Of a stretch of DNA of 64,000 bases, positions 1-64,000 are shown in pieces. Each line of letters begins with the position of its first letter. Within the stretch, counting starts at the first letter, position 1. The notes under the pieces were generated by a model. It saw nothing but the letters and a program-made list of their open reading frames with translations, searched no databases and was not told the DNA's origin. The stretch spans positions 544,001 to 608,000 of the forward strand of contig CAWKMU010000004.1 of assembly GCA_963850905.1 (NCBI GenBank). The letters are read 5' to 3'. The DNA is from an uncultured Gemmatimonadales bacterium (GTDB lineage: Bacteria > Gemmatimonadota > Gemmatimonadetes > Gemmatimonadales > Gemmatimonadaceae). Both the position numbers and the translations under genes were made by a program.

Positions 1-507
1 GCACAGAGCCAGCCCGGAACGGAAAGCATCGAGAACACCCAGATTCGCCTCACGGACGGCAGCATCATCTTCACGCCCGATCTGTTTGGTCCCGGGATCA
101 CGGTGAACAAGCTGGATTACCAGATGACGAGCTTCAATGGCGGCATCAAGTACCGGGGCGTGGCGCTCGAGGGCGAGTTCTACAGTCGCTGGCTGAACAA
201 CTACCGGGGCACGAATATCGATGGCCTCCACACCATCAATGACGTCGGCTACCAGATGCAGTCGTCCGGGATGGCCATACAGAAGTTCCTGCAGGTATAT
301 GTCAGCGGATCGCAAATTTTCGGCAGCTACGGCAACGCGTCGGAGCTTCGCGCGGGCGCCAACTGGTACGTGATCGGTCAGCGCGGACTGCGTCTCAACG
401 CCGAATGGATTCACCTGGTCCATTCGCCGGTCGGATACCTGGCCGTGCCCTATCCCGTCGGAGGCAACGGCAATCTGTATAGCGTCGCCTTCGAGATGAA
501 CTTTTAA
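1..507 (+). CDS. Outer-membrane beta-barrel/porin-like protein, C-terminal part (5' end outside window)
   Basis: Frame is open from base 1 (AQSQPGTESIENTQIRLTDG...). Alternating aromatic/hydrophobic strands and a terminal Phe (YSVAFEMNF). Confidence 0.65.
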   Translation, partial: AQSQPGTESIENTQIRLTDGSIIFTPDLFGPGITVNKLDYQMTSFNGGIKYRGVALEGEFYSRWLNNYRGTNIDGLHTINDVGYQMQSSGMAIQKFLQVYVSGSQIFGSYGNASELRAGANWYVIGQRGLRLNAEWIHLVHSPVGYLAVPYPVGGNGNLYSVAFEMNF

Positions 508-527
508 CGCGCCCGCGGCCTGCGATA

Positions 528-1496
528 CTAACCAATGCGGAGGACGACCTTTCCAAGCACGTGTCCTTGTGCAAGCCTCTGGTGCGCCTTGGCTGCCTGC
601 CCCAGAGGATACGAGCTGTCGATGGGCACCTGCAGGCCGGCCGCATCCACCGCGCGGCTGAGGCGCCGGAACTGCGAGACGCCTGGCTCGCCATCGTACG
701 ACACGACTTTGATCCCGCGCCGCTTTCGCGGCGGCGACTCGACGCCGTTCGGGTAGGCCACCCGCCCGCCAGCGCGCAGCGCATCGAGGCAGCGCCGGAG
801 TCCCACACCTCCGGCGAGTGCCAGCACGGCATCGACCCCCGACGGTGCGAACGTCTTCGCCGCGAGCGCGATGTCTTCCTTCCGGCCATCCACAGCGGCA
901 TCCGCGCCAAGCCGCTTCACCAGCGCCACCCCGTCAGCGCCAGAGGCGGATGCGAGCACACGGGCGCCGCGAAGCTTGGCGAACTGCACGGCCAGCGTGC
1001 CGACCCCGCCCGACGCACCATGCACAATGATCGTTTCACCGCGTCGCATGTGAAGGGCGTCGTCGATCCCCTGAAGAGCCGTGAGGCCGACGGCCGCAAT
1101 GGCACCGGCTCGCCGGAGATCGAGCGTGTCGGGGATCACCGCAACGTCGTCCGCCGCGACGGCCACGTACTGCGCGTAGAACCCACCCTTCGGATTCGCG
1201 AAACCGGACCCGTAAACAAGGTCGCCGATCGCGAGCCGCCTGACGCGGGCCCCCACCGCGGCAACAATCCCCGACCCGTCCGTGCCGAGGATGAGCGGGA
1301 AGCGCGGGCGACGCCCACTCGGCCACCAGCCGGCTCGCATGTCCGCATCCCACTGGGCTACGCCGGCCGTGTCCACGCCGATCAGTACTTCGTTCGCCTG
1401 GATCGGCGGTACGGGCACCTGATGCAGCGTGAGCACCTGCGGGCGCCCAAACCGATCGATCGCAGCAGCGCGCATGGTTTCTTTCACTACAGGCAC
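528..1496 (-). CDS. NADP-dependent oxidoreductase, MDR/quinone oxidoreductase (zeta-crystallin) family
   Basis: PLILGTDGSG, IVHGASGGVG nucleotide-binding motif, C-terminal GKVVL. Confidence 0.9.
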   Translation of the reverse strand: MPVVKETMRAAAIDRFGRPQVLTLHQVPVPPIQANEVLIGVDTAGVAQWDADMRAGWWPSGRRPRFPLILGTDGSGIVAAVGARVRRLAIGDLVYGSGFANPKGGFYAQYVAVAADDVAVIPDTLDLRRAGAIAAVGLTALQGIDDALHMRRGETIIVHGASGGVGTLAVQFAKLRGARVLASASGADGVALVKRLGADAAVDGRKEDIALAAKTFAPSGVDAVLALAGGVGLRRCLDALRAGGRVAYPNGVESPPRKRRGIKVVSYDGEPGVSQFRRLSRAVDAAGLQVPIDSSYPLGQAAKAHQRLAQGHVLGKVVLRIG

Positions 1497-3367
1497 TCCC
1501 TGACGGTTTGTGCGATATGCTCGGCATCGATCCCGGCGACGCTCAAGAGCTCTGACGGCGTGCCAGAGGTCGGCATCGCGCGCACCGCCAGCTTGATCAC
1601 AGTCAGTGTTGTTTCCATCGCTCCGGCGAACGCATTAAGGACCGCATCGCCCAGCCCGCCCTCGTACCAGTGATCTTCCACTACCACGAGCCGACCTCCC
1701 GTGACCCGCGCTGCCTCATGCAACGCCTCTACATCGATCGGCTTCACCGAATACGCATCAATGACTCGCACTCGGATGCCCTCCGACTGAAGCTGTTCGT
1801 ACGCGCGCAAGCTCTCGTGCAGCGTGATACCGGCAGCGATGATCGCGACCTGATCCGCATCTGAATGCCGGACCGCCTTGCTCCCGCCAATGGCAAACGT
1901 TTCGCCAGCGGGATAGATGACCGGTGTCGCGCCGCGGGTTGCGCGCAGATAAGAGATGCCAGGCAGGTCAGCCATTGCGGCCACGAGATGTGCCGTCTGG
2001 TTGGCATCACAAGGGTACAGCACGGTGCTGCCATGAACGGCCCGCATCATCGCCAGATCTTCGAGGGCCATCTGCGATGGCCCGTCCTCCCCGATGCTCA
2101 CGCCCGGGTGCGTCCCACACAGGCGAATGGTTGCATTCGACACAGCCGCCATGCGGATTTGGTCGAAGGCGCGGCTCAAGAAGGCGGCGAAGGTCGCGGC
2201 AAATGCCCGCTTTCGCAACACGCTGAGGCCGACGGCGGCTGAGACGAGTTGTTGCTCCGCGATGTACATCTCGAAGAATCGATCGGGATAGGCTGTGTTG
2301 AACTCCTCGGTGAACGTCGAATTGGATACCTCGCCGTCGAGGACCACGACGTCCGGCCGATTCGCGCCAACCGCCACGAGCGCGTCGCCGAACGCCTTCC
2401 GGACCGCTTCTTCGCTCCCGACCTGGTACACTGGCAGCTTCAACGGCCGGCCCGGGCGTTGGGTCGACGGTTGTAGTGGCGCGGGCTGGGCGACGGCCAC
2501 AATAAGGTGACGTTCACCGCCTAGCTCCTCGATGGCTTGTTTCGCCTGGTCGCGATTGAGGGGCTTGCCATGCCACCCTTCCTTGTTCGCCACGAGCGGC
2601 ACCCCGGAGCCCTTCACCGTCTTGGCAACGATGCACGTCGGTTGCTCGGTCTGCGCGAGCGCTTCCTCGTAGGCGCCATCGATGGCGGCTGCGTCGTGGC
2701 CGTCGATCTCGATGGCGTGCCATCCGAAGGCCCGCGCACGGGCGGCGTAGACAGGTGCGTCCCAACCCAGCTCCGTGGGCCCTCGCTGACCCAAGCGGTT
2801 CATGTCCAGAATGGCGATCAGGTTGTTCAGCTTGTAATGGCCGGCCTTGTCGAACGCCTCCCAGATGGATCCTTCGGCCATCTCGCTGTCACCCAGCAAT
2901 GTCCACACGGTGAAGGGCAGCTTGTCCAGATACTTGCCACCGAGCGCCATGCCAACACCGATCGGAAGGCCCTGCCCCAAGGAACCGGTCGCGACATCCA
3001 CCCACGGCAAGCCTTGCGGCGCGCCGTGAGACTCCAGGCTCTGCAAAGGCTTCGGATGTCCTTCGAGCCGGCTGCCCAACGTCCGCAGCGACATCAGCTC
3101 TTCGTCCGTGATGACGCCGGCCGCTTTATACATCGCATAGAGCAGCGGACTAGCATGGCCCTTGGAGAAGATGAGGCGGTCGTTGTTCGGGTTGTCTGGA
3201 CGGGGCCAGTCGTATTTGAGGTATTTGGTTAGGAGCACCGCCATCAGGTCAGCGGCCGACATCGAGGATGTCGGGTGGCCCGATCCGGCCGCCGTGGTGC
3301 ACCGGATACTGTCGACCCTGAGTTGGCTTCCCAACTCCCGGATGCGCTGCACGTCGTCCACGACCAT
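1487..3367 (-). CDS. tkt: Transketolase
   Basis: SGHPTSSMS, SKGHA, ATGSLGQG, ThDP motif GDSEMAEGSIWEA...N, IGEDGPSQM. Confidence 0.95.
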   Translation of the reverse strand: MVVDDVQRIRELGSQLRVDSIRCTTAAGSGHPTSSMSAADLMAVLLTKYLKYDWPRPDNPNNDRLIFSKGHASPLLYAMYKAAGVITDEELMSLRTLGSRLEGHPKPLQSLESHGAPQGLPWVDVATGSLGQGLPIGVGMALGGKYLDKLPFTVWTLLGDSEMAEGSIWEAFDKAGHYKLNNLIAILDMNRLGQRGPTELGWDAPVYAARARAFGWHAIEIDGHDAAAIDGAYEEALAQTEQPTCIVAKTVKGSGVPLVANKEGWHGKPLNRDQAKQAIEELGGERHLIVAVAQPAPLQPSTQRPGRPLKLPVYQVGSEEAVRKAFGDALVAVGANRPDVVVLDGEVSNSTFTEEFNTAYPDRFFEMYIAEQQLVSAAVGLSVLRKRAFAATFAAFLSRAFDQIRMAAVSNATIRLCGTHPGVSIGEDGPSQMALEDLAMMRAVHGSTVLYPCDANQTAHLVAAMADLPGISYLRATRGATPVIYPAGETFAIGGSKAVRHSDADQVAIIAAGITLHESLRAYEQLQSEGIRVRVIDAYSVKPIDVEALHEAARVTGGRLVVVEDHWYEGGLGDAVLNAFAGAMETTLTVIKLAVRAMPTSGTPSELLSVAGIDAEHIAQTVRECL

Positions 3368-3449
3368 GCTCCTTCCCTCGGGAATGGACCCGTCGATTCA
3401 AGGGAACGGGATGCGCATGAAGTTGGCCAACAAGGCTTGCGAAACGCCG

Positions 3450-5015
3450 CTATTGCGCGGCAAATGCCTTGCCGCGGACCGTCGCGTAAACCGAATCGAA
3501 GACCCTGAGTCTGTTGATATTCGCCACACCACCGATCACGATCGGATTGGCGAGATACAGGACCCTGCCATCCGCGCTCGTGAATGCCGGCCAGGGCGGC
3601 AGGCCCGGTCCGTTCGGATCACCCGATCGCGCAAAGTTTACCCAATAGCTGGACATTTCCTCGGCCAGGTTCCGGTCTGCGGCGCTCCAGTGCCACGGCT
3701 CCTGTTCCAAATGGTCGAAGACGTACCAGAGTTCAGCGAAGTGGCTCGCGCCCCAGCCCTCGTACACCGAGCCAACCGGAAATGGCGGCCGCTGTCTGAA
3801 CGAGTAGTAGTAGACCTGGCTCTTCCCCGTTCCGGCCTGCAACCTCGCCCAGGCCCACATGTCCCAGCCGAAGCGGAGGTCGCGCTCGAGATCGAGCCGC
3901 GCCTGCCGTGCCTCGTCGTCGGTCCCAAACGGATACGCGGCGACAAGAGGAGCCGGCAGCTCGCCCCAGCTGTGCGTCAAGTCGCTCCGGAAGGTTGCGG
4001 CCTTCACCTGAGCAACATCCACCAACGAACGCGCCTCATCGGCGTTCGAACCGACAAGCACCGCGACATCGTTCCGTTGCCCTGAAGCGAAGGCTTCGTA
4101 GGGTGTGACGGGAAGCACCCAGGGCTCGATCACCGGATGGCTGACCTCGCCGGCGTTGCCGCCAAGCAGGGTCGCCGCCGGCAATTCTCGGAGTTGCTGG
4201 AGCGAGGTCACTCCCAGCGAAGCCGCGTACTTCTCACCGTCGCGTTCCGCATTGGTTAGCAGGTACGCTGGTGCGAGCTGGATCGGCTCAAAGAGACCAC
4301 CGCTCTCGCCGATGGCGCGCTGAAACAGCCCCTTCGCGAGGGGCGAGGCCATCAGAATGCTGACCGATATCGCCCCGGAGGATTGACCGGCGATGGTGAC
4401 GCGTTTCGGGTCGCCGCCAAACGCCGCGATGTTCCTCTGAATCCATTGCAGGGCGGCGAGCTGGTCCATCAGTCCATAGTTCCCTGACGAGCGGTGCGTC
4501 GATTCACGGGTCAACTCCGGGTGTGCAAGAAAGCCAAGGGGACCCAGTCGATAGGCGATGGTGACAGCGATCACGCCTTTGTGGGCGAGGCGGTCGCCCC
4601 AATAGAGGGGCATCGAAGCGGATCCATTGCGGTAGGCTCCCCCATAGATCCAAACGATCACGGGAAGTTGCGCATGCGCGCGGCTCGCCGGAGTCCAGAT
4701 GTTGAGGTACAGGCAGTCCTCGTTGACCACCGGCGGCGCCTCGCCGGGCATGGATACACCACGCTGCATACACGCGGGGGCAAACGCATCGGCCTTTCGA
4801 GTGCCAGACCAGGCTGCGACACGTGCGGGCGGTCGCCACCGCAAATCACCGACCGGAGGAGCGGCGAACGGCACACCTTTGTAGACGTTCACGCCGCTGT
4901 GGCGTGCTCCGGATATCGCGCCGCCCTCTGTCCGCACCGTCTGTGCGCGAGGAGAGGAAGTGCAAAGAAGGCTCGAGAGACTCAGCGCCAAACCCGTCGT
5001 TATCGGAGATCTCAT
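3450..5015 (-). CDS. Secreted carboxylesterase/lipase, type-B (pNB esterase-like)
   Basis: YKGVPFAAPPVGDLRWRPP, EDCLYLNIW, GQSSG nucleophile motif. ATG 5015 gives a signal-peptide-like N-terminus. Confidence 0.92.
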   Translation of the reverse strand: MRSPITTGLALSLSSLLCTSSPRAQTVRTEGGAISGARHSGVNVYKGVPFAAPPVGDLRWRPPARVAAWSGTRKADAFAPACMQRGVSMPGEAPPVVNEDCLYLNIWTPASRAHAQLPVIVWIYGGAYRNGSASMPLYWGDRLAHKGVIAVTIAYRLGPLGFLAHPELTRESTHRSSGNYGLMDQLAALQWIQRNIAAFGGDPKRVTIAGQSSGAISVSILMASPLAKGLFQRAIGESGGLFEPIQLAPAYLLTNAERDGEKYAASLGVTSLQQLRELPAATLLGGNAGEVSHPVIEPWVLPVTPYEAFASGQRNDVAVLVGSNADEARSLVDVAQVKAATFRSDLTHSWGELPAPLVAAYPFGTDDEARQARLDLERDLRFGWDMWAWARLQAGTGKSQVYYYSFRQRPPFPVGSVYEGWGASHFAELWYVFDHLEQEPWHWSAADRNLAEEMSSYWVNFARSGDPNGPGLPPWPAFTSADGRVLYLANPIVIGGVANINRLRVFDSVYATVRGKAFAAQ

Positions 5016-5067
5016 GTCCCAGGGTACGGCGGGACGCACGCGATTGTTTCGGCGCAGCCGATCGATC

Positions 5068-6909
5068 TCAGTGTGCCGACCCAACTCCATTGTGGACGAT
5101 GAACAGCCCGTCCGGATCGTATTTCTTCTTGATTTGGGCGAGACGCGGATAGTTGCTGCCCCAGTACGCGTGCTCGAAGTCCTTCTCGAAGTAGTTGCTC
5201 TCGCTCACGTACGCGCCCGTGTCTCCTGTGACGGCTCGAAGTTGATCGACAGAGCGATCAATGCGCTGCGCAGCTCGTCGCCCTTCCTCAATCGACGGCT
5301 CGAACCCCGCAATTCCCGGATAGGCGGGTCCTTGACCATCAGCCACGATCGCCAATGCGAAAGCGGTGAGGACTGAAGGATTCGTCGCGGTGTCTTTCGC
5401 CGCGGCGAGGACGTCGCTCGGCGCGCCCGCCAATCCCTTGTTGAAGTGCAATTCCACACCTGACTGGCGAGACGCGCCAAATAATGCATCAGCGAGGCGC
5501 TGTTGAGAGTCGCCTTCAAGCAACGACGCTGGCAGCCACAGCGACTCGTAACCCCAGATGAACCATCCCACTTGCCCGCCGTCCCCTTTCCACCACGCAT
5601 TATTGGGTCCGGCACCCGGCCGATCGTCCAACGTGAAGATAGGCTGCGCCAGGTGTGCCAGCAGGTGATCGAAGAGTCCGATGAACGGGTTCGAGTTGGG
5701 GAAGGCCGTCTCGGGCCAATGCGCTTTCCACCATTGCACGTCCCACATGTGCTGCGCGGGCCAGCTCCCGATAGTCACCCTCGATTTAATCGAATACAGG
5801 TTGGGCGAACGCGTGGCCCAGTCCAGGAAGGGCTGCCACGTTTTCTTCGCCTCGTCAGTGTCTAATCCTTGAGAGAGCATCGCGATCTCGAGCGTGTTGT
5901 CGGAATGCACGCGTGCCTGCTCTCCCCAATGCTCGTTGAAGAGATGCTCGCGATAGAAGCTCAGGAACTCTCGGATGAGGCGTCGATAGGCATCATCGGA
6001 TGCCGCTTTGATCGCGAAGCTGGCGGCACCGAAGAATTCGGGAAGATCGTGCAGCCTGAGCGTGAGGCTGCTCACGACACCGAAGGTGCCCCCTCCGCCC
6101 CCTTTCAGTGCCCAGAACAGATCAGGATTTGTGCACGCATTCGCGATTCGCACCGTGCCATCGGCAGTGACGACTTCGGCTTGCAACAGGCTCGCTGCGG
6201 CAGTGCCGTAGTGCTTCGAGTGGCTACCAAAGCCGCCGCCTTGAACGAGTCCGGCCACGCCCACCGTCGTGCAGCCTCCGCCTTGCACGTATTTCCCACC
6301 CTGCGTCGTCACAGCCTGGTAGGCCTGCATCCAGATCGTTCCGGCGCCAAGCGTGACCGCGGGTTGTGGCTGCATCGCGCGTTCGCATCCTTGCGGAACG
6401 AATGCGCTGTGCATGGCGATGGCGTGCATATGCCTGGTCCAAACGAGAAGCGAGTTGGGTGCGTTGGAAGTCCCCTGATAGCTGTGGCCGCCCCCTTTCA
6501 CGACGAGCCGAACGTTGTTTTCGCGGGCGAATCTGACCGCTTCGGCAATATCGTTGGCATGTCGTGCCGCGACCGCGTACACGCTCGGTTTGGTAGCCCA
6601 CGCATCGACCCATCCCAGAGTCTGCGTGAGGCCAGGCTGATCGCCCACGTAATATGGATTGCCCAGATCCTTGATGAGACGGGTGGCTGCGGCACCTGTG
6701 GGATCCGTTTTCAATATGGAAAGCGGAAAGTCGATGGGAATCAGATTGCCACCGACCGCATCGTTGAGACGCTTCCATGCCGCGTCCGATGGCCACCCGG
6801 CACGGGTGGACCGGCGCAGGCGAAACCGCTGACTCGACCACAGGTGGCGTGACAGGATCGGGGGCAGAGCGCCCCATCCCAGCGCCTGCAAGAAGAGTCG
6901 TCTGTTCAT
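5068..6909 (-). CDS. FAD-linked oxidoreductase (FAD_binding_4 + BBE domain), possible Tat substrate
   Basis: VKGGGHSY flavinylation motif, GGGCTTVG, YWGSNYPRL..KYDP BBE tail. MNRRLFL twin-Arg start at 6909. Confidence 0.9.
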   Translation of the reverse strand: MNRRLFLQALGWGALPPILSRHLWSSQRFRLRRSTRAGWPSDAAWKRLNDAVGGNLIPIDFPLSILKTDPTGAAATRLIKDLGNPYYVGDQPGLTQTLGWVDAWATKPSVYAVAARHANDIAEAVRFARENNVRLVVKGGGHSYQGTSNAPNSLLVWTRHMHAIAMHSAFVPQGCERAMQPQPAVTLGAGTIWMQAYQAVTTQGGKYVQGGGCTTVGVAGLVQGGGFGSHSKHYGTAAASLLQAEVVTADGTVRIANACTNPDLFWALKGGGGGTFGVVSSLTLRLHDLPEFFGAASFAIKAASDDAYRRLIREFLSFYREHLFNEHWGEQARVHSDNTLEIAMLSQGLDTDEAKKTWQPFLDWATRSPNLYSIKSRVTIGSWPAQHMWDVQWWKAHWPETAFPNSNPFIGLFDHLLAHLAQPIFTLDDRPGAGPNNAWWKGDGGQVGWFIWGYESLWLPASLLEGDSQQRLADALFGASRQSGVELHFNKGLAGAPSDVLAAAKDTATNPSVLTAFALAIVADGQGPAYPGIAGFEPSIEEGRRAAQRIDRSVDQLRAVTGDTGAYVSESNYFEKDFEHAYWGSNYPRLAQIKKKYDPDGLFIVHNGVGSAH

Positions 6910-7354
6910 GGAGGCTGGACCTTCGCCGATTCGAGTAGTGAATGCCGAAGTCGCCGAGAGATGCGGCCATGCCAGCGCACGCGTGGTGAGTGAGTATACT
7001 CGCCCAGCTCGAATTGTGTATTGAGACCACCCTGCGCGACTGGGGGCGGCGCAGCCGATCGGAGGGGACGCTCGCGGCACCGGTGGTGGTAAAGGGCTAA
7101 CCCGTCAGACGAGCTCGCATGCGTTGTATGCTACTTGACTGCTTACAGTTTCATTTGGCAATATCGTAATATGCGTAATTACACTGGTGCTCCATTATAT
7201 TGCGTTGTGTGACCGATCGCGTGTCCCGGACCCATCCCTGCGTCTTGGTGCTTGGACTCGAGGCGAGCGGTTGTCGCCGTTCGCCGAGAACGCAGGGTTG
7301 CGGTGATCCGACAGCGGCGCGCGCCACAACACTACGATCACGAGGGAGTCGTTT

Positions 7355-7864
7355 GTGAGTGAATCGAATCAGGACCACGCCGCGAAGCTGAGCGACCAAC
7401 TCTGCTTCGACCTGTACGCGGCCGCACGGGCGGTCACCCGTGCCTATGGGCCAGCCCTCGCCGCTGTGGGGCTCACCTACCCACAGTACCTGGTCATGAC
7501 CACACTATGGCAGCACGCCCCGCGCACGGTGAAGGAGCTGGGGCAGAGGCTCGATCTCGACTCCGGCACGCTGTCGCCGCTTCTCAAGCGACTCGAGTCG
7601 GCTGGTCTGGTGACCCGCCACCGCCGCCCCGATGACGAGCGCACAGTCGAGATCGCCCCGACGGCCAAAGGACGCGCGCTGGTCCGCGACGCTGCCGGCG
7701 TGCCGAGGGCGATGGCCGGCGCGATGGGGATCTCGGCTCAGGAAGCGAGACGCACCCGCGCCATATTGGGAAAACTGATCGCGTCCCTCGGGCGCACCCC
7801 GGACGACGAAGCGACTCTCGTGGCGGAGGCCGGCGACGCATCCCCGCGCCGTGCGGCCTCGTGA
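7355..7864 (+). CDS. MarR family regulator, OhrR-like (single Cys)
   Basis: LSDQLCFDLYAA, GLTYPQYLV, LDSGTLSPLLKRLE, DER motifs typical of OhrR. Confidence 0.9.
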   Translation: MSESNQDHAAKLSDQLCFDLYAAARAVTRAYGPALAAVGLTYPQYLVMTTLWQHAPRTVKELGQRLDLDSGTLSPLLKRLESAGLVTRHRRPDDERTVEIAPTAKGRALVRDAAGVPRAMAGAMGISAQEARRTRAILGKLIASLGRTPDDEATLVAEAGDASPRRAAS

Positions 7865-8090
7865 TTGGCCACCTCGTCGCCACTGGTTGGCCTGTCCGCT
7901 TTGTTGTCGTGCCGGTGCTCCTCGTCGGGCTCCTCGTGACACGGTGGCTGCTGCGCCGAACGCGATCGCCGGCCGGCTGGCGCGCCCCGTCCGTTTGACG
8001 AGCGTTTGCGCGGCAGACGGCGTGGCAGAGCCGCTCGACCGCGGCCACGACGGTCGCGGCCGCTTACGCCACCGTTCGGCTTAGGCTCTA

Positions 8091-8594
8091 TTATCGGGCC
8101 GCACGTCGCGTGCGGCCATCCTCTGCGCCTTCGGTCGTCTGGTCGGCGCGCCGGGCGAGCGACGTCGTCACTTCTTTCAAAAGGGCGCGGAGCCGCTGGC
8201 CCGCGTCCGCCGTCAGACCCATGGCGGACGCCATCTTGGTCGGCACGCCTGCCGCCTCGCGCAGGAGCGCGGTTCCCTTCAATGTCAGGGCGACCTCGAC
8301 CGCGCGCTCATCCTCCTGGCGCCGGCCGCGGGTGACCAGGCCGGATGCGTCCAGTCGCTTGAGGAGCGGCGACAGGGTGCCCGAATCGAGCTCTAGTCGG
8401 TCGCCAAGCTCGGTGACAGTGCGCGGCGCGCGCTGGCGCAGCGCCACCATGACCAGGTACTGCGGGTAGGTCAGCCCCAGCGACGACAGGAGCGGCCGAT
8501 AGGCGCGTGTAACGGCCCGCCCCGTAGCACAGAGATCGAAACACAGGCTCTCGCTCAGGTCGGCTGCCTCTACTATGTGCTTCAGATTTACCAC
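8091..8594 (-). CDS. MarR family regulator, OhrR-like paralog
   Basis: LSESLCFDLCATG, GLTYPQYLV, LDSGTLSPLLKRL. GTG 8594 is preceded by GAGAGG. Confidence 0.88.
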   Translation of the reverse strand: MVNLKHIVEAADLSESLCFDLCATGRAVTRAYRPLLSSLGLTYPQYLVMVALRQRAPRTVTELGDRLELDSGTLSPLLKRLDASGLVTRGRRQEDERAVEVALTLKGTALLREAAGVPTKMASAMGLTADAGQRLRALLKEVTTSLARRADQTTEGAEDGRTRRAAR

Positions 8595-8760
8595 GGATGA
8601 CCTCTCGTCAATCGAGACGACTGGAGCGTCGGAGGAGCTGCGCTCGCCCGCGTACCTGCGAGCCATCGGGCGACTCCGTGGCGGCGCGTCACCGGCGACC
8701 CCTGCTAGCGCTCGCTCCGCGGCGGCGCCTTGGTGGGCGCTCGTCGCAGACGCTTGACCT

Positions 8761-8788
8761 ATAATATAACGATCAATCAAGTTGTCAA
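8761..8788 (-). promoter_or_regulatory. Putative sigma70 promoter for the minus-strand MarR gene
   Basis: Minus strand TTGACA (8788-8783), N16, TATTAT (8766-8761). Confidence 0.55.
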
Positions 8789-8798
8789 TGATTGTCTA

Positions 8799-8827
8799 TT
8801 GACAATTTCATTTGTACACGATAGAAT
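8799..8827 (+). promoter_or_regulatory. sigma70 promoter with overlapping OhrR-like operator
   Basis: TTGACA (8799-8804), N17, TAGAAT (8822-8827). TTTGTACACGAT at 8811-8822. Confidence 0.7.
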
Positions 8828-8911
8828 AGTACACCAAGGGATTGGAGGTGGCGGCGCCCGATCGACTCCCGCGCCACCGCCCTCACCACACTCCCCGCTC
8901 CAGGAGGTCGT

Positions 8912-9409
8912 ATGCTCGCCCGACGGCACGTTCAAACCATGGTGACGCTCACGGCGCTGGCCGCGATCGCAGCGTGTAACCCGTTCGCCACCAAACCGAA
9001 GGTCGGCCAGATTGATCCTGAGAACTCCTCCGCCAACTTGGGATGGAATGCGACGCTGTCGACGCCCGGTGGCATGACGGGAGCAGTCGACCTCCACGGT
9101 ACTGCAACGCTCGTCTCACATGGCTCCGGCAAGAGCGTCGCGACCATAGCAATCAGCAACGCGGCGCCGAGCGGCGTGCACCCGTGGCACGTGTATCAGG
9201 GGCAATGCGGCGATAATGGCGCTGTCGTCGGCTCGGCGACCGCGTACCCGCCGCTCAACGTCAATGGGGCTGGGACCGCGACCGCGATGGCGACGTTGCC
9301 ACTCGAGCTCCCCACCTCAGGTACCTACTACGTCGCCGTGAATGCGTCGGCAGCCAACATGCAGACGGTTTTGGCCTGCGGAAATTTGGCACCGCCGAAC
9401 GCCGGCTAA
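8912..9409 (+). CDS. Lipoprotein, Cu/Zn-SOD/CHRD-like fold, metal ligands apparently degenerate
   Basis: Lipobox IAAC, HPWHVYQGQCG, C-terminal LACGNL. RBS AGGAGG. Confidence 0.7.
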   Translation: MLARRHVQTMVTLTALAAIAACNPFATKPKVGQIDPENSSANLGWNATLSTPGGMTGAVDLHGTATLVSHGSGKSVATIAISNAAPSGVHPWHVYQGQCGDNGAVVGSATAYPPLNVNGAGTATAMATLPLELPTSGTYYVAVNASAANMQTVLACGNLAPPNAG

Positions 9410-9503
9410 CGCCACGCGCACGCCGGCGTGGATCGCTGATCCAGTGCTGACCTCACGCCGGCTGGGCCGTGTACCAGCCGGCGGTGAGCGCCGGAGCCAG
9501 ACG

Positions 9504-10688
9504 ATGGGCTGGCGGACTATGGACATGTTGCGCGCCGTCTCGGTCGCGATCGGCGTGTACTTCGCGTTTCGCGCCATCTGGGCGGCGAGCACGGTCCTCC
9601 TCGTGGTCTTTCTCGGTATCCTGTTCGGACTTGCCGTGTCGGCCGGCGTCGACCAGCTCGCGGGCGCGCACCTAGGGCGCTGGCACCTGCCGCGCGCCGT
9701 GAGCGCCGCCGCGATCGTGCTCGGCCTTTTTGGATCGCTTGGTAGTATCGGCGCAGCAATGTATCCGACCCTGGCCGAGCAGGCCCAGGAGATCCAACGC
9801 CGGCTACCAGAGGCTGTGCGCAAGGTCTCCACGTGGACGACGGCCGAGGAGGGCGGAATCGTCCGCGCGATCGCCGGGCATCGCGCGGTCGATAGGGCAC
9901 TGCCAGGGCCCGCGATCCCCCGCCCTGCTGCCGCGAGCGGCCCCGATCGAGCGCCGCCCTCTGGCGACACATCCGATATCGCCGCACGGGTCTCCGACCA
10001 GGCGACCGCGCTGACCCGATTTCTGTTTGGTTTCGTCGGCTCGACCGTCGAGGTGATCGTCTACGCGCTCCTGATCCTCTTTGTGGGCGTCTATGTCGCG
10101 GCCGACCCCACCCTCTACCATCGCGGCCTGCTTCACCTGTTTCCGCACCGGGCACGCGAACGCGCCGGCGACGTCTTGAGCGCGATCGCGCTCGTACTCC
10201 GAAAATGGCTCGTGACGCAGGCGATCGCGATGCTCACGATTGCCGCCGTCTGGGCAGTGGCGCTCTCGCTCCTCGGGGTTAAAGCCGCGCTGGCCCTAGC
10301 TGTGATCGCGGGGTTCCTCGAGTTCGTGCCGACCATTGGGCCAACGCTCGCCGTGGTGCCGGCGCTTGCGATGGCACTGCTGGACTCGCCCCAGAAGGCA
10401 GCGTCGGTGCTCGTGGTCTATCTCATCATCCAAGGCATCGAGTCCAATATTCTGATCCCGATGCTTATGAAGGGGCAGATTCATCTCGCTCCCGCGCTCA
10501 CGATCGTGGCGCAGGCGCTCATGACCCTCGCGTTCGGCTTTTTGGGACTTATTGTCGCCGTCCCGCTGACGGCCGCGCTCATCGTCCCGGTCAAGCTGCT
10601 CTACGTCGAGGACGTGGTCGGCGACGGCATGACCGACGGTGAGACTGACCCCGCGAGCGCCATTCTGGTCGGACAGCTCGCGACGTAG
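9504..10688 (+). CDS. AI-2E family transporter (PerM/YhhT-like); start uncertain (9444 or 9504)
   Basis: Multiple TM helices, FVPTIGP, QGIESNILIP, GFLGLIVAVPL. Confidence 0.88.
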   Translation: MGWRTMDMLRAVSVAIGVYFAFRAIWAASTVLLVVFLGILFGLAVSAGVDQLAGAHLGRWHLPRAVSAAAIVLGLFGSLGSIGAAMYPTLAEQAQEIQRRLPEAVRKVSTWTTAEEGGIVRAIAGHRAVDRALPGPAIPRPAAASGPDRAPPSGDTSDIAARVSDQATALTRFLFGFVGSTVEVIVYALLILFVGVYVAADPTLYHRGLLHLFPHRARERAGDVLSAIALVLRKWLVTQAIAMLTIAAVWAVALSLLGVKAALALAVIAGFLEFVPTIGPTLAVVPALAMALLDSPQKAASVLVVYLIIQGIESNILIPMLMKGQIHLAPALTIVAQALMTLAFGFLGLIVAVPLTAALIVPVKLLYVEDVVGDGMTDGETDPASAILVGQLAT

Positions 10689-10820
10689 ACTCGGCAGGCG
10701 CCGCGCACACGCCCGCACCGCTCGAGGCGCAATGGTCCTCCTCGCCGGCTCCTGCGTCTCGATCCAAGACATATGACGGCCAATACAGTTGTCTCCTATA
10801 TCGTCGACTCCTATTCTCTA

Positions 10821-10849
10821 TTGACTTATCGCATTGCGCACAATATAAT
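10821..10849 (+). promoter_or_regulatory. sigma70 promoter with overlapping OhrR-like operator
   Basis: TTGACT (10821-10826), N17, TATAAT (10844-10849). Near-palindrome ATTGCGCACAAT at 10833-10844. Confidence 0.75.
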
Positions 10850-10935
10850 GGTAGGCGAGTGCTGAGGCCCGCACGCCACGGACTCGCCGAGTCGCGCGTG
10901 CCGCCACACTCTCGGCCCGGGAGGGCCCCGTGCGC

Positions 10936-11283
10936 ATGCAACGCTCTCTGCAGATCCTAACTGTTCTCACGACGCTCGCGACGGTCGTCGCGTGCGGAAC
11001 GTACGGGAGAGGGGTGAAGAGCCCGAGTCCCGAGTACGCCTCCACCACCGTCGTCTGGGACTCCGGTCCGATCGACCGGGACTACAATAGCCAGCGAACC
11101 GAATTAGACGCGCGGCACACTCAAGAGATCGCCAACCCACGAGCTGGCGAATCGTCGGATCAAATGAAGGACCGGCAAGGAGCAGAGAGCAAGGACCTCG
11201 ATGCGCGATACGCAGCGGGCAAAGCGTCTCACTCCGATAGCGTGCCGGCGTCGGATCATGGACACGACGACAAGTCTCGCTAG
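10936..11283 (+). CDS. Hypothetical lipoprotein, hydrophilic
   Basis: Signal peptide with lipobox VVAC; charged helical body; lies directly behind the 10821 promoter. Confidence 0.65.
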   Translation: MQRSLQILTVLTTLATVVACGTYGRGVKSPSPEYASTTVVWDSGPIDRDYNSQRTELDARHTQEIANPRAGESSDQMKDRQGAESKDLDARYAAGKASHSDSVPASDHGHDDKSR

Positions 11284-11373
11284 CCCGAGGCGGGTGGACG
11301 TGGATCGTGCGGTGTGACCGCACGATCCCGTGCGGAGAGGGGACGAGAAGATTCCCTTAAGGTGGAGGCTGCA

Positions 11374-11763
11374 ATGACGTGGAAATGGAGTGCCCGCGGA
11401 CACCTCTTGAGCATGGGGGTGGTGCTATCGTTGCTCGCCAGCTCGGCATGTGCATCACATCCACCCTACCAGCATCCGGATCTACGCACGGACTCCCACG
11501 GCGACGTCGTGAATCAACATCCGGGCGATGCCGCTCGCTCTACGCGCCAGGCACCGCCCCCGGCTCAGCACGCAACGCCGCCGGCGCAACCTGGGCCGGA
11601 GTACAGCTGGGGGTCGGGCCAATACAGCTGGGACAGCAACGACTTCCAATCCCGTGGCGGCGGGTGGGCCGTTCCACCCACCGGGTATTACGCCTGGACC
11701 GCGGGCAGCTGGGAAAAAAGCCGCACCGACAACTGGGTCTATGTCGAAGGCCACTGGCAGTAG
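11374..11763 (+). CDS. Lipoprotein with degenerate YXWGXW repeats
   Basis: SSAC lipobox; EYSWGSGQYSW, YYAWTAGSW, WVYVEGHWQ. RBS GGAGG. Confidence 0.75.
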   Translation: MTWKWSARGHLLSMGVVLSLLASSACASHPPYQHPDLRTDSHGDVVNQHPGDAARSTRQAPPPAQHATPPAQPGPEYSWGSGQYSWDSNDFQSRGGGWAVPPTGYYAWTAGSWEKSRTDNWVYVEGHWQ

Positions 11764-11853
11764 GAGCGAAGTGTCGATAGCAGCGGTCCATTGTTGGTTA
11801 GTCCGCCTTCCCGTGATGCGATCTGGCGCGTACCTCAAACATCAGGAGCTCCA

Positions 11854-12003
11854 ATGTTGTTCACAATCGCGGCCGTGCTCTTCATCCTCTGGATCTTAGG
11901 ATTCGGTGTATTCCACGTGGCAGGTGGCTTGATTCACTTGCTCCTGGTTCTGGCGGTCATTTCACTACTCTGGCAATTGATTGCTGGGCGACGGGCAGTC
12001 TAG
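11854..12003 (+). CDS. lmo0937 family (DUF5670) small membrane protein
   Basis: [17 protein letters not shown]...[14 protein letters not shown]...GRRAV. RBS AGGAG. Confidence 0.85.
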
Positions 12004-12029
12004 TGCAAACCGCGAACCGAGGCCGTACC

Positions 12030-12632
12030 ATGCGCTCCATCGCCCTGCTGCGAGGCGGTATGAAGGTCACGATGGGAGTGCTTGCGTCGCTGCTGTTGCT
12101 GTCCGCGCCGGCGGCTGCGCAAGAGAGAAGTGGCGGCGATCACGGTGGCCAGGAAGGCGGAGCCGGCGGCCACACGGTCGGCGGTGGACACATTCCCGCG
12201 CATGGTCCCGTCGCGTTCAAGGGCGGACAACATGCGGGCGAACCACACGGGCCCCCGAAGGGACAAGCGTTCGTGGATCAGCCGGGACACCCGAACGCCC
12301 CTCACGTTCACGCCGACAATGATGAGTGGGTCGGTCGAACGGCGCCCAATGATCCGCATTACCACCTGGATCATCCGTGGCAGTACGGACACTTCACCGG
12401 GGGGTTCGGGCCGACCCATACGTTTCGCTTGGCCGGTGGCGGCCCCGGTCGGTTCTGGTTCGGGGGCAACTACTTCAGTGTCGCGCCCTACAATGTTGGC
12501 TACGCCGGTGACTGGCTGTGGAACTCCGACCAGATCGTGATTTACGAGGACCCCGATCAGGTAGGGTGGGAGCTAGCGTATAACCCGAGGCTGGGGACGT
12601 ATGTCCATGTGATGTATCTCGGGAACCACTAA
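12030..12632 (+). CDS. Secreted Gly/His-rich hypothetical protein
   Basis: Signal peptide (APAAAQ), [19 protein letters not shown], aromatic C-terminal domain. Confidence 0.7.
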
Positions 12633-12676
12633 CGAGACACAGTGAGCCCGCGGTCACTCGCAGCACTGAGAGTCTC

Positions 12677-12850
12677 ATGACGATCCCGCTCTTCTCCGCA
12701 CCCGTTGGACCCATCACGGAACACCGCCGGCGCCGGCGGCGATGGCAGCGACGACGACATTGGGGCACGGTGCTGCTCAGACGGGCCGTCGTGTTGGAGG
12801 CGGGGGCCTTGGTTGCGCTGGTGATCTGCATCGTCCTGGTGCTGGACTAA
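12677..12850 (+). CDS. Putative 57-aa Arg-rich single-pass membrane protein (below ORF-track cutoff)
   Basis: MTIPLFSAPVGPITEHRRRRRRWQRRRHWGTVLLRRAVVLEAGALVALVICIVLVLD*. Same strand as the upstream operon. Confidence 0.4.
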   Translation: MTIPLFSAPVGPITEHRRRRRRWQRRRHWGTVLLRRAVVLEAGALVALVICIVLVLD

Positions 12851-13025
12851 CGACCGACACTGCAACATCAGTCCCCCGGCCGACTCGACGACGCGCATTG
12901 TCCTTATGCAATGGCGCGCGACGGTGAGTCGGCCAGGGGAGCTCCCAGCGCCGCGGGACCGCATCCGCCAATCGAATGACGAGCGATCGACTACATCAGG
13001 CGCTTGGACCCCCTTGCACGTGTGG

Positions 13026-14933
13026 TCAACCCGGCACCGCACATGGCATGGTCAACGTGAACGTTGAGCCGACGCCAAGGGTGCTGACGACCGTGACATC
13101 GCCGCCCATCGCTCTCGCCAGATCGCGGCTGATGGCGAGGCCGAGTCCCGTACCTTCGTCCGTCCCCGTCAGCCGCCGGCCAACCTGGACGAACGGCTCG
13201 AAGAGCGTCTTGATGTGCTCGGCCGCGATCCCGCGCCCGGTGTCGCACACGGTCAGGTCGACCGCGGCCGCCGTTCCGGATCGGGAGATTGAGGTCGCGT
13301 CGTGGACGCGACGCCGACGGTCGGACGGTATAGCCGCCAGTGTGATGCTGCCGCCGGCGTCTGTGAACTTGATCGCGTTGGACAGCAGATTGAGCAGGAT
13401 CTGGAGCACTTTCTCCAGATCCCCGTGGAGAACGAGCGTGGGGACGCAGGGCGTGCGCACGAACGCAAGGCCTTTTGCCGACGCCAGCGGCTCGACCATC
13501 TGCGCGGCGCCGTCGAGTACCTCGCTCACGGGGCTGTCCACATTGACGAACGGAACCTCCCGCGATTTGAGCCTTGCGAAGTTCAGTACGTTGTTGATGA
13601 GGCCGAGCAGGTGCTTACCTGCCGTTTGGATTCGACCCAGCGCGTCCAGCTGCGCCACGGTTACCGGCCCGCGCAGGCCAATCGCGACGAGTTCCGTGTA
13701 CCCCAGAATCGCGTTCAGCGGTGTGCGCAGCTCGTGGCTCATCGACGTGAGAAACGAGGTCTTGACCTGATTGGCGTGCTCCGCGTCTTTGCGCGCAGTG
13801 TCCGAGCGCGCGCGAGCGGCGTCGGCGCTGATTTGCGCTAGACGCACTCCATCGTAGCGACGCGCACCGTCCAGGAGATCCGCGCAACGGCTCGCGAGAT
13901 CCTCCGCCAGTTGGACATCGTCCACCGTATAAGGGACGGCCCCGATCGGATTCACGAACGTGATCGCGCCGCGGAGTCGTTTGTGAATAATGAGCGGCAC
14001 GACGAGGAGGGTCCCGAGCCCGAGCGCTCGCAGCAGACGCAGATTATCCGGACCGTGCGCCGCGTCCGCGAGCACGGCGTCGATGTCGGTGTCCACAATC
14101 GTCGAAGCCCGCGTCTCCGCGATGAGCGACACGCCCAGCGGATCGCCCGGGGCTGGCGACCAGTGCTGGTCGAGCTCCTGCACGATGGCCGTTTTCATCG
14201 GGTCGGGGTGCACAATGGGCAGCCGCCACCACGAGCCATCGGGCTGGTCGACATCGACGATGGACCAGGCGCCGACCTTCGGGAGGGCAACCGTCGCGAT
14301 TGCCCCATAGACGCCCTCGAGGTCGAACGAGACGCCCAGGCGGCGACTCTCGTCAGCCAGGAATACCGCTCGGGCTCGGGCGCGGTCGGCGCCTTGGGCG
14401 ACGTCCTGCTCCCGCAAGGCGGCAAAGAGGAGGCGCTCCGTGATCGCCCGCTGACGCGAGCGTGCGTCCTCCCGGCGACGAGTGGCTCGGACCGTGACCA
14501 CCAGACAATCCAACCGACCGCCATCCTCCACGACGGGCCACAAATCACAGCACCACGTCGTGCGACGCGCCGGCGATTCGGCCCCGGGCGGGAATCCCAA
14601 GTGCGCGTCGTGCACGGCGACACCGTCGCGTCGGACTCGATCGAGAAGCCCCTTCAGCCCTTCGTACTCGGCGGACGGCAGCGCGTCCTCAATGGGCGCC
14701 CCGCAGTCGGCGCGACCGCCAGCGGTCTCACTGAGTCGTCGAAACGCCGCATTGGCGAACACAAGCACGTGCGCCGCCCCACTCACGACCGCCGACGGCA
14801 GCGGCGCGCACTCCAGGTGCGCGTGCGCGAGGCGCACCGACTCCTCGCTAGCGGTCGGCACACAACGCTCCAGGGAGGCGACCGGGCTCCCGACCGGCGC
14901 CAGGCGCGGTGGATGCGGCGTGACTGTAACCAT
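13026..14933 (-). CDS. Cytoplasmic sensor histidine kinase (PAS-like + GAF + HisKA + HATPase)
   Basis: H-box MSHELRTPLN, NLLSNAIKFT, DTGRGI, GTGLGLAI. ATG overlaps the kaiC-like stop (TGATG). Confidence 0.92.
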   Translation of the reverse strand: MVTVTPHPPRLAPVGSPVASLERCVPTASEESVRLAHAHLECAPLPSAVVSGAAHVLVFANAAFRRLSETAGGRADCGAPIEDALPSAEYEGLKGLLDRVRRDGVAVHDAHLGFPPGAESPARRTTWCCDLWPVVEDGGRLDCLVVTVRATRRREDARSRQRAITERLLFAALREQDVAQGADRARARAVFLADESRRLGVSFDLEGVYGAIATVALPKVGAWSIVDVDQPDGSWWRLPIVHPDPMKTAIVQELDQHWSPAPGDPLGVSLIAETRASTIVDTDIDAVLADAAHGPDNLRLLRALGLGTLLVVPLIIHKRLRGAITFVNPIGAVPYTVDDVQLAEDLASRCADLLDGARRYDGVRLAQISADAARARSDTARKDAEHANQVKTSFLTSMSHELRTPLNAILGYTELVAIGLRGPVTVAQLDALGRIQTAGKHLLGLINNVLNFARLKSREVPFVNVDSPVSEVLDGAAQMVEPLASAKGLAFVRTPCVPTLVLHGDLEKVLQILLNLLSNAIKFTDAGGSITLAAIPSDRRRRVHDATSISRSGTAAAVDLTVCDTGRGIAAEHIKTLFEPFVQVGRRLTGTDEGTGLGLAISRDLARAMGGDVTVVSTLGVGSTFTLTMPCAVPG

Positions 14934-16682
14934 CAAGTCCGCCGGCTCGCTGCCGTCGATGCGGCGGATTCCTGGTCTCCGTGCGCGACAGCCCGATACC
15001 TCCGCCGTTGCGGCTCACCCACCTCGCTCGCGTAGTCCAGTGCGATCAGTCGCTCCAACACCCCAGTGACGTCTCCGTCGGCCATACCAGCCTGCCTCGC
15101 GAGCAGGTCCGGCGATGCCTCGCGGAGCCGAATCAGCACGTCGAGGATCGTGCCTTCTCGCTCCGTGAGTCCGGCGTAGCCCGCACGGCGCACGCGCTGC
15201 TGGCGATCGGGGACGCCAGTAGTGATGCCGTGATAATCCTCGAGCCGCTGCCCAATGACCGCGCCGCGCGCACCGATCTCGTAGGTCCGATAGTCCCGAC
15301 TGTGCTGGCTGCCGCGCATCTTGACCACCACGAGCACGGGCCGGAGCTCGCCGGCGATTTCCACATATCGCTGCACGATGATGTCGTCCGTGATGAAGGA
15401 CACACGCTCGAGTGTGACACTCGTCGTGGGAAATGCCGGCGTTTCGGCGGTCATGACGACGGTGACGCCCGTCGCCGTGAGCGCGCCGACGAGGCGATAC
15501 AGCGACTCTCGGAAGTCCTCCCGAAAGGTGGGCGCGAGCGCCACCTCGAAACCCGATAACGAATCGATGACCACGCGTGTTGCGCCGAGCCGCTCGACCT
15601 CATCCAGAATCGCCGCCAGCGTCTCATCAACGGAGAGGTCCAGTGGCCGCAGATAGATCAGCGCCAACTTGCCGCGCTCGACCATCGCTGCGAGATCGAT
15701 GTCCAGCGCTTTCGCTCTCGCCAGGTACGCTTCCGGGTATTCCTCGAAGACGACCGCCACCCCAGCTTCACCCCGCGTGAGACCCTCGGCCAGGAACTGC
15801 GTGGCGAACGTCGTCTTCCCGCTGCCCGCCGGACCGCTCAACAAGACGGCGTCGCCCGCAGGGTATCCGCCACCGGTCATCGCATCGAGTCCCGGTACGC
15901 CCGTCGCGAGCCGCTCGGTGCGACGCGGCCGTCGCGCTTCTTGCTGCTCCGGAATACGCGGGAAGACCCGGATGCCGGTGTCGGTGATGCGAAAGCTGTG
16001 CAGCCCCGGCATCGACGATCGCCCGCGCACCTTGACTGCCTGGACCTTGCGAACGACGGAGTTGCGGTCCAGGACCTGCGACAGCCAAAAGAATGCCATC
16101 GGCCACGGTGAAGACGGGATTCTGCAGCTCGGGCTCAACGTATTCGCCGATCAGGAAAGAGGTGACTTCCCAGGTCGTCAGGTGAAGCGCCAGCCGCTGG
16201 ACGAACTGGTCCAGTCCCATCGCGTCCGCGCCGTTGGCGTCACGTGCCTGCAGCCCGAGGGTGCGGAACGAGTCGACGACGACGAGCCCGGGGTTGGCCT
16301 GCTCGACTTCGTCGACAATTCGCTTGAGCACGGCGGCAAGGTCGTGCCGCAGCACTTCCTCGGTCAGATTAATGAAGCGCACCGCAGACCCAACGAGCTC
16401 GGGCCGGAAGAAGCGAAACTGGCGCTGGTAGCGAATCATCTTGAGCGTCGGCTCGCCGAGGACCGTGAAATACAGCGCCGGCCGCTCGACGGTCGCGTTG
16501 TGAAAGACGATCTGTTGCGCCAGCGTGGTCTTCCCCGCGCCAGGGCCGCCGGCGACAAGATTGAACGAGAATTCCGGCAGGCCGCCGCGTAGCACTGCAT
16601 CGAGACCTGGCACCCCAGTCGCCAACGATCCGATCAACGACCGGTCCGCGACGCCCTCGTCAATCGACATGAGGTGAATCAC
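14933..16682 (-). pseudogene. KaiC-like double-domain ATPase with C-terminal winged helix; split by a +1 insertion near 16087-16090 (error or pseudogene)
   Basis: N-half ORF 15768-16682 (TGVPGLD, GGPGAGKT) and C-half ORF 14933-16138 (TGVPGLD, GPAGSGKT, VFEE, KMRGS). Removing one T from ATT CTT TTG G restores TVADGILWLSQ and gives about 582 aa. Confidence 0.85.
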
Positions 16683-17131
16683 GGCATACCTCGATTGTGG
16701 CGCCCGCTCGCACGAGTCGTGGCGGGCGTGAGCGCGCCGTGGTCCAGCAGGCCAAGCGCCATATCGTCTCCGATGAGGCGGCCGAGGAGCTCGATGAGTG
16801 CCGAGAGCACAGCGGCAGCGCCGTCGTTTGCCGCCGCGGCCCCGTGGCGGAGGGCGCCCTCAGTCAATCCATCCAGGCAGTAGACCGACCCGGCGCTGAT
16901 TCGTACCGTCTCGAGCACGGGGTGTCCGCCTGCCACCTGAGCGGCCGCGAGCGCGCGAGCAAAGAGCGCACGGCACCCATCCGTTCCCATCCAACGCGAC
17001 AACTCATCCGATACGCGGTGGCAGACGCGGTCCGCGGCTCCCGTCGTATCGGCGCCGAGCGGTATTGACGCCTCTCGGGTAAGGAGCTTGGATGCGAGCG
17101 CTCGTGCGGCTACTTCGGTGGGTGGCGGCAC
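16679..17131 (-). CDS. Hypothetical helical protein translationally coupled to the kaiC-like gene
   Basis: GTG 17131 with GGAGG RBS. Its stop overlaps the kaiC-like start (GTGA). Confidence 0.7.
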   Translation of the reverse strand: MPPPTEVAARALASKLLTREASIPLGADTTGAADRVCHRVSDELSRWMGTDGCRALFARALAAAQVAGGHPVLETVRISAGSVYCLDGLTEGALRHGAAAANDGAAAVLSALIELLGRLIGDDMALGLLDHGALTPATTRASGRHNRGMP

Positions 17132-17324
17132 GTGGCGTGCCTCCCCGGGTAACGACCGCCGCAGCGCCACGAGCGTGCGACATTTCGACTGGCGCTGGTA
17201 CAGAGGACCTGTTGCGCCCAACTGGCGGCGACTACATAGGTCAGCCTCAGCAATATACCGCCGCGCGCCGGATTTAGCGAGCATCGCCGGATTTCGCGAG
17301 CTCCGGCGGAGGACGAGACGCGGC

Positions 17325-17478
17325 GGCCGGCCGTCGTGAAACTGCACGCGACGCTCGTATTCGTCGACGCTGGGAGGCTGTCCGGCGCGTTGGCGACGGC
17401 GGTGAAGTGCACGTTGTCGTTGACGCTACCGAATACCCACGTCACTGACGTGCGCACAGCAACCGTGTCGGGCGTGGA
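17325..17478 (-). pseudogene. Remnant of a plastocyanin/cupredoxin-like gene
   Basis: TPDTVAVRTSVTWVFGSVNDNVHF..NAP....TNTSVACSFTTAG aligns by eye to the 53703-54089 product. No signal peptide and no Cu ligands. Confidence 0.5.
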
Positions 17479-17493
17479 CAATCGCAACGACCG

Positions 17494-17760
17494 TCAGTCT
17501 CGCTTGCCTGCGAGGAGGCGGCCGAGAACCAGCCCGATGGCACCGGCGATCAACAAAGAGCGGAACGGATGCGTCCGCGTCTGGCGCCTAATGGCACCGC
17601 GGGCCGCGTCGAGGTCGACGTCCCCCGCCATCTCTTCCACTCGATCACGCACGTTGACCGCAGCGTCCGACACGCTCTTGCCCGCGCTTGCCGCTTTCCG
17701 TTCTACTCGGCCCATAAACTCCTTGGCCTCATCCCTCACGTCTTCGAGTTTCCCCGCCAT
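17494..17760 (-). CDS. DUF883/ElaB-YqjD family tail-anchored protein
   Basis: Charged helix followed by HPFRSLLIAGAIGLVLGRLL. RBS AGGGAGG. Confidence 0.8.
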   Translation of the reverse strand: MAGKLEDVRDEAKEFMGRVERKAASAGKSVSDAAVNVRDRVEEMAGDVDLDAARGAIRRQTRTHPFRSLLIAGAIGLVLGRLLAGKRD

Positions 17761-17854
17761 CGTGACCTCCCTTCTGCTCACTGTGAAAACCGCGCCCGCA
17801 CTCGGGCGAACTCGGTAGGCTTTGACGACACGCTCGGTCTCACCTACCTGCCTA

Positions 17855-18064
17855 CTACACGGCTTCGCGGCGTCCGGCCGCGACCAACACGACGCCTACC
17901 ACCAACGCGAAGGCCCCTGCCGCAGGTGTGATAAACCCCTTCTTCGCGCTGGACACCTGAACCGGACCGATGTCCGTGCTGTGCCGACTCTTCGTGTAGC
18001 TGAGTCCGCCGTAGGCGATCACCACACCGCCCAACACGATGAGCAGAATGCCGACTAATCGCAT
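17855..18064 (-). CDS. Small two-TM membrane protein (DUF3185-like), copy 1
   Basis: Two hydrophobic helices flanking SYTKSRHSTDIGPVQVS. Paralog at 37747-37956. Confidence 0.8.
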   Translation of the reverse strand: MRLVGILLIVLGGVVIAYGGLSYTKSRHSTDIGPVQVSSAKKGFITPAAGAFALVVGVVLVAAGRREAV

Positions 18065-18235
18065 TCATCCCTTCCTTTGCATGGGTTGGGGCAGGCGCCG
18101 CGGGCATCCGCGTAGCAACCCGAGCGCGCCTTCACCGGACGTGTATCTCGACAAGGCCTCCAGCGACTCCGCTACGCCCGAGTGCGGACTGTGGGCAATA
18201 ATATAGTACACAGTGTGTTTATTAGCAATTAGCTC

Positions 18236-18264
18236 TTGACACATTTAATTGTGAACAATATTAT
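18236..18264 (+). promoter_or_regulatory. sigma70 promoter with overlapping OhrR-like operator
   Basis: TTGACA (18236-18241), N17, TATTAT (18259-18264). ATTGTGAACAAT at 18248-18259. Confidence 0.75.
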
Positions 18265-18309
18265 AGGACAGTGAATGATGAGACGTACTATTTCCATGGA
18301 AAGGGGCTT

Positions 18310-19482
18310 ATGCAAAGGAAGCAACGCGTGACCGCGGCGAGTGGCTCTCTCGTGTTCGCATGGGCGGCACTAGCCGCCTGTAGCTCGTACGGCGGTCCGC
18401 CGCCAAGCGGGGATGTCGCGCCCAGCTACAGCACGGCCAGCGCATCGATTACCGTCGGGCCGCCTGACCTACCCGTCTACGAGCAGCCGGTGTGTCCCGG
18501 CGACGGGTATGTCTGGACGCCCGGCTATTGGGCCTGGGGCAGTGCGGACTACTACTGGGTGCCCGGCACATGGGTGGAGGCGCCACAAGCTGGCTACCTC
18601 TGGACTCCTGGATATTGGGGCTGGGGCGGCAGCGCGTTCGTTTTCCATGAGGGCTACTGGGGCGAGCAGGTCGGGTTCTACGGTGGGATCAACTACGGCT
18701 ACGGCTACTCCGGCCAGGGATATGACGGCGGCCGTTGGGACAACGGACACTTCGCCTATAACCGCTCGGTCAGCAATGTCGACGTGAACGTCGTTCACAA
18801 CGTGTACAACACGACGGTTGTGAATAACACCACGACGATTGTGAATAACACGACGACTCGCGTGAGCTACAACGGCGGAAACGGCGGCGTCACCGCACGC
18901 GCGACAGCCGAGGAGCAGACTGCTGCACAGGGGAGACACATCCCCCCAGTCGCTGCGCAAACCGCGCACGTCCAGGCTGCCCGCTCCAACCCGCAGTTGC
19001 AGGCTTCCGCGAACCACGGTAAACCGCCGATCGCCGCGACGTCCAAACCGGGAGCGCTGAATGAGCCCGGGGTGGTGGCGGCTACAGAGGCGGGGGCGAT
19101 GCATAATTCGCCTGCTGTGGCAGTGAACAATGACCCGCGGCCCAGCACGGCGGTGCACCCGAACGACCTGCCGCCTGTCGAGCACCCGGTCGCCGCTAGT
19201 ACAGGGAACCCGAAGCTGGACCAGCAATACCAGCAACAGCAAGCCAAGCTAGTCGCGCAACAGAACCAGGACCGTGTCAAGCTCCAGCAGAAACAGGATC
19301 AGGACCACCAGCGGTTGGCGCAACAGAAGGCTGATGCTGCGACGACACAGAAGCTGGAGCAGCAGCACGCGCAACAGACGCAGCAGTTGGCGCAAAAACA
19401 TGCCCAGCAGTTGGCGACGTTGAAAGCGCACCAGCAACCACCGCACCAAGATCAGGCGGTTGCGACGAAGGACAAACCATAA
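18310..19482 (+). CDS. YXWGXW-repeat lipoprotein with Gln-rich C-terminal tail
   Basis: LAAC lipobox; GYVWTPGYWAW, YYWVPGTW, GYLWTPGYWGW; Q-rich tail. Confidence 0.88.
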   Translation: MQRKQRVTAASGSLVFAWAALAACSSYGGPPPSGDVAPSYSTASASITVGPPDLPVYEQPVCPGDGYVWTPGYWAWGSADYYWVPGTWVEAPQAGYLWTPGYWGWGGSAFVFHEGYWGEQVGFYGGINYGYGYSGQGYDGGRWDNGHFAYNRSVSNVDVNVVHNVYNTTVVNNTTTIVNNTTTRVSYNGGNGGVTARATAEEQTAAQGRHIPPVAAQTAHVQAARSNPQLQASANHGKPPIAATSKPGALNEPGVVAATEAGAMHNSPAVAVNNDPRPSTAVHPNDLPPVEHPVAASTGNPKLDQQYQQQQAKLVAQQNQDRVKLQQKQDQDHQRLAQQKADAATTQKLEQQHAQQTQQLAQKHAQQLATLKAHQQPPHQDQAVATKDKP

Positions 19483-19677
19483 TCGCTCGTTCAACTACCT
19501 GGGTTCAACTCCATCGAGCGCGAACCCAGCAAGCCTGCCGGCCGGCCTTCGCACCGCGAATCGCCGGCCGGCAGCTATATCTCAAGTTGCTAGATCTAGG
19601 GAATGACGGGCGTGACCACTCTGCGCAGGCGCTCAGCGGTGCGAGCGCCGCCTCCGGGCCGGAAGGGGCCACCTCAC

Positions 19678-20028
19678 ATGGCAGCGATAGGCAACGCGAT
19701 ACGTACAGCCCTCCCACACGAGGGCGGACCGCTCCGCAAAGCGATGCGCGATGCCGCGCCAATGTGGGGCTTCAACCCCGGACAATCCATTCGGGTCGTG
19801 GAGTCGGCGTCCCCGGACTATCGTGTGCGGCTCACGTTCAGCGAACGCCGGGCGGGCGAGTTTCTGGTCGAGTACCTCGCCAAGCAGTTCAAAGGATTTG
19901 ACTCACAGTTCGCCCCCGGCGACTGCGACCGATTCGTCGACGGCGGAGCGCTGTGTTGGTCGTTCCCGACTGAAGAGGAGCGCCGCCGTTTCGTCTCAGC
20001 GCTGCACACAGTCGTTGGGATCCAGTGA
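19678..20028 (+). CDS. Hypothetical protein
   Basis: Protein-like composition, fills an intergenic gap; no recognised motif; start uncertain (19603 or 19678). Confidence 0.45.
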   Translation: MAAIGNAIRTALPHEGGPLRKAMRDAAPMWGFNPGQSIRVVESASPDYRVRLTFSERRAGEFLVEYLAKQFKGFDSQFAPGDCDRFVDGGALCWSFPTEEERRRFVSALHTVVGIQ

Positions 20029-20253
20029 CGGCACGACGCACGCGCTCGCTGTAGTTCGCACGGCTTCGGAAGACTCGTCCGTGCCGTCAGCGGCGGCCTC
20101 GTGAAAGTGCTCGAGCGGCCACCGCGCGACGCGCGTCCGCAACCCGGAGTGCGGCACGGCGAGCGAGATCGCGGAGTTTAGCTCCATCGGGAAGGCCTTA
20201 ACATCGCCACGTCACTGATCTGATCGCGTCAACACCATCTCCCACTATATTAT

Positions 20254-20270
20254 ACGCAATATGATTGCGT
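20254..20270. promoter_or_regulatory. OhrR-like inverted repeat upstream of the macA-like gene
   Basis: ACGCAAT-ATG-ATTGCGT in an AT-rich patch; same CAAT-N3-ATTG geometry as OhrR operators. Confidence 0.55.
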
Positions 20271-20290
20271 CCAAAATGTTTAACGGCGTG

Positions 20291-21715
20291 ATGACCGAGC
20301 CAGTTCCAGTTGACGCCGCAGGTGAGACGGCACCACTCGGCGTTCTCGTCGCGCCCCGCCCACCGCTCGTGGTCGACCCGAGGCAGCCAGCCCCGAGTCA
20401 GCCGACTTGGGACCAGCCGGCGCCGGACGAGGCGCCCACTCCCGCCGAGCCGCTGGCCCCTGCCCCGCCGAGAGTGGTTAGCAGAAGGGTAGCGCTGTAT
20501 CGACGACTGCTCGGCTCCCCTCGACGGCTCATTGCGGCCGCGATGATGCTGGTCGTGCTCATTGCCGGACTGCTCTGGTGGAATGCAGCCCGCGCGCCGG
20601 CTGTGCACTACGTGACGGCTCCCGTGACACGGGGCTCCGTCGCCAAAGCGGTCACGGCCAGCGGGACAGTCAACCCCGTCCTCAACATCCTGGTCGGCAC
20701 CTACGTCTCGGGCGTGATCAGCGCGCTCTACTGCGACTTCAATACGACAGTGACGAAAGGGCAGGTCTGCGCCAAGATCGATTCGCGGCCCTACCAGGTA
20801 GTCGTCGATCAGGAGCAGGCCAACGTCACCACGGCCATCGCGCAGCTCGCCAAGGATCAGGCCGCCCTCACGTATGCCAAGCTGTCGTACGATCGATCGG
20901 TGCCGCTCCTCAAGCAGGACTACATCACGGCGGACAGCGTGGACCGAGCAACGAATACCCTCGACCAGGCGGCTGCCCAGCTCAGGGTCGACTCCGCCGG
21001 GATCGTGCAACATCGCGCGGCGCTCGACGCTGCCCAGGTCAATCTGGGCTACACCGACATCGTCTCGCCTGTCAACGGCACGGTCATATCACGAAACGTG
21101 ACCGTGGGGCAGACGGTAGCGGCCAGCTTCACGACGCCGACGCTGTTCGTGATCGGCGAGGACCTCACCAAGATGGAAGTCGACGCCAATGTCAGCGAAA
21201 GCGACATCGGTGCGATCAAGGTCGGCGATACGGCGACTTTCACCGTCGAGGCGTACCCGCAACCGTTCGCCGGCGCGGTGGCCCAGGTGCGCCAGGCGCC
21301 CCAGTCGGTCCAGAACGTGATTACCTACGATGTCGTGATCAATGTCGCCAACCCCGCGTTTCTGCTCAAACCTGGCATGACCGCGACCTGCCGCATCATC
21401 ACGGCTCGACGCGATAGCGTGGTGCGCGTACCGGATCTGGCGCTGCGATACGCGCCGAGTACAGTGGCCGCACAACCCACTGCTGCTGTGCCAGCTGCTG
21501 GCGCGGCCGCTGCGGGAGTGACGGGCGGCGCCACCACTCGCGGGCAGGTCTGGCTCCTTCGCCAGGGCAAGCCCGCGAAGGTATCCGTGATCGTGGGACT
21601 CGACGACGACACGTATTCCGAGGTCCTCCAGGGCACCCTGCAGGTCGGGGACACCGTCATCACGTCCGAACGACGCGCCGCCGCCGCGCCAGCCGCGTCG
21701 CAACCCCGCCTCTGA
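20291..21715 (+). CDS. Efflux periplasmic adaptor subunit (MacA-like)
   Basis: Single TM, ASGTVNP, SPVNGTVISRNVTVGQTVAASF, LKPGMTA. Confidence 0.92.
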   Translation: MTEPVPVDAAGETAPLGVLVAPRPPLVVDPRQPAPSQPTWDQPAPDEAPTPAEPLAPAPPRVVSRRVALYRRLLGSPRRLIAAAMMLVVLIAGLLWWNAARAPAVHYVTAPVTRGSVAKAVTASGTVNPVLNILVGTYVSGVISALYCDFNTTVTKGQVCAKIDSRPYQVVVDQEQANVTTAIAQLAKDQAALTYAKLSYDRSVPLLKQDYITADSVDRATNTLDQAAAQLRVDSAGIVQHRAALDAAQVNLGYTDIVSPVNGTVISRNVTVGQTVAASFTTPTLFVIGEDLTKMEVDANVSESDIGAIKVGDTATFTVEAYPQPFAGAVAQVRQAPQSVQNVITYDVVINVANPAFLLKPGMTATCRIITARRDSVVRVPDLALRYAPSTVAAQPTAAVPAAGAAAAGVTGGATTRGQVWLLRQGKPAKVSVIVGLDDDTYSEVLQGTLQVGDTVITSERRAAAAPAASQPRL

Positions 21716-21733
21716 GCTGACGCGAGAGGCGGT

Positions 21734-23836
21734 ATGCCAGACATCATGATCGACGTGCAGGACATCACCCGCACCTACCATACGGGCGATGTCGATGTCA
21801 AAGCGCTCCGCGGTGTCAGCTTCAGTCTCGAGCGCGGCGAGTTCGTCGCAATCGTGGGACCGTCGGGTTCAGGCAAGTCGACACTCATGTCGATCCTCGG
21901 CTGCCTCGACCGACCCACGAGCGGCCACTACCTGCTCGAGGGAGTCGACGTTGCAACGCTGTCCGAGCCGGAGTTGGCCGCTGTCCGAAGCACGCGGCTG
22001 GGGTTCGTGTTCCAGAGCTTCAATCTCCTGGCCCGAACGAGCGCCATCGAGAACGTCGCGTTGCCGCTGTTCTACTCGACATCGGGCCCGGGAGATCGCG
22101 GGAGCCGTCTTGAACGGGCTCGAGACGCCCTGAAACTCCTTGGCTTGGGCGATCGCGAGGGCAATACCCCGGCGCAGCTCTCGGGCGGACAGCAGCAGCG
22201 GGTCGCCATCGCACGGGCATTGATCAACAGTCCGAGCCTACTACTCGCGGACGAGCCAACGGGAAATCTCGATACCCGTACGTCGCACGACATCATGGAC
22301 ACCCTGGTCGCGCTCAATCGGCAGCATGGCGTGACCATTATCGTGGTCACCCACGAGCAGGACATCGCGGCCTATGCGGGGCGGGTCATCACGGTCCGGG
22401 ATGGGCGTATCGTGTCGGATACACGGACACCCCACCCGAGCAGCGAGTCGGTCGCCTCAGCTGGCGGCGAACCCTCGGCGTTATTCCAGCCGCCGGCAGT
22501 ACTGCAGAAAGTCGAACCACGAGCGCACGTTGGCTTCGGTCTCATGATCGCGAGCGCTGCCATCCAGGCGATCGCTCGGAACAAGCTGCGGTCGGCGCTA
22601 ACCATGCTCGGCGTCTTCATTGGCGTGGCCGCACTCATCGCCATGGTCGCCGTCGGGCAGGGGGCAAACGAAGCGGTCGCCAAACAGATCGCGAGCCTCG
22701 GCTCCAATCTGCTGGTGGTGATGCCGGGCGCCACGACGACCAACGGCGTCCGCGCGGGAAGCGGCAGCGCGTCGACCCTCACCGTCACCGATGCCGAGGC
22801 CATCCGACGCGAAGATGTCGCGGTCGGACAGGTCAGCTATCTCGTCCGTCAGTCGGCACAGGTGGAGTATGGCGATCAAAACTGGACGACCACGGTCCAG
22901 GGCGTCTCCGTCAACTATCCGCCGATCACCAATTGGGAGATTGCATCCGGCCGCGCTCTATCGGACGACGATGAATCGAGTGCCGCGCTCGTCGCCCTGA
23001 TTGGCCAGACCGTGGCCCGCCAACTCTTCGCGCCATCCGAGATTCCGGTCGGGGCCACGATCCTCGTCAAAGGCATACCGGTGAAGGTGCTCGGCGTCCT
23101 GGTCAGCAAGGGCCAGAGCTCGTTCGGGCAGGACCAGGATGATCTCGTGATGATTCCCTTCTCGACTGCCGAGAACAAAGTCCTCGGCGTGGCCGCTCCA
23201 AACCAGCCGCAGACGGCGCTCACCGCGAACTATCCGCCGCCGCAAAATCCGTTCGGCATGAACGCGCGACTGACCGGCTACGTCAACTCGATCTACGTTC
23301 AGGCCGCCTCGCCGATGCTCGTGCAACCGGCGATCGCACAGCTCACCGCGACCTTGGTCCGCAGGCACGCCATCCGACCCGGCGAGGCGCCGGATTTCGC
23401 GGTCCGTAATCTCAGCCAGATCGCCACCGCGGCAGCGGGCAGCAGCCATGTGATGTCCGTGCTCCTGGCGGTCGTCGCGTCCATCTCGCTCCTGGTAGGC
23501 GGCATCGGCATCATGAACATCCTGCTCGTCTCAGTCACCGAGCGGACCCGGGAGATCGGCCTCAGAATGGCCATTGGTGCGCGGCGGATCCAGGTGCTCC
23601 TGCAGTTCCTCGCCGAAGCCGTATTTCTGAGCGTCACGGGCGGCGCCGCAGGGATCATTGCCGGGATCGTGACGTCCAAGCTCATCTCCGTCATCGCCGG
23701 TTGGCCCACCGATATCCTTCCCTCCTCCATTGTCGGAGGGTTTCTCTTCTCGGTTGCTGTCGGGATGTTCTTTGGGTTCTATCCGGCGCGGAAGGCATCG
23801 AAGCTGGATCCGATCGAAGCCCTGCACTTCGAGTGA
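21734..23836 (+). CDS. macB: MacB-like ABC transporter (ATPase-permease fusion)
   Basis: GPSGSGKS, LSGGQQQRV, ADEPTGNLD, GGIGIMNILLVSVTERTREIG. Confidence 0.92.
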   Translation: MPDIMIDVQDITRTYHTGDVDVKALRGVSFSLERGEFVAIVGPSGSGKSTLMSILGCLDRPTSGHYLLEGVDVATLSEPELAAVRSTRLGFVFQSFNLLARTSAIENVALPLFYSTSGPGDRGSRLERARDALKLLGLGDREGNTPAQLSGGQQQRVAIARALINSPSLLLADEPTGNLDTRTSHDIMDTLVALNRQHGVTIIVVTHEQDIAAYAGRVITVRDGRIVSDTRTPHPSSESVASAGGEPSALFQPPAVLQKVEPRAHVGFGLMIASAAIQAIARNKLRSALTMLGVFIGVAALIAMVAVGQGANEAVAKQIASLGSNLLVVMPGATTTNGVRAGSGSASTLTVTDAEAIRREDVAVGQVSYLVRQSAQVEYGDQNWTTTVQGVSVNYPPITNWEIASGRALSDDDESSAALVALIGQTVARQLFAPSEIPVGATILVKGIPVKVLGVLVSKGQSSFGQDQDDLVMIPFSTAENKVLGVAAPNQPQTALTANYPPPQNPFGMNARLTGYVNSIYVQAASPMLVQPAIAQLTATLVRRHAIRPGEAPDFAVRNLSQIATAAAGSSHVMSVLLAVVASISLLVGGIGIMNILLVSVTERTREIGLRMAIGARRIQVLLQFLAEAVFLSVTGGAAGIIAGIVTSKLISVIAGWPTDILPSSIVGGFLFSVAVGMFFGFYPARKASKLDPIEALHFE

Positions 23837-26220
23837 GCATCACCCGACAACGCCTGATACGGGGCTCGACTGTCGGAGCCAAACTGGCACCACCAGTCAC
23901 CAGGGACGATAGCCTGCCGCACGGTCTCACCAGCGACGAAGCGCGAAGGCAGCGTGCGACGTATGGGCCAAATACAGTGCCCGACACCGCGACGCGACCT
24001 TGGCGAATGGCCTTGACCAAGTTTTGGGCACCGGTCCCGTGGATGCTCGAAGCCGCCATCATCCTCCAGGCAGTGCTCCACGAGTATGCCGAAGCGGCGG
24101 TCATCGCCGCACTTCTGGTATTCAATGCTGGTCTCGCGTTCCTTCAGGAGGGACACGCACGGGCGACGCTTGCCGCACTAAAATCGCGGCTCGCATTGAC
24201 GAGCTCGGTGCGACGGGACGGCGATTGGAAGACCATACCGGCTACTGAACTCGTGCCAGGTGACACGGTGAAGCTATCGCTCGGCGGCGTGGTTCCCGCC
24301 GACGTACGCTTGACCGAGGGCTCAATCCTCCTCGATCAGTCCGTGCTCACTGGCGAATCGGTTCCGATCGAAGCAGGGCCGGGACTGCAGACCTATGCAG
24401 GGGCGTTGGTCCGACGAGGAGAAGCGACCGCGATCGTCACCGCGACTGGGGCACGCACGAAGTTTGGACGTACCGCGGAGCTCGTCCGAACCGCCCATGT
24501 CGAGAGTACGCAGCAGAAGACCGTCGTCCGAGTCGTGCGAAATCTGGCCATCGTGAACGGCGTCATCATCGTCCTCCTCGTGGCGTACGCCGAGAGGCGT
24601 CACATGCCGATCGGCGAGATCATTCCACTCGTGCTCACGGCAGTGCTAGCGTCGATCCCCGTCGCGCTGCCCGCGACATTTACTCTGGCAGCGGCGGTGG
24701 GCGCAAACGCCCTGGCGCGGCTCGGTGTGCTCCCAACCCGATTGTCCGCGGTGGAAGAGGCGGCGACGCTGGACGTGCTTTGCTCAGACAAGACCGGAAC
24801 GCTGACTCGCAACGAACTGGCGGTCACCGCTCTCCGTCCTGAGGCTGGCTTCGATGACGCCCGCCTGCTGGCGATGGCGGCGCTGGCCAGCTCTGATGGC
24901 GGACAGGATCCCGTCGACATGGCCATCCGCTCCGCTTCCGGGAAAGGCGACGTCGCCAATCTGCCAAGAGTGACCACGTTCACTCCGTTCGATCCGGTGA
25001 CGAAGATGTGCGAGGCGACAGCGCTGGACGCGAACGGCGGAACGGTGCGGGTTGTGAAAGGTGCCTTTGCAGTGGTTAGCGTGTTGGCCGCCTCGGCGCC
25101 GGCAACAGCCGCGACGGCGCAGGAGCTCGAAGCCAAAGGCTTCCGCGTGCTGGCGGTCGCTGTGGGCACACCGCCCACAGTGCGGCTGGCAGGAATCATT
25201 GCGCTGAGCGACCTCCCTCGCACTGATGCGGCCGAGCTTGTCAATGAGCTGCGCGCGCTGGGCGTGCGCACTGTGATGGTGACCGGCGATGCACGCGCGA
25301 CGGCCGCGATCGTCGCGCAAGCAGTGGGACTCGACGGAGCGATCTGTCCGGCGGGGCCATTCCCTGACAGTGTACGTCCAGAAGACTACGCGGTCTTTGC
25401 CGGAGTCCTTCCGGAGGACAAGTACCGCCTCGTTCAGGCGTTTCAGAAGGGTGGCCACACCGTCGGCATGTGCGGCGACGGGGCGAACGACGCGCCAGCA
25501 CTACGCCAGGCGCAGATGGGCATCGCGGTTTCGACTGCGACGGACGTCGCCAAGTCGGCCGCCGGAATCGTGCTGACGAAGCCTGGACTTGGTGGTGTGG
25601 TGGCCGCAGTGACAGAAGGCCGCGTGACTTTCCAGCGCATCCTGACCTATACGTTGAACACCGTTACGAAGAAGATTGTGCAGATCCTCTTTCTAGCGGT
25701 GGGTCTGATCATTACCGGCCAGGCAATCCTCACCCCCATGTTGATGGTCATTATCATGCTGACCGGCGACTTCCTCGGCATGGCCTTGACCACGGACAAC
25801 GTGAGACCCTCTCCGAAGCCAAATGCATGGCGAGTTGGCAACCTGACAATCGCTGGTGCCTTCATGGGTCTCTGCGAGCTGGCGTTCTGCACCGCCGCAC
25901 TGGTGATTGGCAAGTTCCGCCTGGGTCTTGGCATAGAGGCGCTGAGAAGTCTCGCTTTCGTGGCCATTGTGTTCGGCAATCAAGCAACGACCTACACGAA
26001 TCGCACTCGCTCCCACCTGTGGTCGACCCGCCCAAGCTCGTGGCTGGTACTGTCGTCGGTAGCCGATCTGCTGATTGCCTCAATATTGGCGAATCGGGGC
26101 ATCGCGATGGCGCCACTGCCGGTTTTCGTACTGGGAGGAACACTACTGGGAGCGATCGCTCTCGCGTTTATCGCCGACGTTGGCAAGGTCCCGGTATTCA
26201 ATCGCCTCGGGATCGCCTAG
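23833..26220 (+). CDS. P-type ATPase, plasma-membrane H+-efflux (type IIIA-like)
   Basis: [39 protein letters not shown] overlaps the macB stop (GTGA). Confidence 0.9.
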
Positions 26221-28584
26221 AGGATGCTCCACTTCCAGTTCCGGATTTCTGGCAAGTCTTGCCCGTGCCGGTCGATGTATAGCTTGTGTTCGATGAGCTT
26301 GTCCTCCATAGCCTGCTTCAAGTAGTTCCCCTTGGTTCCCAACTGTGGCAACCGATCGACGACGTCCACCACCAGAATGGAAGCGGTCCAGGTCGTTCTG
26401 CACCCGCATGTCGAAGGCCGTGGTGATGGTACCCTCTTCCTTGTAGCCCCGCACGTGGAGGTTGCCGTTGGTCCGGCGGTAGGTGAGCCGGTGGATGAGC
26501 CAGGGGTACCCATGAAAGGCGAAGATGATGTGCTTGTCCTTGGTGAAGACCGCATCGTAATCCGTGTCGCTCAGTCCGTGTGGGTGCTCGCTCTTGGGCT
26601 GCAACTTCATCAGATCGACGACGTTGACCACCCGGATTCTCAGCTCGGGCAAATGCTGACGCAGAATCGAGACGGCGGCCAAAATCTCCAGTGTGGGTGT
26701 GTCGCCACAGCAGGCCATCACCACATCGGGCTCGGCTCCTTGGTCGTTACTCGCCCATTGCCAGATGCCGATACCTTCCGTGCAATGCACGACGGCGGCC
26801 TCCATCGTCAGCCATTGCGGGAGGGCATGTTTGCCTGCCACGACTACGTTGACGTAATGCCGGCTGCGGAGGCAGTGATCCCAGACCGATAGCAGACAAT
26901 TGGCATCGGGCGGGAGGTATACGCGCGCGATATCGGCCTTCTTGTTGACCACGTGGTCGATGAACCCGGGATCCTGGTGCGTGAAGCCGTTGTGATCCTG
27001 TTGCCAGACGTGGGAAGCCAGGAGGTAGTTGAGCGAGGCGATCTTCCGTCGCCAGGGCAGTTCCAACGTGACCTTCAGCCACTTGGCGTGCTGGCTGAAC
27101 ATCGAGTCGACAATGCGTATGAACGCCTCATAGCTGTTGAACAGCCCGTGCCGGCCAGTCAACAGATACCCTTCCAGCCAACCCTGGCACTGGTGCTCAC
27201 TCAGCATTGAGTCCAGCACACGTCCGGCGGGCGCGAGGAATTCATCATTCGCGACCGTTCGGGCGTCCCACTGCCGGTCGGTGACCTCAAAGACGGCACC
27301 CAGGAGATTCGACAGCGTCTCATCGGGTCCGAAGATCCGGAAATTACGCTGCTCCTGATTCAGCTTGGCCACGTCACGAAGGAACCTGCCTAGCACGAGC
27401 GTGTCTTGGGCGTCACCGGCTCCCGGCAATGGGACGTGGACCGCATGGACCCGGAAGTCGGGCATACGCAGATCACGTAGCAGCATGCCGCCGTTGGCGT
27501 GTGGATTGGCGCCCATCCGCCGCGTACCCGTGGGCGCCAGATCGGCCAGCTCCCCTCTCAGACGACCATCGTCATCGAACAACTCTTCGGCCTTGTAGCT
27601 TTTCATCCAGTGTTCAAGCTGCTTCACATGGTCTGGGTGATCGGCATCCACGAGGAGCGGCACCTGGTGCGCTCGGAAGGTGCCCTCGACTTGCAGGCCG
27701 TCGACCACCTTCGGTCCCGTCCAGCCCTTGGGCAATGTGAGCACGATCATTGGCCACCGCGGGCGAGTGCTGTCGTTCTGTTTGCGCGCGTCCCTTTGGA
27801 ATTGTCGAATGCCTTCGATGGCCCTTTCCATGGCAGCGGCCATGAGTTGATGCATTGGTCCGGGCTCGTCACCTTCTACGAAGTAGGGCGTCCATCCGCA
27901 GCCCCGTAGAAATTGCTCCAATTCCTCGTGCTCGATGCGGGCCAGGACGGTCGGGTTGCTGATCTTGTAGCCATTGAGGTGCAGGATCGGCAGCACCGCT
28001 CCGTCTGTAAGTGGGTTGAGAAACTTGGTGGACTGCCATGCGGTTGCTAACGGGCCGGTTTCCGCCTCACCGTCGCCAACAATGCACGCGACGATCAGAT
28101 CCGGATTGTCGAACGCGGCCCCGAAAGCGTGGCTGAGCGAGTACCCCAGCTCACCCCCCTCGTGAATCGACCCCGGTGTCGTCGGTGCAACATGGCTGGA
28201 AATCCCACCGGGAAACGAGAACTGCGTGAACAGTTTTTTCAGCCCGGCTTCGTCCTGACTGATGTTCGGATAAATCTCACTGTATGTGCCCTCGAGGTAC
28301 GTATTGGCCACCAGGGCCGGGCCGCCGTGACCTGGACCGGCGATATAGAACATGTTCAGGTCATACTTCTTGATGATCCGGTTCAAATGCACATAAATGA
28401 AGTTCTGGCCCGGCGTCGTGCCCCAATGACCCACGACCAGCGGCTTCACGTGCGACAAGGTCAGCGGTTCCTTCAGCAGCGGATTGTCGTATAGATAGAT
28501 CTGACCGACGGACAGATAATTGGCTGCGCGCCAGTACGCGTCCATTTTCTGGAGTAGTGCCGGCGTGAGCGTATTGGATTGCAC
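26217..28584 (-). CDS. xfp: Phosphoketolase (XFP family), +1 frameshift near 26376
   Basis: [35 protein letters not shown]. Removing one T joins NDLDRFH to [11 protein letters not shown]...WKW (about 788 aa). Confidence 0.93.
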
Positions 28585-28587
28585 GGT

Positions 28588-29808
28588 CTAAGTGTCCCGC
28601 AGTGAGCCGAGGTCGAGGAGGCGCATGACGCATTGTGCAATCATGAGTTCCTCGTCGGTGTGGATGACCCGTACCATCACGCGACCGGTCTCCGGTGAAA
28701 TCACAGGGGCATTGTCTGCATTGCGCGTCGGGTGCAGTGCGATGCCGAGAAAGCCCAGTCCCTCACAGATCCGCTCCCGGATGATCGGCGAATTCTCGCC
28801 AATGCCACCAGCGAATACCACCGTGTCCAATCCGCCAAGCACAGCAGCGAAGGACCCTAACCACTTCTTCGCCTGATAGCAGAACAGCGCCACGGCTTCC
28901 GCCGCCCGCACGTCACGGCGCTCCCGCACGAGCAGATCCCGCAGATCGGAGCTGATCCCTGAAACGCCCAACAGCCCCGACTTATGGTTCACCATCCGCT
29001 GAAATTGCGCCGGAGTCATCCGCTCGGCGCGCGCGAAGTAGTATGGTAGGCCGGGATCCAGATCTCCCGTGCGGGTCCCCATGACCAATCCTGCCGTGGG
29101 CGTGAAACCCATGCTCGTGTCAACGCTTCTGCCGTCGCGCAGGGCGGCCAGGCTGGCGCCATTGCCCAGATGCGCGAGGATCACACGCCCTCGCGTCGCC
29201 TCGGGATCGAGCTCGGCGAGTTTCTCCATTAGAGAAGCATAGGACAGGCCGTGGAAACCGTAACGCTCGACGCCTTTGGCTGCAAAGCGCCGCGGAATCG
29301 GCAGTAGCTTGGCAACTCGCGGCATGGCGCGGTGAAACGCGGTGTCAAAGCACGCCACCTGCGGGAGCCTTGGATGTCGGCCCAGGATCGCCTCAATCAT
29401 TCCGATTTCGCGCCCCAAGTGGTCGGGGTCGTACGGCACGATGCGGTGCAACGCCGCGAGCAGCTTCGGCGTCACCCGCTCCGGCTCGGAATGCGTCATG
29501 CCATGCACCACGCGGTGTCCCACGGCTTCGACTGACGCGAAGACCCGCTGCGTCCCGAGCCAGTCCAGGAGAAAGTCCACCGCCCCGCGGTGGTCGGCGG
29601 CGGCAACGCGGAGGGGCGCCTGTGGCGTACCAACCGAATCGCCGACGAACAAAGCCGTGCGACTCAAGCCAATGCGATCGATTTTTCCTTCGAGTCGTCG
29701 CCGCGGTGTTCTGCGTATATCGTATACCGCGAATCGGATGCTCGACGAGCCGCCGTTGATCGTCAGGACGGATCGAGTGATCTCGAATGGCAGCGCCCTT
29801 ACGCGCAC
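28588..29808 (-). CDS. ackA: Acetate/propionate kinase
   Basis: INGGSSS, GHRVVHG, FDTAFH, YGFHGLS, HLGNGAS, SMGFTP, GGIGEN, TDEE. Confidence 0.95.
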   Translation of the reverse strand: MRVRALPFEITRSVLTINGGSSSIRFAVYDIRRTPRRRLEGKIDRIGLSRTALFVGDSVGTPQAPLRVAAADHRGAVDFLLDWLGTQRVFASVEAVGHRVVHGMTHSEPERVTPKLLAALHRIVPYDPDHLGREIGMIEAILGRHPRLPQVACFDTAFHRAMPRVAKLLPIPRRFAAKGVERYGFHGLSYASLMEKLAELDPEATRGRVILAHLGNGASLAALRDGRSVDTSMGFTPTAGLVMGTRTGDLDPGLPYYFARAERMTPAQFQRMVNHKSGLLGVSGISSDLRDLLVRERRDVRAAEAVALFCYQAKKWLGSFAAVLGGLDTVVFAGGIGENSPIIRERICEGLGFLGIALHPTRNADNAPVISPETGRVMVRVIHTDEELMIAQCVMRLLDLGSLRDT

Positions 29809-29849
29809 GCCAATGGGCGCGAACGTACTTCAGCAGGGTCGAGGTAATT

Positions 29850-30413
29850 TCACGGCAACCATTGGCTAAGTCCCTGCTCACGGTCGCACCACACGGCGGC
29901 CAACATTTGCTCGGCTCGGATGCTGTTTGGCGGGACAATGTGCCGCCCCCACGCGTCGAACCGCGCGGCAATTAAATGGACCCGTGTGCCAGTCGGCACC
30001 TCGTGTCGGACAATGACGTGAGCTGCATCATGAAAGCCGAGCCGCCCGACAAATCGCTCGATGAGCGAACGCCACGCTCGGTCGGTGAGGCAAGCGGCAC
30101 CGAGCAGTGTCAGTGAGACGTGGTATACCGTCTCGTAATGCGATGCCCGTGCGCCGTCCCGACCTGAGAACTCGGCTTCGAGCGCGCGCACGTCGCGGCC
30201 GAGCATCGTCCCCCCCACAATGACGCCACGCACGACCGAAACGGCGACATTGCGAGCACCTGGTCGCGAGGCCACGCCGAACGCAACCCCCAGTGCGGTC
30301 CGGACGGTCCGCGACTGCTCGAGAGTGAGGCGCACTTCATTGTCCTTGTGGGTCGCGGGCGCTAGCCCGATCCAGTGCCGGCGATCGTCGCGTAGCGCCT
30401 CGCTAGACTGCAC
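29850..30413 (-). pseudogene. Degenerate relaxase/mobilization nuclease domain (MOB-P-like)
   Basis: VYHVSLTL...DRAWRSLIERFVGRLGF...HVIVRHEVPTGTRVHLIAAR. HUH motif is incomplete and there is no N-terminal catalytic Tyr. Confidence 0.6.
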
Positions 30414-30729
30414 GTCGTTTGGCCGTGTGGTGCCACATCACGAAATGGCCCCGAGAACGATCAATCAGTGAATCAACCGCCCGCCACACAAAGGCGCGCC
30501 GAACGAAGAGCCACGGCACGGAGAGCAGCAGCCCAATGACGAGAAACACGGGGCCTTCTTGTTGGTGAGGCGTGATGTCAGGGTCGGACGCTTATCAACG
30601 CATAGGGCGTGCCACGGCTCAGAGCGCTGTGAAGTCTCGCAGGGTTATCGATGTCGGCGGGGCGATCCTGCGTGGGGTGAGCGCGGCGAGCCCCCGGAGC
30701 AGCGGTGCGACATTGGCAGCTGGACCCGA

Positions 30730-33408
30730 TCATTCCTGATCGAGCGGCAGATGGAACGTGAGTCGAGTCAGCTCACTGACCGCGCACGAGCCAATCCGCG
30801 CGGGAGCGAATTTGTACTGTGGAAGGACTTCGACCACCCGCTTTGTGAGCCAGCCAGTGTTGTCGCGGAGGGAACGGACGCTCTGCGGCACGACGCGGCC
30901 GCGCGTGTCAATGACGCCCGTGAAGGTAGCGGTATCACGTGCGAGCGTGGCCGAGTCATCGGCCAAGGCATCCAAGCAGTGGGAGGGTTTGGGAGCATCC
31001 CACATGATCTCGGTGCACCGCTTCCGGGCGTTGAGCACCGGCCGATCGACGGAATCCAAGGTTGCCGCACGGTCGAGCGACCACTCGGGCACCGCGGCGA
31101 CGCCGATCATCCCCGCCACGGCGTCGCTTGGCGGCGTGCCACTCGACACCATCAAGTGGAGTTGCGCCTCACCGTCCACCGCCCACCCTCGAGGCAGGGC
31201 TGGCAACGCACCGTTCGCCTGGGCCCGCTCGACTGTCGCCAGCACGCTCGTATCAACGGGTCCCGACAACGACGACGCTGCCACCCGCAAGCTCGCCGCG
31301 GACCCGAGCGTGTCTATCTCGAAGACAACTGCGCTCGCAAACACGGGAGCCACCGATGCTCGGCGACGCGGCGGGTCATCGACACTGGCACTATCCGACT
31401 GGCCAGGTTGCGCGCTGAAAACCGGGATCGGCAAATCACTCGGCAGCGCGAACGATCGGCGGATAGCGACGAGCGTGCGCGCAATGAACCGCGACCACGC
31501 CGTATCGGACGCCATCGGCGGACGATGCCCATCCAGCGACGCGTACAGCGGGAGCTGCACGGTGTCTCTGGCCGGCGGTAGCTTGCAGGACGCGTCTGAC
31601 CCGAAGACCGAATGTGCCCGCGGAATGACCACGTCCGCCTCACTATCGGGGATGGCGGCGGCCGCGAGCACCGAATCGCGGGTGAGCGTGATCTGCATCT
31701 CGGTGGCCGCTGATCGCATCGAGACGAGGATCCGCCGCGGTCGATAACCCGCGTGCCGCACCTCGAGAATCTGGTCGGCGGGCGGCGCGCCGAAGTACAC
31801 GAATCGGCCGCTGTCATCGGTCGCGACGATGTTCAAGGATGCGAATCCTCGGACACGCGCTCCGCGGATAGGTGCTCCGTCGGCGCCGACGACGCGCCCA
31901 TTCAAGCGGAGCGTCGAGTCCACGCTCACGGACCGTAACGCCTCCACCTGATCCCCTGGGAATCGCCGCTCAAAGGTCGCAGCCACGACATGATCGTTCT
32001 CGTCCACGTACTGCACGTCTCCTGGAATCTCTCGCTCGATCCCGGCGAGGTCATGGCCCACTACGGCGACTGTCTGGTGTCCCTCGACCGAATCCAGGAT
32101 CGGCACCAGTGGAACGAAATCTCGAAAAGTCGCAGTGACGCTGAGGTCCATCACCGGCGGATGGGCGTCTTGGGAACGGGTGAGGTGGAACTCAGCCCTG
32201 CGCACGACGAAGCGCTGCGCATCGAGATAGACCGAGCCCGCCACGTCCGGAGTGTGGAGCCGGTCCGCCGGCTTGAAATCGAGACGGAAGGTGCTGCCGC
32301 GACGCGAATGCTGGAACACGCCCATGGAGAAGCAGTGCGCAGCCAGGAAGGCAGTGTCGCCGAGGTCTGCGAAGGTGGGCAGATACATGTAACGACGCTT
32401 CCCTTCAGTGTAGACGACTGCGCCCGCACGATACTGGTGCTGAGCTCGTGAATCGTACGCGACGGTGTCGAGAGACAACAGCCGTGTCCTCCCCCCGTTG
32501 AGCAGATCTCGCCGCTCCTCTCGGACGTATTGAAACGGATACTCCTCGAGGAGCAGCCGGTAGCGGTCCACGTTCTCGCGCACGAGCAGGAACAGCGCGG
32601 CGAGCTCAGGGTCGGCAGCGGGATTGGGCGGACCTGTCGCCACACAGCCTTTCGGCCGCCGACCGATCACGCGCACGAGCTTGAGGAGCACGGCCGCGCA
32701 ATGCATGCGGAGCGTGACGGTCGCGATGGCGGGAGCCGGCCCGACGTCGACCGTGGTATCCAGGGGGGCGTATCCGATCTGACGTGCCCGCAGCGCATAC
32801 CGACGTGGGGTCAATCGCGCCAGTCGAAAGTGGCCAGACGCGTCGACGAATCGGGAGCGGTCCGTACCCACGAGTGTAACCGTGGCGTAGGGAACCGGCT
32901 CGCCAGTGTCCTGATCCACCAACGAGCCGCTGATGACACCGGAGGAGTCAGCATCAGTCGCCGAGGCGCGTGACACGAGCGTGAGGCGCCCGCCGTCGCC
33001 CACCAGGACATCCAGCGGCGCATCACCGAGCACCCACGCGAGCGCGGCCGCAACCGTCACGTCATCCGCCTTCATCGAGACACGCGCGCCGAGTGGTGCA
33101 GACTCTGTGGCGTACGTCACGTCGAGGCCGGCGCGCGCGGCGATGGCCTCAATGGCAGCGCCCAACGGAACGCCGATCAAAGTGAGTGAGACGCGCCGGT
33201 CGAGCTCCGCTGCGTCGTGCGCATCGACGTGCTCACCGTCCTCGGGCCGCACGCGGAAAAACGCGTGACCGGCCGACGGCGACCGCGCCACCCGTTCTCC
33301 TGGCAGCTCGCCCTGGGTCCGCGCGGAGTCCTGGGCCGCCAGGTGAGCGGCTGTCGCGGCGGCGAGAATCGCCACACGAATCAGAATGCGCGCGAGACGG
33401 GTATCCAC
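30730..33408 (-). CDS. Secreted modular protein with carboxypeptidase-regulatory-like domains and TonB C-terminal-like domains
   Basis: Signal peptide; DTGEPVPYATV..G.FRL..ARQIGY and GRVVGADGAPI..TDDSGRF..HAGY repeats; VAASSLS and FAPARIGSCAV TonB-C-like ends. Confidence 0.7.
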   Translation of the reverse strand: MDTRLARILIRVAILAAATAAHLAAQDSARTQGELPGERVARSPSAGHAFFRVRPEDGEHVDAHDAAELDRRVSLTLIGVPLGAAIEAIAARAGLDVTYATESAPLGARVSMKADDVTVAAALAWVLGDAPLDVLVGDGGRLTLVSRASATDADSSGVISGSLVDQDTGEPVPYATVTLVGTDRSRFVDASGHFRLARLTPRRYALRARQIGYAPLDTTVDVGPAPAIATVTLRMHCAAVLLKLVRVIGRRPKGCVATGPPNPAADPELAALFLLVRENVDRYRLLLEEYPFQYVREERRDLLNGGRTRLLSLDTVAYDSRAQHQYRAGAVVYTEGKRRYMYLPTFADLGDTAFLAAHCFSMGVFQHSRRGSTFRLDFKPADRLHTPDVAGSVYLDAQRFVVRRAEFHLTRSQDAHPPVMDLSVTATFRDFVPLVPILDSVEGHQTVAVVGHDLAGIEREIPGDVQYVDENDHVVAATFERRFPGDQVEALRSVSVDSTLRLNGRVVGADGAPIRGARVRGFASLNIVATDDSGRFVYFGAPPADQILEVRHAGYRPRRILVSMRSAATEMQITLTRDSVLAAAAIPDSEADVVIPRAHSVFGSDASCKLPPARDTVQLPLYASLDGHRPPMASDTAWSRFIARTLVAIRRSFALPSDLPIPVFSAQPGQSDSASVDDPPRRRASVAPVFASAVVFEIDTLGSAASLRVAASSLSGPVDTSVLATVERAQANGALPALPRGWAVDGEAQLHLMVSSGTPPSDAVAGMIGVAAVPEWSLDRAATLDSVDRPVLNARKRCTEIMWDAPKPSHCLDALADDSATLARDTATFTGVIDTRGRVVPQSVRSLRDNTGWLTKRVVEVLPQYKFAPARIGSCAVSELTRLTFHLPLDQE

Positions 33409-33702
33409 CCTTCACCTGCAGGCCCGAACGCCGGTCATTCTCGCTCCGTGCCGAAGTCGTCGGCACGAAGCGGCCCCCGCCGTCGGACGTGTCACCTGGA
33501 GGTACCGCAATCGCCTGGGTCACGAGCTGAGCTACGCGGCACGCTCCGATCTGTGGGCCTCGAAATGCAATTGGCGTACGCTTTCGGGCCGTGCACCGGC
33601 CATACAGCGCCCGACCGACACCATCGTGCCTAACGACACCCGTGGTCCATCAGCCGCAATTGGACGGTGGGCCGACGGCCCCTCCACGCACGGTCGGGGT
33701 CG

Positions 33703-33827
33703 ACGCCAATAACCGGCCCTGGACCGGTAGGGGCGACTCATTGCGTCGCCCGTTGTTGTCGTAGACGGGTGCAACGCCAATTACCGGCCCCGCACCGGTA
33801 GGGGCGACGCATTGCGTCGCCCGTTGT
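33703..33827 (+). repeat. Two direct 54-bp repeats, each containing a GTAG-family REP hairpin
   Basis: GTAG-GGGCGAC(T/G)CATTGCGTCGCCC at 33727-33751 and 33798-33822; period 71 bp. Confidence 0.8.
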
Positions 33828-34219
33828 GCGGTCCGCAGAGGCGCGATCGGCATAGGGCGATCGCTCATCCCGGCACCGCTAGCGTGGTCCTTGCAATCCA
33901 GGAGCGATACCATGCCCGCGTCGCCGGACGTCGAGGACCGAGCCGACCGACGTCGGGGCGACTGGATATTCAACGAGAGACCTCCGGGTCCCGAAGCAAT
34001 CGGAGCGAGCGGTCACACAGACACGATTGGCCGATTGTGCCAGCCGAATCGGGCATTGGCGCCGATCTCCAGCGCAAGGCAGTCCACGGATCTTGCTGCG
34101 GCGACGCCATGGCCGTATGCTCTCTGGCTGCCAGGCCCCCGTAGCTGCAACATGACGTTCTCCACCGTGCAGCACTATGGGCGTTTCCGGGCAGGATGCT
34201 CGCAGCGCAGCACCGTCAT

Positions 34220-34708
34220 ATGACGCAGGCGCCCACTCTGCCGAATCCAGTAAGGGGTATTGTGGCCGGGCACACGGGCTCCGAGAGCAGTCGGGCCATC
34301 ATCCTGGTTGTCGAGCGAGATCCACACGTCCGTGATCTGGAGGCCTACTTCCTGGACGAAGCGGGCTACGACGTCGAGTTTGCGGCCGATGGTGTGGCCG
34401 CGCTGGCGATGGCGCGGGTGCTCATCCCCCGCATTGTCGTCACCGAAATTCTGGTGCCGAAGCTCGATGGGCTCTCGCTGTGTCGGGCAATCAAGGAAGA
34501 TCCGGCGCTAGCCGACACCGCAGTGCTGATATTTAGCATCTTGGCGGCGGCAGCTCGTGCACACGATGCCGGCGCCGATGCATTTCTCATGAAGCCGCTG
34601 GCCGACCGCCGGCTGGTCGATACGGTTCGAGCGTTGGTCGCGAAACAAGGCAGCGGATCGGCGCGCCCGCCCAAAAGACCGTCGCGGCCAGGAGGCCCCC
34701 GCTCATGA
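34220..34708 (+). CDS. Stand-alone receiver domain protein, atypical (Glu at the phosphoacceptor position)
   Basis: IILVVERD...PRIVVTEILVPKLDG...GADAFLMKP. Confidence 0.88.
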   Translation: MTQAPTLPNPVRGIVAGHTGSESSRAIILVVERDPHVRDLEAYFLDEAGYDVEFAADGVAALAMARVLIPRIVVTEILVPKLDGLSLCRAIKEDPALADTAVLIFSILAAAARAHDAGADAFLMKPLADRRLVDTVRALVAKQGSGSARPPKRPSRPGGPRS

Positions 34709-36123
34709 TCCGCAGCCAGTTGGTCTCGCCGGAGGCGAGCGCACCGACGGATCTCTTCCCGCGCGTGGGGACCGGCAACCTGCAAGCTGACTCTGTGCTC
34801 GCCGGAGGTTTCCCCGGCAACTCGATCAACATCATCATGGGTCAGGCCGGGACGGGCAAGACGATCTTCGCCGAACAACTGCTATTCCACAACGCGACGC
34901 CCGATCGCCCCTCCCTATTCATCACGACCCTCTCGGAGCCCCTGACGAAGGTCGTCAGCTATGTACAGCGCTTCCGCTTCTTCGAGGCGGACAAGCTCGG
35001 TACGGACATTCAATATCACGATCTCGGCGCGGCGCTTGCGGCCGAGGGCCCTGAGGCGCTGGTGCCATGGCTGACAGAACAGATCAAGGTGTCGAGGCCC
35101 AAGCTCATCGTCATCGACTCCTTTCGCGCGATACACGATCTGACGACATCGGCACAGCTGATGCGGCGTATCGTCTCGGATCTTGCCGGCCTCCTGTCCG
35201 CGTACGACGTCACGACGTTCCTGCTCGGCGAGTATACCACCGACGACATTGAGCGCTTCCCGGAATTTGGTGTCGGAGACGGGATCATCGAGCTGGCCCG
35301 CCGCCCGCTCAGCTCGCGGGACGAACGGTTTCTCCGGGTCCTCAAGTTGCGAGGCAGCAGCTATAGAGAAGGGCAGCACGGGTTTCGAATCACGCAGGAC
35401 GGGCTGGAAGTCTACCCCCGACTCGTGTCGCCACGGGTCTCCAAGGACTACGCGCCTCGCCTGGAACGGCTGTCCACTGGTGTCGAGGGCCTCGATGCCG
35501 CGCTGTGGGGCGGCCTATGGCGAGGGTCGACCACCTTGCTCGTGGGACCAACGGGATCCGGTAAGACGACGCTAGCGCTGCAGTTCGCGCTCGAAGGCGT
35601 GCGACAGGGTGAGCAGGTGCTCTTCGTGAACTTTCAGGAGAACCCATCGCAGTTGCGTCGGACGATCGACGGGCTTGGTATGCCTGCGGACGAAGCCGTG
35701 GCGCGAGGGCTCGGCCTACGCTACGTGTCGCCGGTCGAGCTCCAGATCGACAGTATCGTCGTCGGCATCTTCGAACGCATCCGCCAAGGCGACGTCCGTC
35801 GCGTGGTGGTCGACGCGATCGGCGATCTCGCCACCGCGGCCAACGATGCGCTGCGTTTGCACGACTATTTGTATGCCCTTGTCCAGCACTTCGCGGTCAA
35901 TGATGTCACGAGTGTGCTGACGTTCGAGTCTCGAGGAGATGTTATCAGCACCATCGAGTTCGAGCATCGCTTCTCGTACATGTCCGACAACATCATCCAG
36001 CTGGGCATGCGCGGTGAGGAGCGAACACAACGCACGCTGCGGGTGGTGAAGACGCGGAACAGTGGACATGACACCGACGTGCGGGAGTTGGACATTCAAT
36101 CGGGAGGCGCGCGGCTTGTCTGA
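34705..36123 (+). CDS. KaiC-like double-domain ATPase
   Basis: GQAGTGKT and GPTGSGKT Walker A motifs, KLRGS and KTRNS, FSYMSDNII. ATGA overlap with the receiver gene. Confidence 0.92.
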   Translation: MIRSQLVSPEASAPTDLFPRVGTGNLQADSVLAGGFPGNSINIIMGQAGTGKTIFAEQLLFHNATPDRPSLFITTLSEPLTKVVSYVQRFRFFEADKLGTDIQYHDLGAALAAEGPEALVPWLTEQIKVSRPKLIVIDSFRAIHDLTTSAQLMRRIVSDLAGLLSAYDVTTFLLGEYTTDDIERFPEFGVGDGIIELARRPLSSRDERFLRVLKLRGSSYREGQHGFRITQDGLEVYPRLVSPRVSKDYAPRLERLSTGVEGLDAALWGGLWRGSTTLLVGPTGSGKTTLALQFALEGVRQGEQVLFVNFQENPSQLRRTIDGLGMPADEAVARGLGLRYVSPVELQIDSIVVGIFERIRQGDVRRVVVDAIGDLATAANDALRLHDYLYALVQHFAVNDVTSVLTFESRGDVISTIEFEHRFSYMSDNIIQLGMRGEERTQRTLRVVKTRNSGHDTDVRELDIQSGGARLV

Positions 36124-37453
36124 CCGCCGACAGGGTGTGAGACGCGGCCCCGCCGCCCGTAATCGCCCTTTGACCGATCTGGCCGCGTCGCCGGCAGCCC
36201 TGGCATCCGATCCACGGCTCTCGCGGCTCGCGGAGCTGAGTCGGACGCTGACGAATGCGGCCTTGCTCGAGGACATTCTCCAGCTCGCAGCCGAGCAGGC
36301 GGCCGAGCTTCTTAGCGCCACTAAGGCCGTGCTGATGCTCATTGATGCGGATGGCATGCTTCGGGTGCGGGCTGCCGTTGGCGTGGCGGATGAGATGGTG
36401 GCGCGCTTTCGGCAGTCTTTCGACGAATCCCTCGTGACCCGGCTTCAGGGGCTTTTTGGGACCGGCCATTCCGATGGCTTCATCGGGGTGCCTCTCGTCG
36501 TCAAAGGGCGAGTAACCGGCCTGTTGGCAGTCATGCGGCCGCGCGCGAGCCCGGCCACCGCCGAGGACGAGGCGCTGCTGTCGGCCCTCGCCGATCAGAC
36601 GGCCGCCCCTCTCGAGCACGCGCTGCTCGCTGACCGGGTTGAGCGCACGACGCTGGTTGCCGACAACGTGCGACTGTACGAGGCGGAGCGCGCAGCGCGC
36701 ATCGAGGCGGAACGGGCACGCACCGAGGCGGAATCAGCCAACCGGGCGAAGAGCGAGTTCCTGGCGAACATGAGCCACGAGCTGCGGACACCGCTCAATG
36801 CGATCGGCGGGTATGTCGAGTTGATCGAGATGGGATTACGCGGCCCTGTGACAGCGGCGCAGCGCGAGGACCTCCGCCGCATTCGGTCAAGCCAACATGC
36901 CTTGCTTCGGCTCGTGGAGGACATGCTCGACGTGGCGAAGTTGGAGACCGGGCATGTGCAGCTCGAGTTGACGAACGTCACGGTCCACGACGTGCTGGCC
37001 GGCGCCGAAGCGCTCGTGTTCCCCCAACTCTTCGCCAAGATGCTCGCGTACCACTACGAAGCGATCGACCCCGCCGTCTTGGTCCGCGCCGACCGCATGC
37101 GACTCCAGCAGATCATCCTCAATCTGATCAGCAACGCCATCAAGTTTACCGAGGCCGGGGGGACGATCACGGTGTGTGCGGAGACCAGCGCCGACATCGT
37201 GCTCATCCGAGTCATGGATACCGGCCGGGGCATTCCTGCCGACATGCTGGAGACCATCTTCGAGCCGTTCGTTCGGGTGGAGCGTGGGTTTGCGCGTTCC
37301 ACCGAAGGGGCGGGTCTCGGTCTGGCGATCAGTCGGTCACTCAGTCGCGCCATGGGCGGAGATCTGACGGCGGAGAGCACGCTGGGTGTTGGATCGACCT
37401 TTATGGTCAAGCTCCTACGGTCGGACCCGAACCGCCCACGCAGGCGAGACTGA
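36116..37453 (+). CDS. GAF-domain sensor histidine kinase
   Basis: GAF (GVPLVVKGRVTGLL), MSHELRTPLN, NLISNAIKFT, GAGLGLAI. TTG start with GGAGG. Confidence 0.92.
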   Translation: MSDRRQGVRRGPAARNRPLTDLAASPAALASDPRLSRLAELSRTLTNAALLEDILQLAAEQAAELLSATKAVLMLIDADGMLRVRAAVGVADEMVARFRQSFDESLVTRLQGLFGTGHSDGFIGVPLVVKGRVTGLLAVMRPRASPATAEDEALLSALADQTAAPLEHALLADRVERTTLVADNVRLYEAERAARIEAERARTEAESANRAKSEFLANMSHELRTPLNAIGGYVELIEMGLRGPVTAAQREDLRRIRSSQHALLRLVEDMLDVAKLETGHVQLELTNVTVHDVLAGAEALVFPQLFAKMLAYHYEAIDPAVLVRADRMRLQQIILNLISNAIKFTEAGGTITVCAETSADIVLIRVMDTGRGIPADMLETIFEPFVRVERGFARSTEGAGLGLAISRSLSRAMGGDLTAESTLGVGSTFMVKLLRSDPNRPRRRD

Positions 37454-37746
37454 GCGGCGCCGGGTATGTCACCCCGTGCGCCGCTGTTAATCCGCCGCAA
37501 AATACGCATCCAGCGCTACGCTGCTAAGATCGAGCGACCTCGGTGAGCTGGTCGCAAAGCGGCGCGTGCCGGCGGCCCCCCAGTGGGCGGTACCGTACAC
37601 AGTTTGGTTCCCGATCCGCAGCTCGGAGAAATGAACGCCAAATGGGATGCGGCTTCCCGAGACGCAATCCGGCAGCGGCTAGCCAAGAGAGTTCCTAGTC
37701 GCGAGTTGATTTGCCAGCACGACGGGTGCGAACCGACCCGGCCGCG

Positions 37747-37956
37747 TTACACCCCCTCGCGCCGTCCAGCGGCCACCAAGACGATACCGACGACGACCAC
37801 GACAATGCCGGCTGCGGGTGTGATAAAACCTCGCTTCGCGGTGGAAACCTGCACGGGACCAATGTCCGTGCTGTGTCGACTCTTCGTGTAGCTGATGCCG
37901 CCGTACGCGAGCACCACTCCGCCGAACACGATCAATAGGATACCGAGCGTGCGCAT
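37747..37956 (-). CDS. Small two-TM membrane protein (DUF3185-like), copy 2
   Basis: 56 of 69 residues identical to 17855-18064. Confidence 0.8.
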   Translation of the reverse strand: MRTLGILLIVFGGVVLAYGGISYTKSRHSTDIGPVQVSTAKRGFITPAAGIVVVVVGIVLVAAGRREGV

Positions 37957-38122
37957 TCACTCTCCTCGCCTGGGTCGTACACGGCAACGGGCAAGAGCGA
38001 TACCACTGACCGCATCGCTGCCGTATGCGGCACGCGATGTGCCTGACCTCTTGCCACGGCACTAGCGGAGTCGCCGGGTGCCGGTCGGTACGCCGGCGCG
38101 CACTTCACACTGGAGGAAGACA

Positions 38123-38347
38123 ATGCCCGATCAATCGAACCCCAATGACTACGGGACCGGCTCTCACCGAGGAGCAGCCGACTCTGTCGCGGGCAAGGCG
38201 AAGGAAGGCGCAGGCAAAGCAAGAGAAGAACTGGGCAAGGAACGCGACGATGCGCAGCTCGAGGCCGAAGGGCGCTTCGAGAAAGACGCGGGGAAGGCTC
38301 AGGACAATCTCGGCAAGTCCGAAAGAAAGATTGAGCGGGATGATTAG
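38123..38347 (+). CDS. CsbD family general stress protein
   Basis: DSVAGKAKEGAGKAREELG..DDAQLEAEG..GKAQ. RBS GGAGG. Confidence 0.85.
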   Translation: MPDQSNPNDYGTGSHRGAADSVAGKAKEGAGKAREELGKERDDAQLEAEGRFEKDAGKAQDNLGKSERKIERDD

Positions 38348-38397
38348 CACGCGAAGGATCCGCGGGGCCTGACCCGCGTCACTGATATCCAAGACAC

Positions 38398-39741
38398 GTG
38401 ACACGACAGGCCACACGGCTCCTCGCCGCGGCACCACGCGTGTCGGTACCGCCCGACCCGCATCCGCAACGCACGCGCGGCGGCGGTGTCAGCGCGGTCG
38501 CTCGCGCTGTCAGGTTGCTTGGACCTGGGCTCATTACTGGCGCAGCCGACGACGATCCCTCCGGAATCGCGACGTATTCGCAGGCGGGTGCCGCCTTTGG
38601 CTACGGTCTGCTTTGGACGGCGCTCCTGACGTTGCCGCTCATGGTGGCCATCCAGCTCATGTGTGCGCGCGTCGGCGAGGTCACAGATCGCGGGCTGGCG
38701 AGTGTGTTGCGCAAACACTATCCGGCGTGGGTGTTGTGGCTCGCGTGCAGCCTGCTGGCCATCGCCAATACCGTCAACATCGGCGCGGACCTCGGTGCGA
38801 TGGCCGCGGGTGGGCACCTGATTACCGGTGTGCGCGCCATCTGGTTCCTTCCGCCCTTCGCGGTCGCGATGCTCCTCGTTGTGGCGTTCACGTCGTACGC
38901 GCAGGTCACCGCGATATTCAAGTGGCTGACACTCAGCTTGTTTGCGTACGTCGGCGCAGCCATTCTTGCGACGCCTCACTGGGGCGCCGTCCTACTCGGC
39001 ACGATCGCGCCGCACATACAGCGCAGCCATGAGTACGTCCTCACGGTCGTCGCGATTCTGGGCACCACTATCTCGCCATACCTCTTCTTCTGGCAGGCCG
39101 CGTCCTCGGCCGAGGAGCGCGACGCGAGAGAAGCGGCGATCGGCGAACGCGCGCCGCGCGCGGTCGAGCGAGAACTTCGGAGCGTGCGAGCCAATGTCGT
39201 GACGGGCATGTTCTTCTCCAACCTCATCATGTATTTCATCATCCTGACGGCTGGCGCGACCCTGCACGGGGTCCAGGCCAACATCGAGACGGCCGAGCAA
39301 GCCGCCACCGCGCTACGCCCGGTGGCCGGGCCGGCTGCGGAGTTCCTCTTCGCTGTAGGCTTGATCGGTACCGGGCTGCTGGGCGTGCCCGTCCTGGCTG
39401 GCTCCGCGGCCTATGCGCTCGCGGAGGCGGGTGCGTGGCGTCGCGGCATGGACGAGACGCCGCGAACGGCGGGACGGTTCTACGCGGTCTTCGCAGTGGC
39501 GCTATTGATCGGGGCGGTCATCGATCTGCTGCGAGTGAACGCGATCCGACTGCTGTTTTGGTCTGCAGTCATAAACGGCCTCCTGGCGCCACCGCTCATC
39601 GTCATCATTCTCATCGTCTGCAACAACGCCACTATCATGGGGCCGCATCGGAATGGCCGAGTGTTGAACGCGCTCGGGATTCTGGCAGGACTCACGATGA
39701 CGGCCGCCGCGGTCGCGCTGGTCGCGAGCTGGGTCGCGTGA
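38398..39741 (+). CDS. Nramp-related divalent metal cation transporter
   Basis: LGPGLITGAADDDPSGIATYSQAGA, GTTISPYLFFWQ. Confidence 0.92.
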   Translation: MTRQATRLLAAAPRVSVPPDPHPQRTRGGGVSAVARAVRLLGPGLITGAADDDPSGIATYSQAGAAFGYGLLWTALLTLPLMVAIQLMCARVGEVTDRGLASVLRKHYPAWVLWLACSLLAIANTVNIGADLGAMAAGGHLITGVRAIWFLPPFAVAMLLVVAFTSYAQVTAIFKWLTLSLFAYVGAAILATPHWGAVLLGTIAPHIQRSHEYVLTVVAILGTTISPYLFFWQAASSAEERDAREAAIGERAPRAVERELRSVRANVVTGMFFSNLIMYFIILTAGATLHGVQANIETAEQAATALRPVAGPAAEFLFAVGLIGTGLLGVPVLAGSAAYALAEAGAWRRGMDETPRTAGRFYAVFAVALLIGAVIDLLRVNAIRLLFWSAVINGLLAPPLIVIILIVCNNATIMGPHRNGRVLNALGILAGLTMTAAAVALVASWVA

Positions 39742-39751
39742 TGGACGCGGT

Positions 39752-40078
39752 TCATGTCACGCCTCGCCCATAGAACGCCGCGATCAACGCGCCCACCAGA
39801 CGGTCATCTCGGATACTGAGACGGCTCGACAGCGGTCGGGTCAGATCGTTCCAGACCGTGTGGAACGCGATGACCAACTGCTCCGCCCGAAGGCCCTCCG
39901 CGTGCGCCTGGCGCACGATCCGGCGAATGATGTCAGCGACGCGTGGAGTGGCGCTCAGGTTTGCACGGCGCCGTATGGCCTCGTCACGGAGCTCCTCGAT
40001 CGCGGCTGCGAGAGCGCCACTGAGCGGGGGGCGGTTACCCTGACGGCTAGTTTGGTCGTTCGATTCGGTCTCGTCCAT
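39752..40078 (-). CDS. Hypothetical small helical protein
   Basis: Plausible composition (AHAEGLRAEQLVIAFHTVW...LIAAFY); fills the gap. Confidence 0.55.
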   Translation of the reverse strand: MDETESNDQTSRQGNRPPLSGALAAAIEELRDEAIRRRANLSATPRVADIIRRIVRQAHAEGLRAEQLVIAFHTVWNDLTRPLSSRLSIRDDRLVGALIAAFYGRGVT

Positions 40079-40364
40079 CTGGTGAGTCCGGTTCAGGTGC
40101 CGCTTGTGGGACGCGACCCGCGCGCGTGGCGCGCAGAAAGGCTGGCCCTCGAACCGACACCTATGCATGGTGTGGGCCTGCGCAAGACGAGAATGCTGTA
40201 GCCGGCAGCGTACCTATCGCGCAATGTACCGAGCGGCCACGGTGGGTGCGGAGCAGTCGTGCTCACACCGATCAGTTCGAAGGCAAGCACAGAACCGGTG
40301 CGGACCGGGGATTGCACTCTGTCGCAACGGCAGGCTCGATTGCGATCTCCCGACCGGAGGACCA

Positions 40365-40466
40365 ATGACCCCAAACACGCTCGAGGGTCCGTACGTCGAC
40401 GAACTCAAGGACTTGTACGGCGCCAAACAGAAGATCTTGAAGCGCCCGTCGGCGGAGCGACAATGA
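40365..40466 (+). pseudogene. YciF/DUF892 ferritin-like gene remnant (N-terminus only)
   Basis: GGAGG RBS then MTPNTLEGPYVDELKDLYGAKQKILK*, matching the YciF N-terminal ELKDLYSAE pattern. Confidence 0.6.
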
Positions 40467-40888
40467 ACCCCGCGCTTCGTGCGCGCACCTCGCGCCGTGG
40501 TCTCAGTCGGACAACGTGTATCATCGGCGCGATGTGCATCTTGGTCGCCTGCGGCTCGACTGCACCCAAACCCAAAATTGGGTTCAGTCCGAGCACGGTG
40601 ACGCTCACAGCCACTGCGGGCGCCACAGCGTCGGGCTCAGTCGAGGTGAAGAATGTCGGCGGTGGAACGCTGTCGGGAGTCTCAGCGTCGGTCGGTGCAT
40701 ACTCGACCGGTGCGTCTGGCTGGCTCACCGTCACGCTGTCGGCGCCCACGGCGCCAGCGTCGCTCGAGTTGGTGGCAAACGCCGCCACAGTGAGCGCCGG
40801 GAGCTACTCCGCTGTCGTAAACGTGAGCGCAGCCGGCGCGAGTCCCCCGACAAATACGCTGACAGTGAATCTCACGGTGACGCAGTAG
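40463..40888 (+). CDS. Lipoprotein with BACON/Ig-like domain
   Basis: LVAC lipobox; VKNVGGGTL, SGWLTV, GSYSAVVNV. Confidence 0.75.
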   Translation: MNPALRARTSRRGLSRTTCIIGAMCILVACGSTAPKPKIGFSPSTVTLTATAGATASGSVEVKNVGGGTLSGVSASVGAYSTGASGWLTVTLSAPTAPASLELVANAATVSAGSYSAVVNVSAAGASPPTNTLTVNLTVTQ

Positions 40889-41046
40889 CAGGTCTGAAGT
40901 CTCGCGACTCGACAGGCCACACAGGCACGGCGTGCTCCCGAGCGCGCCGCCGTTGCTAGCCGTACGCGCCGAGCGACGGCACGCCCTATGCCTTCCTTGG
41001 GACCGAAGGCGCACACAGCGCCATGTCGGCCACTCCCTCCCGAGGT

Positions 41047-41235
41047 ATGCACGTGCCCAGAATACTGATTATCGCGCTGTTGGTCGCAGGGTGCAGTGCG
41101 GGCGGAAGCCACGATACGACACGCGCAACCGCCGATACCACCGTTACGCCAGTGAAGACAACTGACACGACGGTGGTTCAAAAGAAGGTCGACGTGCAGG
41201 TCGACACAGTGAAGAGGACGCACAACAAGTCATAG
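41047..41235 (+). CDS. Small Thr-rich lipoprotein
   Basis: VAGC lipobox; DTT repeats. Confidence 0.6.
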   Translation: MHVPRILIIALLVAGCSAGGSHDTTRATADTTVTPVKTTDTTVVQKKVDVQVDTVKRTHNKS

Positions 41236-41408
41236 CGGGCATCACCGCTCTATCGCGTCCCTCGGTTGCACGGCATTCTATGAGGGTCGCGTCCCGTGAG
41301 GGAGTGATGCTCCCTGGGTCCTTACAGCGCCGCTGTGCAGCTGCCACCCGCCGGCGTGGAGTCCGTATCTATTCATGAGAAGGGAGCCTCAGTTAGGAGG
41401 GCTTCAGA

Positions 41409-42656
41409 ATGGAAAGCCTCGAAGGGACGCAGTGTAGTGCCGCGCTGGCAGCGCAGCTGCGCGTCGCCCGCACGGATCTCGCTATGCGTTGGCTCGAACG
41501 CATCACGGCGCGCGCGTCCATCGGAGCGAATCACGTCTTCCCATCGGACGAGCTCCTCGACCATGTGCCGCTCGTCATCGGCGGAATCGCCGATTTCCTC
41601 GAGGATCCCGCCAAGGCGCTCGCAAGCCAGACCGGCGCCCTCGCCCGTGCAAGGGAACTTGGTGCGTTGCGGTACGCGCAAGGCTTTTCGCAACTCGAGA
41701 TCCACAAGGAGTACGAGCTTCTGGGCAGCATCCTGTTTGCCTTCCTCACGCGGGCGGCACGCGAGACGGATCCGCCCCCGGACAGCGACCAGATTTTGGC
41801 GTGCGCCCACCGGCTCTTCCAGGCAATTGCGGTCGTACAGCAAGCCACGACCACCCAGTTCGTGCAGGATATGACGGCGCAACTCACCGAGCGCGAAGGC
41901 CGGCTGCAGGCGTTTCACCGCGCCCTGACACACGAGATGCGCAACCGCCTGGGGGCTATCCTGGGCGCAGCACAGATCCTTGACCAACCCGGATTCGACG
42001 AGCAGCAGCGCGACGAGCTCGCGGGCGTCGTTGTCCGGAATGCTGAGGCCATGCGGGGGACGCTGGAGAACCTCCTGGAACTTTCCCGGGCGCACATCAT
42101 GCCGCGGCAGCAGCGACATGTACGGCTGCCTGCAGCCGCGACCGAGGCCGCGCGGCAACTCCGCGAGGCGTCCGAGCGCGCCGACGTAGTTGTCCGGGTC
42201 TCACCCATGCTGCCAGACGTCGAAGTCAATGCAGCCGCCGTCGAGCTCGTGCTCGCGAATTACCTGTCGAACGCCATCAAATACAGCGATTCGAGCGCGG
42301 GCGAGCGGTGGGTGGAAGTCCGTGCGCGATCGCCGTCCGGATCGTTGTCGGACCAATTCGAGCAAGTCGTTATCGAGGTGGCCGACAATGGACACGGAGT
42401 GCCCGAAGCCTCCCGAGACCGACTCTTCGAGCGCTTCTTTCGCGCGCACGAGGCGAGTCTGCCAGACATCGACGGGACGGGACTTGGGCTCAGCATCGTG
42501 CGCGAAACGGTCGCGGCGCTCGGGGGACGTACGTGGGCCGATTTCCCGGACGGTGGTGGGTCCATCTTCGCCTTTAGCGTCCCCTGTCGCCGAGTATCGG
42601 ACGTCGGTGCATCACTCCCTGCGACCGTTGAGCGCCAGACTTGGAGCGTCGGCTGA
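41409..42656 (+). CDS. Sensor histidine kinase with RsbRD-N-like helical N-terminal domain
   Basis: ARELGALRYAQGF..EYELL; LTHEMRNRL H-box; NYLSNAIKY, DNGHG, GTGLGLSI. Confidence 0.88.
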   Translation: MESLEGTQCSAALAAQLRVARTDLAMRWLERITARASIGANHVFPSDELLDHVPLVIGGIADFLEDPAKALASQTGALARARELGALRYAQGFSQLEIHKEYELLGSILFAFLTRAARETDPPPDSDQILACAHRLFQAIAVVQQATTTQFVQDMTAQLTEREGRLQAFHRALTHEMRNRLGAILGAAQILDQPGFDEQQRDELAGVVVRNAEAMRGTLENLLELSRAHIMPRQQRHVRLPAAATEAARQLREASERADVVVRVSPMLPDVEVNAAAVELVLANYLSNAIKYSDSSAGERWVEVRARSPSGSLSDQFEQVVIEVADNGHGVPEASRDRLFERFFRAHEASLPDIDGTGLGLSIVRETVAALGGRTWADFPDGGGSIFAFSVPCRRVSDVGASLPATVERQTWSVG

Positions 42657-42990
42657 CCCTTGCAATGGTGAGCTGGAGACGCCGCTCTGCCAACGTCGCA
42701 AAGTCTCGTTCCAATTCGCGATAGTCCCTGATCAAGGCCTCGCCAAATTCTGTGACGAGCATCCCGCCACCGGCCTTGCCGCCCTTGCTCGCCACCGTCA
42801 CGGGCTCCCGGAACGATTGCTTCAGACTCTCGACCAGGAGCCACGCCCGACGATAACTCATCCCAATGTTGCGCGCCCCTTTTGACAAAGAGCCGGCATC
42901 GCGAATGGCTTCGAGAAGCGAGATTTTTCCCGGCCCAACACTGGCATGTTCCCCAAAATCGATCCTGAATCGAACAACGAGACCAGCCAT
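42574..42990 (-). CDS. ModE-type winged-helix regulator (N-terminal domain only)
   Basis: VGPGKISLLEAIRDAGSLSKGARNIGMSYRRAWLLVE...GGKAGGG; no TOBE domains. Confidence 0.9.
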   Translation of the reverse strand: MAGLVVRFRIDFGEHASVGPGKISLLEAIRDAGSLSKGARNIGMSYRRAWLLVESLKQSFREPVTVASKGGKAGGGMLVTEFGEALIRDYRELERDFATLAERRLQLTIARVSRRSKSGAQRSQGVMHRRPILGDRGR

Positions 42991-43132
42991 AGAAGCTCCT
43001 CCCTGGCGACATCACATCGAAGGCGAGCCAACGTACACCGTCTGGAAAATGGAGCTGCCCCGCTTCCCTGGAGAGATTAGCGTCTCTGCCAGCTCGCCCC
43101 CATAGGGACTTTGCGCTTTACGGCACAGCGGT

Positions 43133-43154
43133 GTTATATACGGCCAGATATAAC
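43133..43154. promoter_or_regulatory. ModE-binding box
   Basis: GTTATATA-CGGCCA-GATATAAC, matching the TATATA-N6-TATATA ModE operator geometry; lies between the divergent modE-like and porin genes. Confidence 0.75.
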
Positions 43155-43202
43155 GCGTTCTGACATGTCTCCGCTGTGACGCTTTCGACCGGGGAAAGTG
43201 TA

Positions 43203-44762
43203 ATGCGATCTGTCTCGTCGTTCGCCATTGCGGCGCTTGCGTCTACGTTCGTTGTGCATCCTGCGGCGCGCGCGCAAAACCTTCCAACCTCCCAGCCCGC
43301 TGCCGCCGCTCAACCCACCCCGGGAGGTTGCACGAGTGCTCAGGAGTTCTTCGCCACCGATTGCCCCCTGACTTGGCACGGCATCACCCTGTACGGCGCC
43401 TACGACGTCGGCGTGGGCTGGGTCAGCCACGGCATGCCGGAAAACGGCTACAACTATGAAGGTGAATCGCTGGTGAACCGGAACGGCAATCACTCGCAAT
43501 TCCTCATTGCGCCGAACAACCTCCAGCAGACGGGTCTCGGCATCAGGGGCAAGGAAGAGCTTGTCCACGACTGGTTCGTTGTCTTCAACGCGTCGACTGG
43601 CATCAATCCACAGTCCGGCCAGCTCGCCAGCGCGCCAGCCACCATGGCCGCCAACGCCGGCCTTCCCAGGAACAGCTATTCGGCCACTATCGACGGCTCG
43701 CGCGGCGGCCAACCGTTCAATGATGAATTCTACGGCGGTATATCCGCGACGCATTTCGGCACGCTGACCCTCGGTCGCCAGCGCTCCCTCGGTACCGATG
43801 CGATGCTCCAATACGACCCGGCCGGCGGTGGCTACGCCTTCTCGTACATCGGGTATAACGGCACGATGGCCGGCGCCGGTGACACCCAGGACGCCCGTTG
43901 GGACAACGCCCTGAAATATCGCCTCATCTATGGTCAGGTGCATTTCGGCGCGATGTACAAAATCGCCGATGGCTCTGGTGGCTGCTACTCCGCCGCCGCA
44001 ATCTGGACTGCGGCCACCTGTACGCCGGAACAGCCGCACAACACCGCCTATGGATTCAATCTCGGTGGAGAGTACCACAAATTGTCCGCCGACGTCGTCT
44101 ATCAGCATTACAACCAGGCGATCAGTGTTCTGAATCCCTTGCTGGGACCGCAGAGTCTGTCGGCGCCATATCAGTCGACCCTCAACAGCATCAACACAAA
44201 CCCGATCACCGGCGCCAATGTGATTGCGACGACCAACACCGTCTATGGCATCGTGACCGACAACGCCGCCCTCATGGCCGCGGTCAAATATGCCTGGGAC
44301 CAGTTCAAGTTCTACGGCGGCTACGAATACATCTGGCAGAACAACCCGTCCAACCCGTTGGGCATCGGCGCCTCGGCGCAGGGTGGTTACCTGTTGAGCG
44401 GCGTCGAGGACAACAATCTGGATTCTCAAAAGCTCGTGCAGGTCTGGTGGGTGGGCGTGAAATACGCTTTCGACAGCAGAACCGACATCACCTTGTCCTA
44501 CTACAATCAGCTGCAGAACGACTTTCGTATACCGCCGACCTGCTCGGCCGCCGCCGGGTTCCGCAGCTCCTGCGCGGGTACTCTCAACGAGGTGTCACTC
44601 TACGGGGATCATCATTTCACCAAGCGCGTCGACGCGTACGCCGGCATCACGTATTCCGACGTCAGCGGCGGCCTGGCCATCGCCATTCCTCACGGCCCCG
44701 GCGTCCCCTTCCTTTACAATGACAACGTTGCTCCGGTACTCGGCGTTCGGTTCGCCTTCTGA
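43203..44762 (+). CDS. Porin (Gram-negative porin family)
   Basis: Signal peptide, GITLYGAYDVG, FGTLTLGRQ, RWDNALKY, terminal LGVRFAF. Confidence 0.88.
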   Translation: MRSVSSFAIAALASTFVVHPAARAQNLPTSQPAAAAQPTPGGCTSAQEFFATDCPLTWHGITLYGAYDVGVGWVSHGMPENGYNYEGESLVNRNGNHSQFLIAPNNLQQTGLGIRGKEELVHDWFVVFNASTGINPQSGQLASAPATMAANAGLPRNSYSATIDGSRGGQPFNDEFYGGISATHFGTLTLGRQRSLGTDAMLQYDPAGGGYAFSYIGYNGTMAGAGDTQDARWDNALKYRLIYGQVHFGAMYKIADGSGGCYSAAAIWTAATCTPEQPHNTAYGFNLGGEYHKLSADVVYQHYNQAISVLNPLLGPQSLSAPYQSTLNSINTNPITGANVIATTNTVYGIVTDNAALMAAVKYAWDQFKFYGGYEYIWQNNPSNPLGIGASAQGGYLLSGVEDNNLDSQKLVQVWWVGVKYAFDSRTDITLSYYNQLQNDFRIPPTCSAAAGFRSSCAGTLNEVSLYGDHHFTKRVDAYAGITYSDVSGGLAIAIPHGPGVPFLYNDNVAPVLGVRFAF

Positions 44763-44764
44763 TC

Positions 44765-44792
44765 GAGACGCTAGACGCTGGACGCTAGACGC
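44765..44792 (+). repeat. Heptamer tandem repeat, about 4 copies of TAGACGC
   Basis: gagacgc tagacgc tggacgc tagacgc between convergent stop codons. Confidence 0.6.
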
Positions 44793-45324
44793 GGGGCCCT
44801 GCACACAGGGCGACCTCAAAATGGACTTCATGACCAAGCAGCAGGAGCGCTCCGTCCGCGAGGCTGTGTGTGCGCAGCCCCCACGCCTTGCGGTCCAATT
44901 CGCCGCGCACTAACCCGCGATACCACTGACCATCAATCGCGAGCGGTTCCCACGTTCCGCGCTCGGCTCCGAGGACGAAAACGTGTTCCTGGCCGTGCAG
45001 CCGGAGCACCCCGTCCAGTTGATTGCGCCCCGCGGTTGCGCCTCGTGCCCACTGTGTCTCGAACTCAACGAGTGGATGTGACTCCGTCCCGAACAGCCCT
45101 CGCGTGTCGTGATCATTGAGTGGCGCCTCGAACGCAACGCGCATCGCGTCCAATTGGAAATTCGCCGTGCGCACCCCGTTATCCGCGTCGATCACGAGGG
45201 TCCCCCCGGTCAGTGGGAGCGTGCCCCGAAGTACTGGCACGCCCATGGCATGCAGGTGGAACCGTGCTACACTGCGCACGGGGTCGACGGCGTACGAGTC
45301 ACCGTCCTTATAGTATGATGGCAT
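44785..45324 (-). CDS. YceI-like protein
   Basis: YAVDPVRSVARF, LFGTESHPLVEF, GVLRLHG, LDRKAWGL. Confidence 0.7.
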   Translation of the reverse strand: MPSYYKDGDSYAVDPVRSVARFHLHAMGVPVLRGTLPLTGGTLVIDADNGVRTANFQLDAMRVAFEAPLNDHDTRGLFGTESHPLVEFETQWARGATAGRNQLDGVLRLHGQEHVFVLGAERGTWEPLAIDGQWYRGLVRGELDRKAWGLRTHSLADGALLLLGHEVHFEVALCAGPRV

Positions 45325-45537
45325 GGAGTCACCGGTCTTTCGTCGAGGGGCATCTGGCGACGAGCCATTGCGGCTCGCGCAAGGATACGGATTGCCGAGA
45401 CCGCCCATGACGCGGCGCCAGCGGCTCGGCCTCGGTGGTCAGCTCGTGAGGATCATCGCTAGGAAGTCGCTCACGAGAAGACTAGTTCCCGCCCAAGCTC
45501 CGTGTCTCCTTTGTCCTTTCTCCATCGCTCCTCTCTA

Positions 45538-45563
45538 ATTTTGGCCGCCGTGCGGCCACAAAT
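45538..45563. repeat. Palindromic element copy A
   Basis: ATTTTGGCCGC-CGT-GCGGCCACAAAT just downstream of the ppa stop. Confidence 0.6.
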
Positions 45564-45565
45564 CC

Positions 45566-46114
45566 CTACTTCGCGTCAGTCAGCCGTTCTCGCATCGTCC
45601 GGTAACGTTGAAGCGCACCATCAATAATGGGGAATGCTTTCTCCGCCGGTTGAATCGCATCCACCTCGACCGCCTTCCCTTCGAGTTGCTTGTAATCTTG
45701 AAAGAAGCGGCGCAGCATGAGCAGGCGATGCGGCGGCATGTCCGCGGCCTCACGATACCCATCAAATTCGGGATCAGCCGTGGCGACCGCAATGATTTTG
45801 TGGTCCATCTTCCCGGTATCGATCATGGCCATGAGGCCAATCGTGCGCGCCTTCACCAGCGTGAGGGGCACGACACTCTCCTGGCAGAGAACCAGCACAT
45901 CGAGCGGATCATCGTCTTCTGCCAACGTCTGCGGAATGAACCCGTAGTTGGCGGGATAATACACGGCCGAATACAAGACACGATCCATCTTGATCAGCCC
46001 GCTCGCCTTGTCCAGCTCGTACTTGACGCTCGAGTGCAAGGGAATTTCGATCACCGCGGTGAACTCTTGCGGCAGGCCGTCCCCCGGGGAGATGTCGTGC
46101 CAGGCGTGCGCCAC
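45566..46114 (-). CDS. ppa: Inorganic pyrophosphatase (family I)
   Basis: KYELDK, YPANYGFIPQT, DDDPLDVL, FFQDYKQLE. GTG 46114 with GGAGG. Confidence 0.95.
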   Translation of the reverse strand: MAHAWHDISPGDGLPQEFTAVIEIPLHSSVKYELDKASGLIKMDRVLYSAVYYPANYGFIPQTLAEDDDPLDVLVLCQESVVPLTLVKARTIGLMAMIDTGKMDHKIIAVATADPEFDGYREAADMPPHRLLMLRRFFQDYKQLEGKAVEVDAIQPAEKAFPIIDGALQRYRTMRERLTDAK

Positions 46115-46253
46115 CTGAACCTCCGGTTTTGGCAATCATTAACTTTATAAAGGTGAGGTCAGCCGCGCGCGCGCCTTTGCGCGTTATTCTGATTCGCCAT
46201 CTCTCGACGTAGCGCTCGTTCGCGCAGTTTGGCCAACAGAGGGGAGCAAACTC

Positions 46254-46865
46254 ATGGATCGCGTCCTCGACCTGTGGTCTGACGTCGTTTGACCCTTTTG
46301 CTACCTCGGCTCGGTCTGGGCCGAAGCAGCTGCACGAGAACTCCAAGCGACGCTACGCGTGCTTCCGTTCGAGTTGCACCCGGAGACGCCGCCCCAAGGA
46401 GCACCGAAGCCAATTCCACCCGCGGCCTGGCCGCAGGTCCGCCGGCGTCTTGAGGGACTGGCGCGTGAGGTCGGTCTCCCGATCGATCCACCGGATCGGA
46501 ACGTCAACTCCCGCTTTGCGCTCGAGACCGCGGAGCTCGTGCGCGCCAAGCGCGGCGACGGCGCCGCCGGCGCCTTTCATCACGACGTCTCGCGCGCCTT
46601 CTTCACGCAGCGCGCCGACATCGCGAAACGCAATGTCATCATTCCCATCGCCGAAGGCCATGGCGTCTCCGCGTCGGACGTCGACGACGCGTGGCGGGAA
46701 CGCCGGTTTCGCCAGGGTGTCGACGCGTTCGTTGAGCAAGCGCGCATGGCCGGCGTCACCGGTGTGCCGGCGATGGCCTGGCCGAATCAGCGCGCCATCC
46801 TCGGCATGATGCGCCCCGAAGACCTCGTCGTACGCCTAGGCGACCAACCAGCCTTGGACCGGTAG
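46254..46865 (+). CDS. DsbA/FrnE family oxidoreductase, probable selenoprotein (U13-P-F-C16)
   Basis: RBS, ATG 46254, MDRVLDLWSDVV-TGA-PFCYLG continuing in frame into PFELHPETP...GVTGVPA. Confidence 0.85.
46293..46328 (+). promoter_or_regulatory. Bacterial SECIS-like hairpin
   Basis: Stem TCGGCTC (46306-46312) / GGGCCGA (46318-46324), loop GGTCT starting 20 nt after the UGA; lower pairing TGCT/AGCA. Confidence 0.75.
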
Positions 46866-46876
46866 GGGCGAACCAT

Positions 46877-47476
46877 TCAGAAGGCCCGCGGATCGAGCAC
46901 GCTGCCAGTTTGCTTCCCTTCCACACTTGCCACGTAGGCCCGAGCTACATCAGCGGCAGGTTGCCCGGCACTTGGATCCTGCCCGCGAGCGCGCAGTGTC
47001 TCGGATACCGACGTCGGGCTGACGACATTGATGCGTTGCCCCCGCGGCAACTCGAGCGCTGCCGAGCGCGCGAATCCCTCGAGCCCCGCGTTGACCAGAC
47101 TGACGGCGGCCGCGCTTCGCGCTCCCTCCCGAGCCAATGAGCCCGCCGTGATGGTGAACGAGCCGCCGTCGGTGACCGAGGCAATGCCCAACCGCACGAG
47201 GTTCACCTGTCCCATCAGCTTGCTGTTCAGGCTGAGGGAAAAATCGGCATCGGTGAGTTCAGCCAGCGGCTTGAACGCTACCAGTCCGGCGGCGCAGACC
47301 ATGGCGTCGACGCGCCCGACCCGAGCGTACAACGCACGGATCGATGCGGGGTCGCTGATGTTCACCTGCTCAGCCGTGTCGCGATTGCTCGCGAGGACGA
47401 GGTCGTGCCGGCCCGCGAGAGCCGCAACAATCGCTCGACCAATGGTGCCGCTCGCACCAACGATGAGTATGCGCAT
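46877..47476 (-). CDS. Short-chain dehydrogenase (atypical SDR)
   Basis: VGASGTIG, SKLMGQVNLV, RINVVSP. Confidence 0.9.
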   Translation of the reverse strand: MRILIVGASGTIGRAIVAALAGRHDLVLASNRDTAEQVNISDPASIRALYARVGRVDAMVCAAGLVAFKPLAELTDADFSLSLNSKLMGQVNLVRLGIASVTDGGSFTITAGSLAREGARSAAAVSLVNAGLEGFARSAALELPRGQRINVVSPTSVSETLRARGQDPSAGQPAADVARAYVASVEGKQTGSVLDPRAF

Positions 47477-47709
47477 GGAGGGCGAATCCCCTCAACGGTG
47501 ACAGGGTTCCACAAAGCCAACTCGATCCAAGCTGACTGCGCGAACGCTTCGCCGGCCGTTGCTTGCATCTCATCCTAGAACCAGCTGAGATGCTCGGCCC
47601 CCAATCATAGGCTCGTCGCGAGGCACACTCATCTATCCCTACGCCAGGGCAATGGGACGTGTCTCACGTCAGTTTGGCGACACGCGGAGCATCTGAACGC
47701 TTCAGTCAC

Positions 47710-48594
47710 TCAGTAGGGTGCGACCGGCGAGTCGGAGGCGAGAAACTCTTGCGCCTGGTGCGCAAAGCTCTCGTGAAATTGGAACAAGGAGCCGTGCCCA
47801 GCGTCGGGATAGGTCATCAGAACGGCGTTGGGCAGGGTCTCGCTCAGCCAGTACGAGTTGCGCACTGGAATCATCTCGTCGTGCACTCCGTTGACGACGA
47901 GCGTTGGCTGACGAATGCCCTTCAGCGTCGCGAAACGCTCCCCGGTGAATTGCTCCCACTCCCGAAATGCGGCGATTTGCGCTCGGGCCACCTCTGGCCC
48001 TGACACAGCGTCCCGATCCTCCCGTCGTTGTGCGAGCCTCCCAATGAAAGCCGCGCCAGCTGCCTGGCTCGACTCCGTGGGCGCGAAGAAGATCTTCTGC
48101 AACGGCGAGTATCCTTGCAGTTTGGGATCGTTCAGGTACTTGGCCAAGCTGGGCTTCTCAAGGTGCATGATATCCTCTCCACCGCGCGGCCCGGTGCCGA
48201 CGAGGATCATGCGCCGGAAGATCGAAGGGCGATCCAGCACCAGCTGCTGCGCGACCATCCCACCCAGTGAGTACCCGAGAACGTCGCACGAATTCAACCC
48301 CAGGGCGTCCAGAAACGCCGACGCATGCGCTGCCATGCCGGCTATCGTTTCCGGTACCGTGCCGCTGGATCGGCCTACACCCGCATTATCGAAAAGAATG
48401 AGCTCGCGGCCGGCAGCAAGTGCATCGGTGACCGCGGGGTCCCAGTTGTCGAGCGTCCCCGTGAAGTGCTGCAGACACAACAGGGGAAGTGCGCTGGTGC
48501 GGCCGAACCGGCGATACGCGTATCGCTCGCCGTTGGCCTGCAGGAACAGCGTCGGCGCGGTGATTGTGCTATCGCCCACCGCCGGTGAGGTCAT
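47710..48594 (-). CDS. Alpha/beta hydrolase
   Basis: QHFTGTLDNWDP, FDNAGVG, GYSLGG, YPDAGHG. Confidence 0.92.
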   Translation of the reverse strand: MTSPAVGDSTITAPTLFLQANGERYAYRRFGRTSALPLLCLQHFTGTLDNWDPAVTDALAAGRELILFDNAGVGRSSGTVPETIAGMAAHASAFLDALGLNSCDVLGYSLGGMVAQQLVLDRPSIFRRMILVGTGPRGGEDIMHLEKPSLAKYLNDPKLQGYSPLQKIFFAPTESSQAAGAAFIGRLAQRREDRDAVSGPEVARAQIAAFREWEQFTGERFATLKGIRQPTLVVNGVHDEMIPVRNSYWLSETLPNAVLMTYPDAGHGSLFQFHESFAHQAQEFLASDSPVAPY

Positions 48595-48658
48595 TGTGGC
48601 TCCATCTCTCCAGTCCCCGTAGGAATCGGTCTCTGACTCACATGCCTGAGCGTTTACT

Positions 48659-49561
48659 TCATGACTTGAACGCGCGCGCCGAGCTCCAGAGCGCCCATCC
48701 GGGATTGACCCGGTTCGGGTAGAGCGCCAGCATCCGGTCGTACAGCTCTTGTGCGGTTGTCGTCTGCTCCACCAGCCGATCGAAATCGCGGATGTACTGC
48801 CGGGTCTCTTCGATGATCCGGGGATTGTCCTCGTTTTCGGGTCGCTTGTGTGACGCGACGACTGCGCGCGGCTTGAGCGACTCTATTTTGTCGAGCGCGG
48901 CGATCCATTGCCGTCGCGTCTGCGGATTGGACTCGGCCAAATAGAGATGCACGTCGTTGTAGGCGGCATCGCCCGCGACCACCAGTCCGATGGAAGGGAC
49001 ATTCAGACACGTCGTATCATCGGTGTCGGTGTGTCCAAGCTCCACGGCCACCAATTCCTGCCCTTCGAGGTCAATGATGTTCCGCTCGAGTTCCTCCGCG
49101 ATCACCAGCTTGTCTGGAATCTGGCCTGGAAAGCCCACCTTCCAGACAGTCTCCAGGACCTCCGGGGAGGCGTGCCGGCGCATTTGTTTGACTGCGTCGG
49201 GCGTAGCGACCACTCGAGCCTTCGGGAAACGCTCGAGCAGCGTGCCAGCGCCGAACCAATGGTCTCCGTGACCATGGGTGATGTAGATGGTTGTCAGGTT
49301 CTTGCCTTTCGTCGCAACCCAATCGGCTAGACTGTTGGCCTGCCTGACCGTCATGAAGGCGTCCACGAGAACCGCGTCCCGCGCGCCATAAATGAGAGTT
49401 GACGCCGTGGCCTGAAAAAATGTCTCTCTGACGCCCGGGGGCTTGTCACGAGTGACAATGGGTATGCCTGGCGTCACGAACACGTCCCAACTCAGAGAAG
49501 TGCGTGTTGCATCCGGCACGCCGTCAACGGCGTGCGCCGGGGTAGCCTGAGTCACTGACAT
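48659..49561 (-). CDS. MBL-fold metallo-hydrolase
   Basis: THGHGDH, GHTD, VAGD. RBS AGGAGG. Confidence 0.92.
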   Translation of the reverse strand: MSVTQATPAHAVDGVPDATRTSLSWDVFVTPGIPIVTRDKPPGVRETFFQATASTLIYGARDAVLVDAFMTVRQANSLADWVATKGKNLTTIYITHGHGDHWFGAGTLLERFPKARVVATPDAVKQMRRHASPEVLETVWKVGFPGQIPDKLVIAEELERNIIDLEGQELVAVELGHTDTDDTTCLNVPSIGLVVAGDAAYNDVHLYLAESNPQTRRQWIAALDKIESLKPRAVVASHKRPENEDNPRIIEETRQYIRDFDRLVEQTTTAQELYDRMLALYPNRVNPGWALWSSARAFKS

Positions 49562-49654
49562 CTTCACCTCCTGTCTGCTTGGTGCCTCGACGCGCGCTGC
49601 CGGCGCGCCACCGGCTTCCGGTCGAAAGGCGATCGTCGGCGACGTGCTCGTGAG

Positions 49655-50130
49655 CTATGCTGGAACGGCGACGCCGCGAGCTCCTGTTACGCCTTTGGCT
49701 GCCGTCGCAGTCGAATCCTGCACGGTTTTCGCCGCGGCGCGGATAACGTCGATGACCACGTCGGGGTGCGATAGCATCGCGACGTGGCTGCTGTCGACCG
49801 CATGCGTGGTTGCACCCATGCGCTTCGCCAGGAAGCGTTCCAGGTCGGGGTGAACCGTGCGGTCCTGGTTGGCCACGATGTACCAACTGGGCTTTGACCG
49901 CCAGGCCACTCCCGGGGCATTCCGGCTGAATAGATCGGCGGCCGGCGCATAGTGTGTCGCCCAGACAAGCTTTTGCTCTTGCTCCGAGAGGTCTCCCGCG
50001 AAGCACACGACACCTTCTGGGCGCATCCAAAGACGCCCGTCCGCGAGCTCGACGTACTTGAACACGTCGGTGACAGGGAACTTCTCCTGCTGGCTCTGCG
50101 AGGTCTCGTCTGCATCAGGGGCAAGCGCAG
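49655..50130 (-). pseudogene. 5'-truncated alpha/beta hydrolase (C-terminal half only)
   Basis: Homology-like sequence begins at ALAPDADETSQ and includes KPSWYIVA..DRTV and SSHVAMLSHP. No GHS nucleophile region and no room for it upstream. Confidence 0.7.
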
Positions 50131-50178
50131 GGCGAGTGTGCCACTGCCGCACCGTCTCCAGGACTCCCCGAGCGGCTG

Positions 50179-50424
50179 TTACTTCGGGCCGCCCTGCTCT
50201 TTCCACGCCTTGAACGTGTCACACCATTCGGCCGGCCACCGCGGCTCGCCGCTGCCCGCCGGAGGCATGTGCCCGCCCAACACGGCCTGGTATATCGCAT
50301 CAGCGTGAGCGAACACGCTGTCCCGATCGGAGAGATCCAGAGCCTTCCGCATATGGTCAACGTCCATATCGGTGAACATTGGGCGGATATCGGCCGCGAA
50401 ACTCAGACTGTCGTGCGGAAGCAT
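50179..50424 (-). CDS. Small hypothetical protein
   Basis: SFAADIRPMF...GHMPP...WPAEWCDTFKAW..G. RBS AAGGAG. Confidence 0.75.
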   Translation of the reverse strand: MLPHDSLSFAADIRPMFTDMDVDHMRKALDLSDRDSVFAHADAIYQAVLGGHMPPAGSGEPRWPAEWCDTFKAWKEQGGPK

Positions 50425-50786
50425 GTGCGCTCCTTCTCTGCCGCATTGCCGAGTGGGCGAAGGAGTGAGTCAAGTGTGGTCGTGCTGCCTTGCGAGCGCC
50501 TCGAACCGACTGGCGTGGACGAAGCAGATGACGGCTGCGGGCACCAGAATACTATCGCAGATAGCGATAAGAGCGAAGCACTGCAGCGACCAATCGAGCT
50601 CGCCGAGTGTCTGATGGTGTCGCATCATCGGAGGCGGGACGAAGAACGAGACTGGGAGGCGGCTCAGCAGTATCTGGAGCGTGCCGTAGCACTCGATCAA
50701 GGCCCTTGCCGAGAGTGACTTTGAAGAGCCGCGCCGCGTTGGCCCAGGCCTGCGGCAACGCGGCGGGTTTTCTTGGTTGTGGCGGA

Positions 50787-51926
50787 TCACTCTTCGGCTT
50801 GCGGGGCAGTCGGGTTCGTACCACTGGACTTTTCCCAATTTACGAATAGGAATCCGCCAGGCGCATCGAACTTCGGCTCGCCCGCCGCAGGGGTAATCTG
50901 CAACTGCAACTCGTCGATCGTGTTCCTGGAGCAATCCCAGCATTCGAGCGCGAAATCGCCGTCCCGCCGAGTGCGTGACAAGAGCATGGCGTGCACCTGG
51001 GCATTGTCGGTCACGAGCGCGTCGTTCCGGTAGAGATGCGCAACCGCCCACAATGCGACGTCGCTCCTGATCGTCGGGACGAGTGGCGTGTGGACGCCGG
51101 TATTCCCGTGGTAGTAGAGGCCGAGGATCACGCCGCCGAAGCGCGGGTGATGCGGCACGTCCTGCGTCTGCACACGGTCCATGACGAGCTTCCAGCGCGC
51201 GCCGTCTTGCGTGGTGAACTCGGCCACGCCGTCCACCGAATCGCGTGTGGCACCCCTGTCCCAGGCGGTGAACTTGAACGTCCCGGAGATCCGGGCCACG
51301 TTGTTCGAGTACGGGCCGTTTTTGACCTGGGCCTCGAGACCCGGCTGCTCCGCCCCGAACTGCTTGATGACCGGGGCAGCGCTGTCAGGAAACGGAAACG
51401 GACCGGGGAGTATCTGGATGACTGGGCCGCCGCTGGTCACCTGGATCGATCGTACCTTCGTTCCAGCCGCAGAGGCCGCACCCGTTGGCCCCGTGTGAGA
51501 CGCGCCCATGTTGCCGTCGCCCGATCCGGATGGGGCGAGCGACTTCGTGCCGACGACCAAATGCGTGAGCATGCCGAGCATCTTGTGTGAGTCCTGCCCG
51601 ACGGGGCAGTACACTTCGTAGGTTCCAGGCGTGAGTGTGAGAGTCAGGGTGGTGATCGAGCCAGGCTGAATCACTGGAGTCTGCTGTTCGATCCCCTGCC
51701 CCTCGACTTCGAAGGCGTGTGGGATGCTCCCGGCGTTGGAGACGGCGAACGTTACGGTCCCGGGGGCGATGCTGGCCTCCGACAGCTCGACTTTCCACTC
51801 GGACAGTTTGGCGCTGACTGGTGTCGTATGGTCCGGGGCGCGGGCTGCAGGCGCCTCCATGAGCGAGAGCGCGACGAGGAGTCCGCCAGCGGCGGTCAGG
51901 CCTGGTATGGTTTGGCTGGGCATCAT
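50787..51926 (-). CDS. Secreted cupredoxin-domain protein fused to an unrecognised C-terminal domain
   Basis: Signal peptide; SNAGSIPHAF and GTYEVYCPVGQDSHKMLGM (H, C, H, M). Confidence 0.8.
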   Translation of the reverse strand: MMPSQTIPGLTAAGGLLVALSLMEAPAARAPDHTTPVSAKLSEWKVELSEASIAPGTVTFAVSNAGSIPHAFEVEGQGIEQQTPVIQPGSITTLTLTLTPGTYEVYCPVGQDSHKMLGMLTHLVVGTKSLAPSGSGDGNMGASHTGPTGAASAAGTKVRSIQVTSGGPVIQILPGPFPFPDSAAPVIKQFGAEQPGLEAQVKNGPYSNNVARISGTFKFTAWDRGATRDSVDGVAEFTTQDGARWKLVMDRVQTQDVPHHPRFGGVILGLYYHGNTGVHTPLVPTIRSDVALWAVAHLYRNDALVTDNAQVHAMLLSRTRRDGDFALECWDCSRNTIDELQLQITPAAGEPKFDAPGGFLFVNWEKSSGTNPTAPQAEE

Positions 51927-51976
51927 TGGTCATCTTCCTCAGGTGAGTGTGCGTTGACAGGTGCGTTCCACACCGG

Positions 51977-52034
51977 AGACCTCGCACAACTCAGAGTTAT
52001 TCCGCCGGGAATAAACTCGCCGCCCGCGGAGTCT
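51977..52034. promoter_or_regulatory. Back-to-back ECF sigma promoters
   Basis: Plus: GGAATAAA (52008-52015), N15, GTCT (52031-52034). Minus: GGAATAAC (52003-51996), N15, GTCT (51980-51977). Confidence 0.75.
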
Positions 52035-52066
52035 ACTCACGAAGGCCAACGCGACATCTTGGGGGC

Positions 52067-52597
52067 GTGTTGGGGTCACGCGAGCTCTCGCGCTTCGAAG
52101 CCGTCGTATTGCCGCACCTGGACGCCGCCTACACGTTGGCGCGCTACCTGATGCAGAACGCGGCCGACGCCGAAGACGTCGTGCAGGACGCTTGTCTGCG
52201 CGCGATGAAACACTTCGCGAGCTTCGCCGGCGAGCAGGAGACGAGTGCCCGGGCATGGCTGCTGGCGATTGTGCGCAACACCGCGTACAGCGCGCGTCGG
52301 CGCCGACGCCCCGAGGATTTGGCGACCGAGTTCGACGAGAAGGCCCACAGTGACGCGGTGGCCGATGAGCACCCGGAGGCTGAATTGCTCCGTACTGCTG
52401 CGAAGGAATCGCTCGATCGCGCGCTTGATGGCCTGGCGCCGGAATACCGGGAGGTAATCGTGCTTCGAGAGCTGCAGGAACTCTCGTACAAGGAGATCAG
52501 CGAGGTCGTCGGCGTACCGGTCGGCACGGTGATGTCGCGGCTATCGCGGGCTCGCGCGCGCCTGCAGCAAGCACTGCGCGCGGCGGAGCGCAGCTGA
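52067..52597 (+). CDS. ECF RNA polymerase sigma-70 factor
   Basis: LPHLDAAYTLARYL, DAEDVVQDA, WLLAIVRN, SYKEI, GTVMSRLSRAR. Confidence 0.95.
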   Translation: MLGSRELSRFEAVVLPHLDAAYTLARYLMQNAADAEDVVQDACLRAMKHFASFAGEQETSARAWLLAIVRNTAYSARRRRRPEDLATEFDEKAHSDAVADEHPEAELLRTAAKESLDRALDGLAPEYREVIVLRELQELSYKEISEVVGVPVGTVMSRLSRARARLQQALRAAERS

Positions 52598-52598
52598 C

Positions 52599-53378
52599 GT
52601 GACGCACCCGGTCCTCGAATCCGAGCTGGACGCCTACCTGGATGGCGAGCTGGCCCCGGACGACGTGCGCGAGCTCGAGGCACACCTCGCCCATTGCCCG
52701 GAGTGTGTACGGTTTCGGGATGAGCGGCTCGAGCTGCGCGCAGCGATCGCTGCGGAGATTCCGGCGTTCCACGCGCCAGAGGCCCTGCGCCAGCGTGTGC
52801 AGATGGCCGCGGCGTCCGCGGCTGGTCCGCGCACGGCACGCCGCTTCACGATCGGGAGCTGGTCGAGCTTACTCGCCCTCGCCGCCTCGCTCGTGTTTGT
52901 CGCCGTTGGCACGTGGCGACTGACCCGTGCAAACGCGGCGCGCGAGACGCTCGCCACCGAGGTGCTCGGGAGTCACGTACGCTCGCTCATGCCCGGCCAT
53001 CTGACCGACGTGCTGTCGTCGGATCAGCATACGGTGAAACCCTGGTTCAACGGGAGGCTCGACTACTCACCACCAGTCTATGATTTCGCGGGCCGCGGCT
53101 ACCCGTTGCTCGGCGGACGGCTCGACTATGTGGGCGGGCGATCGGTCGCAGTGCTTGTGTACGGCCGGCGCCAGCATCTCATCAACGTGTTCCTCTGGCC
53201 TAGCACGAGTGGGCCGTCAGGTGGCCCGCCGGCCGAAACGCGCCAGGGCTATCACCTCCTGCACTGGACAATGGGCGACTACACCTACTGGGTGGTCTCC
53301 GACCTTGGCTTGCCCGAGTTGCAGGAGTTCGCCGGGTTGCTCAGGCAGGCCGACTCGGCCACGAGCGGCCCCAGATGA
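52599..53378 (+). CDS. Zinc-finger transmembrane anti-sigma factor
   Basis: AYLDGEL, HLAHCPEC, TM helix, SSDQHTVKPWFNGRLDY. Confidence 0.93.
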   Translation: MTHPVLESELDAYLDGELAPDDVRELEAHLAHCPECVRFRDERLELRAAIAAEIPAFHAPEALRQRVQMAAASAAGPRTARRFTIGSWSSLLALAASLVFVAVGTWRLTRANAARETLATEVLGSHVRSLMPGHLTDVLSSDQHTVKPWFNGRLDYSPPVYDFAGRGYPLLGGRLDYVGGRSVAVLVYGRRQHLINVFLWPSTSGPSGGPPAETRQGYHLLHWTMGDYTYWVVSDLGLPELQEFAGLLRQADSATSGPR

Positions 53379-53702
53379 ACAGACATCACAATCAGCTCAT
53401 CGCCGTGCCACTTGTCAGTATGCATCGGACCCACGCCGCATTGCGCGCGAGCTGGAGCTCGAGGTCGCCAGGGCTCCTGACCTGACCGCCGCCGACTAGT
53501 TGTCCGCCCCGCCGCCATAGTCGTTCGCAACAAATATCTCCGGATGGAGATCGAGGTCGTTTTCATTCCGCTCAGGCAGCGAGATGTGTCGGCCTCCTGC
53601 GGCCACGTTGAAGCATGCTGTCGGGCCCGACATCGGGCGCTTACGCTGCCAACCTTCGTCGTAATACCTCTCGATCTCACAATCAGTCATTCGGTGGTTC
53701 GT

Positions 53703-54089
53703 ATGCGCAAATCCGCACTCTCTTCATCCTTCCGCTGTGCAGTCGGCATCGTCGCGACTGCTGGCGTCGTCGCCTGCGGGGGCAATTCAAGCAGCCCGAC
53801 GTCACCCGTTTCGGCAGCGCCAACCAATGCAGCAACCGGCATGACCGTCGCGGCCACGCCGGCTCTGATGTTCGGCCCCGACACCCTCGTCGTGCAATCC
53901 GGCGCGACAGTAACCTTCGCATTTGGCTCGGTCGCGCACAACGTGTTCTTTACAACCTCGGGCGCTCCAGCCGACATCACGGGCGACAATGCGAATGTAG
54001 ATATCGCGCGCACGTTCCCGACTGCAGGGACATTCAACTACACCTGCCATATTCATCCTTTCATGCACGGAACAATCGTCGTGCGATGA
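53703..54089 (+). CDS. Plastocyanin/azurin family copper-binding lipoprotein
   Basis: VVAC lipobox, HNVFF, YTCHIHPFMHG. Confidence 0.9.
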   Translation: MRKSALSSSFRCAVGIVATAGVVACGGNSSSPTSPVSAAPTNAATGMTVAATPALMFGPDTLVVQSGATVTFAFGSVAHNVFFTTSGAPADITGDNANVDIARTFPTAGTFNYTCHIHPFMHGTIVVR

Positions 54090-54122
54090 GCACCCGCGCG
54101 GGCACACACCAGTCGATCCTTT

Positions 54123-54153
54123 CTATTTGTGGCCGCCGTGCGGCCACAAATAG
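54123..54153. repeat. Palindromic element copy B (perfect 14-bp inverted repeat)
   Basis: CTATTTGTGGCCGC-CGT-GCGGCCACAAATAG; supplies the stop codon of the DUF779 gene. Confidence 0.65.
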
Positions 54154-54536
54154 GCGGTCGGCCCACGCGCTGGCGGACCCACCGCTTGAAGTTCCTGCCA
54201 CTCTGCATCCTCGAAGAGGCGCGACCGTGTCAGGAACCGCACCCCCTCCGGCGCCTCGAGTGAGAACCCACTCCCGCGACCGGGTACGAGATCGACGGTC
54301 AGGTGGGTGTGCTGCCAGTATTCGTATTGTTGTGCGCCGATGTAGAACGGTGCCCCAGCAACGGCGCCAAGAAACACGTCTCGCTCGCCAATTCGAAACT
54401 CGCGCGACGGGTAGCACATTGGCGAGCTGCCGTCACAACAGCCCCCGCTTTGGTGGAACACCAGATCGCCATGCTGGGCGGCCAGCTGCCGCACCATGGC
54501 GGCAGCTGCATCAGTGATGTCGACACGTTGACTCAT
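54123..54536 (-). CDS. DUF779 domain protein
   Basis: FHQSGGCCDGSSPMC, GRGSGFSLEAPEG; typical neighbour of AldB-type dehydrogenases. Confidence 0.92.
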   Translation of the reverse strand: MSQRVDITDAAAAMVRQLAAQHGDLVFHQSGGCCDGSSPMCYPSREFRIGERDVFLGAVAGAPFYIGAQQYEYWQHTHLTVDLVPGRGSGFSLEAPEGVRFLTRSRLFEDAEWQELQAVGPPARGPTAYLWPHGGHK

Positions 54537-54571
54537 GCGAGTACCAGTAACCCGCCACCAGTGATCGAGTC

Positions 54572-56149
54572 TCAGAAGAAGCCGAGCTTCTTGGAGCTGT
54601 AACTCACGAGGATGTTCTTGGTCTGCTGGTAGTGATCGAGCATCATCTTGTGTGTTTCGCGCCCGATGCCGGACTGCTTGTAGCCGCCAAACGCTGCGTG
54701 TGCTGGGTAGACATGGTAGCAGTTCACCCACACGCGCCCGGCTTTGATGCCGCGTCCCATCCGGTAGGCCGTGTTCTGGTCGCGTGACCACACCGCGGCG
54801 CCCAGGCCGTACAGAGTGTCATTCGCGATCGCCAGCGCGTCGTCCATGTCCTTGAACTTCGTCACCGAGACCACGGGACCGAAGATCTCCTCCTGGAACA
54901 CACGCATGCGGTTCGTGCCCTCGAAGATCGTCGGTGCGACGTAATAGCCGTCTTTGCGCTCGCCCTGGTGTATGCGCCGTTCGCCGCCGGTCAGGACCTT
55001 GGCCCCCTCCTTCTTGCCGATATCGATGTAGCTCAGAATCTTCTCGAGCTGGTCGTTCGACGCCTGCGCCCCGATCATCGTCCGCATGTCGAGTGGGTCG
55101 CCTTCGACAATCTGTCGAGTGCGGGCGACAGCCTTCTCCATGAAGCGGTCGTAGATCGATTCCTGCACGAGTGCCCGCGATGGACAGGTGCAGACCTCAC
55201 CCTGATTCAAGGCGAAGAGCACAAAGCCCTCGAGTGCCTTGTCGAGGAAGTCGTCGTCCTCGCGCGCGACGTCGGCGAAGAAGATATTGGGCGACTTGCC
55301 GCCGAGTTCCAACGTGACGGGGATGAGGTTCTCGGACGCGTACTGCATGATGAGCCGTCCGGTGGTCGTCTCGCCCGTAAAGGCGATCTTTCCGATGCGT
55401 GGGCTCGACGCGAGCGGCTTACCGGCCTCGACGCCGAATCCCTCGACGACATTGACGACACCACTTGGAATGAGATCGGCGATTAGCTCCATGAATGCCA
55501 TGATCGACACCGGTGTCTGCTCCGCCGGCTTGATCACGACGCAATTGCCAGCGGCCAATGCCGGCGCCAGCTTCCACACGGCCATCAGCAACGGGAAGTT
55601 CCACGGGATAATCTGCCCCACGACGCCCAGTGGCTCGTGGAAGTGGTAGGCGACCGTGTCCTCGTCGATCTCGCTGAGGCCCCCTTCTTGTGCCCGGATC
55701 GCCCCCGCGAAATAGCGGAAATGGTCGATCGCCAGCGGCAGATCCGCATAGGTCGACTCACGGATCGGCTTCCCCTTGTCCACGGTTTCGATGATCGCCA
55801 GCGTCTCGACATATTGCTCGAGTCGATCGGCGATCTTGTTCAGGATGTTGGCTCGGTAGGTCGCCGACGTTCGGTTCCAGGTCACCGCCGCCGCGTGTGC
55901 GGCATCGAGCGCGCGGTCCACGTCCTCGTGCGTCGAGCGCGCCACCTCGCAGAGCGGTTGGCCGGTGATCGGCGTGGGGTTCACGAAGTACTGACCGCGT
56001 GTGGGCGCCACGTACTCCCCACCGATCCAGTTCTCATACCGCGCGCGGATCGGGATCTTGAGCTTCGACACGTCCACAGTGGACGGGAGTGATACCAGTA
56101 CGGGGTTGGAGATCGGGGTCGCGAGTCTGGACTCCAGCGTGGCAGCCAT
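54572..56149 (-). CDS. Aldehyde dehydrogenase (AldB/ExaC type)
   Basis: [37 protein letters not shown]. Confidence 0.95.
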
Positions 56150-56541
56150 GGGCAATCCCTCCGGTGGAGATGGACGCGGCGAACACCTACCCAGGAGCCG
56201 TCGAATGTACGCCGTCGCCAGCCAGGGGCTAGTCGGCCTGCAGGCACCGTGCGGTGAGGATGGTGGCGAGCTGGACCGGGCTCAACGGGCGTCCCCCGAG
56301 GGAGTTGAATAGCCAGCGCCAATACGGTGGCTCCCTGTCATTGACTCGGGATACCACAACCCTTTCCCTCTACCCGGAGCTCGACGCTCACCGACGTGCG
56401 TGCCCTACACCATCCGGAAAGGTCCATCGCCGACACGCCACAAACCACAAACCAGTGGACCTTGGTCGTACGAGAGCGGCTCCGCCACGTTCGATAGCAT
56501 TCTGCCGGGCGTACCATCGACGTCAACGGGAGGGTGCAGTC

Positions 56542-57339
56542 ATGCAGAGGATGCTCATCGCCGTGTTTGACACCGATCCGCCAGCGTACCAGGGGCTCGA
56601 CGCGCTGCAGAGACTCGACGCCAACGGAGACATCTCGCTCTATGCAAGCACGGTCATCAAGAGGGAAGCGTCGGGGGTGACCGTAGAGCAGTCGGCGGAC
56701 GTCGGGCCGGCGGGCACGTTCCTCGGCATGATGACTGGAGGCATCGTCGGATTGCTCGGCGGACCGGCCGGGGCGATCGCGGGGTATGCGATCGGCGGAG
56801 CGATGGGAGCCGCGACAGACTTGACCTCGGCCGGCATCAATCTCGACTTCGTGGACGACATCTCGAAGGTCCTTATTCCCGGGAAGGTTGCGGTGCTGGC
56901 CGATGTCGACGAGGGGTGGACCACGCCGGTCGACACGGCTATCGGCAAACTCGGGGGCATCGTCCTGCGACGCACACGTTCCGCCGTTGTCGAAGACCAA
57001 CTCGTGCGAGACAGCAATGAGTTCAAGGCCCAGCTCAAGGAATTGCAGGACGAGCTCAAACAGACGAACGCCCAGAACAAGGCCGCGGTGCAAAAGGAGA
57101 TTGACAGGGTCAAGCAGCAGATCGCAGCGACGCGCACGCAGGAGCAGAAGCGTGCATCCCAGCTCAAGACCGATGCAGACGCCCGACTTGCGTCACTCCG
57201 CGAGCAGATGAATCGGGCCGATGCTGATCGCAAAGCGAGGATCGAGAAGAGAATCGCCGGCGTCAAAGCGGACCTCGAGTCGCGCAACGCGAAGCTCAAG
57301 CAAGCCGAGGGCTCCGCTACGGAGGCGCTCGCAAGCTGA
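56542..57339 (+). CDS. DUF1269-like membrane protein with coiled-coil tail
   Basis: Gly-zipper GGIVGLLGGPAG..GGAMGA, EGWTTPVD, long charged helix. RBS GGAGG. Confidence 0.8.
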   Translation: MQRMLIAVFDTDPPAYQGLDALQRLDANGDISLYASTVIKREASGVTVEQSADVGPAGTFLGMMTGGIVGLLGGPAGAIAGYAIGGAMGAATDLTSAGINLDFVDDISKVLIPGKVAVLADVDEGWTTPVDTAIGKLGGIVLRRTRSAVVEDQLVRDSNEFKAQLKELQDELKQTNAQNKAAVQKEIDRVKQQIAATRTQEQKRASQLKTDADARLASLREQMNRADADRKARIEKRIAGVKADLESRNAKLKQAEGSATEALAS

Positions 57340-57344
57340 GAAGC

Positions 57345-57376
57345 GCGGGGGCCAGGGTCACGGGCCCCCGCTTTTT
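57345..57376 (+). terminator. Rho-independent terminator
   Basis: GCGGGGGCC-N9-GGCCCCCGC followed by TTTTT, 5 nt after the stop codon. Confidence 0.85.
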
Positions 57377-57630
57377 GAGTAGCCGCCTTTGGTGGGGGCG
57401 GTAGCACGCGAAGGTGCGCCCGCAGGGTCTGGGCAGAACCCTTGTTGAAATTGTACGCCGGTTGCGGCACTTTCGTCCTCCCCAGTCCCGCAGGATGGCC
57501 CGGGACAGGTCACCTATATGGAGGGACCGGTGCCCACCAACCACCTGAGCAGCGAGCTCGCTCCGTCTGCCGCGTCGCAACGTCACGACGGAACGAGCGC
57601 TGCTCCGCTCGCCGTCCTCATTGGGCCATC

Positions 57631-58755
57631 ATGATGATGCGGATTCCGCCGGGCCACCTGAGCGATGGCGCGAGGCGACCGCGCGTTCTGACGTGCGTGT
57701 GCGCCCTTGTGGTACAGACGATCATGCCGTCGACGGCCAAGCCGCAGAATTTCCCGCCCAAGCTCGTGGACTTTTTGCAGACGAAGGTTGGCCTCACTGC
57801 ACGAGAGCTGGCCGCAGCTGGCAATGGCAGTCCTGTCGTGAAGGTCCTGAGAGACTCCGACGGAAAGGAAATAGCCCTCGTTGGCGTCGTCGGAGTGCGT
57901 GCACCGCGCGCGCTCTATGTCGCGCAGATGACGGACTCCCTCGGGTCGCGGCGTGATCCGTCGCGGCTGGGCTTCGGTATCTTCTCTGATCCTGCTTCAC
58001 CGGCAGATGTCAGCGCACTCACCCTACCCCATGACGACATGCAAGATCTCGCCAAATGCCGGCCGGGCTCCTGCAAGCTCAAGCTTCCCGCGCAGTCCAT
58101 CACGGACCTTCGGGCCATCGATCCGCAGTCGCCGACGGCAGATTCGATGGCGATCGCCTACGTCGCGCGACACATGATCGCCTACATCACAGCCTATCGC
58201 TCCCAGGGGAAGCAGGCGCTGGTCGTGTACGACGATCAGTCGCATCCGATTGCATCGTCCAACGTATGGGCGGCCATCCTATCTCGATCACCCTACATGT
58301 ACGAGTACACACCGACGCTCGCGCGGTATCTCGCGAATTACCCAGAGGACCGACCCCCGACTGCCCGCAACACGTTCTTTTGGGCAGAGGATGACGTGCC
58401 CGGCGCGAAGCCGATGCTGACGATGACACACCAAGTCGTCTATCAACCCCCCGAGTTCTCGGGTACGACCCTTATCGCCGAGCAGCTCCTCTACAGCGAT
58501 CACTACCTCGACGGGGCGCTGGACCTCACGGCAGTTATCAATCTCGCTCCCGGGAGTACCGCCGGATCGGACACCTCCGGCGTCGCTGTGGTATTGCTCC
58601 GCCGCCTGCACTTTGATGCACTCCCGAGCGGCGGCATCATCAACATTCGCGGGAAGGTGATCGGCAAAATGCGACAGCGCACAGAGGCATTCTTGCGCGA
58701 TACCAAGACCCGGAGCGAAGCGGCGTACACGGGCCGTCACACTCGGTCAGCGTAG
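57631..58755 (+). CDS. Hypothetical secreted protein
   Basis: Long ORF with coding-like composition (CRPGSCKLKL, LYSDHYLD); start uncertain. Confidence 0.7.
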   Translation: MMMRIPPGHLSDGARRPRVLTCVCALVVQTIMPSTAKPQNFPPKLVDFLQTKVGLTARELAAAGNGSPVVKVLRDSDGKEIALVGVVGVRAPRALYVAQMTDSLGSRRDPSRLGFGIFSDPASPADVSALTLPHDDMQDLAKCRPGSCKLKLPAQSITDLRAIDPQSPTADSMAIAYVARHMIAYITAYRSQGKQALVVYDDQSHPIASSNVWAAILSRSPYMYEYTPTLARYLANYPEDRPPTARNTFFWAEDDVPGAKPMLTMTHQVVYQPPEFSGTTLIAEQLLYSDHYLDGALDLTAVINLAPGSTAGSDTSGVAVVLLRRLHFDALPSGGIINIRGKVIGKMRQRTEAFLRDTKTRSEAAYTGRHTRSA

Positions 58756-59764
58756 CTAGGGCTTCCCTGTCAAGAATCTCCGCATCGAGATGCTCGACTG
58801 TGTCGGGCTGAGTCAAGAACACGTAGTGCCCCGCGCCTTTGAGCTCGACAATGGTGGCCTGCGGGACGCTGGCCTTGAACTCCCGCGCCTGCGCTCGGCG
58901 CCAGTGCTGCAGTGTGTCCAACCACCGTTGGCCTACCGAGTCCGAAGGTGACAGCCACGGCAACACGGACGCAACGCTCGTGTCGCGATCGTAAATCGCG
59001 AGCGTGGGTTCGTGAACCTGATTCAGCGGCGGGGGCGTGCGATCGGACGCGGCGATGATCTTTGCGTCGACCGAGTCTGATGTGAGCAACCCGATGTCAC
59101 GCCCGGAGGAGTCGAAGCGCTCCGTCGCCCGAAACGCTGCTTCAGGATACGGCGCGCCGCTGATTCGCCGAGCGAATGCGAGTCCAGCGGCTGGTGATGC
59201 TGAGTCAGCACCGGTCGGCTTCGGCTGGTCCGGAAATCCCTTCGCGACCGGGTGCGCGTGATAATCAAAACCGGCGTCGAGGTAGACCAGCTTGTGGACG
59301 CGATCCGGATGGTGGGCTGCGATCCAGGTGAGCTCCTGCCCAGCGATCGAGTGCCCGACCAGGTCGACCCGCGAGAGGTGCAGCGAGTCGAGCACGCTGT
59401 ACACGTCGTTCGACAAGGTCGCGATGGTGTAGCCCGTGTCGGGCCGACCGGAGGCGCCGTACCCGCGACGTGTCACGCCGAGCACGTGAAAGGCGTTGGT
59501 GAAGCGAGGGGCGAAGTCATCGTACATATGCGCCGCATCCCCGAGTCCGGCGATGAAGACGATCGGCTCTCCCTGGCCACCCCAGTCCACGACTTCAATG
59601 CGCGTACCGTCCGGCACGGTGACGAACTGCACCGTGTGTGAAGCGGGATCGTGCCACTCCGCGGGAGTGGTCGCAGTCTTCCGCTGGTCCGCATCCGATG
59701 GATTGGCGCGACAGGCGACCGCCGCGAAGGCGCCGAGGGCGACGAAGGTGCGGGCCGAAATCAC
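58756..59764 (-). CDS. Alpha/beta hydrolase lipoprotein (probable +1 frameshift near 58787)
   Basis: AVAC lipobox, DWGGQG, TRRGYG, GHSIAG, GAGHYVF. The shifted frame ends MRRFLTGKP* at 58756. Confidence 0.88.
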
Positions 59765-61524
59765 TGCGCCGCCGGCTGAGCGCTAGCGACCTGTCCGACC
59801 TTGTACACGACCTTGCCGCCCACGATCGTGTACAGGACCTTCGTTCCGAGGATCGAGTCCGGCGGCACGGTCATGATGTCGTGGTCGAGGACCACGATGT
59901 CCGCGTACTTGCCGGGCGCGAGCGAGCCGCTCTGACGCTCCTGAAATGCAACGTACGCGCCGTTCACGCTGTACGTCTTGAGCGCCTGCTCCCGAGTGAG
60001 CGCTTGCTCCGGGAAGAACGCCGAATCCGTGCCGACGATGTCGCGCGTCACGCTGCAATGGAACGACGCGATGGGGCTGATGGCTTCGACGGGGACGTCG
60101 GTCCCGTTCGTGACGACGGCGCCGGTCTTCCAGAGGGACTGCCATACGTAGGCACCTTGCTTTGCGCGCTCTTCCCCGAGCCGCGGGATGACGTACCGGG
60201 CGTCGGAGCAGGCGTGGATGCCCTGCATCGAGGCCACCACCCCAAGCTGAGCAAACCGTGGGATGTCTGCCGGATTCAGGTGCTGGGCATGCTCGATGCG
60301 CCAGCGCAGCGTGTCGCCCTTGACGTGGTGCTCGTCGAAGACCGCCTGGTACGTGTCGAGCGTTTCCTTGTTTGCGCGATCACCGATCGCATGCACGGAG
60401 ATCTGGAACCCGTGTGCGATCCCGATCTCCGCGATTTCCTTGATCCGCGGCATCGGCGTGACGTTGAGACCCGTGTTCGTCGGGTCGTCGTCGTACGGCT
60501 TGAGCATCCAGGCGCTCCTGGAGCCGAGTGCGCCGTCTGCCGTGACCTCACCGATCGCGCGCACGGTCAGATGGCCGTCGCCGTAGTCGACCATCCGATG
60601 TGCCACGAGGGAATCGACGTCATCGGGTCGCACTTCGTCCCGGCCCACCAGAATGTAAAGGCGGAGCGGCATGTGCCCCTCGTCGACGATCTTCTTGATC
60701 GCATCGATTGTCGCGAACGACTCTCCCATGTCCTGGAAGCTCGTCACGCCGTTGGCGACCGCGTTCTGCGTGGCGAGGAACACCTGCCGGCGGAAGTCAG
60801 CGTCGACCTCTGCTGGCGTGCGCGTAGCCAGGTTTTTTGCGAGGGCGCGCCCGACGAGCACCTGCGCGCCGTCCACCAGGACGCCAGTCGGCCGTCCACG
60901 CTCGTCCTTGATGATCTCACCCCCGGGTGGGTTCGGGGTGGAGGGCCCGATGCCCGCCAGTCGAAGCGCCACGTCATTCGCGATGAGTGCGTGACCGCTC
61001 GCGTGCTCGAGAACCACGGGATTCTTCGGCGCCGCTTGGTTGATCAGATCGTTCGTCTGGAAGCCCTTCACGACGCGTCCAGGGGAGACGTCCCACTTCT
61101 CCTGGTGCCAGCCGCGCCCCTGAATCCACGCGGCTGGCTTCGCGGTCTTGGCGGCGTCGCCGACCATCTGCGCGATCTGCTGCCATGAAGGCACGCCCAT
61201 CAGGTCCAGCTCAGTGAGCCCCCTACCCAATCCGGTGAAGTGGCCGTGCGACTCGATGAACCCCGGGATGGCGAGGTGGCCCTGGAGGTCGATGACCTTC
61301 GTACCGGGGCCAACATAGCGCCCGATCTCGGCGTCGGACCCGACGGCAATGATCCGATCGCCGGTGATCGCGACCCCCTGTCCTTCGGGGCTGGTCGAGT
61401 CCATCGTGACGACCTTGCCGTTGCGAATGACCGTATCGGCTGGGGCAACGCGCGCGGCGCATCCCGCGGTCAGAAAGGACAGGAACGGGAGGTATGCGAG
61501 GATCGCGAGCGGGGGCTTGTTCAT
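59761..61524 (-). CDS. Amidohydrolase family 3 (YtcJ-like) lipoprotein
   Basis: PGFIESHGH, DGALGSRSA, HAIGDRAN, RIEHAQ, GTDVP, GKYADIVVL. Confidence 0.93.
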   Translation of the reverse strand: MNKPPLAILAYLPFLSFLTAGCAARVAPADTVIRNGKVVTMDSTSPEGQGVAITGDRIIAVGSDAEIGRYVGPGTKVIDLQGHLAIPGFIESHGHFTGLGRGLTELDLMGVPSWQQIAQMVGDAAKTAKPAAWIQGRGWHQEKWDVSPGRVVKGFQTNDLINQAAPKNPVVLEHASGHALIANDVALRLAGIGPSTPNPPGGEIIKDERGRPTGVLVDGAQVLVGRALAKNLATRTPAEVDADFRRQVFLATQNAVANGVTSFQDMGESFATIDAIKKIVDEGHMPLRLYILVGRDEVRPDDVDSLVAHRMVDYGDGHLTVRAIGEVTADGALGSRSAWMLKPYDDDPTNTGLNVTPMPRIKEIAEIGIAHGFQISVHAIGDRANKETLDTYQAVFDEHHVKGDTLRWRIEHAQHLNPADIPRFAQLGVVASMQGIHACSDARYVIPRLGEERAKQGAYVWQSLWKTGAVVTNGTDVPVEAISPIASFHCSVTRDIVGTDSAFFPEQALTREQALKTYSVNGAYVAFQERQSGSLAPGKYADIVVLDHDIMTVPPDSILGTKVLYTIVGGKVVYKVGQVASAQPAAQ

Positions 61525-61595
61525 GAGAGCGGAGAGGCGAATGAGGTTCGGGACGGCGTTCGAACATTGCGGACGGAACGCGGTTACACCAGGGG

Positions 61596-62156
61596 CTAGT
61601 GGCCGGTGGCTTCTCCGCCCGGAGCGAACGGACGCCCCTCGCTAGCGGGGCGCCGCACGGCGTTTCCGTTCGCAAGCAGCGCCACGACCGCCCAGACCTG
61701 CGCACAAGACGCGAGCGCGCCAAAAACGGCCCTGATGGAGTCCCACTGGTAAAAGCCTTCGAAGGCCTGCCGCAGTGCGACTGGATCGCTGCCGAGTCGC
61801 GGGACCTTCAGCATGATCGGCGCCGCCTGCGTCGTCAGGAGTATCACCCCGATGTGCATGAGGGCGGCGCCGTACACCGGTACCGCCACAGACCACGGGC
61901 GTAAGCGACTGGTGCGAAAGCTGATCGCCGCCGCGAGCACCAATACCGTGCTGCCGATCCCGGCAACCGGATAGATGATCCTCCCGTTTCCGAGATCGGC
62001 CAGACGGCTGAATGCTGCCCACGCGTTCGGCCCGAGCGCTCGCCAGGCGGGCATCTCCACGATCGTGCGATTCAAGTTGTCGCCGACGGCGCCAATGACG
62101 AGCGTTGCCACAATGCATCCGAGCGCCAGCCGCCATGACTCGAGCCCCTTGGTCAT
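61596..62156 (-). CDS. DUF1772-like (anthrone oxygenase family) membrane protein
   Basis: Four TM helices, VEMPAWRAL..W..FSR.ADLGNG, W..IR. Confidence 0.65.
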   Translation of the reverse strand: MTKGLESWRLALGCIVATLVIGAVGDNLNRTIVEMPAWRALGPNAWAAFSRLADLGNGRIIYPVAGIGSTVLVLAAAISFRTSRLRPWSVAVPVYGAALMHIGVILLTTQAAPIMLKVPRLGSDPVALRQAFEGFYQWDSIRAVFGALASCAQVWAVVALLANGNAVRRPASEGRPFAPGGEATGH

Positions 62157-62216
62157 GTTTCCCCCCGTGTTGTCCGCGTAGCGCGGTGTGCCAGGAAAAC
62201 CTCGTCCGGTGCCTGG

Positions 62217-62237
62217 ATACCTCGTATAGCGAGGTAT
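62217..62237. promoter_or_regulatory. Perfect inverted repeat, candidate PadR operator
   Basis: ATACCTCG-TATAG-CGAGGTAT between divergent genes; minus-strand TTGACA at 62266-62261. Confidence 0.6.
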
Positions 62238-62386
62238 ATGTACGGCACAGGGGGCGGTCCTGTCAACCGGCTTGGCCGTGGGAAGCCCACGTGGCCCGAG
62301 TGAATGGCGTTCTCAATGGCGCTGCCGACGCGCAGGGTGTATGCTCCGCACGCAGACCAGCGCGATCCGCACGGAGGAGATTCGGG

Positions 62387-62716
62387 GTGCCAGTCAGTCG
62401 CGAGCTATTGAAGGGCAGCATCGCCCTGTTGATCCTGAAGCTCTTGTCCGAACGTGACCGGTATGGCTACGAGATCATTCAGGAGGCGGCGCGCCGAACG
62501 GACAACGCCTTCGAGTTCAAGGAAGGCACATTGTATCCGGCCCTTCACCAACTCGAGAGACGGGGTTATCTCCGCTCCGAGTGGCGGGTCGCCAACAATG
62601 GCAAGCAACGGAAGTATTACGGCCTGACCGCCGCGGGCCGGAAGGCGGCGAGCCAGAGTCAGCGAGATTGGGCGCTCTTCACTCGTACGGTGAACGCGGT
62701 TCTCTCCAACGGCTGA
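62387..62716 (+). CDS. PadR family transcriptional regulator
   Basis: LLKGS, YGYEI, KEGTLYPALHQLE, RKYYGLT. RBS GGAGGAG. Confidence 0.93.
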   Translation: MPVSRELLKGSIALLILKLLSERDRYGYEIIQEAARRTDNAFEFKEGTLYPALHQLERRGYLRSEWRVANNGKQRKYYGLTAAGRKAASQSQRDWALFTRTVNAVLSNG

Positions 62717-62718
62717 CG

Positions 62719-63516
62719 ATGAGTCCCTGGCAGAACCTCGTCCGACAGGTCATTGCCCGGTCTCGCCTCCCCGGGGAACGACGTCGGCGCGAGCTTCTCT
62801 GCGAGCTGAGCGCTCACCTCGAGGACAGCGCGGAGGCACTCCGAGCCTACGGGTGCGATGACGCCGCGATCGAGCGCATGGTCGAGCTGCGGTTCGGCGA
62901 CCCGGACGCGCTGGGTCAGGCCTTCGCCATCGTGTATAGGCGCGAGCGGTGGGCGCGCTCTGCCGCGAGCATTCTCGTCCTGTTCGCGACGGCGACTCTG
63001 GCGGCGACGCTGGTCATTGGGGGGGTCCAGTCGCTCGTGGCGGTCGCGACGGCGCATCCATTGCGCGCGACATTCACTGACGTGATGTCGGAGCTGATCG
63101 GTATCGCGGCAGTTGCGATCGGCTACTGTAGCCCATACCTCGCCGAACGCCTGGGAGTGCAACCCGGAAGGCAAATCCTTGGCCTCGTCGCGGCCATCGG
63201 ATTAGCCGTCGGAGGCTATTGCATCGCGACGCCGCCGGCACACACGGCGCTGCCGATCGTGGCGTTTGCCTGCGCCGCCTCTGCTCGGCTCCTGCAATGC
63301 TTCAATGTGCCGCTTCTCTGGCTGGTTGGCACGGCCGGGCCACTGCTCGTCGCATGGTACGGACTCGGTCCGCTCATTGAGACCCGCCTGCCAGGCGCTC
63401 GACTCTTTCCGTGGTCCGTGTGGTGTGGCATCACAGGAGCCTGCCTCCTGCTCCGACCGATCGTGCGGCTCTTCGAAGGGCACGTGTTCAAGATCGACTC
63501 GGCAACGGGCGGGTAG
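62719..63516 (+). CDS. PadR-associated membrane protein (permease-prefix/HAAS-like N-terminus)
   Basis: ELSAHLED...RFGDPDAL followed by about 6 TM helices. Confidence 0.75.
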   Translation: MSPWQNLVRQVIARSRLPGERRRRELLCELSAHLEDSAEALRAYGCDDAAIERMVELRFGDPDALGQAFAIVYRRERWARSAASILVLFATATLAATLVIGGVQSLVAVATAHPLRATFTDVMSELIGIAAVAIGYCSPYLAERLGVQPGRQILGLVAAIGLAVGGYCIATPPAHTALPIVAFACAASARLLQCFNVPLLWLVGTAGPLLVAWYGLGPLIETRLPGARLFPWSVWCGITGACLLLRPIVRLFEGHVFKIDSATGG

Positions 63517-63664
63517 TGGTTCCCATCCGACATCCGCAATGAGTCGACTCGAATTGGGCATTGCTCCACAGTTCTTGCGCCGCATTGATCGCCGGGACGC
63601 TTAGCGTCGCGGGGTCCGCCGCAGCGCAAATGCTGCCCCTCTTCCGCGGACCTTGCCCGAACTG

Positions 63665-64000
63665 TTACCAAATGTAGGGGACGAGACGGTAGCGCACGGC
63701 GCGCGTGTATTCGGTGTACCCAGGTAGATTCTCGCGAAGGTATTTCTCTTCGTCTACGAGTCGCCACGCGAGCACACCGATGACGATCGGCGTCAGGAGG
63801 AACCCGTACCATGAGCCAAGCGCGAGCGGCGCCCCGAGACACACCAGGATCGCGCCGGCATACATCGGGTGCCGGACGATCGCATAGGGGCCGGTCGATA
63901 CGACCGTTTGCCCTTCGACGACGTCTATCGTTGCAGCGGCGAAGCGGTTCTCCCTGACCACGAGGAAGTAGATAAGAATCCCGAGTGCGGCGAATACGTC
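63665..64000 (-). CDS. Isoprenylcysteine carboxylmethyltransferase family protein (partial)
   Basis: GPYAIVRHPMY, EEKYL, YRLVPYIW. Confidence 0.9.
   Translation of the reverse strand, partial: DVFAALGILIYFLVVRENRFAAATIDVVEGQTVVSTGPYAIVRHPMYAGAILVCLGAPLALGSWYGFLLTPIVIGVLAWRLVDEEKYLRENLPGYTEYTRAVRYRLVPYIW

Follow-up and report, generated by a model that had tools for sequence, protein, structure and literature searches.

The gene examined here lies on the forward strand of the window, the 64,000-nucleotide stretch of DNA that was analysed as a whole. When the frame is followed from its upstream ATG, it passes through an in-frame TGA at codon 13 and continues to a TAG at 46863-46865, giving a translation of 203 residues that begins MDRVLDLWSDVV-U-PFCYLGSVW. 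An earlier note on this DNA had proposed this ATG as the start, in frame with the TGA, and had remarked that the listed open reading frame begins further downstream and carries no active site. Translation confirmed the first of these claims. As to the second, the mechanical ORF list was indeed found to open the frame only at the GTG (Table 1), for a product of 168 aa, and the public protein record for the window DNA, P0002, is the identical product, so that the gene calls shorten the gene as the note had expected.

The gene stands alone. Upstream of it are located a porin gene (+), a YceI gene (-) and an inorganic pyrophosphatase gene (-), and downstream an SDR gene, an alpha/beta hydrolase gene and a gene of the metallo-beta-lactamase fold, all three on the minus strand. 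A promoter scan of positions 46050-47000 yielded no sigma-70-like promoter.

Table 1. Features of the predicted selenoprotein gene, in window coordinates
Feature	Position	Strand	Basis
Shine-Dalgarno-like AGGGGAG, putative function	46240-46246	+	From sequence; 7-nt spacer to the ATG at 46254
Full CDS, FrnE/DsbA-like predicted selenoprotein	46254-46865	+	Translation, PF01323 match, fold model
TGA, predicted Sec codon (U13) that opens the U-P-F-C redox motif	46290-46292	+	Homologue alignment
TGC, Cys16, second (resolving) residue of UxxC and sole Cys of the protein	46299-46301	+	Invariant in alignment A3
Possible outer 3-bp helix, GCU/AGC	46300-46302 / 46328-46330	+	RNAalifold consensus (columns 14-16 / 42-44 of alignment A2), weak, one-sided changes only
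SECIS-like hairpin within the ORF	46306-46324	+	Minimum-energy fold; consensus stem in 49 sequences
Stem of the hairpin, TCGGCTC/GGGCCGA	46306-46312 / 46318-46324	+	
Loop of the hairpin, GGUCU	46313-46317	+	
GTG start of the shortened 168-aa product	46359-46361	+	ORF list and public gene call (P0002)
CCG, Pro172 of the G-V-P motif	46767-46769	+	Invariant in alignments A1 and A3; aligned to GVP of FrnE

The protein and its likeness to FrnE and DsbA

The read-through product matched the DSBA-like thioredoxin domain PF01323 with an E-value of 6.5e-25 (88.5 bits, the cut-off being 25.6), and the match spans residues 5-194 of the protein and positions 2-189 of the 191 in the profile; no NCBIfam model matched the read-through protein. 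The best sequence match in the PDB was FrnE of Deinococcus radiodurans (5cnw, E 1.5e-7 over residues 5-195), and on the strength of this match the protein would probably belong to COG2761. An AlphaFold2 model built from 34 sequences (pLDDT 92, pTM 0.89) consists of a strand at residues 3-9, a helix at 14-29, a second strand at 32-38 and a helical insert at 56-165, followed by the closing strands and helix. Residue 13 is positioned in this model one residue ahead of helix 1. Pro172 (G-V-P) presumably corresponds to the cis-proline opposite the active site of DsbA-type folds. When the model was compared to known structures by Foldseek, five FrnE entries occupied ranks 1 to 5 with TMq values of 0.82-0.84, 5cnw being the top match (TMq 0.83, E 1.3e-11). 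These were followed by SCO1869, HCCA-isomerase-like proteins, kappa-class GSTs and DsbM; the periplasmic DsbAs, at TMq 0.53-0.62, scored far below the FrnE entries.

FrnE (DR_0659; PDB 5cnw, 5co3 and 5cp1) is described as a disulfide reductase/isomerase that is located in the cytoplasm and belongs to the FrnE subfamily of DsbA, with CP(W/F)C as the active-site motif of the family (PMC8945050). In the same source a C-terminal CxxxxC regenerates the FrnE active site, and this motif is missing in some members, the FrnE proteins of S. roseofulvus and D. maricopensis among them (PMC8945050). The window protein shares with FrnE an N-terminal xP(W/F)C active site, the aligned G-V-P and the absence of a signal peptide, at an identity of only about 22%. 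Where FrnE has the first Cys of CPWC, the window protein has a predicted Sec; it is also about 57 residues shorter (203 residues, compared to the 260 of the crystallised FrnE chain), and it does not contain the C-terminal CxxxxC, since it has no Sec or Cys other than U13 and C16. As some of the FrnE proteins in the cited account do without CxxxxC as well, the motif is not strictly defining for the subfamily.

The periplasmic DsbA proteins of E. coli and other Proteobacteria likewise combine a thioredoxin fold, a helical insert and a CxxC-type centre. Unlike them, the window protein has no N-terminal extension ahead of the fold in which an export signal could reside: with strand 1 beginning at residue 3 and the active site at residue 13, no room is left for a signal peptide. 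Its predicted location is the cytoplasm, and the enzyme is likely to act there as a reductase or isomerase and not as a periplasmic oxidase.

A selenoprotein family of this type has been described before. Nine sequences of a DsbA-like selenoprotein (UxxC, COG2761), accompanied by predicted SECIS elements, were recovered in 2005 from the Sargasso Sea metagenome, in the work of Zhang, Fomenko and Gladyshev that we cite as the first report of the DsbA-like selenoprotein family (PMC1088965), and a 2026 review lists a "DsbA-like protein form 1, PF01323, UxxC" (PMC13188914). Both sources bear out the earlier note in counting DsbA-like proteins among the known selenoprotein families. Form 1, as presented in these, has in common with the window gene the PF01323 domain, a UxxC motif with Sec in first place and a stem-loop with a small, G-leading loop directly past the UGA; it was also predicted by the same logic of Cys/Sec pairs. 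The likeness drawn here is one of features, and the first examples of form 1 were marine, whereas the clade of the window gene comes from soil sequences. With the family described in 2005, the window gene is to be regarded as a further, mis-annotated member of a known selenoprotein family. The nearest named records of its clade belong to Ca. Cybelea, Ca. Elarobacter and Eremiobacterota genome bins, and in the open full-text literature no paper was found that pairs Eremiobacter* with selenoprotein or selenocysteine.

Codon 13 in related genes and translation across it

The position of the TGA was examined by alignment to homologues. Eight full-length Cys homologues, 53-79% identical to the window protein (alignment A1), read WSD..CPFCYLGS where the window reads WSDVV-TGA-PFCYLGS, and the CPWC of FrnE aligns to U-P-F-C, residues 13-16. 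The TGA thus takes the place of the first Cys in the family's CxxC motif, as had been suggested. Among 87 related loci the same codon is TGA in 83, TGT in two and unreadable in two; relatives are therefore not all Cys forms; close relatives that all had Cys, with no conserved hairpin, were what the earlier note had named as speaking against Sec. These loci comprise the seven closest ones of species-representative genomes (51-73% identity), all of which have TGA at codon 13 (two of Ca. Cybelea, one of Ca. Elarobacter, two of Eremiobacterota bins and two of bins labelled Rhodospirillales), and the best 80 metagenome loci (64-78% identity), with 76 TGA, two TGT and two unreadable codons. A motif search assigned 65 TGA and two TGT of the latter set, and the remaining 13 loci were inspected, adding 11 TGA; in the two unreadable ones, either the N-terminus is replaced (L171) or the contig starts past codon 13 (L190).

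The relatives of the Ca. Cybelea genome G429 were sampled as well. Sixteen of 41 hold a match at 59-79% identity, a count that includes G429 itself, already entered above as locus L035, and one 53-residue fragment at a contig end; each of the 16 contains exactly one TGA, counted anywhere within the match. No stops other than the TGA were present in the aligned related sequences. In a tree calculated from codons 26-195 of 70 unique rows (L188, which carries a frameshift, was left out), TGA is the widespread state and TGT represents two separate changes inside TGA clades. Cys forms are found close by: protein P0003 is 79% identical in A1 (82% by BLASTP), and locus L114 is the nearest row of the tree. 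Three related contigs (L173, L176 and L188) display frameshifts or duplications, and a fourth, L177, has TGG at the codon of Cys16.

The codon itself was also checked for TGC or TGT in other data, as had been proposed, and the contigs of two public soil runs that cover it (X2 record 5 and X3 record 7) show TGA 46290 unchanged. As the source sample may be among these runs, they lend the TGA weak independent support. No RNA run was listed among those that contain this stretch.

The part of the gene left out by gene callers is under selection as a coding sequence. In 71 unique coding sequences, dN/dS was 0.159 for codons 2-35, compared to 0.211 for codons 36-195, which indicates translation on both sides of the TGA. 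Across codons 14-35 the third position varies 3.40 times as much as the mean of positions 1 and 2, a ratio that matches the one in the undisputed part of the gene. Elsewhere in the window TGA behaves as an ordinary stop, as it terminates four of six neighbouring Pfam-supported genes, and none of the six has internal stops. The code is accordingly the standard one and the recoding local; a genome-wide reassignment of TGA was ruled out on the same grounds.

The hairpin downstream of the TGA

Past the TGA, the minimum-energy fold contains a hairpin with a 7-bp stem, one pair of which is G-U, and a loop of five nucleotides (Table 1). Taken alone, this hairpin has a free energy of -10.4 kcal/mol. 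The earlier note had described a 7-bp stem with a loop beginning GG, following 20 nt after the TGA; the stem and the loop were found as described, and the distance of 20 nt holds for the start of the loop, the stem itself beginning 13 nt past the TGA. The loop of the E. coli fdhF SECIS, the best-studied case, also reads GGUC; that element has a bulged U, and none is evident in the window hairpin.

The hairpin was compared to the bacterial SECIS (bSECIS) model as given in the 2026 review. In that model a loop of 3-9 nt sits on a stem of 4-16 bp (PMC13188914, Fig. 2 legend), a G is found at either the first or the second loop position, mostly in the arrangement N1-G-[G|U]-N-N2 in which N1 pairs with N2, the loop lies 16-37 nt from the UGA, and the minimum free energy is -7.5 kcal/mol or lower (PMC13188914). 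With its 5-nt loop GGUCU on a 7-bp stem, its spacing of 20 nt and its energy of -10.4 kcal/mol, the window hairpin agrees with all four of these constraints, and the resemblance to a bacterial SECIS with a G-leading loop that the note had drawn stands, as far as the published model goes. GGUCU fits the loop pattern with N1-N2 as G-U. The loops of the relatives read GGUCU or AGUUU, and the latter fits the pattern too, with N1-N2 as A-U. Like the bSECIS consensus, the window element is situated inside the ORF, directly past the UGA; it is a candidate element known here from its sequence.

Conservation of the hairpin, a check that had been recommended, was found in the form of a consensus stem in 49 sequences. 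The fold energy of the single sequence is not significant (z -1.12), 28 of 200 shuffles folding at least as well in this DNA of 64% G+C. The hairpin is thus unremarkable alone, and it is conservation, not fold energy, that exceeds chance. Normalised synonymous entropy, calculated from 71 unique sequences, is lowest for codons 1-12 (0.30) and intermediate for codons 14-25 (0.40), compared to 0.55 in the remainder of the gene; the eight 12-codon windows lowest in this measure start at codons 3-12. Gly19 is encoded by GGC in all 71 unique sequences, whereas three or four different codons occur at other four-fold sites. The synonymous sites thus lend the hairpin independent support.

None of the nine consensus pairs changes on both sides in the 49 sequences. 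In the absence of such compensatory covariation, the structure rests on conservation and on the constraint at synonymous sites, and part of the conservation is to be attributed to the protein, as the hairpin overlies the conserved residues L-G-S-V-W-A-E. Two Cys-form loci were available as DNA (n=2): L114 keeps the stem and L121 the whole hairpin, which lends no support to the hairpin being specific to TGA forms. A permissive Rfam scan of 46150-46450 (E up to 10) produced no match.

Selenocysteine decoding, rival explanations and distribution

The earlier note had implied that the organism decodes Sec and had suggested a search for selA, selB, selC and selD. All four are present in the assembly, a binned one of 4.49 Mb in 6 contigs (82% complete, 1.5% contamination), and this complete machinery supports the implied decoding. 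The tRNA-Sec scored 69.1 bits (anticodon tca), selA 541.8 bits, selB 332.6 bits and selD 374.9 bits. The selD gene ends about 100 nt before the tRNA-Sec and carries an in-frame TGA of its own, in the context CAG-TGA-ASK, which we take to be the catalytic Cys/Sec position of SelD. These gene matches show an assembly that, by prediction, decodes Sec for at least two genes, the window gene and selD. Past the selD TGA the minimum-energy fold contained no hairpin comparable to that of the window gene. By eye, a candidate GGGUC/GACCU stem was noticed in the same place.

The four machinery genes are all located on contig C3, and the window gene on C4. The porin and ppa genes of the window are 89% and 94% identical at the DNA level to those of a same-genus genome, and selA was matched in all nine other searched genomes of the genus, weakly in one (G005, E 1.1e-33, broken by two TGA). 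Together these matches tie C4 to the genus and ease the concern over the split between C3 and C4. The ppa copy of the window is variable within the genus. Of the genomes with TGA orthologues, seven of seven have selA too, two with a fragment at a contig end. Since selA was found in 51 of 61 relatives in any case (G000 and the unpublished G016 counted), finding it together with the gene has little discriminating power.

The best explanation of these data, to which we assign a probability of about 90%, is that the locus holds one intact gene for an oxidoreductase of the FrnE/DsbA type, without a signal peptide, in which Sec is the predicted reading of the UGA at codon 13. The hairpin would bind SelB carrying Sec-tRNA(Sec), both of which are encoded in the assembly, and Sec would then be inserted at this UGA while release factor 2 competes for the codon. 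In the U-P-F-C centre, Sec13 would be the attacking nucleophile, and a selenenylsulfide would link it to Cys16 in the course of the redox cycle. The resemblance of the enzyme to FrnE of D. radiodurans makes the reduction or shuffling of disulfides in the cytoplasm its likely role, as part of the defence against oxidative or thiol stress.

If the TGA were instead a true stop, the locus would consist of a 12-codon leader ending at 46292 and a functional product of 168 residues starting from the downstream GTG. This is what the ORF list and the public gene calls return, and TGA is the normal stop of neighbouring genes. In terms of the AlphaFold2 model, however, the 168-aa product would have neither strand 1 nor the active-site helix and would lose most of strand 2, and with these the whole redox centre; moreover, codons 14-35 vary in a coding fashion (ratio 3.4), dN/dS is 0.159 for codons 2-35 together, and the N-terminus is common to the full-length Cys homologues. 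We consider a true stop very improbable. That the gene is a pseudogene, or that a TGC or TGT was misread as TGA in sequencing or assembly, would agree with the lack of an orthologue in the nine other searched genomes of the genus, with the existence of such close Cys forms as P0003 and L114, and with the frameshifts or duplications of the three related contigs; it is nevertheless exceedingly improbable in view of a TGA kept at codon 13 in 83 of 87 independent loci with no other stop in the aligned sequences, of purifying selection on both sides of it, of its confirmation in the contigs of two runs, and of a tree on which TGA is widespread and TGT arose by two separate changes.

An additional scenario accepts translation through the UGA with Cys or Trp inserted there, by a near-cognate or mischarged tRNA, in place of Sec. 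Sec insertion is a prediction here and not an observation, the stem displays no covariation, and Cys forms of the protein are viable, all of which would be compatible with such a reading. Against it stand the complete and specific Sec system of the assembly, a hairpin that agrees with the published bSECIS model at the right spacing, the constraint on synonymous sites around this hairpin, and the coincidence of the UGA with the catalytic Cys of a documented UxxC selenoprotein family (PMC1088965, PMC13188914); elsewhere in the window, TGA works as a stop. Insertion of an amino acid other than Sec is therefore improbable, and the reading of the UGA as Sec is the one that we retain.

The gene could not be linked to conserved neighbours. 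A tblastn search of the 87 loci with six neighbouring proteins returned weak SDR matches in three of them and nothing else, and 18 flanking ORFs of nine loci had 11 Pfam matches, with no thiol-redox family among them and no family in more than one locus; a DsbB-like or other conserved partner gene was not found among the neighbours of the 87 loci or the 18 flanking ORFs. No orthologue was found in the nine other searched genomes of the genus, where a single weak match of 35% was obtained, nor by DNA search in five of these nine. In 400 sampled genomes of the phylum no orthologue was found either, the best matches being 36% (with one TGA) and 31% identical. The genus and phylum searches indicate that the gene is accessory and patchy here, and horizontal transfer is a plausible origin of this pattern.

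The distribution can be given a wider interpretation, which we put forward tentatively and think possible rather than probable. The gene was not found in the nine other searched genomes of the genus, and it is present in 16 of the 41 sampled G429 relatives and in two bins labelled Rhodospirillales; for these reasons the protein may belong to a soil-wide clade of FrnE type, ancestrally Sec-containing, whose gene passes from one Sec-competent lineage to another as a self-contained unit that carries the SECIS within its ORF. In such a history the SECIS loop would have switched between GGUCU and AGUUU by a coupled change of two bases, with the closing pair kept.

The finding leaves the knowledge of selenoproteins and of DsbA/FrnE enzymes unchanged. 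It corrects a systematic annotation error: P0002 is without its active site; among the best 120 public protein records of the clade, eight are full length and all of these are Cys forms, and the other records among the 120 cover 53-86% of the protein, the seven that were aligned beginning at residue 39 or later. It further extends a selenoprotein family that was originally reported from a marine metagenome (PMC1088965) by a clade from soil, and it supplies about 70 natural sequence variants of one SECIS-like element. If the gene does move between lineages as a unit, the clade would constitute a natural experiment on the recognition of SECIS elements by SelB and on how selenoprotein genes survive transfer.

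Two forms of the SECIS-like loop

The loop of the SECIS-like hairpin (window positions 46313-46317, and the matching columns of the aligned related loci L034-L193) was found in two forms, separated by two synonymous changes. The form GGUCU, encoded by codons TCG-GTC, was carried by 27 unique rows of the alignment; AGUUU, encoded by TCA-GTT, was seen in 41 TGA rows as well as in L121, a locus with TGT at the Sec position. The two changes always occurred together, the sole mixed row being that of the frameshifted metagenome locus L188. On the gene tree four changes of loop type were required in total, including one to account for L114, also a TGT locus, whose loop is the only one of another type.

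Aberrant and distant TGA-bearing relatives

Several metagenome contigs departed from the usual motif. In L177 the second active-site Cys was replaced by TGG, giving U-P-F-W; in L176 a 9-nt segment (TGACCGTTT) was duplicated, giving two TGAs; and L173 and L188 were frameshifted close to the motif. Faulty assembly or decay of the gene copy may explain these four contigs.

TGA orthologues with 52-53% identity were also present at L037 and L038, both from bins labelled Rhodospirillales, and in the gene tree these clustered with Ca. Elarobacter and Eremiobacterota bins. Either horizontal transfer or mislabelling of the bins would account for them. Among the more distant homologues (see table), the motif of L029 reads ...WAEYY-TGA-PWCY..., a UxxC at a position matching that of the main gene. 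selA was not found in the bin G040 from which it comes (95% complete; search E-values up to 1e-30), and either the gene there is decaying or the bin is incomplete.

Coordinates of the neighbouring, homologous and selD features
Feature	Location	Strand	Remarks
Short dispersed repeat	window 45489-45564 (~75 nt)		immediately 3' of the pyrophosphatase gene; terminal hairpin GGCCGC...GCGGCC
Inorganic pyrophosphatase gene	window 45566-46135	minus	
Distant DsbA-like homologue L029	G040:C183, ~7830-8222	minus	31% identity; same-order genome
Further homologue	G395:C8:119446-119994	minus	36% identity; same-class genome; one in-frame TGA within the match
selD (locus L020)	G000:C3:3126708-3127829		in-frame TGA at L020 1531

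The upstream neighbourhood and selD

The short segment upstream of the main gene is a dispersed repeat, with at least a dozen matches in the same-genus genome G004 and several in another, G009, at 81-90% identity; identification of this segment as a tRNA was rejected. The adjacent pyrophosphatase gene shares 94% DNA identity with its copy in G004, whereas the best match in the congeners G003 and G009 reaches a protein identity of only 49%, and the whole neighbourhood therefore looks variable across the genus.

On contig C3 of the same assembly, the tRNA-Sec gene lies approximately 100 nt beyond the end of selD. As the in-frame TGA of selD falls within a CAG-TGA-ASK motif, SelD itself is predicted to be a selenoprotein too.
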